A stretch of 55,792 bases of DNA, counting the filler, from Sphacelaria rigidula (Eukaryota), in NCBI GenBank assembly GCA_964200075.2. It is 4 parts of 4 records of this genome, joined end to end, with 100 filler letters (N's around TTAATTAATTAA, not from the genome) between each part and the next. Parts side by side here need not be neighbours in the genome. Positions count along the whole stretch, not along the records: positions 41,921 to 55,792 come from CAXNAA020002619.1; 3 more parts are not named here. One strand, written 5' to 3'. A program made the translations under genes and the position numbers. Positions within the stretch are counted from its first letter, which is position 1. Every line of letters begins with the position of its first letter. Below the pieces are notes generated by a model that saw only the letters and a program-made list of their open reading frames with translations, ran no database searches and was not told the origin of the DNA. This document shows positions 1 to 55,792 of this stretch, piece after piece.

Positions 1-877
1 GTGGTGTGTCGTCGGTTCTCGTTGGTGCGGAACAGGGGTGTGCTGCTTGGGGGGGGGGGGGGGGGGGGGGGGGGGGATCGTGAAAGTGTCTGGAGGAAAT
101 CGGAATAAAATCTCGGGGCTGCAGAGTCGCCGATTCGCCGAGAATCAGCCCGTAAGCTGTCCAATATTGGGTACAGCATTTCAGGGGAGATGTGAAGAAG
201 TACCCTATCTTATCGGATGTTGACGACCATGAATACCTTGGACGCACAATATGGGACAAAACGAAAGCGGAAAACGTTCGGTGTAACAGTCACCCTTGTC
301 TCGTCCAATAATTCGATGACGGGTCATGATGGGTCGAGTCAGACACCGTGCAACGACTTCGCACTCGTCATCACTGCTTCAGAGGATCCCACAATTCCAC
401 ATGGGGGAACGCCCGAGATTCTTCACGTGATGTGCCTATAAGCTCTCATCGTGGCAACAGTCCATCAGCGCATGGGGACATATCTTTGGGAGTTGACTGT
501 TGCCTGCCTCGTGTTTCATTGCCCCTTGTTTTCATAAGTCGTCTCTCTTTGATTTTGGATGCCCCAGAACAGCGACACTGAAGAAGATATGCGGCCGTCA
601 TAACCACCGATGCTGCGATAAAACTCGTGGGTGGAAGGACGCATCAGCAACGGGAAATGGGATATCGATCGACGGGAACCCAGCCATCAAAAGGCGGAAA
701 ATACACCCGCTGCAAAAAACGCAGCAAGCGAGCTTCTAGCCCTCGAATGTTCGCTTCCCCCCTTACCCGGCCTTCATCACAGAACGTCAACGCAATATCG
801 GAAGCAAATAGCGCAGTCAGTCTCAGCAGCCTTCACAAGCACACTCATGCACATGCCACGATTTTTTTCCACAAAAT

Positions 878-1141
878 CTACAACATGAGCTTGATCAGGC
901 CGTTGATCTTGGCGCCGCGCTGGCCGGCATCACCACCCTCATTGAAGTGGAGCAGCTTCTGCCTGAAGCCACCGTTAGGGTTCGACAGCTTGAAGGGCCA
1001 CAAGAAGTTGTTAGCTTCTTTGAAAGCGGGGCCGACCGTGTAGATCTCGTGGATGAGGTCCTCGACGCAGATGATGCCCTTCGAGCCCAAGGTTCCCTCG
1101 ATCACCGAGTTGTCCGAGATCGGGATGCGCTGCTTGTTCAC
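878..1141 (-). CDS. RPL7: 60S ribosomal protein L7, exon 3 (terminal)
   Basis: CAG|GTG acceptor; [11 protein letters not shown]...[30 protein letters not shown]...GGDAGQR...LIKLML-TAG; spliced product is 246 aa. Confidence 0.97.
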
Positions 1142-2119
1142 CTGATCAAAAATGGACACATCAAAAGACAGAAGGAGCAAAAACAATCACACGACAGTGA
1201 AAGTGAACGAAAGGAATGTCTTCCAGCTTTTACAAGTCCTCAAAACACCGGTGTGGGTCGCGTACTCGACGTCACAACGCAGGTATCGTGAAAAGGGGGG
1301 AGGTAGGATGCGACCGGTGAAATAGGGGGGCAAGGGTAGTCTTCGACATCATGCAAGTTGTGGCGGCCAGGAGCTTCGTGCAGTATTCGTCAATATCTGC
1401 CATGTATGGCTCACCTCTCGTATTTTGACTTCGAAATATATATGAAAAATGGAACAGGTGATTTCGAGGCTGGGGCGTCAGAGAACGTGATGTTCTTCTA
1501 GCTCAACAGAGTTCGAGGATTAGGAGGTATTGCGAAGAAGGCACGTCTCCGGGATGAAAGGAACGCCACGCGTGTGCCCTCGACAATACAGCCGAGGGTT
1601 CTATTGCGGGAAAAAAATGCGCCTACAGAACCCTGCCCCATGCCTAAACTTGATATAGTGTGGCATTTTGGAGTATGAAGTCATTTTCTTCGTTTGATCT
1701 ACTTTTTGCCGAAATGCTGTCGTTCCATGATATCGGAAATCATGAGATAACATGAAATGCGACAGTACTATTCCGTTTGTGACTTACTGGTTCAGCGAGC
1801 GTCCTTGATTGCATGTTCGGCGCACGCTCTGGGACATGGCGTTCAGCCCGCCGAGCGTTCACCGCCTGGAAAGGACGGCTGTTTTCATATTTTCCACAGG
1901 AGGTGAAGCAAAACTTTCAGCTGACAAGACGTTTCCCAGACGAAGCCACATGAGAGTATCGCCGGTGATTATTCGCCAGTAGCGTAGGAGCATCGCTCAT
2001 AGGAATACGTCCATGTAGGGAGGAAAGTCGTACGATGACGCGCCCAAATCCTCGCCTTGGAACTAGTAATACTTTCTTCTAGAACCACTTCGAGGGAGTT
2101 AAGAACAGATAACTCAATT

Positions 2120-2340
2120 TCGAACAGCATGATGAGGGGTGGACAACGCGTATTCGATTACTGACTGCGGGTGGGTCTCCGTGTTAGATCTCGCGTCCAG
2201 GTATGACCCTGAAGTTCGAGATGTTGCGCGTCGAACAGCATGATGAGGGGTGGACAACGCATATCCGATCAAACACCGCGGGTGGGTCTCCCTGTTAAAT
2301 CTCTGGTCCAGGTATGAACCTGAAGTTCGAGATGTTGCGC
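2120..2340 (+). repeat. Tandem 111-bp duplication in RPL7 intron 2; each unit has box C/D-like architecture
   Basis: Units start at 2120 and 2231; each reads TCGAAC-agc-ATGATGA...CTGA-a-GTTCGA. Confidence 0.8.
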
Positions 2341-2480
2341 CACGCACGACTAGTAGCCTTCTTGGGCCGAATCCCTCTTGTGTCAACCCATTATATTACC
2401 GAACACAAGGGTGCAAGTACTGCGGACGCTCTGCAGACCATGAGAATTCGACACAAGAGCACACGGCGACACGAACGCAC

Positions 2481-2840
2481 CTTCCCAAAGCCACGCTTGT
2501 AGATGAGCTCACGCACAGTCTTGAGGTTGGGGTAACCGTAGGCCACGTACGGCTCCACCAGGCGGAGCATCTTGACTGTCGCTGCGTTCAGCTTCACAAA
2601 CACCGTGTTGTTGATCTGACGCAAGCGCAACAGCTGCAGGATTTTGCGCACCTTGGGCGACATTCCGATGATACCGCGGATGCGCACCACCACCACCAAG
2701 TTGGCCTCGGCAGGCACGTAAATGTTGCCCGCCGCTTTCGCCTCGCGGCGGAATCGGATAGCGTCGTTCTCCTGCGCCCGGTACTCTTTCACGTAACGTT
2801 CGGCACGCTCGAAGATCTCTTTCTTCTTGGCCTCGGCCGC
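2481..2840 (-). CDS. RPL7: 60S ribosomal protein L7, exon 2
   Basis: CAG|GCG acceptor, 360 nt, [20 protein letters not shown]...VVRIRGI...[11 protein letters not shown]...[26 protein letters not shown], donor AAG|GTGCGT. Confidence 0.97.
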
Positions 2841-5800
2841 CTGATGACGGTAACGGACACGTTACAGGAAGGGCAAGAGGTACAAGGTTGGCGAGTATTT
2901 CCCACGTGGATCAACAGGGGGGGGCAAGGAGAGTGGGCGGGTGGCGACGGGGAGAGCACACGCGTGTGTGTGGTGACAACACAATTCGTGGACAATATAA
3001 ACCGGTAATTCTCGATGATCAAGTGCATTCTTTTCGTTCGTCCCCAGTAGACGAGACTAGATTTCTCGTGCAGTGCATTCGAGTGCACTCCACCCGCTGC
3101 ACCTGCCCAACCCCACGGTTAGATAGCCCGATCGGATGTACGGGTAGGCACCGAGGTGGAAGTGTCCCCCCTACCCAGCGAGTCTCGGGTTCCTTTTTGA
3201 ACAAACCTCCTTCAATATCCCGCAGCTCGACTCTGTACGCGATCCACGATATGAGAGGAGAGACTCCCCACCGCAACAAAAATTCGAATCCACCACGAAC
3301 ACTTGCTCCGTTCGGCAGCTCCGCTCGCGCAAGAACCATGAGCGCATCATGGATGAAAAATCCATCAACAGTACCGCCCTTGTGCACAGATTTTGGACGG
3401 CTTCAATCGCTACTCGGCAACATCTCAGTCTTGTCTTCACTTCGATAATAAATGAGGCTGCCCCTGTTGATGCAGCCCACCAAAACGGTGCACCACGCCG
3501 AGTTCAGGACAGCGAACTATCGTCTTGGAGCTTGAGAGTAGATTCACGCACTTTAATCCGGGCGGGTTTTGACACCACAAGACCATGCTATACTGATAGA
3601 GGTGGCTCCAGCAAACTCGTGGGTTTTTCCAGGTGGTCGTGCTTCACTCTCAAAGAGAGTTGACCAGTCTGGGATAGGGGGGCAACCTGGGGCAAAAAAT
3701 TGACCGTGGCCACCTCGAACACCCACCGTAGTGCTGGGAACATCTCAACGAGTACAGCAAGGCCTTCCATGATATCAACACTCGCTCAGCTTCGGTGAGG
3801 CGTCGAAGGTGCAGAAGGTCCGAGTACACGGTTCTCGAGTTTCTCCTCTTCTTTGCCATGAGAAGCGGCCTGGACGAGGCCAGACCCTCGTTCTACTCCG
3901 GACGTTCGGTGTCCAGCCCTCAAGGGGGCAGATATAGGAACAGTGGCCGAAACAGCCACTTCATGGCTGAAATCAGTGCACCAGGAAGAGGTGATATTTG
4001 GGTACCTCATGAGATGTTCGACAGGATAAATTTCCCTACCTAACGACCTGGGCCAGCGGAGAAGCAACTGTGTAGTTTGCAGGCCCAATATACGGCCACT
4101 ATTCAGAGTTGAACCCTGAAACTTGGTATGGACACTGAATAGGGCATGAGAAAAATATTACCAGTGCACACAAGGTTCTTCTCTCTTCTTCCATGATTCA
4201 GGGGCATTGAATCAATATCTGAAAACCGATTTTTGCCCTGGACCCCTAGACCGCGAGGGTTTTCTGTTGAATCGGCATCAATTTCAAGTGAAAAAAAAGT
4301 ACGCATGATCCAGAAAAACTAAACTTGCGGACAAGGGTCGACTCATTGAATGAGACAGGAACCCTCGTGTGCAGTAATATTCATCCATCATACCTCATTC
4401 ACTGTCCGTAGCGAATTTCAGGGTTCAACTCCAAGTATTGGACGTGTATTGCGCCGTTCAGTGACGGGATCAGAAAAATTCGGAACAGTATTCCGCAGGC
4501 CACTTACCGGCTCACGTGTGGTGTTCGTGCAGTGAAACTTCGTGTGGGCCGTGGCTAGGGCATATTTGCCGATACAAAGCGGGTCAAGTTCATTTTTTCT
4601 TCCTTCACTGGTTTAGGGCGTTCACGTGTGGAAACGCCATCGTTTTACGAGAACGCCCCAACCCCTCCCCCCCAAGAAGATTGAGTGCACATTTTTTTCT
4701 CATCATACCTGTGATCCTTCATCCCGAGTTTCAACTTACAGTTCTACAATTTGAGCTCAGTATTGAGATGGGCGAAAAAGTAATCGTCATTTCTCTTCAA
4801 ATCTGCCCCAAAACCCCGAAAAAGGTAAAAAAAAAACGGAAAAGTTGAGAAGGCTGTGTTCATAGTCTTCAGTATGCACTAGAGGCTCTCCATACGAAAT
4901 TTTACAGCATAACTCTTACAAACCGAGACGCAATATCCAGGAGGTTTAGCTAGTCTAGCGCATCTCCTTGTCATAAGACTGATTTTAGTATGGAAACTCA
5001 TGTGCGCCATATCTCGAAATAGAACACGAATTAGGTGAAGGTGAGGGTATATGCTGTCTCGCCGGGCTCAAGGGAATGCTCACACCAAAATTCGTTGACA
5101 TCAACTAAATGCATCGATCTGGGGTGTCATAGACGTTTTCGTGTGGACGCCATCTCCCTTGCGTATGGGAACTACTCGACATGGGGCTCAATCAACAAAA
5201 AAATGAGTCCAAAGTTTTGAGCGTATGGGCACCTTCCCTTGGTTCAACAGTTAATAGGATGTGCAGATCATAGCCCAACTCGTGTGTCGATGAGATATTG
5301 CTTTGAGGGCTTAAATCCGTGTCTAGGCTGACCCAGCTCGTGGACAATTTTGTTGTCAAAAAGTCGAGAAGTTGCAATGGGTGAGAAATGTACCTCGTAG
5401 AGACCATGCCCGTCGCAACTTTTGTCGGTCGAAACGTACACTTTCATCAAGAAAACATGGTAGGCACAGGCACAGGAGACAGCAGTTGGCGACTCCACGT
5501 CCACCGACTCTCAGAAGTCTTCAGGCTGGATGGCGATGTGCGACCACCACAGTCACGGGGGTAGTAGTACTGTAACGATACGCTCGAGGATGCTATCGAA
5601 CCGTCATCGGGAACCAGTTCCTGACACGAAAACAAATCCAAGACACCACATACGCGCACCAACGTGTTTCACGACACAAGCACGTCAAGTACATCGTCCA
5701 ACGTACAGCTTACGGAATACCGGCTAAGCATGGCACCCACAAGTTATACAGTGTTGTCTGGTCAGAGTACAAGGAACCCAAGACGTAAGACGGGTTCATC

Positions 5801-6559
5801 ACCAACAGTGGACCAAGTACTGATCGTACTCTGTACGCCCGTGACAAAACTGGGTGTCACAGATCATGGACCATGTGTTGAAAACCTTTTCGGTAGCTGG
5901 CACATCACCTCATTGCGGGCGGATTAGACCACGCGCGGAATGTCCACCTCGTAACTGGTCGAGATGGGTAGAGAATGGCCAGGCTCGAACAGCGTGTAAT
6001 TTTGCTGGGCACTGGCGGGTACTCTGTGCGCGTGACCACAGACGAAGGTAAGGATGTACGCAGTGCGTGCATACCTTCCGCAGTTAGACCACATGAGTGT
6101 ATTCCAGCTCTATGAAGGGCAATATTTTTTAATACAACCCTGGTGGGATAAGAAGAGTAGCAGGCAACACATGTCAAGTGTACACAGCCCAAAAGGCGTG
6201 CCCACATTAGTAGAGGCACCGTGCCAGTGCAACTGTCTGCGCTACAGTCTGTACTCAATTGGACTTTTACCGACACAAAAAGTACAGAGTGTAGAGTACA
6301 ATCCCTCTCGGTCAGACCTGTAGAGGCTGGCCGTCCGACGCTCAGAAGTCTCAGAACACAAAACGATAAGCAAGTGCCTGGTTAGACCACGTAGGGAAAT
6401 TTAAACCAAGTCACAGGCCTAGATAAGATGTAGTAGCAGCGGCAGAGGCAGGGGCAGAAGCAGCGAAAGGCGGGCAGGAGCGCCAATGCCCCCCAATGGA
6501 CCATCAGCCACCCAAAGGCGGTGGTCTTGCGCGAAGGCCGTCCATCAATAATTGCATAC

Positions 6560-6676
6560 CTTGTGGTTTTGAGCAGCAGTGGTAGCCTGCTTGGCCGCGA
6601 TGGCCTCCTTCGTGCGGCGCTTCTTCAGCACCGACTCCGGTACGATGGGCTTCGTCTCACGCACGGCGGCCGGCAT
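6560..6676 (-). CDS. RPL7: 60S ribosomal protein L7 (uL30), exon 1 of 3
   Basis: ATG at 6676; MPAAVRETKPIVPESVLKKRRTKEAIAAKQATTAAQNHK contains the L7 N-terminal VPESVLKKR motif; 117 nt, donor AAG|GTATGC, phase 0. Confidence 0.93.
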
Positions 6677-7111
6677 GGTTGTTGGGGTTCTTTGAGGACG
6701 ACTCAAAGAGAATGGAGCTGGGTGGCCAAACGCCATAAGATCGGATTATGACAACAGCAAAAAATATTATGGAAACTAACTAAGGAATCTGCGTAGCATT
6801 GGAGGCCATGAGTGATATGTTCAGTCTGCTTTAGGGGTCAGTACTGTCCAAGGGGAGAGGTGTCACAGCGGTAAATTTCAAGCGGGAGAGCACGCACGTG
6901 CGGCGTGGAATGTGTTGAATTGCCTAGGCGTTACTTCTTCTCGAACAATCGCATATCCCTTCGTTGTTGGGAAAGACTTGCGATCGCACTGTGACTGTAC
7001 TTTTTGGGAGTACAGGCAGTAATAGACAGAAGAGGACGCTATCAACTTAATTTCACTTGAACAAAAAAAGGGTGCTCTTGTCGCAAGCTAGCTCCCCACA
7101 AACGAACAAAC
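6677..7111. promoter_or_regulatory. Probable bidirectional promoter and 5' UTRs between RPL7 and TFIIE-alpha
   Basis: 435 bp separate the two divergent start codons; no specific motif identified. Confidence 0.6.
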
Positions 7112-7230
7112 ATGGCGGACATGAGTGCAATCGTGGCGCTGCAGCAGGCGGAAAGGCTAGTGTCCACTGTGGCGAGGGCTTTCTACACCGACATTTCCGT
7201 GCTCGTCGTTGACATGCTCATTCGAGAAAA
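7112..7230 (+). CDS. GTF2E1: General transcription factor IIE subunit alpha, exon 1
   Basis: MADMSAIVALQQAERLVSTVARAFYTDISVLVVDMLIRE(K) matches the TFIIE-alpha N-terminal LVxxVARAFY...vvD.L pattern; donor AA|GTGAGT, phase 2. Confidence 0.85.
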
Positions 7231-8015
7231 GTGAGTCCAAGCGTCTAGACCGTTGATCCTTCAAGTAAATACAGTTGATGACGGAGTATAACACCCCCTT
7301 GTAAACACCGTCGCGACCCGAATGATCCACAGCCTTCCGCGAGCACGCCGGCCGGGAAACTTCATGCGGTTGGGTAAGATTCCACATTCGAAGAGATTTC
7401 ATGAATGCCAGTATCTCGGGAAAATCAAGGTCAAGAAATGTCTTGCCGTCGTCGAGATACTCTCTGCACTGTTTTACTCTGTCGGGGACTCCGGTCGGGT
7501 TGGGTGGTGTGTCCTGCGGTGATGACGGGTGTAAGATGCGACGCGATACGCTCGGCGATTTGGCTCTCCATACTTTTCAGGCCCATATTGAGACTCACTC
7601 TTCAAGTAACGGAGAATTGTTGTCTATACTCTCCGTCTAGTGCTCCGAAGTATGTTTCTGTGTTTCTAATTTCTACGGAACAAGTGCGGTGCGGCATAAT
7701 AATACTGGAGGAAAGCAGGACGGGCTCATGCTACGTGCACTTTACATTGTACTACAAGTACAGGTTGGTTCGCGCAAATCCCCAACATTTTGTCATCAGC
7801 TAATGCCTCCCGCGATACGCACCCAATATTCGCATACATGGTATCATACTGACCGCAATGAACAGACGAAGAGGGTGACATAGCCGGAGTTTTATTTTGG
7901 GCTATAGCGGTGGCGCTATGGACAAAAATGTGTCTCGACCAATCAGCGCCTTTCAAATTGATCTGAAATTGAAAACACGAATTCCAAGCCCAATTTCCAC
8001 CGGATCTCCAGATGC

Positions 8016-8176
8016 GAGCGTTGAAAATCGGATATCGATACTCGATACGATTTCGATAATATCGGTCGATACGGCGTATCGGTATCGCCGCTTCCCAAGC
8101 CGATATTTGTCGACACGTATAAATATCAATATCAATATCGGATATTGATATGGTCGATATAGTTATTTATTTATTT

Positions 8177-8212
<36 letters not shown>

Positions 8213-9514
8213 AGGGGCGGCGCCCCCCCCCCCCCCCCCCCACCCCCNNNNNNNNNNTTGTTTGTTTCTTTGTGTTGTTTTTTTGTTTGTGTTGTGGGGG
8301 GAGGGGGGGGGGGGGGGGGGGGGGGGGGGTGGTAGACAGCACATCGTGCCACCCCCCATCACCCCAATGCCCCTCACCCCGCCACACACCACAAACCACA
8401 CACCACACCGCAACTTGCTGCGAACCACACCGGTCTGCAACATGAGCCGCCTTCAGACTTTCGGCTTTGTGAAGGGCGGTAGCGCAGAGTCTGCGGTCGA
8501 CGTTTCTGCCGAACCGTCTGTATCTGTGTCTGCTATGGCGGCTGCTGCTGCACCAGTGGCCGCCCCAGTGCCCTCAACCAAGAGTGGAGAGAGCGGGCAA
8601 GCACAGTTTCCCGCGAACCCCGGCGTTTCTACAGTGTTCGCACGTTGCAGATGCGGTAGTTTAGCGGTATCTAGTGTGCAGACATCAGAAAGGGGGCGAA
8701 AGAGTACCGCGGATGCCTTGTGAATGTTTCAAGTAGGCGGGAGTGTTTCGCGTGTGAGGGTGGACAGTCATTTCTTCTCAGCATATCCAGTTTTTTCTAC
8801 AAGCTTTGAAATGCTATTGCTTCGGCGTTTAGGTATCTGGAGAGTATACTTCGTTGTGTAGCCGACAACGAACTAATTGGACCTATGCTGCCGACTTATC
8901 CCTTGTTTGGTATGGAGAACAGGAAGAGCGAGCGCGCATTTTCATTATCATTTTTCGCCCAGTTTCGACGTTTGGCGCGTTTGTTATTGAATAATGAGTG
9001 CGTTCGCAGTGCGCAGTGCGCATGGCCGAGGTATATGCTCAAATTCGATAGAAACATGACGGAATAGTGGCGACGGAATATCCTTTGGTGTATCACCGGC
9101 TTGAATAACACGCCATCATGCATCACACCTCGAGTTGTGATCAACGACCTCTTTTGCGACTTGCCCCTTGCACGATAAACCATTTTTGTCAAACCGGAAC
9201 GTCACGCCGCGTGGTGTGCCACCACTTCTATGATGTCAGATAACAAATCACAAATCTTACACCGGTGCTGCTGTACCTTCATACAATCAGGCGTCCACCC
9301 ACTTCGGGTTAGGTTGCTAGTGTCAGTGCAGTACCGGGAGGTCTTGCAAGCTGTGTCCCAACTAAAACAACCGTATCGTATCGTATCGTATCGAGTATCG
9401 ATACGTATCGGGTCATTTTCTGCGTATCGAAAAAAATATCGGTATCGACGTCTTGAGGTCGATACGTTGAAAATATCCTATCGAACTTTTTTTTCCGTTC
9501 GATATTCAACACTG
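8016..9514. mobile_element. Non-autonomous hAT-type DNA transposon in TFIIE-alpha intron 1
   Basis: 8-bp TSD CCAGATGC at 8008-8015 and 9515-9522; imperfect TIRs GAGCGTTGAAAATCG / CGATATTCAACACTG; dense subterminal TATCG/CGATA repeats at both ends. Confidence 0.8.
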
Positions 9515-9929
9515 CCAGATGCTTCAACAAGGTCATCAGCTCGGGAATCTAACGGGAGAAACAAATTTGAAAGCGGCTCCAACGGGGTCGAATGATTCCC
9601 AAAACCCTAATGTTTCGGTGATTGGAGTTTCGGCGTCGTCTAGTTTCCTCTCATGAAACGTACGAAAGACCCAGGGAGCCTTGTGACGATTTCCCTTGCA
9701 TCTGTTGTTGTAAAGCTCAGATTATCCTCAAACTTGACAGTTCCGTAGGTATTGATGCTTCACATGGAAAAATTGTATTCTCGGCAAGATTTCAAAGTTT
9801 CTGCATTCTTTACCGGCTTCCGGGGGTTCCAGTATGAAGATCCCCGGATGGTGATACAGAATGCTTCAAAATGAAAAAGAACAACATGATGCGTCCCGGG
9901 ATAGTCCAAGGAACTAATGCAAGGTTGTG

Positions 9930-10300
9930 TCTTGTAGGCTACGGCTTTCTGTGTACCCGGGGTGTTTTCCCGGGTATTTGCTGTCCTCGACAGTTCTGTA
10001 ATATCTGCAAGACTTTCATACCCTTACCCGATAGTTCTGTGATCTTGTAGGACTCCCGTGCCGTTACCAGGGGGCACCGGTACGCTGTTGATGAGTTACC
10101 CGGTTGCGGGTACGGTTTTCTGTGCAACCTCCATACCCCTCCTGACACTTGCCGTGAGTTCTGTAAAGTATTTTACCCGTACCCGAGGCGCGGGTATGCT
10201 CTCGAAGAAATACCCAATTGCCGGTACAGTTCTTCTGTATGACTTTCATCCAGTACCGGTACCCGACAGTTCTGTGAGCTCTGTAACCCTCCCATACCCC
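9930..10300. repeat. Interspersed repeat rich in GTACCCG/GTTCTGT/CATACCC motifs, copy 1
   Basis: Aligns by eye to 11000-11470 (shared GACTCCCGTGCCGT...GCGGGTACGGTTTTCTGTGCAACCTCCATACCC). Confidence 0.7.
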
Positions 10301-10999
10301 TGTTAGGATATATAGATATACCCGATCGCAGCAAGTATGAACGTAGGTGTTTACCTTGGGGAGGTACGGATGCAGGTTCAATCCAAACACAACCTCATGA
10401 CCTGAACATGTATCTCCCATCGATCAACCCACTCAACTCCTTCATACAGAACTGCATACCAACAAAAATTCAATGTTGGCAAGTTCCCCAAGGTTGGAAT
10501 TTGACGGGACACGAGGTACCGCTGAGTGGAAACAAGGAACATAAGCAGTACTGCAGATCGTCAGGATGGATCACCCCCAGACTCGAGTGGTGGCTCGAGC
10601 GGGGGCGGTTCATCTGCGCCACCAAGGGATCAAGTAGCAAGACTTATGTTATCGACGTTGATGGTGGTGGTATCGAGCTCGTCAAACCCCAGGCCATTAT
10701 CGACGTGCACAGCGCAGAGTATGAGCTGCCACCGAAACTCTAGGCCGTGGGCGATTTTGTCGTCTGCCGAAGGGCTTCCAGAGAGCGGGCAGCCGCGAAT
10801 GCTCCTTCATGTACTCTCTGGGAGTGTACGTGAAGCCGATAGATGTTGGTGATCCCGTGCACATGTACTACTACTGCAATTGTTCGTGTAGTCTTTCTCT
10901 ACCAACCCCGCGAAGCCGTTCAGAGTTTTCGTGAACTGCCATCTGTATTTTGCCACTGTTGTAGTGACGTAGGTCCCACCGATAACACCAAGGTCGTGT

Positions 11000-11470
11000 T
11001 TTGTAGGGTACGGTTTTCTGTATACCCGCGGCGTTTTTCCGGGTATTTACCGTACCCGACAGTTATGTGGCTTCTACAAGACTCCCGTGCCGTGACCGGG
11101 GGGCACGGGTATGCACTTGATGAGATACCCGGCTGCGGGTACGGTTTTCTGTGCAACCTCCATACCCTACCCGCCAGTTTCTTTGAGTTCTGTAAGCCAC
11201 CCATACCCTTACCCGACAGTTCTGTGAGTTCTGTACATAATGTATGCCCGAACCCGGAGCGGGGATATGCTCTTGGAGAAATACCCGATTGCCGGTACAG
11301 TTTTTCTGTAAGCCTCCCACACCGTACCCGACAAGTTTAGTAATTTCTGCAAGACTTTCAAACTGGTACCGGACGGTTTTGTAATTTCTGTGAGGCTTTG
11401 ATACAGGGTACCCGATATTCCTGTAAGTTCTGGAAGGAATCTTGTACCCTGCAGAACATAAACCGTACCC
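11000..11470. repeat. Interspersed repeat rich in GTACCCG/GTTCTGT/CATACCC motifs, copy 2 (MITE-like)
   Basis: Direct diverged copy of 9930-10300 with many internal short repeats. Confidence 0.7.
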
Positions 11471-12971
11471 TACATAACACATGTCCAAAGTTTGGTCGAG
11501 AAACTCGAAAATCTCGTACAGTTTTCCTTGCCTTGACGTAAAATTCGCCCAAAAAATACGTTTGAAAACTAGAACCAGGTAGTCAGGAGTTTGCACGTTT
11601 CACGCTCACGTCCTCGCACAAACGCGCAAACCTTCACGCAATTATTAGGAGTTAGACCGTCAAACTTTGAGTAATATGGGTCACTACGCAAGTTTCGATC
11701 AACAAGGTTCTTCTATTTCTTGACTTTTTCATCGTTTTTCGGGGGTCCGACGGGATCCAAGTCTTTTCTTCGAAGTCGTGGGTTGAAGTACAAAAAGCGC
11801 TGAAACAATGGATTAAAAAAAAGACGAAACTACTCGAACACAGTTGAGGGCCTGTACATACTGTAGTTCACCTTACTCATGGGACAGACAAAGTCGTATG
11901 TAGATATCGCGGGGAAGGAAGCAAACGCCCGGCTGATTTTGTGTGCAGATAGATATATTATTTATTGGCTTGCAAGCGCCAAGTTGAAGGGTACCCGGAA
12001 AGCACCTGCTACCGAAGGAAAACTCTTCATGAAGGAACTATGAGAAGAGGAGAGACGGCAGGAATTTTGAACGGCTCCCATTAGAGTTGGCCTTATATGG
12101 CCATTTTTCATGAAGAACGTCTCTGGAAACTGCTAGCCTTCTCCAGACAACGAGATTGGGAAAACTCTCCTCGCACACCGCACCCGCAATGGTACAGTCA
12201 GTGCTCCATCATACACTCCGCGCATACCAGTGTAGTACAGGACCGTGGCAACAGCATAGCTGCTGCAGCACTCCGTGCATCTTCATGACCTTAGGGCCAG
12301 GGACAGGCAGTACAAAGAGTAAAGTGCTTTTTCGACGGCAGTGTTACTACTATAAAATAGCACGATGTCGCCCCTGCTGGCTGTGTTGACTGGGCGTACC
12401 GTTTCATACTCGTCGTGTCCGCCACCGATTGTGAACTCTGAAGTATTCTGTGTACTGAGACGGTTGCTACCGCACTACTGACTGTCACGTGAGTTTGTTT
12501 TGTGCGGTATGGCACAAGCTGTACTGCTGCACACTGCACCGCTGGCGACACTGCTACTGTATCAAGCGGCGGTCGGCTGAAGGAAGGGTTGATACGCCTG
12601 CCATTTAGAACCCTATTCCACCAGTAGACACTCTGTGTGTGTATTGCCATCCCATCTATCCTGTACTTCGACGGGGGCACGCGCAAGTTTACCGCAGGTG
12701 ATACAAGGACAAAATGCAGATGATGACCACTACCACCGTCCGTACGCAGGTTAGATGATGACCTCGGGTGTACGGATCCCCAGGATTTTTTCATAAGACC
12801 ATGAAATCATAAGATGGGGTTTTTAAAACTGACTTTTTCTGAGAAAAGCCACTTAGGAAAGTCGTCCGCCCGAACTTTTTTCAGTCTATGAGAAGCGGCC
12901 CAAAGACGCGAATATTTTCATGTGTATTCGTTTTTTATATGTCAACGCTACATGTTTATGTATGTTTACAG

Positions 12972-13224
12972 GTATATAAAGGATAAGGATGAAGACCTGG
13001 GGAGTCGGCTCAACCTGAAGCCCACACAGACGCGGGCGGCGCTCCAGGACTTGGAGAACGAGGGGCTGGTGGCGAGGGAGGAGATGACGGACGAGATTTA
13101 TTTTGGGCGAAAGAGCTCGTACTGGTACATCGACCTTCGCCAAGCGGTGGCTGTCATTCGTCTTCGATTGCACGAGATGCAGACCATCTTGCAAAAGCAG
13201 GAGCAGGCCAAAAACGCGCAGCAG
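12972..13224 (+). CDS. GTF2E1: General transcription factor IIE subunit alpha, exon 2 (gene truncated by contig end)
   Basis: CAG|G acceptor completes the phase-2 codon AAG; YIKDKDEDLGSRLNLKPTQTRAALQDLENEGLV...SYWYIDLRQAVAVIRLRLHEM (winged-helix region, YWYID motif); donor CAG|GTATGT; zinc-ribbon exon not found in the contig. Confidence 0.85.
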
Positions 13225-13474
13225 GTATGTTGTATGTACTGTGTATTAACACTGTACGTGATAACGACATTTCTCGTTTTTCGTCGATTTTTTTTTTTCC
13301 GTTTTCTTGTTTTTTTGTCATCATCATCAAGTAGATATATAACGAATAATGGCTGAATGAATAAGTAATAGGGTTGATTTGCAGACAAGTATTCGCTCAT
13401 GTAACAAGTAGTAGTCTGTCCAGTATTTCGTCACACTTCAAGCTCCCCCCCTCCATATACACACATGTATATAT

Positions 13475-13592
13475 AACCGGGGGGAGGGGGGCTCATTTGC
13501 TGTCTGCTTCAATCGTGGTCAATGGTCAAACGACCAAGGGGCAAGGGGCAAGCAACAAATGAGTACGCCCTCCCCCCCCCCCCAACCCGGTT
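13475..13592. repeat. Short palindromic insertion in a TA-rich tract
   Basis: AACCGGGGGG...CTCATTTG / CAAATGAG...CCCGGTT inverted ends flanked by TA repeats; the right part resembles the LINE-like tail at 52890-52950. Confidence 0.6.
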
Positions 13593-13874
13593 ATATATAT
13601 ATATATATGCATGTATCTACATGTGTGCTTGATATGTGTGTGGATGGATATCGCTTTTGCGCGTATTTCTTGTGTGGATCAAGTCTCAACGGTACCATGT
13701 GATACTTTGAAGTATGAATTTTTGACCTGTCGGTTTTTGCGGCGATTCGGCATGTGCAAAGTGGTTGTTTTGCGAATAAATGGTCCAGCTCTGCTCCGTT
13801 TTTGCGAGCATTATATGTGTCAGGTAACCGCCCCCGCCTGCGGACCCACTCATGTCGGAGCGGTACTAACCCAA

Positions 13875-13974
13875 NNNNNNNNNNNNNNNNNNNNNNNNNN
13901 NNNNNNNNNNNNNNNNNNTTAATTAATTAANNNNNNNNNNNNNNNNNNNNNNNNNNNNNNNNNNNNNNNNNNNN
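13875..13974. other. Artificial contig linker
   Basis: 44 N + TTAATTAATTAA (stops in six frames) + 44 N. Confidence 0.97.
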
Positions 13975-14276
13975 CATTGTGCGGTGTTGAGGTTCTCCCA
14001 CGCCGCACAACATGATCTAGCTCGAATACCATCATGTTTACCGCAGAAAAAACGCAAGCGCGCGAGAAAATCGTCAACCTGGTTGCCTAGCTTACGCAGT
14101 GAGTGGGGTGTTTTACAGCGTCATCGCCAACCGATGCTAACCCCATCGGGAGTCCGCCCCTACGAAGCAGGGACGGATCACGCCGGGTTCTCGCCGCACC
14201 AGGCTGAAGGGGGGGAGGGGGGGGAGGGGGGTACGTTTTAGGTCACGAGGGTGCACGGCACGGTACGAACGCCCAG

Positions 14277-15013
14277 ACATAATTCGCCCACTGGGGCCGT
14301 CGGCCTTGAAGAAGATGCAGAGTGAAAGACGAAAAAGAAATCGATGTTCCGTGAGGAATCGCCCAAGTCAGGAGGAAACAACAAAGCAAGGCACAACGCA
14401 AAGTGCAACGCATATTACCCCAGTTTGGAAGGTACCTGTCCGAGCGAGCTGAGCCGGAGGCGAAGTATCTTGTCGTAGATAACCATTGTCGTGGCTATTC
14501 GGAGCTCCATCCCCATAAGCGAAGCCTGAAAATAGTACGTATGTTGGCAGACGCTGCCCAATCGCAACAGCGCACGAGAGGCCAACTTCATGTAGGTCGC
14601 GATCAGGTCCCACGAGATTGATCATGTGCATCACAGTCGTGGTTCAGCAACCCGACAGACCGGTCACAGTCTTGTGATATGCTCCTAGTTGCTCATGATC
14701 GCGAATTGTAACGCTGATTCTGACGCGAGTCTCACGCGACTCGTCGCCCAGTATGAATGTCGGTTCACAGAAAACACGCCTGGCATCAACTTTGGATTGG
14801 GTTGGGTTCAGTCGTGTACCGGTACCTCTCAAGTCATCTTGTTTTTACTGTACTCGTGGTGGTGCTCATTGCGCAGGGAGAAGACATGCAGCCGTAGCGC
14901 CCTGCTACTACTGTACATATGTCGCACGCGAGCTAGGAATATTCATCGACAACAAAAAATTATGGCACCCCGCCGGCTACGGTCCAATTCTTGTCGGGAG
15001 ACATGGGAACGCG
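14277..15013 (+). CDS. Candidate 4-exon fragment of an unknown protein (exons 14277-14350, 14424-14534, 14689-14821, 14937-15013)
   Basis: Four AG/GT-bounded segments with compatible phases splice into a stop-free peptide of about 130 aa; no family recognised. Confidence 0.3.
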
Positions 15014-18000
15014 GTGAGGACTGGGTGTGATTCCAAGTGTTGTTCTGTCTTGTGCGCAGTGTCGTACGCTGCGTGGTGTGTGGCGCACCGATAACAAGTC
15101 CGTCGCCAGCGGGGCAGGTGTTGGGTTGGGTTTTCTCCTTCCATCAAGGGGAAAAAAAAAAACGATAAGAAGTCCTCTTGTCCTCCACGAACGTTAACCA
15201 ATAGAGCGTTCATTCGATACGTAGGTGAACAGAAGTTGAATGCACAACCATATGACTTACGCTACACATACCACAGTACGGTAGCAACGTGTTGACCTCA
15301 GATCCACTGAACCCTTTTGAAGCCTGGCGAAAAACAGTACAAACTCCCACGTGCGAGCTTTCGTCACCGGAAAAACGTCACTCCGAGTTCGGTGCGAAAA
15401 TCTGTGACATTAGTATACTTGAACTTAGAGTGGTGTACCGTTGTGGTGGGCTGCATAATCAACACTTGCAGAAGAACAGCCATACCTTGCCCGAAAAAAC
15501 GTTATATGCAAATCGTCATTTTTCCATCAGCGGTCCCAAAAGGGGCTAAACATGTAAAGGTCCGTGTATACCACAGAACACAAAGGGCTCAAATGAAAGT
15601 CATCACGCACCGTTCGTTACTATAGAGTCAGGGAGTTGCGCAAACGCCCGGTGGGACGTCCGGAGAAATAATAAGAACACTCAAAACTTTACCTGGTAAA
15701 TAACAGGTGAAGGTACCCCTTACGAGCCCGAGCTCAGAACGCCCAAAAAGTCAGGGGTCGTTTAGATATGGCTTGACTGTTAACTCGTGGAGGTCACCAA
15801 AAGCGCCAATGCTGTAGCGTGGCAGACTTTTCTCGTGCCCTTCAGGCCAGCGAATCAACGAAATCGTCGAGCACTGTCTGAGTAAGTTGAAACACGTCCA
15901 CTGTGTTTAAATAATATGTAATCAGCTTTCAGTTTCAAAACGGACTGACTATACACGGGTTGACGATGCATGGACACCACTTTGGCAGCAGCGATTGGAT
16001 CGAATGGGTTAACCGTTGAGACCGTCCCTTACTGCAACAGTGTAGAATACAACCGAAAGCACAGCGATACGATTTGTATCTCGTAGTCGATCACCTTCTA
16101 TAGGACTTGTTTCTCGTAGACAGACATCGAGGGTATGTGGTTAACGCACCGACGACAAGTAGGCGGGGGATGATACCGTTGACCGCCAGCTCCCATTCAA
16201 AGTGTACTGAGTTTACAGACTTTGCCAAATCCTTGCAGGGTAGCTTGGACTTTCAACAAATTTTCTTCCTTCTCACCGCGCGCAGTGTTATATCGAGACG
16301 ATAAACGCCACATTCTGAAAATCACACTCGCGAATATGATTATGCTTGCCATGACCAGTTTCGAGACTCGTGGACAATCCCATACAGCAATGGCCGTAGA
16401 GAACATCGTGTAGAACGACGACTCATGCACCGAAGAGGAACGGGACGGAACGATGATATCATTCTGACAACTTCACTTTGATAGTCCGCTACTCTTTGTC
16501 CGGCCAGCACAATGAGCCCCCCTCACCAGAGCCCGGCCTCAAGGCGTTTGGCGCAACGACAGTTGTTAATGAGATTAAACTGTAGGCCTGGCAAGCGGAA
16601 GTGACCCGTTGAGGAGTTTCATGCCTGCTCCATCTTGGTTTCAATTTCCCCCTCCTGCTTATTGGCGATGCCCTTGCCTCAAGTCCAAAGTGCCATACAC
16701 ACGACGTAGCTCAATGGGCGTGATGGTTTGAAGAATTCTCTCTGGAATCATGACATGCGGCGCATGTTCTGGGAAAGCAGTTTCAGTACCCAGTGTTGGC
16801 TTGATCGTTCCGTACGGGTAATGGCACTCTTCGAACAGCCCGAGTGGTTGTAGGAAAGCCCGACAAAAAATTTAGGTATCACATACTTGAGAACGTTTCT
16901 TGACGTTGAATTGTGTTGGGTTGGACGTTTTTAGCTTTGGGATCTTCGATCCAATTTTTGGCCCCCAAATAGGGAATATCGACACCATATATTTTGGACC
17001 CTTTGCACTTCCCCACGAAGAGGAGTCGATCCCCCTTTTCTGATTCGCTTGACACCGAGGTTTCGAGAATGACCACCGAAAACAAATCCGACTACGCGTA
17101 GACATGAAAAGAGAATGTGGTTTTTAGGTTTCTGTAATGATGTTTCGACTCTTCTAAATCGTGCTCATATTTTTCATGTCCGGCTGGATTTTTGTTCAGA
17201 AGCCGGTCTCGAAAGCTCGGAGCCAAACGAACTGGAAAACTGGGCTAGAACCCTCTCCGTGGGGTGATGCAAGGTGTCCGGGACACGTGATGGCGATACT
17301 TCCTGTTCGGAGGTTACAAGCCGTGTCAATCATCCTCAAACTGAAAAATCCAACAAATACAAAACTCAACGACAAGAAACGGCGTGGGACCAAAAGTAAC
17401 TCTGGAATGTGCTTCGTTTTGACGGGGGAGGGGGGTGGTATCGCTGCGACCAATCGCAGGCGATGTGATATGGGAGCATGATCGCTATTTTCTCGATGAG
17501 CCATGGCTACGAATAGGCCGGCTGAATGTTGACATGTACCGAGATTTAACTCACAAGGAGCAAGAGTCAGCCAGCCAAGAACACACGTGTTTTTAGTCGC
17601 AGAATCGCCGGCCTTCAAGACTTTTTCTTGACCCGGGTCACGCAGTGTGGGGAGACCGCGCGACTCGTGACGGATGAGATAGATTCGGAGCCCCCTTATC
17701 GGTAGGGGTGGATGCTGCGATTCCTACCTAGACTCGCCGCATTTTTTACTCCCAAGCTTCGAAAAAGGGTAGAACGCGACAGAATTCATTCCCCGCCGAA
17801 GCGAGAGGAGCCGGACATGAGTTCGAGTGCTGGAATTACCGGGTGACAGTACATATCCAGTGTTGAGCACCCCGAGTTGTCAGGTACGAGGCGAACGGGA
17901 CGAAAAGACTACCGTTTGCGTTTTCGTAATCGTACCGTGGTATATAGAAAGCTAGGCCCCACCACCAGGTACAATTACGATACACGATAGCGCGGTTGAC

Positions 18001-18938
18001 CTAGTAGGTACCTCAGTCCCCGCCAGCGGTGAAGGTGCTACACTTTTTGAAGCATGGGCGTATGGCCCCGCTTAGACAAGACACATTGTTTCCATACATT
18101 GTACCTGAAAACAAGACCCCCGAGCACGACACAGAGGGCGTAAAGCCATCCTTCCCAGCTCTCGGCATTCTCGTCCTCGAAGTAGCTGATTAGTCTCCCC
18201 AGAGCAATTGCCTGGTCATCGCGTTAGTCCGCCATCATGCAGCGAGAAACAAAGAATAAGCGGAGGTACAAATCGTAACTCTATTTAGGCTTAGGATTCC
18301 AAGAGCTTCGCTCCTGCTCATGTATTTGTTGTTCGCTTGTCTGTCTGTGTACCCGTCGGTCTGTTTGCCCTTTTTCTCGTCTACAGTGACCTGTGTGCCA
18401 GCATGCCAGATAGTCAGATAGACAACCAGCCGCTTTGACTCTCTTGTCGATGTTGCTGTTTGCCTATGTGGCGGTGTCTGTGCTTGTCCCCTTGTGTTCA
18501 ATTCTCGCCGCCTCAGAGTAACTTACACGGCAGTCAACAGAGTACGAGTCGGTACTTCTCTCGGCATGCTGTTGAGCCCCGGGCCATTTCCAACAAGCAG
18601 AACGACAAAAAGAGACGCCAGACAAGAACAAATAAAGACAAACTGCGTGCACACAAGTACTTTCTACCATGGAGCACAACGAAACAGGTCCAACCCGGCC
18701 AAAACCCTGCTGCCAAGAAGAGAGCCTGGGGAAAAAACCAAGGAAGGAACGCAAGTGGCGATATGCCACGAAAGGCGGGAAGCAGCAAACGATCGAGGTT
18801 GTCACTGGGCTCCCCCGGCATTTTCGCATCTTAGAACAAAAGCACAAACCAAAAACATGTGATGGCCTCCGCGACGCCTGCGCGCCGAAAATGCGCTAGT
18901 GAACCTGAACCAAACTCAGACGGATTGGAGTGAGCAGA

Positions 18939-19140
18939 GTAATGCGTGGGATGATCGCGTGCTTTTTGGATCGCATCGGAGTTTAATTACCCCTATAGTT
19001 AAGGTTAGGGTTAACGTTAGTGTTAGGGTCAGGAGCGCGGTCCCTGCAGGGACTGGCCCGCGCGGTCGTGAAAAACGTCGATCCTGGGGTGTTTGAATTC
19101 CGATGCGGTTCAAAACGCACGCGGTCCTCCCACGCATTAC
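18939..19140. mobile_element. MITE-like foldback element with internal degenerate TTAGGG repeats
   Basis: Perfect terminal inverted GTAATGCGTGGGA/TCCCACGCATTAC, extending imperfectly for about 55 bp. Confidence 0.7.
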
Positions 19141-20877
19141 AAATAGAACGGCAAAATCTCTGCATGTCCTTCTCCCTCTTTCTGATAAGATGTATGACGG
19201 TAGAAGGAGCCATATGGTTCCGTGGGGACCCGATGGCCATTGACATGCCGTAAGGAGCATATGTTGAAACAGATGTTTCGTATGTTTTCAAGTTCAAGCC
19301 CAGGATAAATCAAGCCGTCCATCACGGCAGACACACTCTATTTTTTTACTCAACGTGTAAGACTCAGATAGGCTAGGACAATCCGAGTCGACGAACAACC
19401 CCAACCTCCAAGAACTGTTTGGTCGTCTTTGTCTCCGAAGGTTTTCACGGCCATTCCTCACTATCGCGCACCTGGAATATGTGGAACGTGCTGACTAGCA
19501 CGAGGAGCAAGCCCGTGCGGACCACAGTGCCTCTGAAGGTCGCAAAGAGGGCGAGAAGTAAGGTGAGGCCTTTTCGCCTCCCCTGTACCCCTGCCTCCGC
19601 AGCGGTACCACCTTGCTCGGCGTTTTTGTCTCCGAGTTTCGCCCTTTCCCTGCTGAAACAAAGTGGCGACTAGCTGTCACTTTAGGCGGGTTTGTCAAGA
19701 GGTAGATCGAGGGATACTATTGTTTGTCGGGGCGTTGGCTGAGTTGCAACGATTTCGATTTAATTTGTCTTCCCATGGATGAAACGGAAATCAGCACATT
19801 CAACTGACTGAGCAGACCAAAGCAACACGAGGAAAAAATACATGGGTTGGAATCGAAATACATTGTAATACGAGATAATTCATTGTCGTTCCTCACGGTC
19901 GACAAAACATTGGCCGTAAAAGAACCAGCCACGGAGCACTGTAAACAAGCAGGTCGTTGCTTTTCACTGCTTGATTGCAAACGTTGTGGTTGTGTCGCTC
20001 GATGGCGACTCTCAGCTTTTTCAACAGCAGCAAACAACTAAAGAGCAAAGGAGAACAACGGAAAGACGATCATAGCATCATGCCTTGCAGAGAGATGTTG
20101 GCAAAGATCGAACAACGTAGTCAACTCGCGTGCTACTCCAATGTTAGATCGCTGGAGTTCCTCTGACCAGCGAATCAATCCGGAAGACGCACACTCAACA
20201 TGGGCGTAAGACTTCAACACGCCCTAGACACGATATTCAGCAGCTACTGGTTCCAAAACCCTCGGTCAAAACATGATCTGGACACTTTCTACGATATCCC
20301 CCCCCCAAAAAGTGCATGGTTTTAGAAGGCGAAATCTTCACGTAAATCGAAATAGGAAAGGACGAGCACAACGAGAAGCTGAGAATTCCCACACTTGGGT
20401 TCGTTCTAGCCAATGTCGCCAATGTGAGGCGCTTCATGCAGCCTGAACCCAAACATCAGGCGCTGTATGGCCATTTGTTTTCGTGACATTTCTGAGCTGG
20501 TTTTTTGGGGGGGCTTTTGTAGAAAGTGTCTCTAAGGGCATATTACTTCATGTGGAATGGTATTATGACATGTGCACGGAAACACGTGCCGCAGCGCATA
20601 TAAGAGGTACGTGAGATAGTGCGCACACACTTACCAACGACAAAAATAAATGATTCCCCAACGACGCAACATGTGTTTCGTGGAAGCGGGAAACATTCCT
20701 AATCGTCCAGCGGAATTACCTTGGGTTCACATATGAGCCATCATATGTTTGAGATGACGCGTACTGAACAGGACCTGAAAACGTCGGTGCATAAAATGCC
20801 TTTTGCCGGTGACAGCGAGCATCGGACCGATTGTTGACGGATACGCTGAGAGCTTGCATACGGTAAGCATACGCATT

Positions 20878-21010
20878 TGCATACGTGCGCAACGGTGGCT
20901 TGAACAGCCAGTCGATTTCTTCTTTGAGTACAGGCAGCAGACACGTGTGCATACGCGCGGAACGGTGGCTTGAACAGCCAGTATATTTCTTGTTTGAGTG
21001 TAGGCAGTAC
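20878..21010. repeat. Tandem duplication with a unit of about 70 bp
   Basis: AACGGTGGCTTGAACAGCCAGT...TTTGAGT..AGGCAG occurs twice. Confidence 0.75.
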
Positions 21011-22329
21011 AATTGTAGAACGGCTACACGACCGGGGTATTGTACGGCAATACTTCAAGGATTCGCATCGTTTGCGGGTTATCATGCCGCCATTCACTAC
21101 GCATATAGGGGCATACGCTGCGTACCAACCGCATTACTTCATGAAAAGCATCGCACGGACATGACACGCGCGCTGGATATGACAAAAGCACGTGACCGCG
21201 AAAATTGGCACGGTACGAGAACTAATGAAACACTGGCGGCTCAAGTACTGGCACTGACGATCGTGGCAGATTTGCGTGCGGTGTTCGATGCAGACATTAA
21301 CGTTCAGAGCTGGTCCTTGTACCCCCAGACGGTTATTCACACACGTTCCCCTCGATATGCTCCCTGGAGTTTACCGTTCATGATCCTCCCTGGCAAAAGA
21401 ACGACCCTCACCTTTCCCAACACCTCCGGAGTGTGTCGTACAAGTGGCGACTGCAAACACACATATATATATATATATATATATGTTTACATATCCGTCC
21501 CGTTCCAGCCATTGAGATGATCGTGCCGCGTTTATCCAGACCATTCGCCACAAACGATGATGCGCATCAACACGAAATACGCGAAACCCGTCCACCGGCG
21601 CGGTACGTCGTTTGGGTCGACGAACGATGGGCCGAAGGCACACAACAACAGGTAGGGGGAGGGAGGGAGACAGGAGCACGTCATATCAACCAGCGTCACA
21701 CCGAAAACTCTGCGGCATGTTTGCTCATTGGTCAGCCAGGGCTAGCGGCATTCGAGGCTGGCTTCACCCGGCGAAACATAAAACCAAACCGATTTTGAAA
21801 AGCCGCCGGCCGTACAACACAAATATTAGTAGTAGAGGGTACCTCCAGAACCAACGTAGCGTGGAAGATCAGAGCGTAGCGGGATCTGAAGTTTGTGTAT
21901 CGGGAAGAATCGGTACATGATGCAACCGGTTCAGCGGTCGGATTACTGTAAAATGATTCATGGTAGTAGGCATAATGGGGGTACACGTGGTTGATTGGGG
22001 CGCCGGAAAAAGATACGCTGTTCCAATACCCCATATAGAACTGCGGCAAAGTAACGTATATCATTCAGCCATGAGATCGAGCAGCACAGCCAGCGTTTCT
22101 GTTTGTTCAGCCATGTGGTCAAGCAGCGCACGCAGCGTTGTTGGTTTCGGCGTTTCTGCACGGCAGCACTTCTCTTTAGCACAAGTAACATTTGTCTGTC
22201 ATGTCGGAAGCCTTCCACGCATCGTAGCTGTCAGGAAGGGCGTCCGGACGTGACGCACTAGCAAGCGCCCTTACGAACAGTCAGAGCCACAACAGCCCGC
22301 AAGACGGCGGTGGACAATGACAAGCACAA

Positions 22330-23854
22330 AATCTTGGCATACATGATCCAGGCGGGGCAGGTGCTCCAGCCAACGTTAAACTGGTAGTGCAGGACGCCAG
22401 CTCCACGTCGCAGAAACTTGCTTCCCAGATGGACGCACTGCTTCCCATGACTCAAGCCACCGCGGTGCGGGTAACCACGCACAAGGACGAACTTCAACAA
22501 CCCAAGGGCATACAACAGCCGAACCCTCCGCCGGAACCATCATCGGCATCAGCTGCGGCAACAGCTGCGGCTCCAGTGGCACCCGCCGGGGATACATCTT
22601 CCTCCCGGCTCCTGCAGTCGATCAGCGTTCTTCAATTCAGTGGGATCGAACGCCCCGGCCCCTGCCCCACCAGGACCGCCCGTGATGTCCATAGCAGAGC
22701 GGGAAGGGGAAACAGCCGACTCAATTGCGTGGGAAAACTTCGGCTCACATCGGACTCGGGCGCTTCTACCGAAGAGGTCACCGATCACCTCAGATGAATC
22801 TAGGCTACGCTTCGACGAGGAGGAGGATCTGAAACTGGCATCAGCATCAGAGATGTTGAGCACAATCTCAGAAAATTCGTCCATTTACTACTCACTATGG
22901 ACGAGCAGTCATGGCCCCATTCTACGATTCCAGCTATTGACGACACTTGGTAAGGTTCTGTCGGATATGACTGCCTCAGGGGTAGGCACGATCTCTTCCT
23001 GGCTTACCGCGCATTTTTTTACCGGCCCCACGACCAAACTGGAGGACCTACTAACCGTCCCAACGGTGGCGTAAGGAAAATTTCTGCACGTCGGTCACGC
23101 CCTCGACGATATTCCCGACACCATACCCGACCTCATCCCACGACGAGCTCTCGCTTCTTCATTCACCTGAGAGGTTGCTGCGACAGGCAACCTTTTCCAC
23201 TCGCCGGATAAACGCAAGGGTGGTACACCAGCCCAACAAGCAATCCAGAAGCAAGCGCTAGTCGAGACGCGCAGATCACAAGAGGAAAGCCTGCCATATA
23301 ATGCGTGGGTTGTGTAGCGGCGCATGCGCAGCTTTTCCCAGCAACAGATATCCACATTGGGATATCCACCTTGATCCGCAAGCCATCGGCGGGAGAAACA
23401 GCGCAGCACGGCGGACGCGTGGGCGGTAACAACCACGATAGTGGCGCGCGCGCAAGACGTGGTACATAACCGCCGGCCAACAGCATGGCCATCGTGCTCT
23501 TCTTGAGCGGTGCAAACCGTCAATGACAACAGGACAACTACGGCGCGGGATGGGAGTCAGGCGCTGGTTCGGCCAACAGCGGAAACTTTGGCACCGGCAG
23601 ATGGGGACACGGAGGTGGTGCGGGCAGCGGGCGATGGAAATGGACACGGCTCAGGCAGTAGGTGCGGGTACGGGCTTCACGTTGCGGGGCTAAAACCATC
23701 ACAATTGGTACTGCAGTCGATCGGCGGACGCCTTATGCCGGCGTCGTGGTCATCTGACGAGTGCGGCGTTACACAACCCATAAAACATCAAGGTATGACG
23801 GCAGCAAGATCAGTACCAGTACGGGTGGTGTTGGATGAGTTTTTTCCTGCATGA
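22330..23854 (+). pseudogene. Decayed intronless ORF of unknown (probably TE) origin
   Basis: The frame of ORF 22640-23074 continues to 23854 with a few stops; it is preceded by a Pro/Ala-rich frame at 22387-22620; no motif recognised. Confidence 0.3.
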
Positions 23855-24399
23855 TATCACAACGCTACCGTAGGACACTTTGAAGCAGCTGCACGAACAT
23901 GGTGTTGGTGAGTCTTTTCCTTTAAGCTCGCACAAACTACCAAACTGTAGCACGCTCAAAACGCACTTGCACGAGAATGTAAGACAATGACAAAATAAAT
24001 ACAACGGCGCCGTATGACATTGGTTAAAGCACGCAACACGCAAGCAATGTTTAGATGTGACCAGATCGAAGGTCTGCAGCAAACGGCACGGCAGCATACG
24101 CGTAGAGTTTCATATCGTCGGCACCACGCAGCAACAAGCAGCAACAACAAACAATGGACATGACTATAGGTTGAAGTTTATGGAGAAATGTTTCGGAAAC
24201 TAATGAGCCGTATGGCATGATCACTTCTATATGACCCGACTTGCGTACTAGTGATTACGGGCATGTGAATGCGGGCCGTCAATGAATGCGGACCGTCATT
24301 TCGGGCCTGTCACCCTGGGATCGTCATCCTCCAGTTGTGTATTCTCCCACCATTATTACGAATCTTTTGTGCCGACTTAACGCTTGGTCGATTTGAGAT

Positions 24400-24470
24400 G
24401 GAAGCCGCAATTCGAACCCGGGACCTTCTGTTCATGAGGTACACGAGTTATCTCATGGTGTTGCCATTGT
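24400..24470 (-). repeat. tRNA-derived SINE head or tRNA pseudogene
   Basis: Minus strand reads ...CCTCATGAACAGAAGGTCCCGGGTTCGAAT... with a B-box and an anticodon-loop-like CTCATGA; cloverleaf not intact. Confidence 0.45.
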
Positions 24471-27400
24471 GAAAAAAAGGTGATTCCTCGACTGACACTT
24501 CTGATATTTTTCCCCTTTAAAGTGGTGTTTCCCACACCAGTCGTCACAAAGCAGACCGGAGAAGGAAATGATGAAATGCAGGACACTAAACCAATAAATG
24601 CGGACGTATCTATAACTCTGAACAGATTTTTGAGTGTTCGGATTTGCATAGGAAAGTGTTGCCTTTGGGGCCGGAATGGAAACTTTCGAGCAGTGGATGG
24701 AACTGGCTCATACCTAAGGAATGGATTCGCGGTCGGCAGCAAGTCACGCGAATACGCGGTGCGATTGGTGCGAGGCTCTGGAACAGCTGAACTGAGCCAT
24801 GTCAGATAATGTACGATACGATGTGAATTTACGTGTATGCAAGCTACCGGACGTTACATCAGCTCTATTTTTCATGCCTAGTGGGTAGGCAGGCAGTGTA
24901 GCACGTATGATTAGGGGGAAAATCTTCCTTCCACACATGAACCAGCAGATAATCAGCAGGCATTTCGGCGCGAAAGGATTTCTGGTCGTGAACGATTGTT
25001 GAGGATCGCAAATGCAGGAGTAGTACCAATAAGTATGTGCGGGCAAGGCGACCTTGACCACGCGCTGCTAAAGGTGACCACTCTAGCGCCAGCCGCGACA
25101 AGTCTGGAGTATTCAAGCTATTATCGAAAGAGACCCGACTGAGGCGTACTCTGCTCCCAGTAAGCAGTGTCTTGGCCAGTATAGTCTACCACTTGAGAGG
25201 TTGAAGATAGTTCTCGGAAAATTAAAAAAAATATGGTATATGCCGCAAACATCCCTCTACCGTCATCACATCAGCCAATACGCGGTCGTATGGGAACAGG
25301 TGATTATGATATCGAGAGTAGAACGCTGACTGAGAGTGGCTTTGATCATTCGCTTTAACTCGGCCAATTTATCATTCCGTGTGTGCTTTCCTTTGCATTC
25401 ATCACTGGCGTGCGCTTACAGCTAAACGTCGATATCCTGCTCACGGATATCAAGGGCCTCAGTGGCAAGCCACTACAGAACACATGTCGGGCCTCGTGGA
25501 GGGGCATTTCGGAACTGAAACGCTTCATTCATTAACTGACCGCTTTTCACTCCCAATCGTATCCTCTACTCTCAAGTTTTTTCTTCCGGTTCGTGTTTCC
25601 CCCTCGTTATTTGCAAATAACGTGGGCAAAGTACAAATTGCTACTTACGGTTCGTTTTTCCACTAGATTCTCGGGAAAAGAATACAAGACAAGGGAAATT
25701 TTACGAGATGGGCTCTCCTGGCTTGTATTTTGAGAGAAAATACGAGACGAGATCGACTCGTATTTTCTTCTTGTTTTCTCATTTGCGGTGCGGCGAGACT
25801 ACCAACGCCCGCCAGCCCTGAATATGTTTGTGCCCTATGACATTTACGGGGCTCTCCTGACAGCAATGCCGAACATCCCCAGCGCCGTTTACACACTAGA
25901 CCAAACTTTGCTTCGCCATCCCGGCGCACGCGAGATGTCTTCAGGGGCTGATAATCTATTGGCATCGACCGATCTCTCGGAAACCTGCAGCACAGACAGT
26001 ACCCAGCGCAGAGATTACAGGATACTGTTGTCTGTGCTGTCTCATGCAGTGAGCTGTAGGTGTCAGCTTGCCCAGAACAGCAGTACGCACGGCTGTAGTA
26101 AAAATGATGCGTACAGCGTGAGATATGTGGACAACGTGCAATGCAGGCAACAGCGTGCAGTACTGTACTGTCTGTACTGCCGATTGAACGATAGGATCCA
26201 CATGCCATGCTGCACCTAACGGCTGCCGAAAATGATTTGGAAGACGTGCAGTGCAGACAGTACGTGGGTTGTACTGCCGCATTCAACAGCACAGTAGGAC
26301 GGAAATGTTAGTTTGCCACTTGTACAATGGCTGTACTAATTATGATGTGGGCAACGTGCAGTATAGACAGAACTAAGCAGTACAGTATTGGCTGTTCTGC
26401 CTGCCGCATGCGGCAGTGTACATGCGCAGATGTCAGGTTGGAGACGGTAATATACAAGGGCTGCACTAAAACTGATATGGAGGAGTGCAGTACAGACAGT
26501 ACTACTAGACAGTACAGTACTTTGGTCTATACTGCCGCATACGTGATATAGCAGTATAGATTGAAGATGTCAGTTTGCACACAGTGCGAGCTGGGCTAGC
26601 AGCGATCGGGGAAGGTCTACCTTTCACGTCTTTTTACACACACACAGGGAGCTTGGCATGGTAAAGTCTTTTGGTCTTTGTGCCTCGCCTTGACCTGCGC
26701 ATCCATTCGATTTCCGCTGACCGTCCTTTTGGTATCTCCCCACCCTTTTGGTACCCACCCCCCTGCAAAATATATCTGCAACCGAAAGCTAGGGTCAACA
26801 TCTCTCATAGCATTTTCCTAGCGGAATTTTTTCCTCAAAATTTGTTACAAAAAACGACGGGAAAAAATGAACCGGAAGAAACGGCCTCAATCTCACAAAA
26901 ACATCAGAGAGTTTCGCAAGATTTTATTTTATGTTGTAGAGTCAGAGTGCAGAGTGGAAGCTTCGGAACTTCATAGCGGAGTGATGCTACGATAGGAGGG
27001 AGGGGGTATACTCATGATCATGCATGCCATAGTCATAAGACCATTGTCGGGGGGTATTGTATGCTGTGTATTGTATGCTGTGGGGTATTTTGGGCCGTTT
27101 TTTCCCCACGAAACTCCACTTGCAATCGTCGTTGATAGCAGCAACGGTTGTTCGAACGCGCTTGCTCCCCATAAATTACGCTCATTCATACTGATTGACA
27201 CCGCTTTTACCCAAATACAAGCGCACCGCGAGTGTGTTAGGTCGTCTGAAGCACCTAGGAGCCCAGTTTTTCGCGGCATCGAATACCCCCCCCCCCCTAT
27301 CGTAGCATGACTCAGTGGACGTTAAAACGTTCATAGCGGAAGCTGATGTGACATGGCTTGACGTGATTTTTTTTGTCGCGGTGATTGGCCGCAGGTTGCT

Positions 27401-27847
27401 CCGCCAAATGTACCATCGACACTGACTGTACCGTACACTGCGGCACCGTACGCACCATACACTACGCTTTTTCACATCACCTCCAGTGCTCCAATCCACT
27501 ACGGCGCCCAACAGGACAACGTAGAGCTTTAGTGCTATATTTCTGTGCAGCGTGGAGTACAGTGCAGTACAGAGAGTGCGATACAGAACGCTACAACAGT
27601 GCATTGCGATGCTGTGGACTATAGTAGTCAGCATCACAAGTCTTCAGGATTCGTAGTTGTTGTTGTATTTCTCGAGTGTTTTTTTAGCACTATTCTGCAT
27701 TGCTACTTGAAAGTGCTGGCGCCGGTAGATTTGGAGGAAAGCGTAGGCCGCGCTCAAAGTGCAGTGCCCACGTCAACAGCTGATCCCAATTTTTTGGGTT
27801 GAAACATAAAATGAGGTTGAAGTCCCATCCCTCCATTGCAGGGAAGA

Positions 27848-27947
27848 NNNNNNNNNNNNNNNNNNNNNNNNNNNNNNNNNNNNNNNNNNNNTTAATTAAT
27901 TAANNNNNNNNNNNNNNNNNNNNNNNNNNNNNNNNNNNNNNNNNNNN
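27848..27947. other. Artificial contig linker
   Basis: Same 100-nt N/TTAATTAATTAA/N spacer. Confidence 0.97.
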
Positions 27948-28044
27948 TGGGGAGGAAGATACTTTCGCTCTGTGTTACTCTTTCGTATCTTCCGTGCAGT
28001 AGAGAAATGCGACTTCAATCTCATTTTTTGTTTCAAACCCAAAA

Positions 28045-28250
28045 ATTAGGATCCGCTGTTAGACCAAGAATTTGGCGAAACTCCGACGAGCGCATCAGCA
28101 GGCGTCGCGCCTGGCGCTGCTGCCAGCGTCGCCACCGGCGCCACCACCGGCGCCGGCGCAGTGTGCAACACTGTATAAGTCGGTCCCACATGCACCGCCC
28201 GTTGCTTAGCAGCAGCACCTACGGCGGCGCTGGACCCAGGAACAGACCCA

Positions 28251-28282
<32 letters not shown>

Positions 28283-29190
28283 ACAACTCGACTGCGACCC
28301 TCCACCGCCGGAGGGTCGGCCGCCGCCACTACCCCGATCATCTCGTCCTTTGCCCTTGTGCTGACGACGCTGACGGCGCGCGGCACGAGACTGCCCAGAC
28401 TCCCCAGCGGAAGACGTTGGTCAATCGCGCGCGTAATGGCCGACCTGGCCACAGCGGTGGCAAGTGATGGTCGCGGCCCGGCCGGCTGATGTCGAGCCGT
28501 GGTGGCGCAAGACTTCGGCGAGGAGGTAGACGACTAGCTGAACACCACTGTCTTCCGCCACTGCTTGGCCCCGACCACGACGGTATCTATTCCAAGGTAG
28601 GGGTTAGCCTTTCAGTCGGTCTCGTGCTGCAACTTGACGAGCACGGCTTGCTTACATATTCCCGGCCCTGCAAGCCTTGATGATTACTGCAGCAGGACCG
28701 GGAATAAAGTCACCATCGGGGGAACGATGTACCAGTTCAACGTTTCGATTTCCCTGGAAGTATTTCTCCAGATTTAACAATATTGGCTCCACCCGCTCTA
28801 GCACCATATTTCCCCGAGAGTCCATGGCGACAGCTTTCGCCACGACCGCGGACGCTTGGGTCAGCTCCACCTCGGCGCCCGCCGCATGCCCAGAATGCGT
28901 TTTGATCGCCGCAACCAATTGCGGCGGGGTGATTGTATTCTCATCATGTTTCACACGAGCATAAACTCTGTGCACATGCGTTGGCACTTGTTGAGCCATC
29001 GACACCACCTGATGTCGCACAGCATCCCCTGCTTTAGCGTGCTCCACATGCTTCTGGTACTCCAAGTACTTGGTGTAGAAAGTGCGAGATTCACTGTCAT
29101 GGAGGACCTATCCCCGTATTGAGGAGGTCGCAACTCTTCCCGCATTAACACGGGCGTCACGCTGGACGCAACACGCGAGCCGGTCGCCAT
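28045..29190 (-). mobile_element. Decayed retrotransposon gag with CCHC zinc knuckle
   Basis: CHRCGQVGHYARD* at 28462-28421 (C-X2-C-X4-H-X4 with TGA at the last Cys position); upstream ORF 28652-29065; frameshifts and stops; poly-Q (CTG tract near 28253-28282). Confidence 0.7.
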
Positions 29191-32100
29191 GGCAGCAGTC
29201 GGCTACCTGCGAACCTTTCGCAGGCCAGCGGACCGTCTCGAATTGGACACTTCACCCTTCCTGCGTCGCTGCACGACGCAGTCGTAGGAGCCTCCAAACT
29301 CCCGCTGCACGCAGCTTCAGCAAGTCTCCAGTCTGGACCAATCACAGGCCAGCCGCCTTTCTGCAGCTACTTCAGCTCGACCCCCCTCCACGCGTCCGCG
29401 ATTAATCAGGTTGTCCTCAGATTCCAGACTCTTGCGCCGAAATTCTTCCAGCAGGTTCCCTCAGGTACTGGCACTACAATGTCGATATTGTGGCGCCAGC
29501 CAGAAGAAGAACTGCTGGATCACTCCTGCTTGAGGGATTCCTCAGTCGCACTGGCCTCAGATTCAGTTGTCGGCCTTTACAACATTTCATTTTCCGGAGT
29601 GCCCTAGCAGGCACAGCCTCAAAGACCCGTCAGGGTATCATCCCCGTATCCCCGGTAATTATCCAGATCATGACTACCAACTCAGCGTCACGGCGTTGTT
29701 TCGTCAGAGGCTTGAGCTTATGCCTGTATGGTGTTCGCGGGGCCAGCGGGGTTCTCACTTTCATGTGCTGTCGTGTTAGACTGTGTCTGACACCTTTACA
29801 TGCGTCCCTCCAGCTTCTCTTGTTTACTACTGATTGCATGTTCATGTCCCGCAGACAGATTTCGAGCCGGAAAATGTTTCCATACCCTGTGTTTTTTTGT
29901 TTTTTTTCTGGTGGCAGGGGGCAGCGCGGAGAATATTTTCGGACAGGAAGCCACCCCCCCTCCCCCGAGAGGGCAATTTTTCCGAAATTTGTAATGATTT
30001 GGTTTTGTCAACGTTGTTGCAAGAAGTTCATCAGTAAACACTAACAAGAACAGAAAAAGTCTGGTGGGTTTCGCGGGGTTTGTATGTCTGCTTCTGCTCC
30101 TTGCCCGCTCTGTCCTGATGACCTCAGATGCCGGGGGGTATTTTTTCCGAAAATTCTCCTGTTTCTTATGTTTTATTTCCGTTTATTTTGTTGCAAGAAA
30201 TTGATCCCACGGCAGCTGACCGCATCCGCCAGCGCTTCGGCAATAGATCAGGGGACGGACGGCCGGGTCCCCCCTCCCCCCCGCCCCCTCTTTTCGGCCT
30301 TGGGGCCTACGTGTCCAGGTGTTTGTTCACGCGGCCCCCTGCTGGTGGTGGTAATTTTTCGTGCCCTGCTTCTCCTCTGTCGTGGTGACCAGGTCACCCG
30401 ATGACCCACCGTGGCGGCAAAGAGGTAATGGGGTCACTATTAGAGTTGGAGGTGGTAAGAGACCACGCTCTCCAAACCTTTTGTAGAATGAAACCATCGG
30501 TAATACCCGTAGGCAGGGGAGGAAAACAGTGGAGGGGAGAGAGGAGACAACACCGCCGTCTGTACAATACCGCATGATTCCACTTCGGATTTCTTTGTCC
30601 ACCTACACAATCATCCCCAGGGTAAATCATCTGTGTTGCATTGGCACAAATTTGACTCCAAAAGTGAGGCATGACTGAACAGTACGGCGGTAACCAATGG
30701 ATCATTTATGGCCTCCTGGGGTTCTCTTCGAACCGACCGATCGGATCCTCCGTTTGTGACGGAGTGTAGCTCGATGTTTCCCATCAGAAAAAAACCGGGA
30801 CACTTGTTCGTAGTTTTTCCTCGTGATAGCTTTTGAGCGATTTGCATCCTAATAATAAAAGGTGTTGCCGAGACAAAAAACAGAAAGACGGAAAAATAAC
30901 AAGCATCCACAGTAGCATATTGATTAGCCGTCGCAACCATAAATACGCCCGGTGACAAATCAACATGCTACTTTTAGGCGCTTGCCAAGTTCCTCTCCCG
31001 CTTTTTCACGTCACCTCCATAAGACATGGCCTGACAGTAAGCACAGGAGACTGGCCCATAACTTCGTCAATGCCACATCATAGAGCACAGGCAGTAGGAC
31101 TAGAATCCATGTGACCTAGACAGGACGATGCTCTTCAGGATTCGTGGAAATCGCAATGAGCAACAGTTTCAAGAAAAAAGGAAAGCGGCGGCAGGTGTTT
31201 ACACGTCATGGGAAGTATGGGGTCGTGAAGTGTACGAGGCAAATTCACGGCGTGATCGTGGCAGGGTGCAGCAACAGCCGGGATTTAGTTTGAAGCTTCA
31301 AACGGCGCTTTCCATCATTTGATTTTGGGCAAAGCACCAAAAAAAATACACCCTGGTCCTTCTGGAACAAATAAGGGCAACGGAGTTCTCCCTTTGGGGC
31401 GTGGCGCTGCACGCGGGCCAAACACCTCGAAAGCATGTTCCAGCGCCTCAACCCCACGCCCATGGTGTCTGGGCAGCATACCCGGCCAGTTTTTCATCTT
31501 CACAAGTGTAACTAAGCAGACGTACGCTGCCGAAAATGAGAGGGTGTGACATTACCCACCAGGAGGGTACACGCTGCCCTCTCCCGAGAAACCATCTCAT
31601 CATTTCTTGTTCGCCTGTTGACCGGGTACAGCAAGTCATAGTTCACGTTATTTCGGAGATTCAACCCGAAGCTGCAATGAGCACGAACTTTCCCGCCGAC
31701 TTAACGTCCGTCTTTTGCCTTGGATACATGAGGGCGTTCACCTACTCTATACACGTACTACACTCCGTGAACCCAAGTGACACCCGCCGCAAAAGCCATC
31801 GCCCTGGACTTTAGTCAGGGTAATGCACCGTTCCCTCGGTTTTATAAACTTACACGAAACACCATAAAACGCCCTGGTTGGACTAGCCATGTGCACGTCC
31901 TCGTAACCCCCTGACTACGAGCTTATTGCATTCTCAACACACCATCGGTCGTTGGCCATCCCAACCTCGAAAGGGAAGACGTGTTTTTTATGGTGTACAC
32001 ACCAAAAACCTGCGCGGCTGAGAGAATTGACCTCGGGCTCTCATCATGTCTGATATTTCGAGAAAACGACGGTGTAACAACACATGGCGGGCGGGGCTAC

Positions 32101-33180
32101 CGGATCCACGTTGCTCGTCAGAAATCAAGCTGACAAGAAATGCAACAGACCAAACAGCACCACAACACAAGACACAATGAAAACACTCACGTATCAAAAA
32201 TGCTTCTTGTGGTAAAAGGTCAGCAGCAGCAACAATAACGCTGGCAACACAGCTTCATGCACTTCAACTGACGAGGAACAACAAAACTAAACCCATCCTG
32301 ACTATGAGGCATGGTAAGACGCTACTGTGCTGATGGACACCACTCGTATACAAGATGGCGTCACTACTCCTTCCGTACACGCACTTGCCACCGTTGCTTG
32401 GTCACTTCGCACCGAGAAACACCAAAATGAACGAAACATATAGTCACGTTCCAACATAATAATGACGTAATTTCGAAACCAACACTGCATACACACGCAG
32501 GGCCAGGAAGCAGCCCGCTCTCCTGCCTGAGTGGAACCGCGCAAGGCAGTCCGGTTCAGTCCAGTTAACACTGCTGTTTGTTTATACGTACACTAGTTCC
32601 AGCATAACATTGACTCAACATATAACACTTGACACCAAGAGGTCGGTGGGAAGAGAGTACACGGTACAGTATGTCAACAGCAAAGTCATGCTCCACCCCC
32701 TTCCCTCGTCCATCAGACACGCCCCATGTCCCATCTCATCTCCGGACGATCAGTCACTCAGGATATCCTCTGCCCCTGCTCGCCCAGCCTCCCACCACAC
32801 GCTCGACAGCACAACTGGATCGATCATCTTCCCTCGCCCGTATATTACAACTCTTGAATCTATTCCGTCCGAGGGGATATAACTCTTGTATTAGCGTGGC
32901 GCATCCTCACGAGATAAAAGGCGCACCCTCGAACCTGGAAGTTCTCATCATCTCGACAGGCATACAAGTTAAATGCGGAGTAACCATGATGTGTGGAAAC
33001 AGCTAACGGTTCACTCAGTCCGATTTTATCCCCTCAACCTGATCTTCACCAAGCCGTAAGAGCTAATTCGGACACCGCGAGATTACGACGAACCGAAATA
33101 TTACTCGGCCGAGCATACATTACAGTGGTACAGTTTGACGGAAAGACAACGAACAAAATCCACCCAACACGCGGTGAAAC

Positions 33181-33252
33181 TTAGAAAACAATCATGGCGG
33201 TGCGGTGGTTGAGTGGCTGGTTGGGGCGGTTGGTGTTCCCTTGCTCGTCCAC
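33181..33252 (-). CDS. Alpha-carbonic anhydrase, terminal exon
   Basis: TAG|GTG acceptor; VDEQGNTNRPNQPLNHRTAMIVF-TAA (NxRPxQPLNxR motif). Confidence 0.9.
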   Translation of the reverse strand: MDEQGNTNRPNQPLNHRTAMIVF

Positions 33253-33649
33253 CTAAACGACAGACAAATATATATACACAAGGACAGGTGGAGCGGCGCC
33301 GTGGGGAGGAGGCGGAGACCGACTAAACGTAGAGATAAAAAAGGCGACATCGCATCGACTCCAATAAATAATATCAAGCAGCGTCGTACCCATGTGTTGC
33401 ATGCCGTGGCAGTCGGGAGAATCATCTGGGGATGACGGAAGCATCATTTTACTGTGTATTTTGATCAAAGCGCGACCGCCGATGGTCAATCTCCGCTATT
33501 CCCCACGTGTACTTTCTCACAAAAGGTGGCTACATGGGCGGTTTCTGTCTTTCCCATCTGCAGCGATCATTTCTTTTATTTATATATATGTTTTTCATAT
33601 GCGCGTGTTATCATGCTATTTTTTCTGGACTGCACTTTACACCTTCAAG

Positions 33650-33905
33650 TACATGTGGGGTCACCAGCCAGGGTGACAGGAGGAAGGTCAACACAGGATT
33701 CTTTTTTAGTACCCCACCTTCCTTCTGTGATGCTTGCCTTCATTCTTTATCGCGAGAGAGGTACAGCAGTCCCTTTACCTCGTCAACCGTCGAGTCGAAT
33801 TTCGTGTACCCACGACATATCCGCTGTCCACGGTTGGGCACTGTGTGAGAAAAACCCCATATCGCTCCAAGAATCAAACCCACGACCCGACCGTCAGAAG
33901 GTTCC
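33650..33905 (-). mobile_element. SINE-like repeat in the last carbonic anhydrase intron, flanked by ~100-bp diverged direct repeats (33466-33570, 33925-34030)
   Basis: Degenerate tRNA-like head on the minus strand (GGTCGTGGGTTTGATTC); the flanking duplicates both start AAAGCGCGAC. Confidence 0.45.
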
Positions 33906-34339
33906 TATTACTGTATACTCCGATGAAAGCGCGACTGCTAATGGCTAATTTTCGCTATCCCCCACATGTACTTGCTCGAAAAAAGTGGCTGCATGGGCGG
34001 TTCCTGTCTCCCCCATCTACAGCAATCAATATAAATATTTCTCATGTCCATCATCACAACTTCCTCCGCTGCGACTCGGTCGTCTCACTGACATGCGACC
34101 GAATCCAGTAACTTCCGAGGGAATGCCGGCCCAAATCTCGCCGGGCGCATCTGACGTTTTCTCGTGTGAGTCGTCTAATTTCAAAAGTGTTGAACGTGAG
34201 GTGGACATGAGGATGACAACGAGTTTTTGGCCCGAGCTAGGGTCTTCACGTCGCGGTCGTGCTGATTTCGCGTTGGTTTCGCCTAACATATGTTGTGCTC
34301 ACACTCTGAAACGTTGGACAGTACAACAACCCATCATAC

Positions 34340-34435
34340 CTTGGAATCGGGGATGGTAGCGGAGTGGTGGCGGTACTGCTGCAGCTGTAGATCGCTCATC
34401 AAAATAGGATCGGTCATGACTATCCACTTCACGCC
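34340..34435 (-). CDS. Alpha-carbonic anhydrase exon
   Basis: GVKWIVMTDPILMSDLQLQQYRHHSATIPDSK; 96 nt, AG/GT, phase 0. Confidence 0.9.
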
Positions 34436-34663
34436 CTGGAAGAGAAAGTCGCACACACACGTGAGCGTCCATGGGTGGGTGGAACAGGTGAGCATATCGC
34501 AGCGCAAAGCATATGCGTCAAAAACTTCCAGTTCAGTCACGAAGTCGTGTGTCTTTGCCAGTAGATACAGTACATGTCCGCCTAAATCTTCCCGTGGTAA
34601 CGTCCAAGTACTTTGTAACGTCCGAGTAACGTCCAAGTAGCGTCTAACTAACGTCTGACTAAC

Positions 34664-34807
34664 CTCTGTGCACGGCGGGGTGGTAAGGGAGCCCATGTAG
34701 TGCACGTAGGACGGGGTAGCCGGTAGCATTGCGTACACATCAGACGGGAACTCCTTCTCCGTAGTATCACGCTCATTGACGTTCAGGACAGACCACAGCT
34801 TATCGAT
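34664..34807 (-). CDS. Alpha-carbonic anhydrase exon (GSLTTPPC)
   Basis: IDKLWSVL...LPATPSYVHYMGSLTTPPCTE; 144 nt, AG/GT, phase 0. Confidence 0.95.
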
Positions 34808-35877
34808 CTGCGCCAAGCGGGTAGTTTGAAGTTTCGTGTGCGCAGTGGACGGGGGACGGAGGGGGGGGGAGATGGTGAATAAACACACATTTTTTACCTA
34901 GGTACGTTTGATGGAAGTTCTCGTGTCCATTTATCGCACGGGGGCTGATAGCTGACCGTTTGACAGATTCAGGAACGGCCGGTCTCGCGGAATAGAACAC
35001 AATGTTCATGGTTTCTGTTACCTTCGTGTGGCGGAATCTCCTGGTGAATTGGTTCAAGTCGACTCCAGAGGTTTTGTCAGACGGGATGACTACTTCACGT
35101 GAAATCATCTCAAGCAACCTCTGCCGCGAGCGTTACGGGACTCTTCATGTCGACTAATGCGCGTGTTGTCATCCCATCTTCTTGAACGCCACTCAACACT
35201 CATTGTCACGACTGGGCCATCGGAGCGACCAGGCTCGAATGCATTGAATTTGAAAGTCATGTAGTTATCTTGCCAATCAAATTACACCCCATCAAACGGG
35301 TCCGTCACAGGAGGTTGTTTTGCTAAATTCCAGCTGCAGAACTGCGTGGAACACCCCAGGTAATGGTCCATGGTAATCAACACTTCGCGGCGAATCTCCA
35401 TCCTACCGTGTTCCTAACAGCCGGCAGCGAAATACGATTCCATTTTTCCGTACATCCGAGGCGCTGAGAATCTTGGTTGATCTACACTTAGATATGGTTT
35501 GGGGAATCATCAGCTGGCGAAAAACCGAAAGTAATGTGACATACTCACCTGCACCCCCCGCGATTGAAAATTTACCTTTCTTCGGCACAGATTCGGAACT
35601 TCGCATTCAGGTGTTGGGCTGTGATAGTCTCAAGTTTTCGGCGGCGTGCACGTCATCATTGCAAGGGCGTCAATTTGACCTCTGTCGATGCAAAGCGAGG
35701 ATGAGTTTTCCCTCCCGCCTTAGACTCTCCAGTTCGCTTTGCTTGGTTCCATGACGAGGGCTGTGCTAGCTTGGGGATGTGACAAAAACAAGTCAGTGTT
35801 GACCACGGAATTGACACATGTTGCATGGAAAGTTGCGGCAATGTCACCGATCTGATACCGCACGCTTTTCATCTCAC

Positions 35878-35997
35878 CTCCTCGTTGTCTCCATACATGG
35901 ACGAGTCGATGAGGATGCCTACCACCAACAGCGAGCTGTCTGTTCCATCTCTCACGTGCACAAGGTGGACTTCCGCATCGTGGTGGGTGGAACCGAT
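35878..35997 (-). CDS. Alpha-carbonic anhydrase exon (third Zn-ligand His)
   Basis: IGSTHHDAEVHLVHVRDGTDSSLLVVGILIDSSMYGDNEE (ExHLVH motif); 120 nt, phase 0. Confidence 0.93.
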
Positions 35998-36743
35998 CTG
36001 TTTCATTTTATTTTTCCCAATGGGAGAAAATTGAGCACTAAGAAACACTCCCGACACATCCTCACTGTTTCTTGCCGTGGCCCTCATTCGTGTTTTCTCT
36101 TGAACGAGACCGCGTTTGGGGTTATTACTTCGCAAAAAAATGTCCTTGCTTTTTTCATCTGGCGGGAAGCGAGTCAGGAGGGTAAATAAACGTGAGAGAG
36201 CTTGAATGATGGGCCATGTTGGATTGACTCCTTTTGCGACGCATATTTTGGCAGCATTGTTCGGTGACACCCGGCTTCTCATCTACTTGGATACGCGAGG
36301 TGCCATGGGTAGACAAATGGAATATGGCGATATCCAACTCAGGGGGCCAGGCTCACTTCCGTGGCCTCGAGGCGCTGGATGACGGCAGTGCCAATATGAG
36401 CGCACCACTATCTCACGCGCACAGGACAGGAGCCACTGAAACACAACAACAAACACGCGCTCCCTTTACATTTTCGAGTCGACTCAAACTGTGACGATAT
36501 AGGTATGCAACTTGTCTACGACGAGCTCTCTTCAACACCCGCAGTCATGTATACCGAACACAAAGCGCTCCAATTTACTTGACAGGGCTACCCTTTTTGA
36601 CAGACAGGACCGAGTGTCAATCGGAGAAATGAAAACAATTACAGTACGCTCCAGTCCCGTGAGACGACAGGCATCGGTGCACCTAGGAGAACGACATTAA
36701 TACATGATTAATACAGGTGCGTTATACAGGTGTGATGGCTCAC

Positions 36744-36842
36744 GCTGTGCTCCGAGGCGGAGTGTATGTGCAGCTGTAGGAATGTGTACGTTTGCCCCTC
36801 GAAGGACAGGAAGGGCGGCGCTGCGCACCCAGAGTAGTCCAC
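36744..36842 (-). CDS. Alpha-carbonic anhydrase exon (first two Zn-ligand His)
   Basis: VDYSGCAAPPFLSFEGQTYTFLQLHIHSASEHS (QxHxH and SEH motifs); 99 nt, CAG|...|GTGAGC. Confidence 0.93.
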
Positions 36843-37229
36843 CTGTTGATTTCCGCATTGAAACACCAACAACCCGGTTGGTCGGCCATGGTAAGAGTGG
36901 GAAACGGGGCGCGACAGTACTTTATCTCAGAGGGCGGGCAGCCGTTCCACTGATTATTGTAGACTATACGCTATTCGGTATAAATTCCTGCTGTACCGTT
37001 CGATTTCGCCTCATAGTATAATCATTTGCTTGCTACTGATTCAGAGTGATTGATAACTGAGAGGCATTTGATACGACGCGCCGCTTACTTTTAACCCATC
37101 CATATCGTTACCGTAGTACGGTAGTCCACGGTATTCTTCTGTCTTGATTCCACCGTGATTTTGGAACACAGCTGGTTTGGGTGATGTATGTAGTTTTCCA
37201 ACGCGTTGTGTAATGCATGACTTTCACAC

Positions 37230-37313
37230 CTTGTAGGAGTCGCCGTCGACCTCGTATATGAGGTCAGTAGACTGACACAATGTTGGCGTGAAGTGAAGGT
37301 CGAACTCTTCCGG
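37230..37313 (-). CDS. Alpha-carbonic anhydrase exon
   Basis: PEEFDLHFTPTLCQSTDLIYEVDGDSYK; 84 nt, CAG|...|GTGTGA; fills the expected gap between QSPINL and the QxHxH exon. Confidence 0.75.
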
Positions 37314-37749
37314 CTGTGTTTGTTGTCCAAGTTTCATGGCATGTCGCGGGGGGGAAACACACGGGCATATGACAGAGCGAGGGCGAAGCAAACACCGCGA
37401 AAACGAGCCACACACGAGATGGGTCGAGAGGAAACAAACAAGGACAGCTGCTTCTCTAGCACTTACCGGGATCGAGCAGTCAGGCAACAAACATCCACAA
37501 CTACGTGCCACACTATTTCGCCGGAGAAAAACACCGTGTGTTTGCAGCAGCGTTGACGTCGTGACCAGCGAACGCTCATCACCGCAGCGGTTGAAAGATA
37601 ATCCGTGGTTACCAAGCATCACCTCTGATAGCACGTCGAAATAGGTAGGGTAAAGTATAGCCAGTACTTGTTAATTCCGTCTTGACTCGTGAAAGTTCGA
37701 ATATAACTTCGATGCACGGGAGACGTCCTACAGTACCACCACGACTGAC

Positions 37750-37834
37750 CCTCGCAACTTCCCCCGTGGCAAGGGAGAGGTTGATCGGGCTCTGTTCTGC
37801 TCCACCGCATTCCGGGTATCCCAAATGCCACTCG
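37750..37834 (-). CDS. Alpha-carbonic anhydrase exon (QSPI motif)
   Basis: (S)EWHLGYPECGGAEQSPINLSLATGEVAR; 85 nt, CAG|...|GTCAGT. Confidence 0.9.
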
Positions 37835-38357
37835 CTGCGCACAGATCAGGAGGGGCAGTCCGGGGGTGGGGGTAGGGGGGGGAAGGGTAGAGGAAACGGA
37901 GGAAGAATGGGGAATAAGTCACAAATCCAGAGTGAACTCGATGGTTCATTTATTCTCGCGATGCAAGCTAACTGCACCATAGTGGGCATGTACGTCCCTT
38001 CCGGCTCGTGAGGGGCAGAGGAGGTGGTCGATAGAAAGACCTCCAGGTGAGGCGAGCGGGGAAGGCAGTGCCGTCAATTGCAATGAGAATTCGGAGTTAC
38101 AGTTCGTCCACGTCCACGCTTCCAAGATTATATGTACCTAAAAGGTCGAAGCAAGGGACGCTCGGGGCGACAGCGAAATTTCGCGAGGGCTACACTTGTT
38201 CTGTGAAAATACCCGTAGATGAACAATACTAAATCAACAATCGGGTGCTGGTGCATTCATCTACTTCGAACGGGAAACAATTAAGCCAGCGAATATCAGT
38301 CCCGTCCTGCTTTGCGGACTGCTGCAGCCGCGCACGGATACACACAAATATACATAC

Positions 38358-38390
38358 CTCGGTCCGTAGGGCTCGGTCCCGGCAGTTGTT
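38358..38390 (-). CDS. Alpha-carbonic anhydrase 33-nt microexon
   Basis: CAG|A ACA ACT GCC GGG ACC GAG CCC TAC GGA CCG AG|GTATGT; splices to the next exon to give GPSEW (conserved GPxxW). Confidence 0.75.
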
Positions 38391-40484
38391 CTGCGGTAGG
38401 TGTATTCCGGGCCTGTGAGTAGCAGGGCATGTGCAGGGGGACAGGGTGTACGGTACGTGGCTCAGTGGTGGGGAACGGTCGAGCAGTCATGTATTGGCGT
38501 GATATTGCCGTAGGTGGGGGGTAAATTCCTGTTTAGCTGCGTGCGAGTCGTGGGTTGGGAAATGTTGAAACACCATGCTGCACGAATCTCGAGTGGGAAC
38601 AATGAGTGAATCACAATCTTTCTGTGAATCAAACATCCGAATATTGTTTCAAGTAAGAGGTGTATCGTACACACAGCACCAGAGACTGGACAGCATGTTA
38701 GTGAGAAGAGCCGTATCGTGTGGATGAAGGGTGGGGAGTGTTTTGGATAAACTTGCACCGAACCAATATAGGAGAGCTTATCGGGGGGGAAAGGGGTATG
38801 GCACAGGATGAAATACGAATCACGAGTTGAGAATATACGTGCGAATAATATTTCTGGTACGAGCCACATGGATGTTTCACGCGAAAAACGGGATATCGTG
38901 GACAGATATTTCTCTGAGGAGTGGACTCCTTCGCCAGGGGATGTCCATGATACCTCATGTTGTGTAATGGCATCTTGGCGTAGCACATGGATTCAAGACC
39001 CAAGCAGACCACTCCTTGGTCATGTGGGCTCATTCTCCTTCCTTCCATTCGCCATAATGCCGATTCGACACATGACCACCCCTGACCGGGTCGTCGTTCG
39101 AGCGCCCGTCGCCGAACTAATTTTTTCATATTTTCTTCCCAGATAGTAATTCAAAAACGATGGGGGTTTTCGTGTCACTTTTCTTCCGCTTGCAAGGGTT
39201 ATCCGACCCGGAAAGTCGATTTTTCGCACGTTGCACCATGAGGGCATATGAACCCCCGTCCAACCGTAGGATGTGTGTAGATGTTTTCCCATCCTTCCAT
39301 GAAAATGGGAAAAAGAAACCACGAACGCAATCGAAAACAAATTGTGCAGCTTGTGCATATATATTCATCTAGAGAGAGTAAAAGAATCCTCCTTGGTGGT
39401 GCAAAAGAGCACGACGCTTATATTTCATTCCTGCACGTCCCCACAGCATCAGAAAACAACATCCTACAGCACTGCGAATAAGCGCATGTGTAACCTTTTG
39501 AAAAACAGCATTTTGGTCGATCGGCTGCGGTGCATGCGAGAGCGAGGGTGGACCCAGAACGTGTAGCAGACGCCGTGGAACCGGTGCGCAGCGGTCGCAA
39601 TACCTTCCTTGCTACCTGGTGCAAAGACCTTTGACATCTCCGTTGGTAGTGGTAGCGTGGGTACTGTACTGTTGATGGAGGGAGGAAATTCCATCGAAAA
39701 TATGCTGAAGTTTGCCGCGGTTATGGCACGCTGGAGCGACAACGGACCGGTGCCATAGTGGCAGACAGTAGACTCAGGTCGAAAATGGTTAGACTTGTTC
39801 TTTCGGAGGCACCCGCGGGCAGGTGAGTGCGGCAACCGCATCTACACGTTCGACAGGGTGGTGCGGCCGACGAAGAAGATCGCACGCCGGAGTTTGATGC
39901 GGCCTGTGAGGACTGGGTGGACAGAGAGAAGCCAGCAACCGACACGGATCGAATACTCACAAGACATGTGCTTTATTTGGTACAACGCGTGTGTCTAGAG
40001 CTAGAGCCAGAGGCTGTTGCTGTGGATAGGTGTTCGTCTACTTTCAAATATGCTGCGTTTGAAATGGTATTATTCTCGCCGCATTCTTCGCCGACAAAGC
40101 ACTTGGCGTTTGACTGGTCATTGCTGTCTCAGCGTGTTTTGGTGACAGAACTGTGCGTACCACCCAATACTCGACGTACTACTCTGTAACGGGACCCTCC
40201 CCCAACCCTCCTCACACCCGCCACTCGTTACTCCGCAAGGGGCAAGGGCGTGGAGGGTCATCGCCGAGTACTCCGCGAAGTTTTTACTGCTTGGTTTGCT
40301 CTGTTTCGTGCGCGCTACTATTCGCGAGTTGCGTCTGCCGTTCTCGTTATCATTGTCGATCTTGGTGAAAAAATTGTGTGTAAGGGGGGGGGAGAGGAGG
40401 GCGGGGGGGCACTTCACGTGTTTCGTTGCAACTCGGTCACAACCGTATCAATTTTCGCGAGAAATTTGTCGGAACTAATTTCAC

Positions 40485-40517
40485 TCGGTTGGATAGCTCC
40501 ACGGAAGTGTTCGTCGA
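40485..40517 (-). CDS. Candidate upstream alpha-carbonic anhydrase exon (WSY motif)
   Basis: RRTLPWSYPT(E) ends in phase 2 at GA|GTGAAA, compatible with the next microexon; acceptor position uncertain. Confidence 0.45.
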
Positions 40518-41820
40518 CTTGGGGTTTGCCAAACACGGAGAGGAATGCTGAACCTTGGTTTGAGAATCCGGGGACAGACCACTTTATTCCCTCTTTGGTG
40601 CCGGGAAGTGATGCATTATGATGCTTGAGGGTTTGTGCTAGAGATAATATCTGGAACTACCTCTAGGTGCTCCGTTTTTGTCGATTGCTGGTGATGAGGG
40701 AGCAACTCTCAACGTGCGTCATGGTACCTTAAGCGTGACGCATGAACACCAAGTTTTGGAAGATTTCTGTCAGGACGTATTGCGAAGAGATATTAAATGG
40801 GAAAAAAAGTAAAAAAAACGTTTGCGTCAAGTACAGCGTTGCCAATCACAGACTCAATGGTCTAACTTGTTCCGAAATGTAGGGAATATGGCATTTTCAT
40901 CTCTGCACTATGATTTGTTCTTCCGAAGCGGACCGCACCACGACCTTGACCAGCCTAAAAACGGATTCGAGCTCTAGAAGCAATACCTCATCGATACAGA
41001 TGGGTTGGGCCGTGATCCGCATATCATTTCAGTGCGTTACTAGAACTCAAATTGACGCCTATCGAGCGCTCAGATTGAAGCATTTGAGTCGATTTTGGAC
41101 CAAAACACGTTCTGGACCACCTGCTTCTACTGCTCACCCCTGCTCACCTGACAGGGTTGCCAGAAAAATGAGAACGTATATTTAAGTGATAATCGACCGC
41201 TTCCCGGGATTGTGTCCATTTTTCGGATTTAGTTTCCGTCGGAAGCGCTTCAGTGGGGTTACTGTTGCCAGGAATACTTGCGGCCTACAGAGGGGGACAT
41301 GATTACCCGGTCATGATGGCTGTTGCGTGGAGCATGAACGTCTTCGGCAACACTACTGACCTGAAAAGTGATGCCGCAAGATGGTGACATCGTGTTACGG
41401 ATCGCAGCGTGGCATGGTGGAGATAGTACGATGATGGGCCGTCGGTTTCAAAACGACTATGCCCGGAGGGCTGATCACGGGAACTATAGCTAGTACCGTG
41501 GTCAGGGGTAAAGGCGGTGTAATCCGTCAAAAGACGGCATACATAAACATGCCTCTTTACAACCGGTTGGATCCGATTCTTCACAAGAATCGATCCAGCC
41601 GGCACCCTGGGATTCACTCTCTTGTGAGTGCTGAGGTAAATCCCACCAAGTGGAAAAAGAATCGAATCGACCTGAAGTGGTGATCAAGATATAGCGACGT
41701 TCGTTGTGCATTGTTCTGCGTTGGACTTTCCTACGTGCTGTGAGCTTGCTCTGTTTCAGGCATAACGGGGAGAATGTAACGACGTTGATTCACAGTTCAG
41801 GCAACGAGCAGATAGATGCT

Positions 41821-41920
41821 NNNNNNNNNNNNNNNNNNNNNNNNNNNNNNNNNNNNNNNNNNNNTTAATTAATTAANNNNNNNNNNNNNNNNNNNNNNNN
41901 NNNNNNNNNNNNNNNNNNNN
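41821..41920. other. Artificial contig linker
   Basis: Same 100-nt N/TTAATTAATTAA/N spacer. Confidence 0.97.
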
Positions 41921-43323
41921 TGGCCTCACCATCGACCGTTGCTTCCCACGTGAGGTAGAAAAATGGGCATGTCTCCGCCGCTTCTAGGTATAACGCCGCC
42001 TTTGCTTTACACGTCTCCTTGCCAGGCTCAAACATTTTCCTCAGTTGTTGGTTGGTAGCTACCAAAATAAGGTGGATAAACTGCTCCTCTACAACATGGT
42101 CGATATTATGAAGGGCGTCCTCCGGAGTGTCGTTCATTTTTTACTTCCCCCAGACGGGAATATCCAGATAGGCGACGTCTTGGCCTTGTTTCGCGATCAC
42201 GTGCAGCCTGTTGACCTGATCTGGACTCGAAACTTGTGACCAAATTGGATTGCACGTGCGGCGGAGGTAAATGCGCGAGACGCGGTTCCTAGTCTCGTCG
42301 CGAAGAGAGGAAGCAATAATGTGTAATACACTTCAGGCATTCACTGTAGACGTGTGAAAACAGTACCGAGATCCTGCGACAATCCCCACCCCTCAGATTC
42401 TCAGCGATACACACTCTGCATGATCCCAAACGAAGGATTCGAAGCGCGATACGCATTCTGTCTGGTATGCCGTGCTCGTTTCCTTCGAAATCTCCGCGTC
42501 GCGACTAGAAGGGTGGGAGGTGACAAGACGACCCCCGAGTGATGGCCTTCTCACACGCCCGTCCCATAATTTAAGGCACTGAAGGGCAATAATACGTTGT
42601 CTGGGTATAATGGTCGTTGTGACGGCTTTACAGATGGGTTCGTTACGAAGTTAGAGGGCAGACTCAGCCGACGTGAAGATAGAATAACAAGTTCTTTACT
42701 TGAGATGGGCCGAAATATACCCAGGCATCGCACTTATTCTACTATTTCGAAGCACTCGTAAAAGGTTTTGGCCGTTGTCGAGCCGAACAGTGCTGGTTTT
42801 ACCAGCAAGGTTTGTCAGTGAAGAAGGCAGTGGGGTCCAACACACGGTAATACGTAAAACTAGTGATTGATTCGCGATTGTGATTATTGTTCGTTGTTTT
42901 TTTCGAATGTTGATTCTCTCCGGAGTTTAGAAAGGGGGGTGTGCGGCCATTTTCGGGCCTGATTATTTGTTTTCATTCGTACGAACCGAGCACCGAATGA
43001 AGACAAAATATGCTTTCAACCGAAAATTGACCAAAAATATAAGACAAAAATCGGACCAAGTGACCCTAACTCAGAAGTTCCTGCACGGCAACGCAAGCAT
43101 GATGATGAGCAGTCCAACAGAAAAACCGCCATCATTCATTGTCCTGCGTGTTTTAGCAGGACCTGCGTCTAAGCGCTACGAAACACGTAACAAAGCATAC
43201 TGAACACATACTTCTTTGGACTACAGTTGCGGCCTGCACTTAAGAACCTCCTATTTTGCGCAACCCTGGGAGTTCTCATTTCCTTTGTGGGTTATCACAG
43301 CTACGATATAGGTTTTAGTCTGG

Positions 43324-43587
43324 GTGGGATTCGAGTTCTTAAATTTCGTGAAAATCGAACCCTCGATTTCTTAACTACCAGGTTCTTAACCCTTAGACGA
43401 CGAGCGTCGCCTCGGAACAGTTGTACAGGCTGACAGTTCCGAGTTCTTAAAGTTCGTGTTAGTGTGCGTGGGATTCGAGTTAATCAATTTCGTGAAAATC
43501 GAACGCTCGATTTCTTAACTACCAGGTTCTTAACCCTTAGACGACGAGCGTCGCCTCGGAACAGTTGTACAGGCTGACAGTTCCGAG
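43324..43587. repeat. Tandem duplication with a period of about 144 bp
   Basis: GTGGGATTCGAGTT...TTTCGTGAAAATCGAA...GGAACAGTTGTACAGGCTGACAGTTCCGAG occurs twice, nearly identical. Confidence 0.85.
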
Positions 43588-46201
43588 ACATCCGGGGGTT
43601 TCCAAGGCTCGGGGGTGGGGGTGGTTTTTGAGAGGGGGGGTGTCTCTCCGCGGAGCATTGGAGAAGCTCATGGAGTCAACCATGTGTGTTTGAAAGTTTC
43701 CCGCGGAAAATTGTGAGCCGTGCACGAGGCCCGAGAGACGCGGGATAACCATTCAAACCAATCACGGTCGTCAAAATGGGCACTTTTGTTACGGTAGAGG
43801 TAAACACCTGGTAGACACATTCGCTGCCTACCCTCATAACTTATTTTGAGCATACCGAATCAACCATAGATTACATAACCAAAAAGTAGGCGTTTGAACA
43901 TCTTCGGTATACTGTGTCTGTCTGTTCAGTACTGCCTGAGCGTCGTACTAGCTCCACACATCCACCCGGTATCAAACGTTATGGCGCAACACGCGAGGGG
44001 CGGCCACGAGTACCCGACGCACGTCTATGTAGACAAGTACTCCGACGGTGAGGCGACCGCCGTCGCCGAGCAATTGCTCTACGGTAGTCTTGGGCGTTCG
44101 CGGCGGTAGTCATGGTGCGATATCCAAACGCATGCTGNNNNNNNTGTAACACTGTCAGATCCGGTACGCTGCAGACCGCACTTGCAGCCGCGGCACGATA
44201 CACTACAGATTGCACAGCAAAAATATGAGGCGTAATAATCAGGTGATCGAGATCCACACCGCCGTCTGTGTTATGACGCAGCTATGTACCTCTTATGCAC
44301 TCCCGGCCCCTTCCGCCGTAGAGTAGGCGTTTTGAGTTGTGATAAAGGAATAATTCTGAGCCCAAAAAGTGTAGTGTCTACCTCAGCCTACCAGCGGGGG
44401 GGTCGCTGTCTAAGGGTTAAGTGCGGGTCGCAACTATAGTCATCGAGTTTTTGAGCGCCTTTTGTTGAGTATCTGAGAGAGACTTCATACTGTTGCGCCG
44501 GCGACGGCCGCCGTCAGCGAAACGATCCAGTGTGGGGACAGACGCCAGCAATCTTTGAAACGTAGCACCATTCAGCAGTCTGCTGAGATATACCATCACC
44601 AGAGTACAGCATCACTACAGTACAGCCCATAAAATGGATACCCCACAATAAAGCTGCAGACACACACAACGGGGGTAAGGGTTAGTCCCACGCTTGGGGT
44701 TGTTTCGCCAGTAGTGCCCATGCGAGGCGTTTCACCCGGTCTGAACCAGCTATCACGCCTTGTATGGCCACCTCCGCCGTGGCTGTGTTGAGAACCGGTT
44801 TCGCGGTGAGGCTGTCGAACAATACTACTGTAGTGCAACGCGGTTGCGAAATCCGAGCCGTTTCTTTTTAACTTAGAGCCCGCATCAGCTGTAGTTTAAA
44901 TATCCCTCCTGACGGTCCCAACCGGGGTCTGACCCAGGGGCGGAAAGCGCTGGCACCCTCCCCCTCAGATAGGATTTGGGACAACTGTGGGGGTATTTGG
45001 GGAAGATCACTCGGAATGAAACATGTAGAGTAGTATTCAGGGGTATCGTAGTACATCTTTCCCTGTTCAAGCAGTCGAAATTTCCTTGCTTGAACGCTTT
45101 ATACCCGTTACAATGAACGACTGCTTTCCAAGAAAACCATCCGTAATTTCAGGACTTCCCCTGGGGTCTAATCCTAACGCTGAGGTTGTCACAAATCCTT
45201 GTGCTTTGTTTTCAGCGTTGCAATCTAGGTACGCGAAGCCCAGGCACGTGGAATGGCGCAAACGTTGCGTGTAGACCTGTTTGACCAGCGCAGCGGTTGA
45301 CCTCTTTCTTTCGATCAATCAGGCCTAAGAAATCATGGATTTAGTGATTGGAATCGGCGATGATTTGTCTGAACCGTGAAAATGTCTATAGGGTTGCACA
45401 CTAAGGCCCAGATATTTGTCATCGAGTGGCTCCTGCGACACAACCAAGCCTCAGGAAAAAAAGTGCATCCCTACCGTGGCACTGCTCTGTAAAAGAACAA
45501 CTACTGATGCCCCCACATATGCCGGAAGGCGTAGCCTGGCGTCCAGAATAGATGGGATGATAGCACACACACAACAGGGATACTTGTACACTCCACCAAT
45601 CAATCCAAACGCTTTCTGAGGTTGGAAACCAAGACCCAAATGGTTGTCATCGACAGGCTCCCACAGTGCAGAGCCCCAGAAAAAAAATCCACCCCTACCG
45701 TAGAACCACTCGTAAAACATACACGTACTCCGCGTGCCCGCGCTGCTATAGTCAACCTTTAGACTTGTGAACATGCGCAATGAACCCGGGCTATACAGGT
45801 TGGCAGGTGAGGAATACTGAATACTGTTTTCTTCTTCTAACTTTTCTTGTATACTAGATTCGGATTCCACGGGTAAGGGGTAGCTTTTGGTATACGTGGA
45901 ATTCAAATCGCGCGTGTCGACGAGAAGCTTCTGCGTGTGCTTGAGACGAAGTATATGGATGACGACTATTTGATGTTGTACAGATGGCAGAGTCTTGCAG
46001 ATCAGTTGTACTGAAATTGTGTGTGAAGCGGGTCGTACAGCTCGTCGCTTGCCAAATATATATGGATCAGGCGGTTTCTACAGGTGACAGAAAATTCCAT
46101 AAAATGAGGTTGTACGATGAAATGGGGTTCAAGCCCAAAACAGTGCTTTCCCGTCACTTTCAGCGATAGTGTTTAATGTCTTTTTTGTCGGCCTAAGGCC
46201 A

Positions 46202-46383
46202 CTCGATCGCGAAGATACTTGAGCGCATTTTACCGACTCTGTGAGCTTACAGCGCTGACTGAAACCGTGGTTTCCCCTGATCTGATATCACCCCCCCCTG
46301 AAATTAAGGGAAAATGACAATTTCGGTCAGCGCCGTAAGCTCAAAAAATGCGCTGAAAAGGTATCTACTCGTACGCGATCGAG
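46202..46383. mobile_element. Foldback/MITE-like inverted repeat
   Basis: CTCGATCGCG...AGCGCATTT...GAGCTTACAGCGCTGACTGAAA mirrored by TTTCGGTCAGCGCCGTAAGCTC...AAATGCGCT...CGCGATCGAG. Confidence 0.65.
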
Positions 46384-46741
46384 GTGCATCACGCCAACAA
46401 AAACGTCACTGGGCACCATCGCTGTCGAGTGAGGGGAAAGCACTGTTTCGGGCTTGAATATCTTTTCATCATACAACCTGATTTTATAGCATTGTCTGTT
46501 AGGTCACAATCAGACAAACGTGCACGGTTGACAACACACCTCCGACCGATTACGATTTATGCCCCAAATGAGCCGACCCGGATCTGTCACGAGCTGATCT
46601 GTCCGACGTTTGGTTGGTTCTGAGCATACAGCGCTCACCGGCTGCACACCCGGAAGGGGCGGTGGAGCGAGCGGTTTGTCTCAGTCATAGGTGTAGCTGT
46701 GATTGAGACACGACGCCCTCGCGCTGTTTCCTACAATGAAG

Positions 46742-46867
46742 GGTAGGTACGCCGACGCAGAGCTACTGTATGAGCGGTGCCAGGCGGTCCAGGAGAAGGT
46801 GCTCGGCCCTGAGCACCCGGAGCTGGCCACAACGCTTGACAGCCGTGCGCTACTGTATCAAGCTCAG
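46742..46867 (+). CDS. 42-aa TPR exon 1 (kinesin-light-chain/NB-ARC-TPR-type repeat)
   Basis: 126 nt, phase 0-0, GRYADAELLYERCQAVQEKVLGPEHPELATTLDSRALLYQAQ; AAG acceptor. Confidence 0.8.
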
Positions 46868-46990
46868 GTGAGCGGCGATAGAGACGTTTGGTTATGGTGT
46901 GTGGAAGTGTCAAGGGCCCTGTGTAAAGTTTGATGTTAGCTGTAGCTGTGACTGATACGCGACGCCCTCGCGATGTTTCCTACAATACAG

Positions 46991-47116
46991 GGTAGGTACG
47001 CCGACGCAGAGCCACTGTATGAGCGCTGCCAGGCGATCCAGGAGAAGGTGCTAGGCCCTGAGCACCCGGGTTTGGCCACAACGCTCGACAGCCGTGCGAG
47101 ATTGTATGATGCTCAG
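46991..47116 (+). CDS. 42-aa TPR exon 2
   Basis: 126 nt, GRYADAEPLYERCQAIQEKVLGPEHPGLATTLDSRARLYDAQ. Confidence 0.85.
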
Positions 47117-47422
47117 GTGAGAGCCAATGGAGACGTCTGGTTGTGGTTTGTTTGTGGATGTGTCAAGGTCCATGTGTGTGGTGCTTGATGCTGTTCGCTA
47201 ATGATGCTGCGGGCCGACGTCTTGTGAAGCCATAGATGCGGAGGAATCTACTCGTGACACGTCAGGGCCCTAAAGTTCAGGCGTCATGCTGTTGGTTTTG
47301 AGCATACAACGCTTACCGGTTGCACACCTGGGAGAAACAGTGGAGCGAGCGTCTCATCGCAGTGGTGAGTGTAGCTGTGACTGAGACACGACGCCCTCGC
47401 GCTGTTTCCTACAACGATGCAG

Positions 47423-47547
47423 GGTAGGTACGCCGACGCAGAGTCAATGTATGAGCGCTGCCAGGCGATCGAGGAGAAGGTGCTAGGCCCTCAGCACCCA
47501 GGGTGGCCACAACGCTCCATAATCGTGCGCTATCGAATGGTGCTCAG
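47423..47547 (+). pseudogene. TPR exon 3, frameshifted (125 nt)
   Basis: 1-nt deletion (CCCAGGGTGGCC vs CCCAGGGTTGGCC); splice sites intact. Confidence 0.8.
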
Positions 47548-47840
47548 GTGAGAGCTGATAGAGAGGTTCGGTTATGGTGTGTGGACGTGCCAACGGTCGT
47601 GTGTAGTGTTTGATGCTGTTCGCTGATGATGTGGGCTGAAGTTTTGTGAGGCCATGGGTGCGGCGGAAGTAACTCGTGGTACGTGAGGGCTGGAAGACCG
47701 GATGTAGTAATCTTGGTTCTGAGCATGGAGCGCTCACCGATTGCACACCTAGGAAGGGCAGTGCAGCGAGCGTCTCGCCGCAGTCGTGGGTGCAGCTGTG
47801 ACTGAGACACAACGCCCTCGCGCTGTTTCCTACAATGCAG

Positions 47841-47966
47841 GGTAGGTACGCCGACGCAGAGCCACTGTATGAGCGCTGCCAGGCGATCCAGGAGAAGGTG
47901 CTAGGCCTTCAGCACCCGGGTTTGGCCACAACGCTTCACAGCCGTGCAGGATTGTATGATGCTCAG
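47841..47966 (+). CDS. 42-aa TPR exon 4
   Basis: 126 nt, GRYADAEPLYERCQAIQEKVLGLQHPGLATTLHSRAGLYDAQ. Confidence 0.85.
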
Positions 47967-48265
47967 GTGAGAGCCGATGGAGACGTTTGGTTATGGTGTG
48001 TGGACGTGTCAAGGGCCCTCTGGAATGTTTGATGTTGTTCGCTGATGCTATGGGCCAACGTTTTGTGAGGCTATGGGTGCGGCGGAATCAAGTCGTGGTA
48101 GGTCAGGGCCGTGAAGACCGGACGTACGGTAGTACCGTTGGTTCTGCGCATACAGCGCCCACCGGCTGCACACGTGGAATGGACAGTGGAGCGGGCGTCT
48201 CGTCGCAGTCGTAGGTGCAGCTGTGACTGAGTTACGACGCCCTCGCGCTGTTTCCTGCGATGCAG

Positions 48266-48391
48266 GGTAGGTACGCCGACGCAGAGCCACTGTATGAGCG
48301 CTGCCAGGCGATCCAAGAGAGGGTGCTAGGCCCTCAGCACCCAGGGTTGGCCACAACGCTGCACAGCTGCGCGAGATTGTATCATACTCAG
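48266..48391 (+). CDS. 42-aa TPR exon 5
   Basis: 126 nt, GRYADAEPLYERCQAIQERVLGPQHPGLATTLHSCARLYHTQ. Confidence 0.85.
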
Positions 48392-48599
48392 GTGAGAGCC
48401 GATAGAGACGTTTGGTTGTGGTGTGTGGACGTGTCAAGTAGATGAGTGGTGGTCGATGTTGTTCGCTGATGCTACGGGGCAACGTCTTGTGAGGTCATCG
48501 GTGCAGCGGAAGTAACTCGTGATACGTGAAGGCCGTGAAGACCGGGCACACTAAGCGTACAGCGCTCACGACGCCCTCGTGCTGTTTCCTACAATACAG

Positions 48600-48725
48600 G
48601 GTAGGTACGCCGAGGCAGCGCCGCTGTATGAGCGCTGCCAGGCGATCCAGGAGAAGGTGCTAGGCCCCGAGCACCCGGGGTTGGCCACAACGCTCGACAG
48701 CCGTGCGAGATTCTATAAAGCTCAG
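48600..48725 (+). CDS. 42-aa TPR exon 6
   Basis: 126 nt, GRYAEAAPLYERCQAIQEKVLGPEHPGLATTLDSRARFYKAQ; donor GTTAGA. Confidence 0.85.
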
Positions 48726-48879
48726 GTTAGAAACGATAGCGACGTGTGGTTGGGGTTTGTTGACGTGTTAACGGCGCCGTGAGATGTTTGATGTTATTCG
48801 CTGATGCTGTGGGCCAACAGTTTGTGGGGCCATGGATGCCGAGGAATCAACCCGTGGTACGTCATATCGGTGAATGGTG

Positions 48880-49650
48880 CCACTCTGTTCCGAAACATAA
48901 GGCCCGTTTGAAAAAAAAACGAAATATAAGCCCCGTGTACACATTGACATGTATACGACTCCCCAGCTCTTCTAGAGCCATGGAAATACTTGCATACACT
49001 ATCGCGAGGAACGGGGAGGAAAAAAAATGTTCAGGGTGACCAGGGGACACCAGGAATCCATCCCCGGGTTTTCACTGCATCAGGTGATGAAATGATGCTG
49101 GTAAGTCCGGTGTTCCAGGTGATGTAGTATCTCCAATACCTTTACCTGGACGATGAACTGCATGGGAATGCGGTAGGAACAGTTTGGGGATGAAAAAAAG
49201 CATTCCCTGGGGTAACCAGGGGATGCGCGAATATCATCCCCGGGTTTTCAATTCAGAAGATCCGGGGATGATATTACTCTGGAGTAGTCCCCCTTCCGCA
49301 GAATGCCGTTGTTGCTGCCTTTGAGAAGCTCGGCAATCACAGCGATTCGCTCGTCATCGTTGAGGTTCTTTCTCTTGGGTGTCTCGGCAACACTTTCATC
49401 GCTAGACATGTTTCTGTACACTACCGGATGGCCTCTTTTAACCACTTTGGAAGAAGCGAGCTCTGTGCAGTGCTTCTTGAGGGTGGGTGTGTGTGGGCGG
49501 GACTGTCAATTTTTGAAAAAAAAAGCGGTTGGTTCTTTCAGGCGGGAGCGGCGCGAATACGATGCAAAAAAGCGTTAAAACAAAATCGCCTTTCATCCGA
49601 AGTTATGCCGCAAAATCCCCAAACGGGGCTTATGTTTCGGAACAGAGTGG
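48880..49650 (-). mobile_element. Internally deleted Tc1/mariner (plant-mariner/Stowaway-like) element in TPR intron 6
   Basis: TIRs of about 31 bp, CCACTCTGTTCCGAAACATAAG(G/C)CCCGTTTG, with one mismatch; TA at the right end; the minus-strand remnant MSSDESVAETPKRKNLNDDERIAVIAELLKGSNNGILRKG resembles a mariner-like transposase N-terminus. Confidence 0.8.
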
Positions 49651-49812
49651 TACGTCATATCGGTGAAGACCGAGTGTAGTAGCGTTGGTTTCGAGCATTC
49701 AGTGCTCACCGGATGCACACCTGGGAGGGGCAGTGCAGCGAGCGTGTCGTCGCAGTCGTAGGTGCAGCTGTGACGGAGACACGATGCCCTCGCGCTGTTT
49801 CCTACAATGAAG

Positions 49813-49926
49813 GGTAGGTACGCTGCCGCAGAGCCCTGCAAGGCGATCCAGGAGAAGGTGCTAGGCCCTGAGCACCCGGGGTTGGCCACAACGCTCCACA
49901 GCCGTGCGCTATTGTATCATGCTCAG
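49813..49926 (+). CDS. TPR exon 7 with an in-frame 12-nt deletion (38 aa)
   Basis: 114 nt, GRYAAAEP----CKAIQEKVLGPEHPGLATTLHSRALLYHAQ; AAG acceptor. Confidence 0.7.
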
Positions 49927-50220
49927 GTGAGCGGCGATAGAGACGTTTGGTTATGGTGTGTGGACATGTCAAGGGCCCTGTGTGGTGCTTGATGTTGTTC
50001 GCTGATTCCATGGGCCAACGTCGTCTGAGGTCATGGTTATGGTGGGATCTACTCGTGGTACGTCAGGGCCGAGAAGACCGGGCGTAGTACCGTTAATACG
50101 GAGCATACAGCGCTCACCGGCTGCACACCCGGTCGGGGCGGTGAAGCGAGCGTCTCGCCGCAGTCGCAGGTGAAGCTGTGACTGAGACACGACGCCCTCG
50201 TGCTGTTTCCTACAATGCAG

Positions 50221-50346
50221 GGTAGGTACGTCGACTCAGAGCCACTGTATGAGCGCTACCAGACGATCGAGGAGAAGGTGCTAGGCCCTCAGCACTCGAG
50301 GTTGGTCACAATGCTCCACAATCATGCGGTATTGTATGGTGCTCAG
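50221..50346 (+). CDS. 42-aa TPR exon 8 (most diverged)
   Basis: 126 nt, GRYVDSEPLYERYQTIEEKVLGPQHSRLVTMLHNHAVLYGAQ. Confidence 0.75.
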
Positions 50347-52887
50347 GTGAGAGCCGATAGAGATGTTTGATTATGGTGTGTGGGCGTGTAAAGGGCCATG
50401 TGTAGTGTTTGATGCTGTTCGCTGATGCTGCGGGGCCATGGGTGCGGCGGAAGTAACTTGTGGTACGTCACGGTCATGAAGACCAGATGGAGTACCGTTG
50501 ATATTGAGCATGCAGGGCTACCGGCTGCGCACCGGGGAGGAGCGGTCGGGCGAGCGTTCCGCCGCAGATTTGGGTTGAGCTGTGACTTTGTGGCCAACCT
50601 GTCATCACCGTGAGGTTTGGGGATCGGGGGTTTCACGCTCGATTCTAAGGATACAATACCTGCTGGGTGCACAATAGGGCTGGGTTGTGACAACAGCTGG
50701 CTCGCCACAGTGGCTGGTTCGATTTCGTGTGAGTTTCGGTGTCGCGGGTCCGGCCAGCGATACAGTATGTCCTGTGCGCCGGGGCACTCGATGTGGCAAC
50801 GGTGGGTCAGAACTGGGCGTTTTTGCCAGCGGGGAACAGCGATGATGTAGGTGCTTTCAGGAGAGAAATGACTTTGACACTGCCTTCCCCTCAATCGTGC
50901 GATTCTGCTTTCAAGGATCTTTTCGATGCATGTCCCGGTGCTTTCGTGTGGTCCGCGTGTTTTCGTGTTGTACTGTAGGTCTACAACTTGGATTTCGCAC
51001 GATCGGTGATGCTCAAAACCGTCCTAGTGAGCTAAATAGTGTATTGCGTGCCGGCACCACACGCGCAAGAGGTCCACCCATGCTGTCCGCAGGAGCGGCA
51101 GTATCTACTGAATTCCGGCCAAACGTTTTCGACCCAAATGACGCACACTGGTGGGAAAAGGCTTCAATCTCTCTGTTGCGAAGACATTATTCAGTGTGTC
51201 GTCAACTGGCCAGCTCATGGACCTTCTTCGGGAGGGGCACATGTCAATTCGAGAGTTTGTAGCATGTGCATGATGAACATAAATAAGGTCAAACTCTTGT
51301 TGATAGCCAATCGTGATCGGAAACCGAAACAAACGTGCCCCTTGGAATATCGATGCTGATGCGTCTTGTTCGAGCAAGCACGCGGAATGTCTCTCGAGAG
51401 GGAACCATGCTCATGTCCAAAGCTACGTGCAGGTTATTGTGCATGCCTCGATACAACCTGTACCAATCGTATTTGTCATAGGACGCGAACCATGAGTACG
51501 GCCCAATATCGTCGCGCAAGTAAGGCATCCTGAGTCAACCGCATCTGCCGGGTGTCGCTGAACCGAGTCGCGAATTGATTGACGTGCCTCTTTGTGTTGC
51601 AAGACCTGCCCGAGACCAGTTTCACCGGTCCTCCAACATGACATATGCAGCCTCATCACTGCACTAGAAATATCCTCATTCATATCTGTACCCAACAACT
51701 AAAGCAAGTCGAGAGTTGACTGGCGTGGCAGGTTATTTCACATAATCTTGGTACGCTGAATTTCCTCCTTCTCGGGCCGTGATGCTCTTTTTCGTCTTGA
51801 TGAACCACAACATTGAGCTCACAACCGAATGCAACCTCTGGCAATATCGAGCATCCTTCCGCAATGGATGCGTAGAATAGTATACGGCATTAGTCGCAGA
51901 TGCCGTATCACATTAAACCATTTCGCATGTCTGTTGCCGTTAATTGGTCAAGGATCGTTCGTGCTCATCTGCAGCTCGAAGTTATCATCCTGAGTCATTT
52001 TTTCGTGCCACTTTTTTGTTCAATACATTGATACATATATTCGGATTTATAAGTTTTGCTCCACACAAAAATTGATCAACATGGGCTGCGCTTGCTGTCG
52101 CGCCAGCACATGAGCCCACATGAATAGATCCCATCGTGCTGATAGATTCGTTTCATTGCGGTATTCATGCCCTGCTGGAAACGGATCCCCAACCCTGCGC
52201 GCCGTCCATCTTGGTACACTGTATGATCCGGTGGGTTGCCGGGCGTTGTCAATAATGATGACAATATCCATGTCCATCATAACATATGTCCCATGCGAGG
52301 ATGAACGGGACTGTCACTATTCGGATCCTGAGTGTACGTATTTGTGACTACACAAATTGTCGTTGCCATCACTCCTTGAAAGGGTGTACACTCACCGAAT
52401 ACTACTTGTAAATGGTCAATCTCGCTGTGATAACGCCGGTGCTTGGTCCGTGGTGCATAACTCTGACGGCTGTCGCCTCCCTAGAGTCGGCTGCCAATGT
52501 GACGAAACTATTGGCCTACACACCGCTGAACCCGTCTCGTCACACCACTCCCCGCACCGCCAGAGCTCTCATAAAGCTGTCAGACATCGCGGCCAAGACC
52601 GCCGTGCTGGCTCCGCTGTTAGTGTTCGACGCCGGCGCTGCTCCTCTATTGGCGATTGATAGCACGAGCACACGAGCCTGGAGTTTGGGAGAGGTGGATC
52701 GCGACCTCCGCAAGATCAGTTACCGTGACCATCGCTGAGGTTGGCAGTGTCTTTTCCGCGCCCAGCGCTCGCCCCACCCGTTGCCTGCTTCATGATAATC
52801 CTTAGACCGTGGTGGTAGTCCATCTGGATCATGCATACTTTTTTCGAGTGAAATTGATGCCGGTTCGAACAAATGACTTACTCTCGC

Positions 52888-53240
52888 TGTGGGGGGGGGG
52901 GGGGGCGTGCTCATGTATTGCTGGCCTCGGTCATTCGCCCGTTGACCACGCATCCCTTTCAAGGCGGAGCACCGTTTCTACTCCTTGTAGAGATATCTCC
53001 AACATTGTGGCGCTCATTACGCTGTTCCCATACATTACACGAGAACCCTTTACAAACCTTATCCCCTTCGTGGATCGCCACCTGTGGCCACCGTCTCATC
53101 TCCCGGTATAGCGATCATTTTCTGCCCGCGATCTAAAGCGTCAAAAGATTTCTCGTCACTATCGTTTTGTTCCCCCATCAACTCCACTAGCACGCCCCGT
53201 TCCTCCTGGTATAGTTCATATAGTCCACACTCTGGACAAT
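52888..53240 (-). mobile_element. Decayed 3' end of a LINE-like element
   Basis: Frameshifted peptide ECGLYELYQEERGVL...SFDALDRGQKMIAI...VWEQRNERHNVG...SRNGAP...GCVVNGRMTEASNT* ends at a poly-C tail; the same tail motif recurs at 13515-13583; the LINE assignment is from recall, not a search. Confidence 0.5.
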
Positions 53241-54054
53241 ACAATTTGTAATATGTATTTATATATATTGCCCGCTCAAAATGTCGACGCGTCGGGTGGT
53301 CAATATATATTGGGCGAGCAATATGATGGCACGAGAAACAGGTCAATTATATATCTATATGTCATCAATGTGTCAAGGCTCGCGATATGGAATATACATA
53401 CGTATATATATATATATATATATCGACCGAACAACGTAATCCTTACGGTATATCACCAAGCAATCTTCTCATGTCTCTATTCGTTCTAGGTGGGTGCATT
53501 CCCAATTCTGCACTCAATGCAGAATTACGTCGTTTTTGAGCACCCAAGCATTTTCTGAGCCACTACCATCGGTACTATTTCCAGCTGCTTCGCGAGCTTC
53601 ACGCTCCCTTCCTCGACTTCTCATTTCTTTTTATTTTCTATCTTTGGTACGGTCATATTCACCAGAGTACAAATCTTAGTCTCACTGTCGAGGTGCGAGT
53701 CTCTCAGGGTGACTTCCATCTAGCCTATATGCGACTTATCCTCTCCTACTGATTCATGTATGCGTGCATCCCATGAACAGGCTTCGTGATCGGTTAACAG
53801 GTGATGCGCAGCTTAATTCGAGAAGGAAGGCGCTGAAAAATTGACTCATTTCTTGGGCTACCTAGAAAAAAAAGTTAGAGCGGTTCGAAGTTTCGGGAGA
53901 AAGTAGATAATACCATATCTCTATGAAAAGAACGAGAAAACAAGTGGGGTAGCTTCAATCGCGAATTATTACCCTGCGCGTAAAGATCCTCGTGAAAGAT
54001 CGGTTGTCTCCTAAAATTGGGCTGCTCGTGCAACGTTTTGTGTGACACTACTGC

Positions 54055-54117
54055 GTCTTGGTGGTCTAACCGATACAGTAGACTCAGGTTACGGAGAACA
54101 CGAGTTCAAATCCCAAC
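54055..54117 (+). pseudogene. Degenerate tRNA-Leu-like sequence or SINE head
   Basis: GTGGTCTAA (D-loop-like)...GACTCAGGTT...GAGTTCAAATCCCA (B-box); stems broken. Confidence 0.35.
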
Positions 54118-55089
54118 AATAAATGTTTTTGTGCCGAACATGGTTCGTCATTGAGGTATTTCATATACAGAATATCCCCGTTTCAGGGGAAAACGATGAT
54201 TTCAGCACTTTGTCACGAGCATCTAGCCCGAACGTGCGTGCGCGAAACTGTTTTTGCTTGTCTCAGCGTGCGTTCGGCTATTCACCAAAGACTATGTAGA
54301 AAACTATTCCGCCGCCGTGGAGGCCCAGTCGCAGAAATCAGAAATTACCGTCAGCATGTTCTTTTCCGCCCATGAAAACAATTCACCACTGGGGACTGGG
54401 TCGAGAAAAAACATTTTAGCCCAGTTCCAGCTATTCACTTGTGCCTGTTCTTGTTGTACGTGAGAATCGGCTCTAAGGTCCTCTCCTGTGGTGGAGCTTC
54501 TGACGAGCTTGATGCCATCTCGCAGCATTCCCAGTGCACTCTTGACCGTGCGTGTCAAAGTCATATATGTTTCACCGCGTTTTCTACACAAAACGTTCTT
54601 GAAACACGCTGTAACGCCACGAAGTGAGATGCACCCGATATTCAACGCAGTCCAGAACGTCATCGCCAAAATACCGCAAATCGAACCGCGGAGGACCCGT
54701 GCATGGCGACGTTGGTCGGCAGTTCACATCGATATGCTGACATCGGACTGATTCGGGAAGGTTTGATAATTGATGTGTGCCCAGAGCTTCTACGTTTTAC
54801 GACTGACCTAGCTCATACCTCAAGGTATGTACACTGGTCTACGATTGATTGGTAATTCCTCGTCTCCACACTAGCTTTTGAATTTCCTGGGTTCTCCTTA
54901 TCTGCGTTACACAACTACCGCGCATATTTTTACGTTCGCTGTCTCTCTCCTTTTCCTCGCGGTCAGTAACAGTGCATGTATTCCAAACCCTACAATTTTG
55001 GTTTTCTCTGTCCTGTAGCTGTGTCATATATGACATATTGCCATCAGATGTATTTGCACTTGGTTGGGTGCTGATTGCATCTGCTGGTA

Positions 55090-55545
55090 TTCATGACTGG
55101 GCACTTGGACACTGATCGGTCCACGGGCGCCTGAATGATTCCTGCCCGGGTTCTGGGATGCCTTCGGTTCCGCGGACACCGAAGTAGGGCTAAGGTATCG
55201 GGTTAGTCACAAGGCGGTGTTAAAGATATATGTTTAACCCGTGAGCATTGTGCTCTTTTGGCTGAACACCGTCAAAATGACCCTTGCTTCTTGTATTTTG
55301 TGTCAAATAACTGCATCATGTGTGACACATTTTTTATGGGATGCTTTTGCACTTTGGTGCAGGCTGCATCACTTAGGTAGACATGACTAGGCACTGGGAC
55401 ACCGACCGGTCCACGGGCGCTTGACGTATTCCTGCCCGGGTTCTGGGATGCCTTCGGTTCCACTGACACTGGAGTAGGACAAAGTCTTAGCGTTAGTACC
55501 GAAGCGGTGGGTCGGATGTTTATCTTGCGAGCATTGTGCTCTTTG
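55090..55545. repeat. Diverged direct duplication (about 170 bp, period about 290 bp)
   Basis: CATGACT.GGCACT.GGACAC.GA.CGGTCCACGGGCGC...TTCCTGCCCGGGTTCTGGGATGCCTTCGGTTCC...GAGCATTGTGCTCTTT at about 55092 and 55382. Confidence 0.8.
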
Positions 55546-55792
55546 GTGAAACATCAACATATTCTTTGCTTCGTATCATTTTGTGGCATAAAAGTGCGTC
55601 ACATAATAGCAAATTGTGCGAATTGAGGTTTAACTTCGAGATGAGGTTCAAGTGGGCAACCCGACTTGTGAACGTTTTGTAGTAGAAGTATCGAGGACAA
55701 GCTCTTATTCGGAAGAAGTTACTTGTGGAGGTGAACCCGTGATGCGTCATTTTCAGTATGTCCAAGAATCGATATAAGTTAGTCGGGTGGGC

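Follow-up and report, generated by a model that had tools for sequence, protein, structure and literature searches.

Brown algae encode NB-ARC-TPR proteins that are candidate immune receptors (PMC3341825). In the genes described there, each repeat is encoded by one 126-nt phase-0 exon, inactivated exons are interspersed, and even functional genes hold inactivated TPR exons. Zambounis et al. (2012) put forward a somatic recombination hypothesis for them (PMC3341825). The repetitive exons were also studied by Teng et al. (2023, Plant J; as cited in PMC11378527 and PMC12879055), and PMC11378527 attributes to that work the alternative splicing of repeat exons in the family. According to PMC11378527, reports of somatic recombinants, a recombinase, or clonal cells are lacking to date. 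There are also repeat-only brown algal loci, which like the locus described here are arrays of one-repeat exons without a signaling domain (PMC3341825; PMC11378527; predicted protein P0001). However, the "reservoir" role suggested in PMC11378527 is a conjecture about LRR exons and LRR-only sequences, with no tested function given there. Arthropod Dscam (PMC11378527) is similar in having tandem duplicated exons that are potentially combined by splicing, but its arrays belong to a complete gene and their splicing is mutually exclusive, whereas the array here consists of detached exons known from DNA. P0001, a TPR-only protein from Ectocarpus sp., starts directly in a repeat, and P0001-type gene models are automatic predictions.

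More distant systems share some of these features. Lamprey VLR cassettes and chicken pseudo-V genes are arrayed repeat cassettes without a promoter or ends; these lie beside an incomplete receptor gene, into which lymphocytes copy them. In contrast, we know of no recipient gene, somatic variant, or enzyme for the Sphacelaria array. Fungal NLRs with TPR, ANK, or WD repeats include the NB-ARC plus TPR architecture, and they gain and lose repeat units. To our knowledge, an exon-per-repeat organization is not a feature of fungal NLRs.

The array described here is in another brown alga, Sphacelaria rigidula. The RPL7 of this host shares 97% identity with that of Sphacelaria and 87-92% with that of Ectocarpus. 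We analyzed a 55.8-kb stretch of its DNA (55,792 nt, referred to as the window), which has eight tandem TPR cassettes on the + strand at 46610-50587 and no such exon on the - strand. The features are as follows (the leading partial intron and introns 1 to 5 and 7 are from the intron alignment).

46000-46609, no strand assigned: high-copy repeat of the left flank; its right end, 46609, adjoins the first base of array homology
46610-46741, + strand: leading partial intron, comprising 132 nt from the 3' end of a cassette intron, with polypyrimidine tract and AG acceptor
46742-46867, + strand: exon 1, 126 nt, intact 42-aa TPR repeat; TPR_12 33.8 bits
46868-46990, + strand: intron 1, 123 nt, with an internal deletion
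46991-47116, + strand: exon 2, 126 nt, intact; TPR_12 40.6 bits
47117-47422, + strand: intron 2, 306 nt
47423-47547, + strand: exon 3, 125 nt, frameshifted by a 1-nt deletion (alignment gap); splice sites retained
47548-47840, + strand: intron 3, 293 nt
47841-47966, + strand: exon 4, 126 nt, intact; TPR_12 35.5 bits
47967-48265, + strand: intron 4, 299 nt
48266-48391, + strand: exon 5, 126 nt, intact; TPR_12 44.7 bits
48392-48599, + strand: intron 5, 208 nt, with an internal deletion
48600-48725, + strand: exon 6, 126 nt, intact; TPR_12 35.1 bits; donor GTTAGA rather than GTGAG
48726-49812, + strand: intron 6, 1087 nt, made up of an ordinary cassette intron of ~294 nt and a 779-bp transposon
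48875-49653, no strand assigned: non-autonomous transposon within intron 6, 779 bp, with terminal inverted repeats of ~30 nt
49813-49926, + strand: exon 7, 114 nt, lacking 4 conserved codons through a 12-nt in-frame deletion; TPR_12 24.7 bits
49927-50220, + strand: intron 7, 294 nt
50221-50346, + strand: exon 8, 126 nt, open frame but degenerate; TPR_12 20.7 bits
50347-50587, + strand: trailing partial intron (intron 8), the first ~241 nt of a cassette intron; homology ends short of the acceptor region

A preliminary description had proposed eight tandem one-repeat TPR exons between 46610 and 50590. The exons and their lengths proved correct to the base, and homology extends from ~46610 to ~50587. 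Its intron lengths were exact, and the introns are indeed homologous (mean pairwise identity of 78%, compared with 87% for exons). The cassette of intron plus exon was also correctly recognized as the unit duplicated: Tandem Repeats Finder reported a period of 425 at 46944-48545 (3.8 copies, 82% matches, score of 2049). Some details need revision. Exons 3 and 7 have the lengths given for two damaged copies, but exon 7 keeps its frame. Exon 8 had been placed among the intact copies, but it is the most degenerate, scoring below the curated TPR_12 cut-off of 30.1 bits and departing from the array majority at 14 non-synonymous and 1 synonymous sites (exon 2 is the nearest to the majority, with 4 departures). 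The 1087-nt intron is homologous to the others in its ~294-nt cassette portion, and the transposon makes up the excess. Copies of a 14-nt target-site duplication flank this element, at 48861-48874 and 49654-49667. Five bins overlap the element (48784-49653), and the contig depth summed in them was 64-273 in X1 and 63-387 in X4, the latter a sample that comes from a second study. Seven X4 contigs continue with unlike sequence past the right end of the element at 49653.

Each exon corresponds to one 42-aa TPR_12/TPR_10 repeat in Pfam. TPR_12 matched all seven in-frame exons (E values of 1.5e-11 to 4.9e-4), five of them above the curated cut-off and exons 7 and 8 below it. AG stands before and GT after every one of the eight exons, and the donor is GTGAG in seven of the eight (GTTAG for exon 6). 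As had been pointed out, 126-nt phase-0 exons remain in frame whatever their subset or order. The deletion in exon 7 is in frame, and therefore only the 125-nt exon 3 disrupts the reading frame. Splicing of all eight exons leads to a stop at codon 146, whereas skipping of exon 3 leaves 290 stop-free codons. An in-frame ATG is 6 nt 5' of exon 1, with stops ahead of it.

Assignment to the Ectocarpus NB-ARC-TPR exon-per-repeat class was supported. The nearest database repeats (at most 78.6% identity) are in P0005, a brown algal NB-ARC-TPR protein that carries PF00931. The array resembles the Ectocarpus genes in its 126-nt/42-aa phase-0 exon for each TPR repeat, its homologous introns, and its frameshifted and shortened exons on the coding strand with none on the opposite strand (PMC3341825). 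The strict motif fragments published in PMC3341825 have a literal match in none of seven array exons, whereas the relaxed motif is found in three of seven for its N-terminal fragment and six of seven for its C-terminal fragment. The cassette class and the exon-shuffling hypotheses were already in the literature, as the preliminary description had acknowledged (PMC3341825; PMC11378527). Unlike the Ectocarpus genes, however, the array lacks an NB-ARC within 46.6 kb on its upstream side, and neither a first nor a last exon can be identified.

The exons have changed less than the introns. Their mean pairwise difference is 0.126, compared with 0.265 for introns (permutation P < 1e-4), and none of the 32 splice-site bases has been lost (P = 0.007 if they changed at the rate of introns). 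There are no in-frame stops, although 2.7-3.0 were expected from 73 substitutions (P = 0.044-0.061). Second codon positions are conserved in the five intact exons (0.047-0.064), where variation is concentrated in codons 27 and 32-41. The variable codons mostly coincide with the "x" positions of the family motif in PMC3341825. Across the exons' first 75 nt and the introns' last ~30 nt, conservation extends even to third codon positions (0.096, versus ~0.25 for introns). The five intact exons have 15 synonymous and 28 non-synonymous substitutions, which does not differ significantly from neutral (P = 0.07-0.17), and pooled dN/dS is 0.69 for the six full-length in-frame exons (exons 1, 2, 4, 5, 6, and 8). 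Neutral decay would have left exons, splice sites, and open frames less well conserved than they are, so the array appears, from its sequence, to have been maintained as spliced coding DNA through much of its past. These signs of constraint (exons, splice sites, stops, and motif-like variation) would fit a still-expressed gene equally well, which counts against the explanation that we favor below.

We searched the window for the remainder of a receptor. A six-frame regex search for a P-loop had no matches in the whole 55.8 kb, and tblastn found no further TPR exon outside the array. With 10 brown algal homologues as tblastn queries (NB-ARC-TPR, TIR-NB-ARC-TPR, and others), 710 of 710 matches were inside the array and none outside. 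Therefore, NB-ARC, TIR, and any other non-TPR part of these homologues are absent throughout the window, including the 46.6 kb upstream, and the array as assembled is not the receptor locus that had been proposed. No cassette remnant was found in the window outside 46550-50650 at an E value below 0.01. None of 10 + strand open reading frames at 36.7-43.2 kb had a Pfam match, and the array has no recognizable first or last exon and no evidence of a promoter or polyadenylation. The nearest recognizable upstream gene is 10 kb from the array, lies on the opposite strand, and encodes an alpha-carbonic anhydrase; there are also runs of N upstream. The left-flank repeat includes a palindromic MITE-like element (~46087-46499) with arms that match in reverse at 70% identity. 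Summed contig depth in bins 46000-46695 was 1.1e4 to 1.7e5, compared with ~21-32 in the array introns, and seven X1 contigs continue with unlike sequence past 46609. The 5' half of the cassette intron was not found beyond this repeat. To the right, unique non-coding DNA begins after ~50587, and X1 record 8 and X4 record 15 span the junction.

Depth of the X1 intron contigs (21-32) equals that of the unique flank (26.7), which indicates that the array is single-copy. Exon-core contigs are several-fold deeper, so the genome holds near-identical cores at other sites. Exon 2 is 86-90% identical to the other intact exons (1, 4, 5, and 6), 79% to exon 7, and 64% to exon 8. The intact exons are closer to one another than to database repeats, which argues for local expansion. 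The closest intron pair is 87% identical, and the cassettes form a star-like tree whose terminal branches measure 0.055-0.27. Judged by divergence (~13% in exons and 24-27% in introns), the cassettes are old, without homogenization. X4 contigs have the same exon 2/intron 2, intron 2/exon 3, intron 7/exon 8, exon 8/intron 8, and right-boundary junctions as the window, and the only odd contig joints have 21- to 23-nt sides and are outside the cassette register. X4 has 17 differences among the 2183 bases listed. Differences between X1 and X4 number at least 6 in 995 nt of exon (3 synonymous and 3 non-synonymous) and, among those listed, at least 10 in introns; exon differences are not rarer than intron ones, and the numbers are tiny. 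Nothing points to current or somatic rearrangement of the array. Earlier suggestions of ongoing unequal exchange, in-array gene conversion, or somatic rearrangement are unsupported, given old unhomogenized cassettes and identical X4 junctions.

We consider it somewhat probable that this is a detached, germline-fixed TPR array of NB-ARC-TPR origin that is now a static remnant, most likely a pseudogene fragment and at best a TPR-only reading frame. Its source would be the TPR sensor domain of the brown algal NB-ARC-TPR (NLR-like) family. Homologous cassettes of ~425 bp would have multiplied to eight on the spot through unequal crossing-over or replication slippage, and the array would have lost its connection to an NB-ARC or any other N-terminal module. 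Later damage includes the transposon, the two intron deletions, and the frameshifted, shortened, and degenerate exons 3, 7, and 8. However, functional published genes have inactivated exons, so three damaged exons of eight are not proof of decay.

The ATG before exon 1 and the TPR-only P0001 protein mean that an expressed TPR-only gene is possible, although we think it unlikely. Its transcripts would begin within the upstream repeat or close to it, with translation from that ATG. Skipping of exon 3, and perhaps optionally of others, would yield proteins of 5-7 repeats and up to ~290 aa, which might be adaptors, decoys, or regulators of NB-ARC-TPR receptors. The 290 stop-free codons, the ATG with stops before it, conservation of exons and splice sites beyond the intron rate, and the alternative splicing of repeat exons in the family (PMC11378527, after Teng 2023) are consistent with this. 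However, the array yielded no sign of a promoter, of a first or terminal exon, or of polyadenylation, exons 7 and 8 are under the Pfam cut-off, and exon 3 has good splice sites, so that its inclusion would end the frame at codon 146. The P0001-type models are also automatic predictions.

Rather more doubtful is that the array is the ordinary 3' TPR part of a complete NB-ARC-TPR receptor gene, its 5' part lost because the assembly was wrongly joined at the high-copy repeat, or lying across an unusually long, transposon-filled intron. The repeats are nearest to those of NB-ARC-TPR proteins, published genes mix intact and inactivated exons likewise (PMC3341825), and the array starts where a high-copy repeat ends, a typical assembly break site, with N runs upstream. 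However, the 46.6 kb upstream has no NB-ARC or other homologous part, the cassette intron's 5' half is absent on the far side of the repeat, and an opposite-strand carbonic anhydrase gene is 10 kb upstream. The array also ends within an intron, without an acceptor or further exon.

It would be surprising if these NB-ARC-less cassettes were templates for gene conversion or copy-choice into distant NB-ARC-TPR receptor genes, in the germ line or somatically. They are open and splice-competent despite having no start or end of their own, near-identical exon cores occur elsewhere according to contig depth, and exchange with paralogues could yield the conserved exon starts and intron ends, third positions included. 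Reservoir and somatic recombination ideas have also been published (PMC3341825; PMC11378527). Against this, there is no recipient gene nearby, junctions are common to two samples with odd joints confined to those short-sided, out-of-register cases, cassettes within the array are not homogenized, and PMC11378527 records no reports of somatic recombinants, recombinase, or clonal cells. Finally, a dead satellite that resembles exons and never coded at this locus would fit the tandem structure, transposon-rich surroundings, and pooled dN/dS, but it is already disfavored and scarcely credible, because TPR_12 matches all seven in-frame exons (five above cut-off), exon divergence is half that of introns, and there are no stops, all splice sites are retained, and second codon positions are conserved.

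The reading that we favor is thus far a detached remnant of the NB-ARC-TPR family. The design of the array is already published, and this copy stands apart without its signaling half and is partly eroded. It is unlikely to be a working receptor and is most likely a pseudogene fragment or a TPR-only reading frame. Any variety from such an array would arise as cassettes are slowly gained and lost in the germline and, if the array is transcribed at all, through exon skipping, rather than by rearranging DNA within an individual.

The array consists of eight cassettes, and a motif scan for the exon start found eight copies on the + strand and zero on the - strand. The exons are as follows.

46742-46867, + strand: exon 1, 126 nt
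46991-47116, + strand: exon 2, 126 nt
47423-47547, + strand: exon 3, 125 nt, frameshifted
47841-47966, + strand: exon 4, 126 nt
48266-48391, + strand: exon 5, 126 nt
48600-48725, + strand: exon 6, 126 nt
49813-49926, + strand: exon 7, 114 nt, in-frame 12-nt deletion
50221-50346, + strand: exon 8, 126 nt, degenerate

AG precedes all eight exons and GT follows all eight (GTGAG seven times, GTTAG once). Introns 1 to 7 are 123, 306, 293, 299, 208, 1087, and 294 nt long, and the motif scan and alignment reproduced the exon and intron lengths of the preliminary description exactly. Homology between cassettes starts at ~46610 and stops at ~50587, and Tandem Repeats Finder reported the array as a tandem repeat with a period of 425, 82% matches, and a score of 2049. 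Six of the eight exons are 126 nt, and the frame is unbroken if exon 3 is skipped. Two exons had been described as damaged, and their lengths (125 and 114 nt) stand. However, the 12-nt deletion in the 114-nt exon is in frame, which leaves the 125-nt exon as the sole cause of a frameshift. Introns 1 and 5 have internal deletions. The length of the 1087-nt intron is also correct, but it is actually a normal intron plus a 779-bp nonautonomous transposon (48875-49653) whose terminal inverted repeats measure ~30 nt and whose target-site duplication, at 14 nt, is unusually long. The summed depth of this transposon is several-fold the single-copy depth, and an ORF within it (49248-49505, - strand) has a weak, subthreshold match to DUF7769 (E=0.0012). 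An in-frame ATG lies 6 nt before the exon in six of the eight cassettes (exons 1, 3, 4, 5, 7, and 8; 46736-46741 for exon 1), and an Ectocarpus TPR-only protein model, P0001, begins with M-K-G, the residues predicted from the ATG before exon 1.

Pfam matches elsewhere in the window identified three neighboring genes or gene pieces.

2394-2861, - strand: ribosomal protein L7 (uL30) exon
12892-13353, + strand: TFIIE-alpha exon
34337-34897, - strand: alpha-carbonic anhydrase

Identity of the L7 piece is 97% with Sphacelaria rigidula, versus 87-92% with Ectocarpus species, Scytosiphon, and Pylaiella, and the sequence therefore comes from a brown alga outside Ectocarpus. An ORF at 35872-36282 (- strand) has no Pfam match but by eye resembles more of the anhydrase, and an open frame of 151 aa at 28655-29107 (- strand) is coding-like, also without a Pfam match. 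A tandem repeat at 43315-43587 (period 144, 1.9 copies, 95% matches) is not related to the TPR array. N runs occupy 13875-13974, 27848-27947, and 41821-41920 (each a pair of 44-N runs with 12 bases between), as well as 8248-8257 and 44138-44144. The repeat flank upstream of the array (46000-46609) contains a MITE-like palindromic element at 46087-46499, with arms 70% identical in reverse over ~413-436 nt. Contigs of this element have a very high summed depth in both DNA samples, up to 1.7e5, and pieces of it were present in the runs guessed to be RNA. Its nesting in another repeat is suggested by contigs that connect 46047 with 46552.

The seven in-frame exons were scored with profile HMMs, leaving out the frameshifted exon 3. 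All seven matched TPR_12 in Pfam and six matched TPR_10, with one 42-aa repeat each. Exons 1, 2, 4, 5, and 6 passed the curated TPR_12 cut-off of 30.1 bits (33.8-44.7 bits), whereas exon 7 (24.7 bits) and exon 8 (20.7 bits) fell below it. Exon 8 had been counted as intact, which we cannot maintain because of this low score and because it departs from the array majority by 14 non-synonymous and 1 synonymous changes. A database search with exon 2 returned brown-algal proteins amid many bacterial TPR/CHAT proteins, and several of the brown-algal matches have an NB-ARC domain (PF00931), one of them also with TIR. Repeat by repeat, the closest database repeat was in P0005, an NB-ARC-containing brown-algal protein, at no more than 78.6% identity. 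Exon 2 is 86-90% identical to exons 1, 4, 5, and 6, 79% to exon 7, and 64% to exon 8. The intact exons are thus more alike than they are to any database repeat, and therefore the array grew locally.

Zambounis et al. (PMC3341825) described 124 such exons in Ectocarpus NB-ARC-TPR genes, with one 126-nt, 42-aa, phase-0 exon per TPR in 13 of 24 genes. Inactivated exons are scattered among them, always on the coding strand. The statement that the general class had been described is therefore borne out by this source. Like the genes in that 2012 study, the array has one TPR per 126-nt, 42-aa exon with phase 0 on both sides, and its damaged exons 3 and 7 and degenerate exon 8 are on the coding strand, with none on the - strand. 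Unlike them, it has no NB-ARC encoded upstream in the 55.8-kb window, where its left junction is in a high-copy repeat. The TPR signature fragments published in the same paper matched none of the seven exons in their strict form. When K/R, N/S, V/I/L, and L/Y were allowed, the N-terminal fragment matched three of the seven and the C-terminal fragment six.

Several independent signs suggest that the array was coding for a good part of its history. Column difference was 0.126 in exons versus 0.265 in introns (permutation p<1e-4). The 73 departures from the majority produced no stops, versus 2.7-3.0 expected (P=0.044-0.061), and none of the 32 splice-site bases had been lost (P=0.007, taking the intron rate of 0.143). 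Among the five intact exons, second codon positions were best preserved, and variation clustered in codons 27 and 32-41, which are largely the free positions of the family motif as it is given in PMC3341825. Three results weigh against putting this strongly. The same five exons had 15 synonymous and 28 non-synonymous differences, not significantly off neutral (p=0.07-0.17), and pairwise dN/dS was 0.28-0.61 among intact exons and 0.93-3.6 against exon 8. Third positions were conserved too in the first 75 nt of the exons (0.096), which could also reflect exchange with paralogues or nucleotide-level constraints.

Our leading interpretation, held with modest confidence, is that the array derives from the TPR sensor domain of the NB-ARC-TPR family, has become detached, is fixed in the germ line, and is eroding slowly. 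It would today be a pseudogene fragment or, at most, a reading frame for TPRs only, and it would have arisen when intron-plus-exon units of ~425 bp were exchanged unequally. An expressed TPR-only gene with exon skipping is a less likely explanation. Splicing all eight exons leads to a stop at codon 146, whereas omitting exon 3 leaves 290 open codons. In X8 and X9, two runs guessed to be RNA, the only exon-derived contigs were pieces of the conserved core, 39-46 nt long. They carried 1-2 mismatches, had high depth, and are probably common to paralogues. In the contigs of both runs, exons 1, 4, 5, and 8 had no cover and there were no exon-exon joints; transposon pieces were also recovered. One guessed-RNA contig lies inside intron 7 (49958-50108, - strand, 151 nt, depth 2, 2 mismatches) and may represent unspliced transcript, carried-over DNA, or a paralogue. 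None of these contigs is locus-specific RNA evidence for or against transcription of the array.

We consider it improbable that the array is the 3' part of a complete receptor, with the 5' part absent because the assembly was mis-joined at the high-copy repeat or because an intron is very long.

The window contains no receptor. On the left, homology begins, to within a few bases, where the repeat has its right end (46609). Contigs of that repeat have a summed depth of 1e4-1e5, other copies continue into unrelated sequence, and the remainder of the leading intron was not found beyond it. At the right edge, homology ends ~50 nt before the expected acceptor position and gives way to unique sequence, and single contigs span this boundary in two samples. 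A six-frame search of the 55,792 bases found no P-loop, and there was no further TPR exon in them. Ten brown-algal homologues gave 710 tblastn matches in the window, every one of them within the array, and no exon or intron fragments occurred elsewhere in the window at E <0.01. None of the ten longest stop-free + strand ORFs at 36.7-43.2 kb matched Pfam; shorter upstream ORFs and the region 43.2-46.6 kb were covered by tblastn rather than Pfam. Rfam gave no matches in 45500-51500 at E up to 0.1. In X1, a DNA contig sample, depth was 21-32 in array introns versus 26.7 in the unique flank, and the array is single-copy. Exon cores were at ~140-160, and therefore the genome has similar cores at other places. 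The sample contigs contained no similar introns at 94% identity or above, and pattern scans of metagenome contigs for related loci gave no matches for the intron/exon junction or the exon core.

The preliminary description had proposed a candidate combinatorial diversification locus. The closest pair of introns is 87% identical (mean 78%), and terminal branches are long in the cassette tree, which has a star-like shape. Its sister pairs 1+7, 3+8, and 2+6 (support 0.62-0.94) are not collinear, and the supported pairs 1+7 and 3+8 are not adjacent either. We rejected a block-duplication model for this reason, as no simple higher-order repeat accounts for cassette order. The array looks like the outcome of an old duplication burst, after which the cassettes decayed independently and were not homogenised recently. 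Exon identity and intron identity were weakly correlated across cassette pairs (Mantel r=0.42, p=0.086), too weakly to speak for or against exon-restricted conversion. Contigs from X4, a DNA sample from a second study, bridge exon 2/intron 2, intron 2/exon 3, intron 7/exon 8, exon 8/intron 8, and the right boundary exactly as in the window, in a comparison of contigs from two samples, where rare somatic variants are invisible. X4 had at least 17 differences among the 2183 bases listed. Among the differences listed between X1 and X4, 6 were exonic (3 synonymous and 3 non-synonymous) and 10 intronic, too few to weigh. Two odd joints, 47068>48032 in X1 and 47981>48797 in X4, were rejected as rearrangements; their sides are 23 and 21 nt and out of cassette register, so we regard them as repeat artefacts. 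Active diversification is therefore not supported, given the divergence of the introns, the shape of the tree, and the identical junctions wherever they were bridged in two samples. These results speak against a locus that is dynamic at present.

Teng et al. 2023 (Plant J), on NB-ARC-TPR exon shuffling, reportedly found brown-algal repetitive NB-ARC-TPR genes transcribed and spliced, with alternative isoforms. Zambounis et al. proposed exon shuffling by targeted somatic recombination (PMC3341825), and a later paper by another group favours alternative splicing, citing Teng et al. 2023 (PMC11378527). According to PMC11378527, reports of somatic recombinants, a recombinase, or clonal cells are lacking. 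According to the Phaeoexplorer preprint (10.1101/2024.02.19.579948), these families expanded across brown algae. Therefore, the class and the hypotheses of the preliminary description are already in print. NB-ARC-less arrays may already be catalogued in the supplementary tables of PMC3341825, which list inactivated exons and other repetitive TPR loci.

It is very unlikely that the locus serves as a donor bank, either for gene conversion or for diversification in somatic cells, in which NB-ARC-less arrays would stay open and splice-competent as conversion donors to NB-ARC-TPR receptor genes elsewhere. The copied unit would be the whole cassette or the conserved block, which takes in the 30 nt ahead of the exon and its first 75 nt, and gene conversion would take place in the germ line, conceivably also in somatic cells. 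No recipient gene for donor cassettes was found in the window. A satellite that was never coding is hardly credible, and we rejected this "dead satellite" because exon conservation, the lack of stops, and the intact splice sites are against it.

The complex multicellularity of brown algae evolved independently of that of animals and plants. Diversification of their candidate immune receptors by recombination is a published speculation. If the donor bank were real, it would mean cassette-based renewal of receptor surfaces in brown algae, by analogy with the pseudo-V genes of chickens or the VLR cassettes of lampreys. The evidence against a dynamic locus tempers the adaptive-immunity reading. 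What the locus adds is a single-copy cassette array that lacks NB-ARC, has clean limits, and comes from a second lineage of brown algae. Its signals of past constraint, datable transposon insertion, and junctions common to both samples make it convenient to test, with silent relics, TPR-only genes, or conversion donors as the options for such orphan arrays. As far as the present evidence goes, the array is an ordinary by-product of the birth-and-death evolution already known for the NB-ARC-TPR family.

Follow-up and report, generated by a model that had tools for sequence, protein, structure and literature searches.

A stretch of the brown alga Sphacelaria rigidula genome (assembly GCA_964200075.2), lying at 46742 to 50346 of the window analysed here (the whole of 55,792 nucleotides, assembled from four parts with filler between them), raises two related questions: whether a tandem series of TPR exons that differ at a few codons carries a recognition code diversified by selection, and whether the series is still part of a working gene. 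We consider it fairly probable that the array derives from the NB-ARC-TPR (NLR-like) family and bears the family signature of diversifying selection on the ligand groove, and that it is most likely a fragment that is decaying or has lost its function.

The array consists of eight phase-0 exons on the plus strand, 46742-50346, each encoding one 42-residue TPR unit of the kinesin-light-chain (KLC) type. The units start at 46742, 46991, 47423, 47841, 48266, 48600, 49813 and 50221, the same 10-nt word opens all eight, and every one has AG before it and GT after it. Six exons are 126 nt long, one 125 nt and one 114 nt, and since all are in phase 0 with a 126-nt unit, any subset of them would be spliced in frame. 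Each 126-nt exon supplies helix B of one TPR together with the linker and helix A of the following TPR.

The intervening introns are likewise repeated, with TRF periods of 249 and 425 (the latter with 3.8 copies and 82% matches), and the whole array of eight exon-plus-intron units, delimited by sequence reading, TRF, flank alignments and tblastn, spans 46606..50583 on the plus strand. In the flank alignments, the repeated-intron homology begins mid-intron at about 46606 and ends mid-intron at about 50583, roughly 35 nt short of where a ninth exon would start. Plus-strand tblastn matches of 10 relatives were confined to 46607-50367; their single minus-strand match (47795-47935) was judged spurious, and reading the array revealed no TPR unit on the minus strand. 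The intron upstream of copy 2 measures only 123 nt, that upstream of copy 6 is shortened, and that between copies 6 and 7 holds a transposon-like insertion (48877..49653, no strand assigned), recognised from its repeats and word depth. The insertion ends in inverted repeats of 34 nt, and copies of a 21-nt direct repeat flank it (48854-48874 and 49647-49667); its summed word depth in the DNA runs X3 and X4 is 80-430, against 10-45 in most neighbouring bins, and loose contig ends from these runs fall at its borders.

Individually, the plus-strand exons range from intact to clearly damaged. Seven single exons were scanned with Pfam TPR_12 (cutoff 30.1 bits; copy 3 left out), and five reached the cutoff (33.8-44.7 bits). 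Copy 1 (46742..46867; D5 S6 L9 Q12; 33.8 bits) is intact at 126 nt and 42 amino acids, with an AAG instead of a CAG acceptor. Copy 2 (46991..47116, 126 nt; D5 S6 R9 D12; 40.6 bits), also intact, is the nearest to the consensus. Copies 4 (47841..47966; H5 S6 G9 D12; 35.5 bits), 5 (48266..48391; H5 S6 R9 H12; 44.7 bits) and 6 (48600..48725; D5 S6 R9 K12; 35.1 bits) are 126 nt long and in frame, copy 4 with P37L, copy 5 with R7C, K33R and A13T, and copy 6 with a GTTAG instead of a GTGAG donor. These five are the undamaged copies. Copy 3 (47423..47547, 125 nt; H5 N6 L9 G12 in the ancestral frame) is inactivated by a 1-nt deletion that shifts the frame, and L10 is additionally changed to S and Y11 to N; the deletion is not peculiar to this assembly, because a contig of run X3 spans 47468-47841 without gaps. 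Copy 7 (49813..49926, 114 nt; H5 S6 L9 H12), a truncated TPR-like exon behind an AAG acceptor, has lost 12 nt in frame, so that codons P22-R26 (P-L-Y-E-R) are lost or disrupted. Copy 8 (50221..50346, 126 nt; H5 N6 V9 G12) is in frame and eroded, with A18V, A20S, C27Y, A29T, P40S, G41R, A1V, T3M and R7H; it holds 12 amino-acid states absent from all other copies, those at scaffold A20 and at A1 among them. Copies 7 and 8 fall below the cutoff (24.7 and 20.7 bits).

With ATTL taken as TPR positions 1-4, copies 1 to 8 read DDHHHDHH at position 5, SSNSSSSN at position 6, LRLGRRLV at position 9 and QDGDHKHG at position 12, and the letters given by the original prediction proved exact on recheck. 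The multi-base codon switches that it had pointed out are also present (CTA three times and AGA three times at position 9; AGC six times and AAT twice at position 6), as is a near-constant scaffold, with L4, A8, G15 and Y17 retained in 8/8 copies, Y11 and A20 in 7/8 and Y24 in 7/7. Its claim that variation is focused on positions 5, 6, 9 and 12 stands for 9 and 12, which are clearly hypervariable, and needs to be qualified for the other two, since position 5 is a D/H dimorphism and position 6 reflects one inferred amino-acid change, S to N, common to the damaged copies 3 and 8. Linker position 38 (EEQQQEEQ, E and Q at 4:4), which had been overlooked, is as diverse as position 5, and the ranking of positions by diversity runs 12, 9, 38, 5, 22. 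Nevertheless, the excess variability at the noted codons is more than chance: the summed amino-acid diversity of codons 5, 6, 9 and 12 was matched by 2 of 20000 random four-codon sets, and that of the a-priori HOP contact set {2,5,6,9,12,13} by 74 of 20000 random six-codon sets. In EukProt protein P0005, the closest relative, 12 near-identical repeats vary at positions 31, 12, 6, 41, 9, 22, 5 and 42. NN is indeed the usual reading of positions 5-6 in this repeat type, as the original prediction stated: 66 of 113 repeats from relatives have it, as do 456 of 764 from other matches, and DS or HS occurs in 0 of the 113. In the array, the conserved N5-N6 pair has become D/H-S/N.

The register of the repeat is canonical, in that position 1 of the Pfam TPR_2 profile coincides with the A of the equivalent ATIL in P0005. 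In the AlphaFold model of P0005 (pLDDT about 75-90 across the TPR part), helix A spans TPR positions 40-13 and helix B spans 17-34; ranked by target TM-score, the structures most similar to the model are TPR domains of KLC1/2 (TMt up to 0.89; for 7ai4_A, TMt 0.88 and rmsd 2.4 A). Residues 594-795 of P0005 align with 6fv0_A without gaps (domain E=1e-39, whole-sequence E=2.9e-50). Through this alignment, the KLC1 residues that the available text of PMC6214655 describes as touching JIP1 and TorsinA peptides correspond to TPR positions 2, 5, 6, 9, 10, 12, 13, 17 and 31: N259/N301/N343 fall on position 5, N302/N344/N386 on 6, V305/L347 on 9, R266 on 12, K309/N351 on 13, K340 on 2 and R327 on 31. 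According to the same portion of that source, replacing N by S at position 5 switches the peptide specificity of KLC1/KLC2. Independently, Magliery and Regan (2005; PMC1261162), as far as their text is available, name positions 2, 5, 9, 12, 13, 33 and 34 as the most variable TPR positions, on the concave face, and give 2, 5, 6, 9, 12 and 13 as HOP ligand contacts. Positions 5, 6, 9, 12 and 31 thus match peptide-contact residues of the concave KLC1 groove, by homology rather than by coordinates, in agreement with the groove assignment first made for 5, 6, 9 and 12; all lie in helix A except 31, which is in the last turn of helix B of the P0005 model. The variable positions 38, 22 and 41 are outside the listed contacts.

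As for the family, the proteins closest to a single exon are brown-algal, and several carry NB-ARC (PF00931). P0005 shares 79% and P0003 (Scytosiphon) 74% identity with one exon, and the matches include P0009 of Ectocarpus siliculosus, named 'NB-ARC and TPR repeat-containing protein - likely pseudogene'. Among the 120 matches listed, the top identities (65-79%) belong to Ectocarpus, Scytosiphon, Sphacelaria and unnamed EukProt proteins, most with PF00931, and bacterial CHAT-TPR proteins reach 55-69%; the nearest relatives of the repeat among these matches are thus brown-algal NB-ARC-TPR members. The array further shares with the family, as characterised in the available text of Zambounis et al. 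(2012; PMC3341825), a TPR domain made of 126-nt exons that each encode a 42-residue unit (a 34-residue TPR plus linker), and its damaged copies 3, 7 and 8 all lie on the plus (coding) strand. Copies 1, 2, 4, 5 and 6, above the Pfam cutoff and with a canonical scaffold, conform to the KLC type of TPR (TPR_12/TPR_10).

The N-terminal NB-ARC of the family was not found in any of the 242 stop-to-stop ORFs of at least 80 aa in the window, and in these ORFs TPR was the only Pfam domain near the array. Beyond the array, tblastn of the 10 relatives returned nothing in the window, and a profile of the N-terminal part of eight relatives, run against 1861 six-frame fragments of the window, gave a best E-value of 7.3. 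Hence no NB-ARC or other N-terminal exon was detected in the 46.7 kb upstream, where the genes recognised are unrelated (ribosomal L7/L30, TFIIE alpha and carbonic anhydrase), or in the 5.2 kb downstream, with which the window ends; the window contains small N runs, and exons of an unrecognised kind would escape such searches. A C-terminal cap repeat of the kind present in P0003, P0009, P0021 and P0034 was likewise not found in the window.

Could the array nonetheless be the working TPR domain of a live gene, with N-terminal exons beyond the window or of an unrecognised kind, and with groove selection still under way? Copy 3, and perhaps copies 7 and 8, would then be skipped as inactivated exons inside introns, and such skipping would preserve the frame since phase 0 is kept throughout; inactivated TPR exons within introns of otherwise intact genes are described in the available text of Zambounis et al. 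(PMC3341825). Five intact exons with GT/AG borders that reach the Pfam cutoff, and an omega of 0.21-0.23 outside the hot codons in these exons, are consistent with a live gene. That omega, together with exons about half as diverged as introns, fits past constraint and equally the present function of copies 1, 2, 4, 5 and 6. However, the lack of N-terminal homology over 46.7 kb and of a cap repeat, the transposon within one intron, the AAG acceptors of copies 1 and 7 and the GTTAG donor of copy 6 all argue against a live gene. In addition, the listed differences between samples are equally dense in exons (at least 8 in 995 nt) and introns (at least 15 in 2202 nt), although these are small numbers, and the listed exon differences comprise 5 nonsynonymous and 3 synonymous changes. 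None of the listed data sets that contain the stretch is recorded as RNA. On balance, we regard a live gene as rather unlikely, and the array locus is probably no longer functional. The missing N-terminal exons, the homology bounded mid-intron, the frameshifted, truncated and eroded exons and the intronic transposon are all features that point to a fragment, although the boundaries are no proof of truncation, because tandem ends in a true gene also stop abruptly in intron homology.

Whether the excess variability reflects selection was examined by comparing rates. Diversity at the four noted codons is 0.26-0.375, against 0.12-0.22 in introns and 0.09-0.10 at other exon sites. Fitch parsimony gives 1.63 changes per site at codon positions 1 and 2 of the four codons, compared with 0.72 in introns and 0.36 in other codons; nonsynonymous change at the noted codons thus exceeds both intronic and synonymous change. 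When the five undamaged copies are considered, the four codons have a pN of 0.29, compared with a pN of 0.055 and a pS of 0.187 elsewhere. Under our own maximum-likelihood codon model (fixed tree, eight short paralogous exons), omega is 4.1 for the set 5/6/9/12, which was chosen post hoc, 3.0 for the HOP set defined a priori (p=0.004 in the test against omega=1) and about 0.5 for the remaining codons. Site models, again in our own implementation with a fixed tree and eight sequences, favour M2a over M1a (2dlnL=17.9, p=1.3e-4); with still fewer sequences, p is 0.02 for the five undamaged copies and 0.088 for the six in-frame copies. Only positions 9 and 12 are picked by M2a, with posterior 1.00, and the choice of sites is the same under a star tree and when the data are limited to the five undamaged copies. 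The site-model check on the eight local copies may therefore support the prediction for positions 9 and 12, and it does not pick 5 and 6.

An alternative without positive selection is that the hot codons are unconstrained surface sites evolving near the neutral rate, and that exchange among paralogues mimics an excess of change on a single tree. Indeed, a single tree is not a sound assumption for eight paralogous exons among which sequence may be exchanged, such exchange inflates positive-selection tests of the kind run here, and one tree may not fit because intron and exon distances are uncorrelated (r=-0.19), as expected from mosaic histories. Partition tests against omega=1 also fail with the five undamaged copies (set 5/6/9/12, omega 2.5, p=0.076; HOP set, omega 2.0, p=0.145), and by parsimony the a-priori groove sets show no significant excess of change over introns (p=0.07 and 0.18). 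Moreover, groove hypervariability across the superfamily is put down, in the available text of Magliery and Regan (PMC1261162), to ligands that differ from protein to protein, for which omega above 1 is not needed. By contrast, M2a is preferred in three of four data sets (p=1.3e-4, 6e-8 and 0.02; 0.088 in the fourth), and positions 9 and 12 have an omega2 of 5-20. Position 12 shows five different residues and five inferred changes in eight copies, and position 9 four, versus an average of 0.7 changes in each of the 38 codons outside 5, 6, 9 and 12; the single-step links among the five codons of position 12 are all nonsynonymous. The near-identical repeats of P0005 are hypervariable at the same positions, and published site models of 124 Ectocarpus TPR exons favoured selection, according to the accessible part of PMC3341825. 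We therefore find the purely neutral account improbable, more so than a live gene.

Under the reading that we prefer, an NB-ARC-TPR family fragment, the family signature would consist of diversifying selection on residues that contact the ligand, together with duplication and shuffling of exons. The copies have diverged most at helix-A positions 9 and 12, less at 5 and marginally at 6 and 31, and the scaffold residues and most other codons have been under purifying selection. The proposal of diversifying selection on a recognition code thus holds in that the sites face the ligand and change in excess, with the reservations that only 9 and 12 pass the site model, that the partition tests lose significance with the undamaged copies, and that the idea is already published (PMC3341825, PMC4986451). 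Selection for new ligand specificities probably drove the variability. With no NB-ARC partner in the window and with three of its exons damaged, the array is unlikely to be under selection now, and the selection signal is best read as inherited from the NB-ARC-TPR family.

We think it very improbable that the array is instead maintained as an NB-ARC-less store of exons to be copied, by conversion or shuffling in germ line or soma, into NB-ARC-TPR receptor genes elsewhere: its isolation from any NB-ARC in the window despite conserved undamaged exons, the decoupled exon and intron histories, and a summed contig depth of exon 2 several-fold that of its flanks in X3 and X4 (not a copy number, but indicating that near-identical exon 2 words occur elsewhere in the genome) would fit such a store, as would the targeted somatic recombination hypothesised in the available text of Zambounis et al. 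(PMC3341825), whereas recombination products, signal sequences and donor-acceptor pairs did not turn up, plain decay accommodates the damaged exons and the transposon, and the one in-array joint in DNA contigs (a single X4 contig, skipping 47981-48797) has 21 letters on its shorter side, below a reliable level. If true, brown algae would thereby possess a combinatorial repertoire for recognition, a possibility on which Zambounis et al. speculated.

Taking the array as a family fragment, it adds one further example, from another genome, of one-repeat-per-exon TPR arrays in brown-algal NLR-like genes, and leaves the current picture of the NB-ARC-TPR family unchanged. What it contributes is a canonical TPR numbering for the hypervariable residues (9 and 12, then 5, 31 and 6), which ties them to the peptide contacts of KLC1 crystal structures; this mapping was left undetermined for TPR in 2012 (table 1 of Zambounis et al., PMC3341825, which in its available part gives 'n.d.'). 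The array and P0005 also mark a sub-lineage in which the otherwise conserved N5-N6 pair, whose counterpart in KLC hydrogen-bonds to the ligand backbone, became variable.

The closest known system is the set of Ectocarpus NB-ARC-TPR genes, for which Zambounis et al. (2012; PMC3341825) report, in the text available, 126-nt, 42-aa TPR exons with one repeat per exon in 13 of 24 NB-ARC loci; 5 of the 24 are given as pseudogenes, the inactivated exons lie on the coding strand, and models with selection are preferred for the TPR exons. The array is like these genes in its 126-nt exon per 42-residue unit, its coding-strand inactivated exons, its site models that lean towards diversifying selection and the marks of birth-and-death evolution with pseudogenes, and unlike them in having no NB-ARC in the window; positions 5-6 of its repeats are D/H-S and position 11 is Y, whereas relatives mostly have N-N and L. 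Fungal NB-ARC/NACHT-TPR NLR proteins share the 42-residue KLC-like repeat with high internal conservation and few variable sites, and the sequence of P0005 matches two Podospora structures of 42-residue repeats, 4Y6C and 4Y6W. On a KLC2 template, the selected or polymorphic sites of the fungal proteins are all concave (Dyrka et al., 2014; PMC4986451), so the groove-variable pattern is already described both for the brown-algal family (PMC3341825) and for these fungal relatives. However, the fungal repeats lie in one exon and show repeat-number polymorphism, unlike the exon plus repeated intron that makes up each unit of the array. The KLC1/KLC2 TPR domain (6FUZ, 6FV0, 3ZFW) has the same fold and register and, in the available descriptions, binds peptide on its concave face via positions 2, 5, 6, 9, 12, 13 and 31. 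Unlike the array, it has a fixed set of six non-identical repeats, in which N-N pairs are conserved, and the family is not fast-evolving. We know of no ligand for algal TPR arrays. Finally, brown-algal LRR-ROCO genes and the VLR cassettes of jawless vertebrates resemble the array in their modular repeats with variable residues on the concave face, and the ROCO genes also in one repeat per exon and shuffling; they differ in their LRR fold and, in the case of VLR, in their demonstrated somatic assembly.

The tandem array extends over about 46606-50583 on the plus strand, with periods of 249 and 425 nt (Tandem Repeats Finder), and comprises eight exon copies opened by the same 10-nt word at 46742, 46991, 47423, 47841, 48266, 48600, 49813 and 50221. 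A pyrimidine-rich stretch ending in AG precedes each exon (CAG acceptors in six units, with AAG instead in copies 1 and 7), GTGAG directly follows seven of the exons and GTTAG follows copy 6, and the introns flanking the exons are themselves repeated across units. All eight units are in phase 0. Six exons are 126 nt long; copy 3, at 125 nt, has a 1-nt deletion and is therefore frameshifted, and copy 7 was shortened to 114 nt by an in-frame 12-nt deletion, with P22-R26 missing. The layout of a unit is G-R-Y...(helix B)...L-G-P-E-H-P...A-T-T-L...(helix A)...Q, and each exon thus joins the second helix of one TPR, through a linker, to helix A of the following TPR. The acceptor region (..ACAATGCAG, or ACAATGAAG in copies 1 and 7; 46736-46741 and before the other exons) includes an ATG in the exon frame, 6 nt upstream, which probably arises as a side effect of splice-signal conservation. 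Among the matches listed, no extra cryptic TPR exons were found in the introns, where the tblastn alignments beyond the eight exons are in-frame read-through with stops.

Single exons differ in their preservation. Five of the seven scanned (copies 1, 2, 4, 5 and 6, at 33.8-44.7 bits) reach the Pfam TPR_12 cutoff of 30.1 bits, with copies 7 (24.7 bits) and 8 (20.7 bits) under it and copy 3 left out of the scan. In copy 3, L10 and Y11 are lost, and the frameshift is also present in a contig from a second sample (sequencing run X3) covering 47468-47841 with no gaps. Copy 8 is eroded, with 12 amino-acid states present in no other copy. We refer to copies 1, 2, 4, 5 and 6 as undamaged, and to copies 3, 7 and 8 as damaged.

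The numbering that takes ATTL as TPR positions 1-4 is canonical: in P0005, a database relative of the array, residues 954-984 open with the equivalent A-T-I-L and match positions 1-31 of the Pfam TPR_2 profile. The original prediction held that a nearly constant scaffold carries variation focused on positions 5, 6, 9 and 12. The scaffold residues are indeed kept in seven or eight of the eight copies, and the states from copy 1 to copy 8 are exactly as predicted, i.e., DDHHHDHH at position 5, SSNSSSSN at position 6, LRLGRRLV at position 9 and QDGDHKHG at position 12, including genuine multi-base codon switches (CTA vs. AGA at position 9, AGC vs. AAT at position 6). The focus holds in part: positions 9 and 12 are robustly hypervariable, position 5 has two states and two inferred changes, and position 6 has a single inferred change common to damaged copies 3 and 8. 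Variation that the prediction had omitted includes an even E/Q dimorphism at linker position 38 (EEQQQEEQ) and variable positions 31, 41 and 22.

The four predicted codons are more diverse than expected by chance, with their summed pairwise amino-acid diversity matched by 2 of 20000 random four-codon sets. Because they had been picked after looking, a-priori sets defined by the literature were tested as well; the ligand contacts of HOP, given as positions 2, 5, 6, 9, 12 and 13 in the available text of Magliery and Regan (2005; PMC1261162), were matched in diversity by 74 of 20000 random sets. In the five undamaged copies (Nei-Gojobori), pN was 0.29 at the four codons compared with a pN of 0.055 and a pS of 0.187 at the other 38. 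Nucleotide diversity was 0.26-0.375 at the four codons, 0.12-0.22 in the aligned intron flanks and 0.09-0.10 in the rest of the exon, so that the codons exceeded the introns as well. The excess recurred on a parsimony tree, ((1,7),(2,6),(4,(5,(3,8)))), built from introns and exon columns minus the four codons: introns showed 0.72 changes per site (78 over 109 sites), codon positions 1 and 2 of the other codons 0.36 (27 over 76), and the same positions of the four codons 1.63 (13 over 8; p = 0.009 vs. introns, post hoc). The a-priori sets exceeded the other codons by parsimony (p = 9e-4 and 2e-3), and showed no significant excess over introns (p = 0.07 and 0.18).

Site-model dN/dS was estimated with our own GY94-type maximum likelihood implementation, using F3x4 frequencies and a fixed topology. 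Across eight copies, M0 gave an omega of 0.70, whereas partitioned values were 4.1 for the four predicted codons (p = 6e-4 vs. 1), 3.0 for the HOP set (p = 0.004), 2.05 for the KLC1 contact set (p = 0.046) and about 0.5 for the remaining codons. M2a was favored over M1a (2dlnL = 17.9, p = 1.3e-4), with 5% of sites at an omega of about 11 and a posterior above 0.5 solely at positions 9 and 12 (both 1.00), leaving out positions 5 and 6, and a star tree returned the same two sites. When only the five undamaged copies were used, M2a still won (p = 0.02; 1.00 for site 12 and 0.96 for site 9) and the remaining codons had an omega of 0.21-0.23, while the partitions did not differ significantly from omega = 1 (2.5 for the predicted set, p = 0.076; 2.0 for the HOP set, p = 0.145). 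For the six in-frame copies, the M2a comparison gave p = 0.088. These selection tests rest on eight short paralogous sequences and one fixed tree, and exchange between the repeats is possible.

Across the eight units, intron distances do not correlate with exon distances (r = -0.19), and therefore mosaic histories are likely. Copies 1 and 7, for instance, are the pair with the most similar introns (distance 0.08) but not the one with the most similar exons, and copy 2 combines a near-consensus exon with divergent introns. Either uneven decay or an exchange of exon tracts among the units could account for the mismatch. Diversifying selection, as originally proposed, is favored by M2a at positions 9 and 12 and not by the partition tests on undamaged copies, and we infer that the pattern reflects selection rather than drift together with exchange. 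A mutational hot spot was set aside by inspection, as positions 5, 9 and 12 have changed mostly by transversion or at two bases of the codon, and not by CpG transition.

The variable positions correspond to residues that bind peptides in kinesin light chains. Residues 594-795 of P0005 form an ungapped alignment with 6fv0_A, a TPR chain of KLC1, at E = 1e-39 for the domain and 2.9e-50 for the whole sequence; adding 200 to the index of this chain gives KLC1 numbering (checked on Q222, R266, V305, Y313, R327 and K340). According to the available text of Pernigo et al. (2018; PMC6214655), the KLC1 residues holding the JIP1 and TorsinA peptides sit on the concave surface. Transferred through the P0005 alignment, these contacts fall on TPR positions 2 (K340), 5 (N259, N301, and N343), 6 (N302, N344, and N386), 9 (V305 and L347), 10 (L348), 12 (R266), 13 (K309 and N351), 17 (Y313) and 31 (R327); the list of contacts does not include positions 38, 22 and 41. 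The same text explains the difference in peptide specificity between KLC1 and KLC2 by N-to-S exchanges at position 5, and Magliery and Regan (2005), in the portion available, place the most variable TPR positions (2, 5, 9, 12, 13, 33, and 34) on the concave face. Since positions 5, 6, 9 and 12 map to concave-face contacts, a convex or buried location is not indicated for them; the mapping is by homology to KLC1 contacts and by helix positions, as distinct from measured geometry. In a single-sequence AlphaFold model of P0005, helix A runs from position 40 to 13 and helix B from 17 to 34, with a pLDDT of about 75-90 in the TPR part and below 50 in the N-terminal half (residues 64-555). The best structural matches of this model by target TM-score are KLC1 and KLC2 TPR domains (TMt at most 0.89; 7ai4_A 0.88, rmsd 2.4 Å).

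One exon, searched against longer proteins, matched 1328 of 1348 candidates at E ≤ 0.001, of which 120 were listed. Among the matches listed, P0005, a EukProt entry with NB-ARC and 12 near-identical repeats, has the highest identity (79%). Identity is 74% for P0003 from Scytosiphon (TIR, NB-ARC, and TPR) and for the EukProt entries P0006, P0008 and P0021, and further high-identity relatives listed are P0016 from Sphacelaria and P0009 from Ectocarpus siliculosus, the latter named [quoted passage not shown]. Half of the ten relatives examined bear brown-alga names, the other five being EukProt entries with shared architecture. The top-scoring database protein, P0001 (Ectocarpus sp., 1916 aa, unnamed product), has a C-rich out-of-frame peptide recurring many times between TPR halves, and appears to be a gene model running through the introns and shifted frames of a TPR exon array.

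Repeat statistics were drawn from 113 repeats, extracted by regular expression from nine relatives after P0001 (one unit) was dropped. N occupies position 5 in 74 of these repeats and position 6 in 90, and NN occurs in 66, as well as in 456 of the 764 repeats of 110 other listed proteins (mostly bacterial), which agrees with the expectation that this repeat type usually reads NN at positions 5-6. By comparison, DS or HS was found in none of the 113 repeats from the nine relatives. Mean within-protein entropy in the relatives peaks at positions 31, 41, 13, 9, 3, 12 and 2, and the near-identical repeats of P0005 vary at 31, 12, 6, 41, 9, 22, 5 and 42. The N5-N6 pair varies in both the array and P0005, which thus belong to one sub-lineage where this pair has turned variable.

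Stop-to-stop ORF matches mark the window as eukaryotic, including ribosomal protein L7/L30 (2394-2861, minus strand), TFIIE alpha (12892-13353, plus strand) and a eukaryotic-type carbonic anhydrase (34337-34897, minus strand). None of the 242 window ORFs of at least 80 aa encodes NB-ARC or another N-terminal part of the family, tblastn matches of ten relatives to the window are confined to 46607-50367, an N-terminal profile of eight relatives gave a best E of 7.3 against 1861 six-frame fragments of the window, and no C-terminal cap repeat was matched in the window. About 110 nt upstream of the array is a nested inverted repeat (46087-46499), a foldback of about 410 nt whose arms measure 72, 51 and 37 nt and are 85, 75 and 81% complementary, which could be a foldback/MITE element or a source of hairpin RNA. 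A 144-nt tandem repeat at 43315-43587 (1.9 copies, 95% matches) is unrelated to the TPR array. Runs of N (8248-8257, 13875-13974, 27848-27947, 41821-41920, and 44138-44144; 281 bases in total) all lie outside the array; several are paired 44-nt blocks 12 nt apart, being masked or unresolved stretches.

The intron between copies 6 and 7 harbors a 777-nt element (48877-49653) whose terminal inverted repeats are 34 nt each (48877-48910 and 49620-49653). A direct repeat of 21 nt flanks the element (whole span 48854-49667). Its summed depth of 80-430 in runs X3 and X4, compared with 10-45 in most neighboring bins, and the loose ends at its borders indicate a multicopy transposon, and it is multicopy in the DNA runs X3, X4 and X5 (summed depth up to 433). 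It is probably a non-autonomous DNA transposon. An 85-aa ORF within it (49251-49505, minus strand) has a weak DUF7769 match below cutoff.

Summed depth in X3 and X4 over exons 2, 6 and 7 (47002-47135, 48610-48743, and 49816-49949) is several-fold that over the introns, for example 365 vs. 15-33 in X4, and although this is not a copy number, it implies that near-identical exon words recur at many sites elsewhere in the genome. Outside the transposon there are at least 23 differences between samples (at least 8 exonic and at least 15 intronic), too few to test the focus of variation. The listed exonic differences number 8 in 995 nt (5 nonsynonymous and 3 synonymous, with S6N and T2S in copy 2), and the intronic ones 15 in 2202 nt, a similar density, albeit from small numbers. 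In X8, a small library that may be RNA (a guess), the contigs are only 31-40 nt long, apart from a 151-nt contig that aligns over 32 letters, and they fall with one mismatch apiece on the conserved Q-A-I-Q-E-K-V-L-G-P-E-H (47030-47069, copy 3, and 49849-49878), with word depth up to 2275. Of the 23 X8 contigs, 21 fit two places of the window. The contigs derive from paralogues or small RNAs and not demonstrably from the array locus.

The array stands alone in the window, as the searches for N-terminal and cap parts show, and signs of decay are the intronic transposon, the copy 3 frameshift and the similar density of sample differences in exons and introns. Most likely, then, it represents a fragment of the brown-algal NB-ARC-TPR family that is in decay, and the differences between its copies most likely arose earlier, under selection acting on the exons or on their ancestors. 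Alternatively, the locus may be a live gene that skips its damaged exons. The homology of the repeated introns starts at about 46606 and stops at about 50583, each time within intron sequence, and these abrupt ends do little to separate the two readings because the tandem array of a live gene would end likewise. A third reading, that the array is a store of cassettes for conversion into receptor genes, could draw on the mosaic histories and on the exon words found elsewhere in the genome, but we consider it very improbable.

Most likely, intact members of the family carry their C-terminal TPR solenoid on an NB-ARC switch, with each exon adding one structural unit and leaving the frame undisturbed. 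Duplication, loss and exchange of exons would then alter the length and order of the solenoid, and groove-facing helix-A substitutions would alter binding, at positions 9 and 12 first, then at 5, 6, 13 and 2, with helix B contributing position 31. Binding would presumably occur in the groove as in KLC, and the ligands might be pathogen-derived or otherwise variable.

The essentials of the array have already been published for the brown-algal family and its fungal relatives; the small additions here are canonical TPR numbers for the hypervariable sites, matched to KLC1 residues, and a sub-lineage with a variable 5-6 pair. The Ectocarpus NB-ARC-TPR loci of Zambounis et al. (2012; PMC3341825) are, judging from the available text, of exactly the same kind. 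That text describes a TPR domain of 42-aa exons in 13 of 24 NB-ARC loci, five of the 24 loci as probable pseudogenes, and inactivated exons (by nonsense, loss of a splice site, or truncation) that sit in introns, almost only on the coding strand. Models M2, M3 and M8 were favored there for 124 TPR exons, and in Table 1 of the paper the TPR entry for structural meaning reads "n.d.". TPR and NB-ARC exons are also predicted miRNA targets in Ectocarpus, according to the accessible part of published work, and NB-ARC-TPR orthogroups are expanded in brown algae, according to that of a 2024 preprint on 60 genomes. Fungal NB-ARC-TPR proteins show the same pattern: in the portion available of Dyrka et al. 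(2014; PMC4986451), their repeats are highly conserved with three positively selected sites, and a model based on KLC2 places all polymorphic sites on the concave side.
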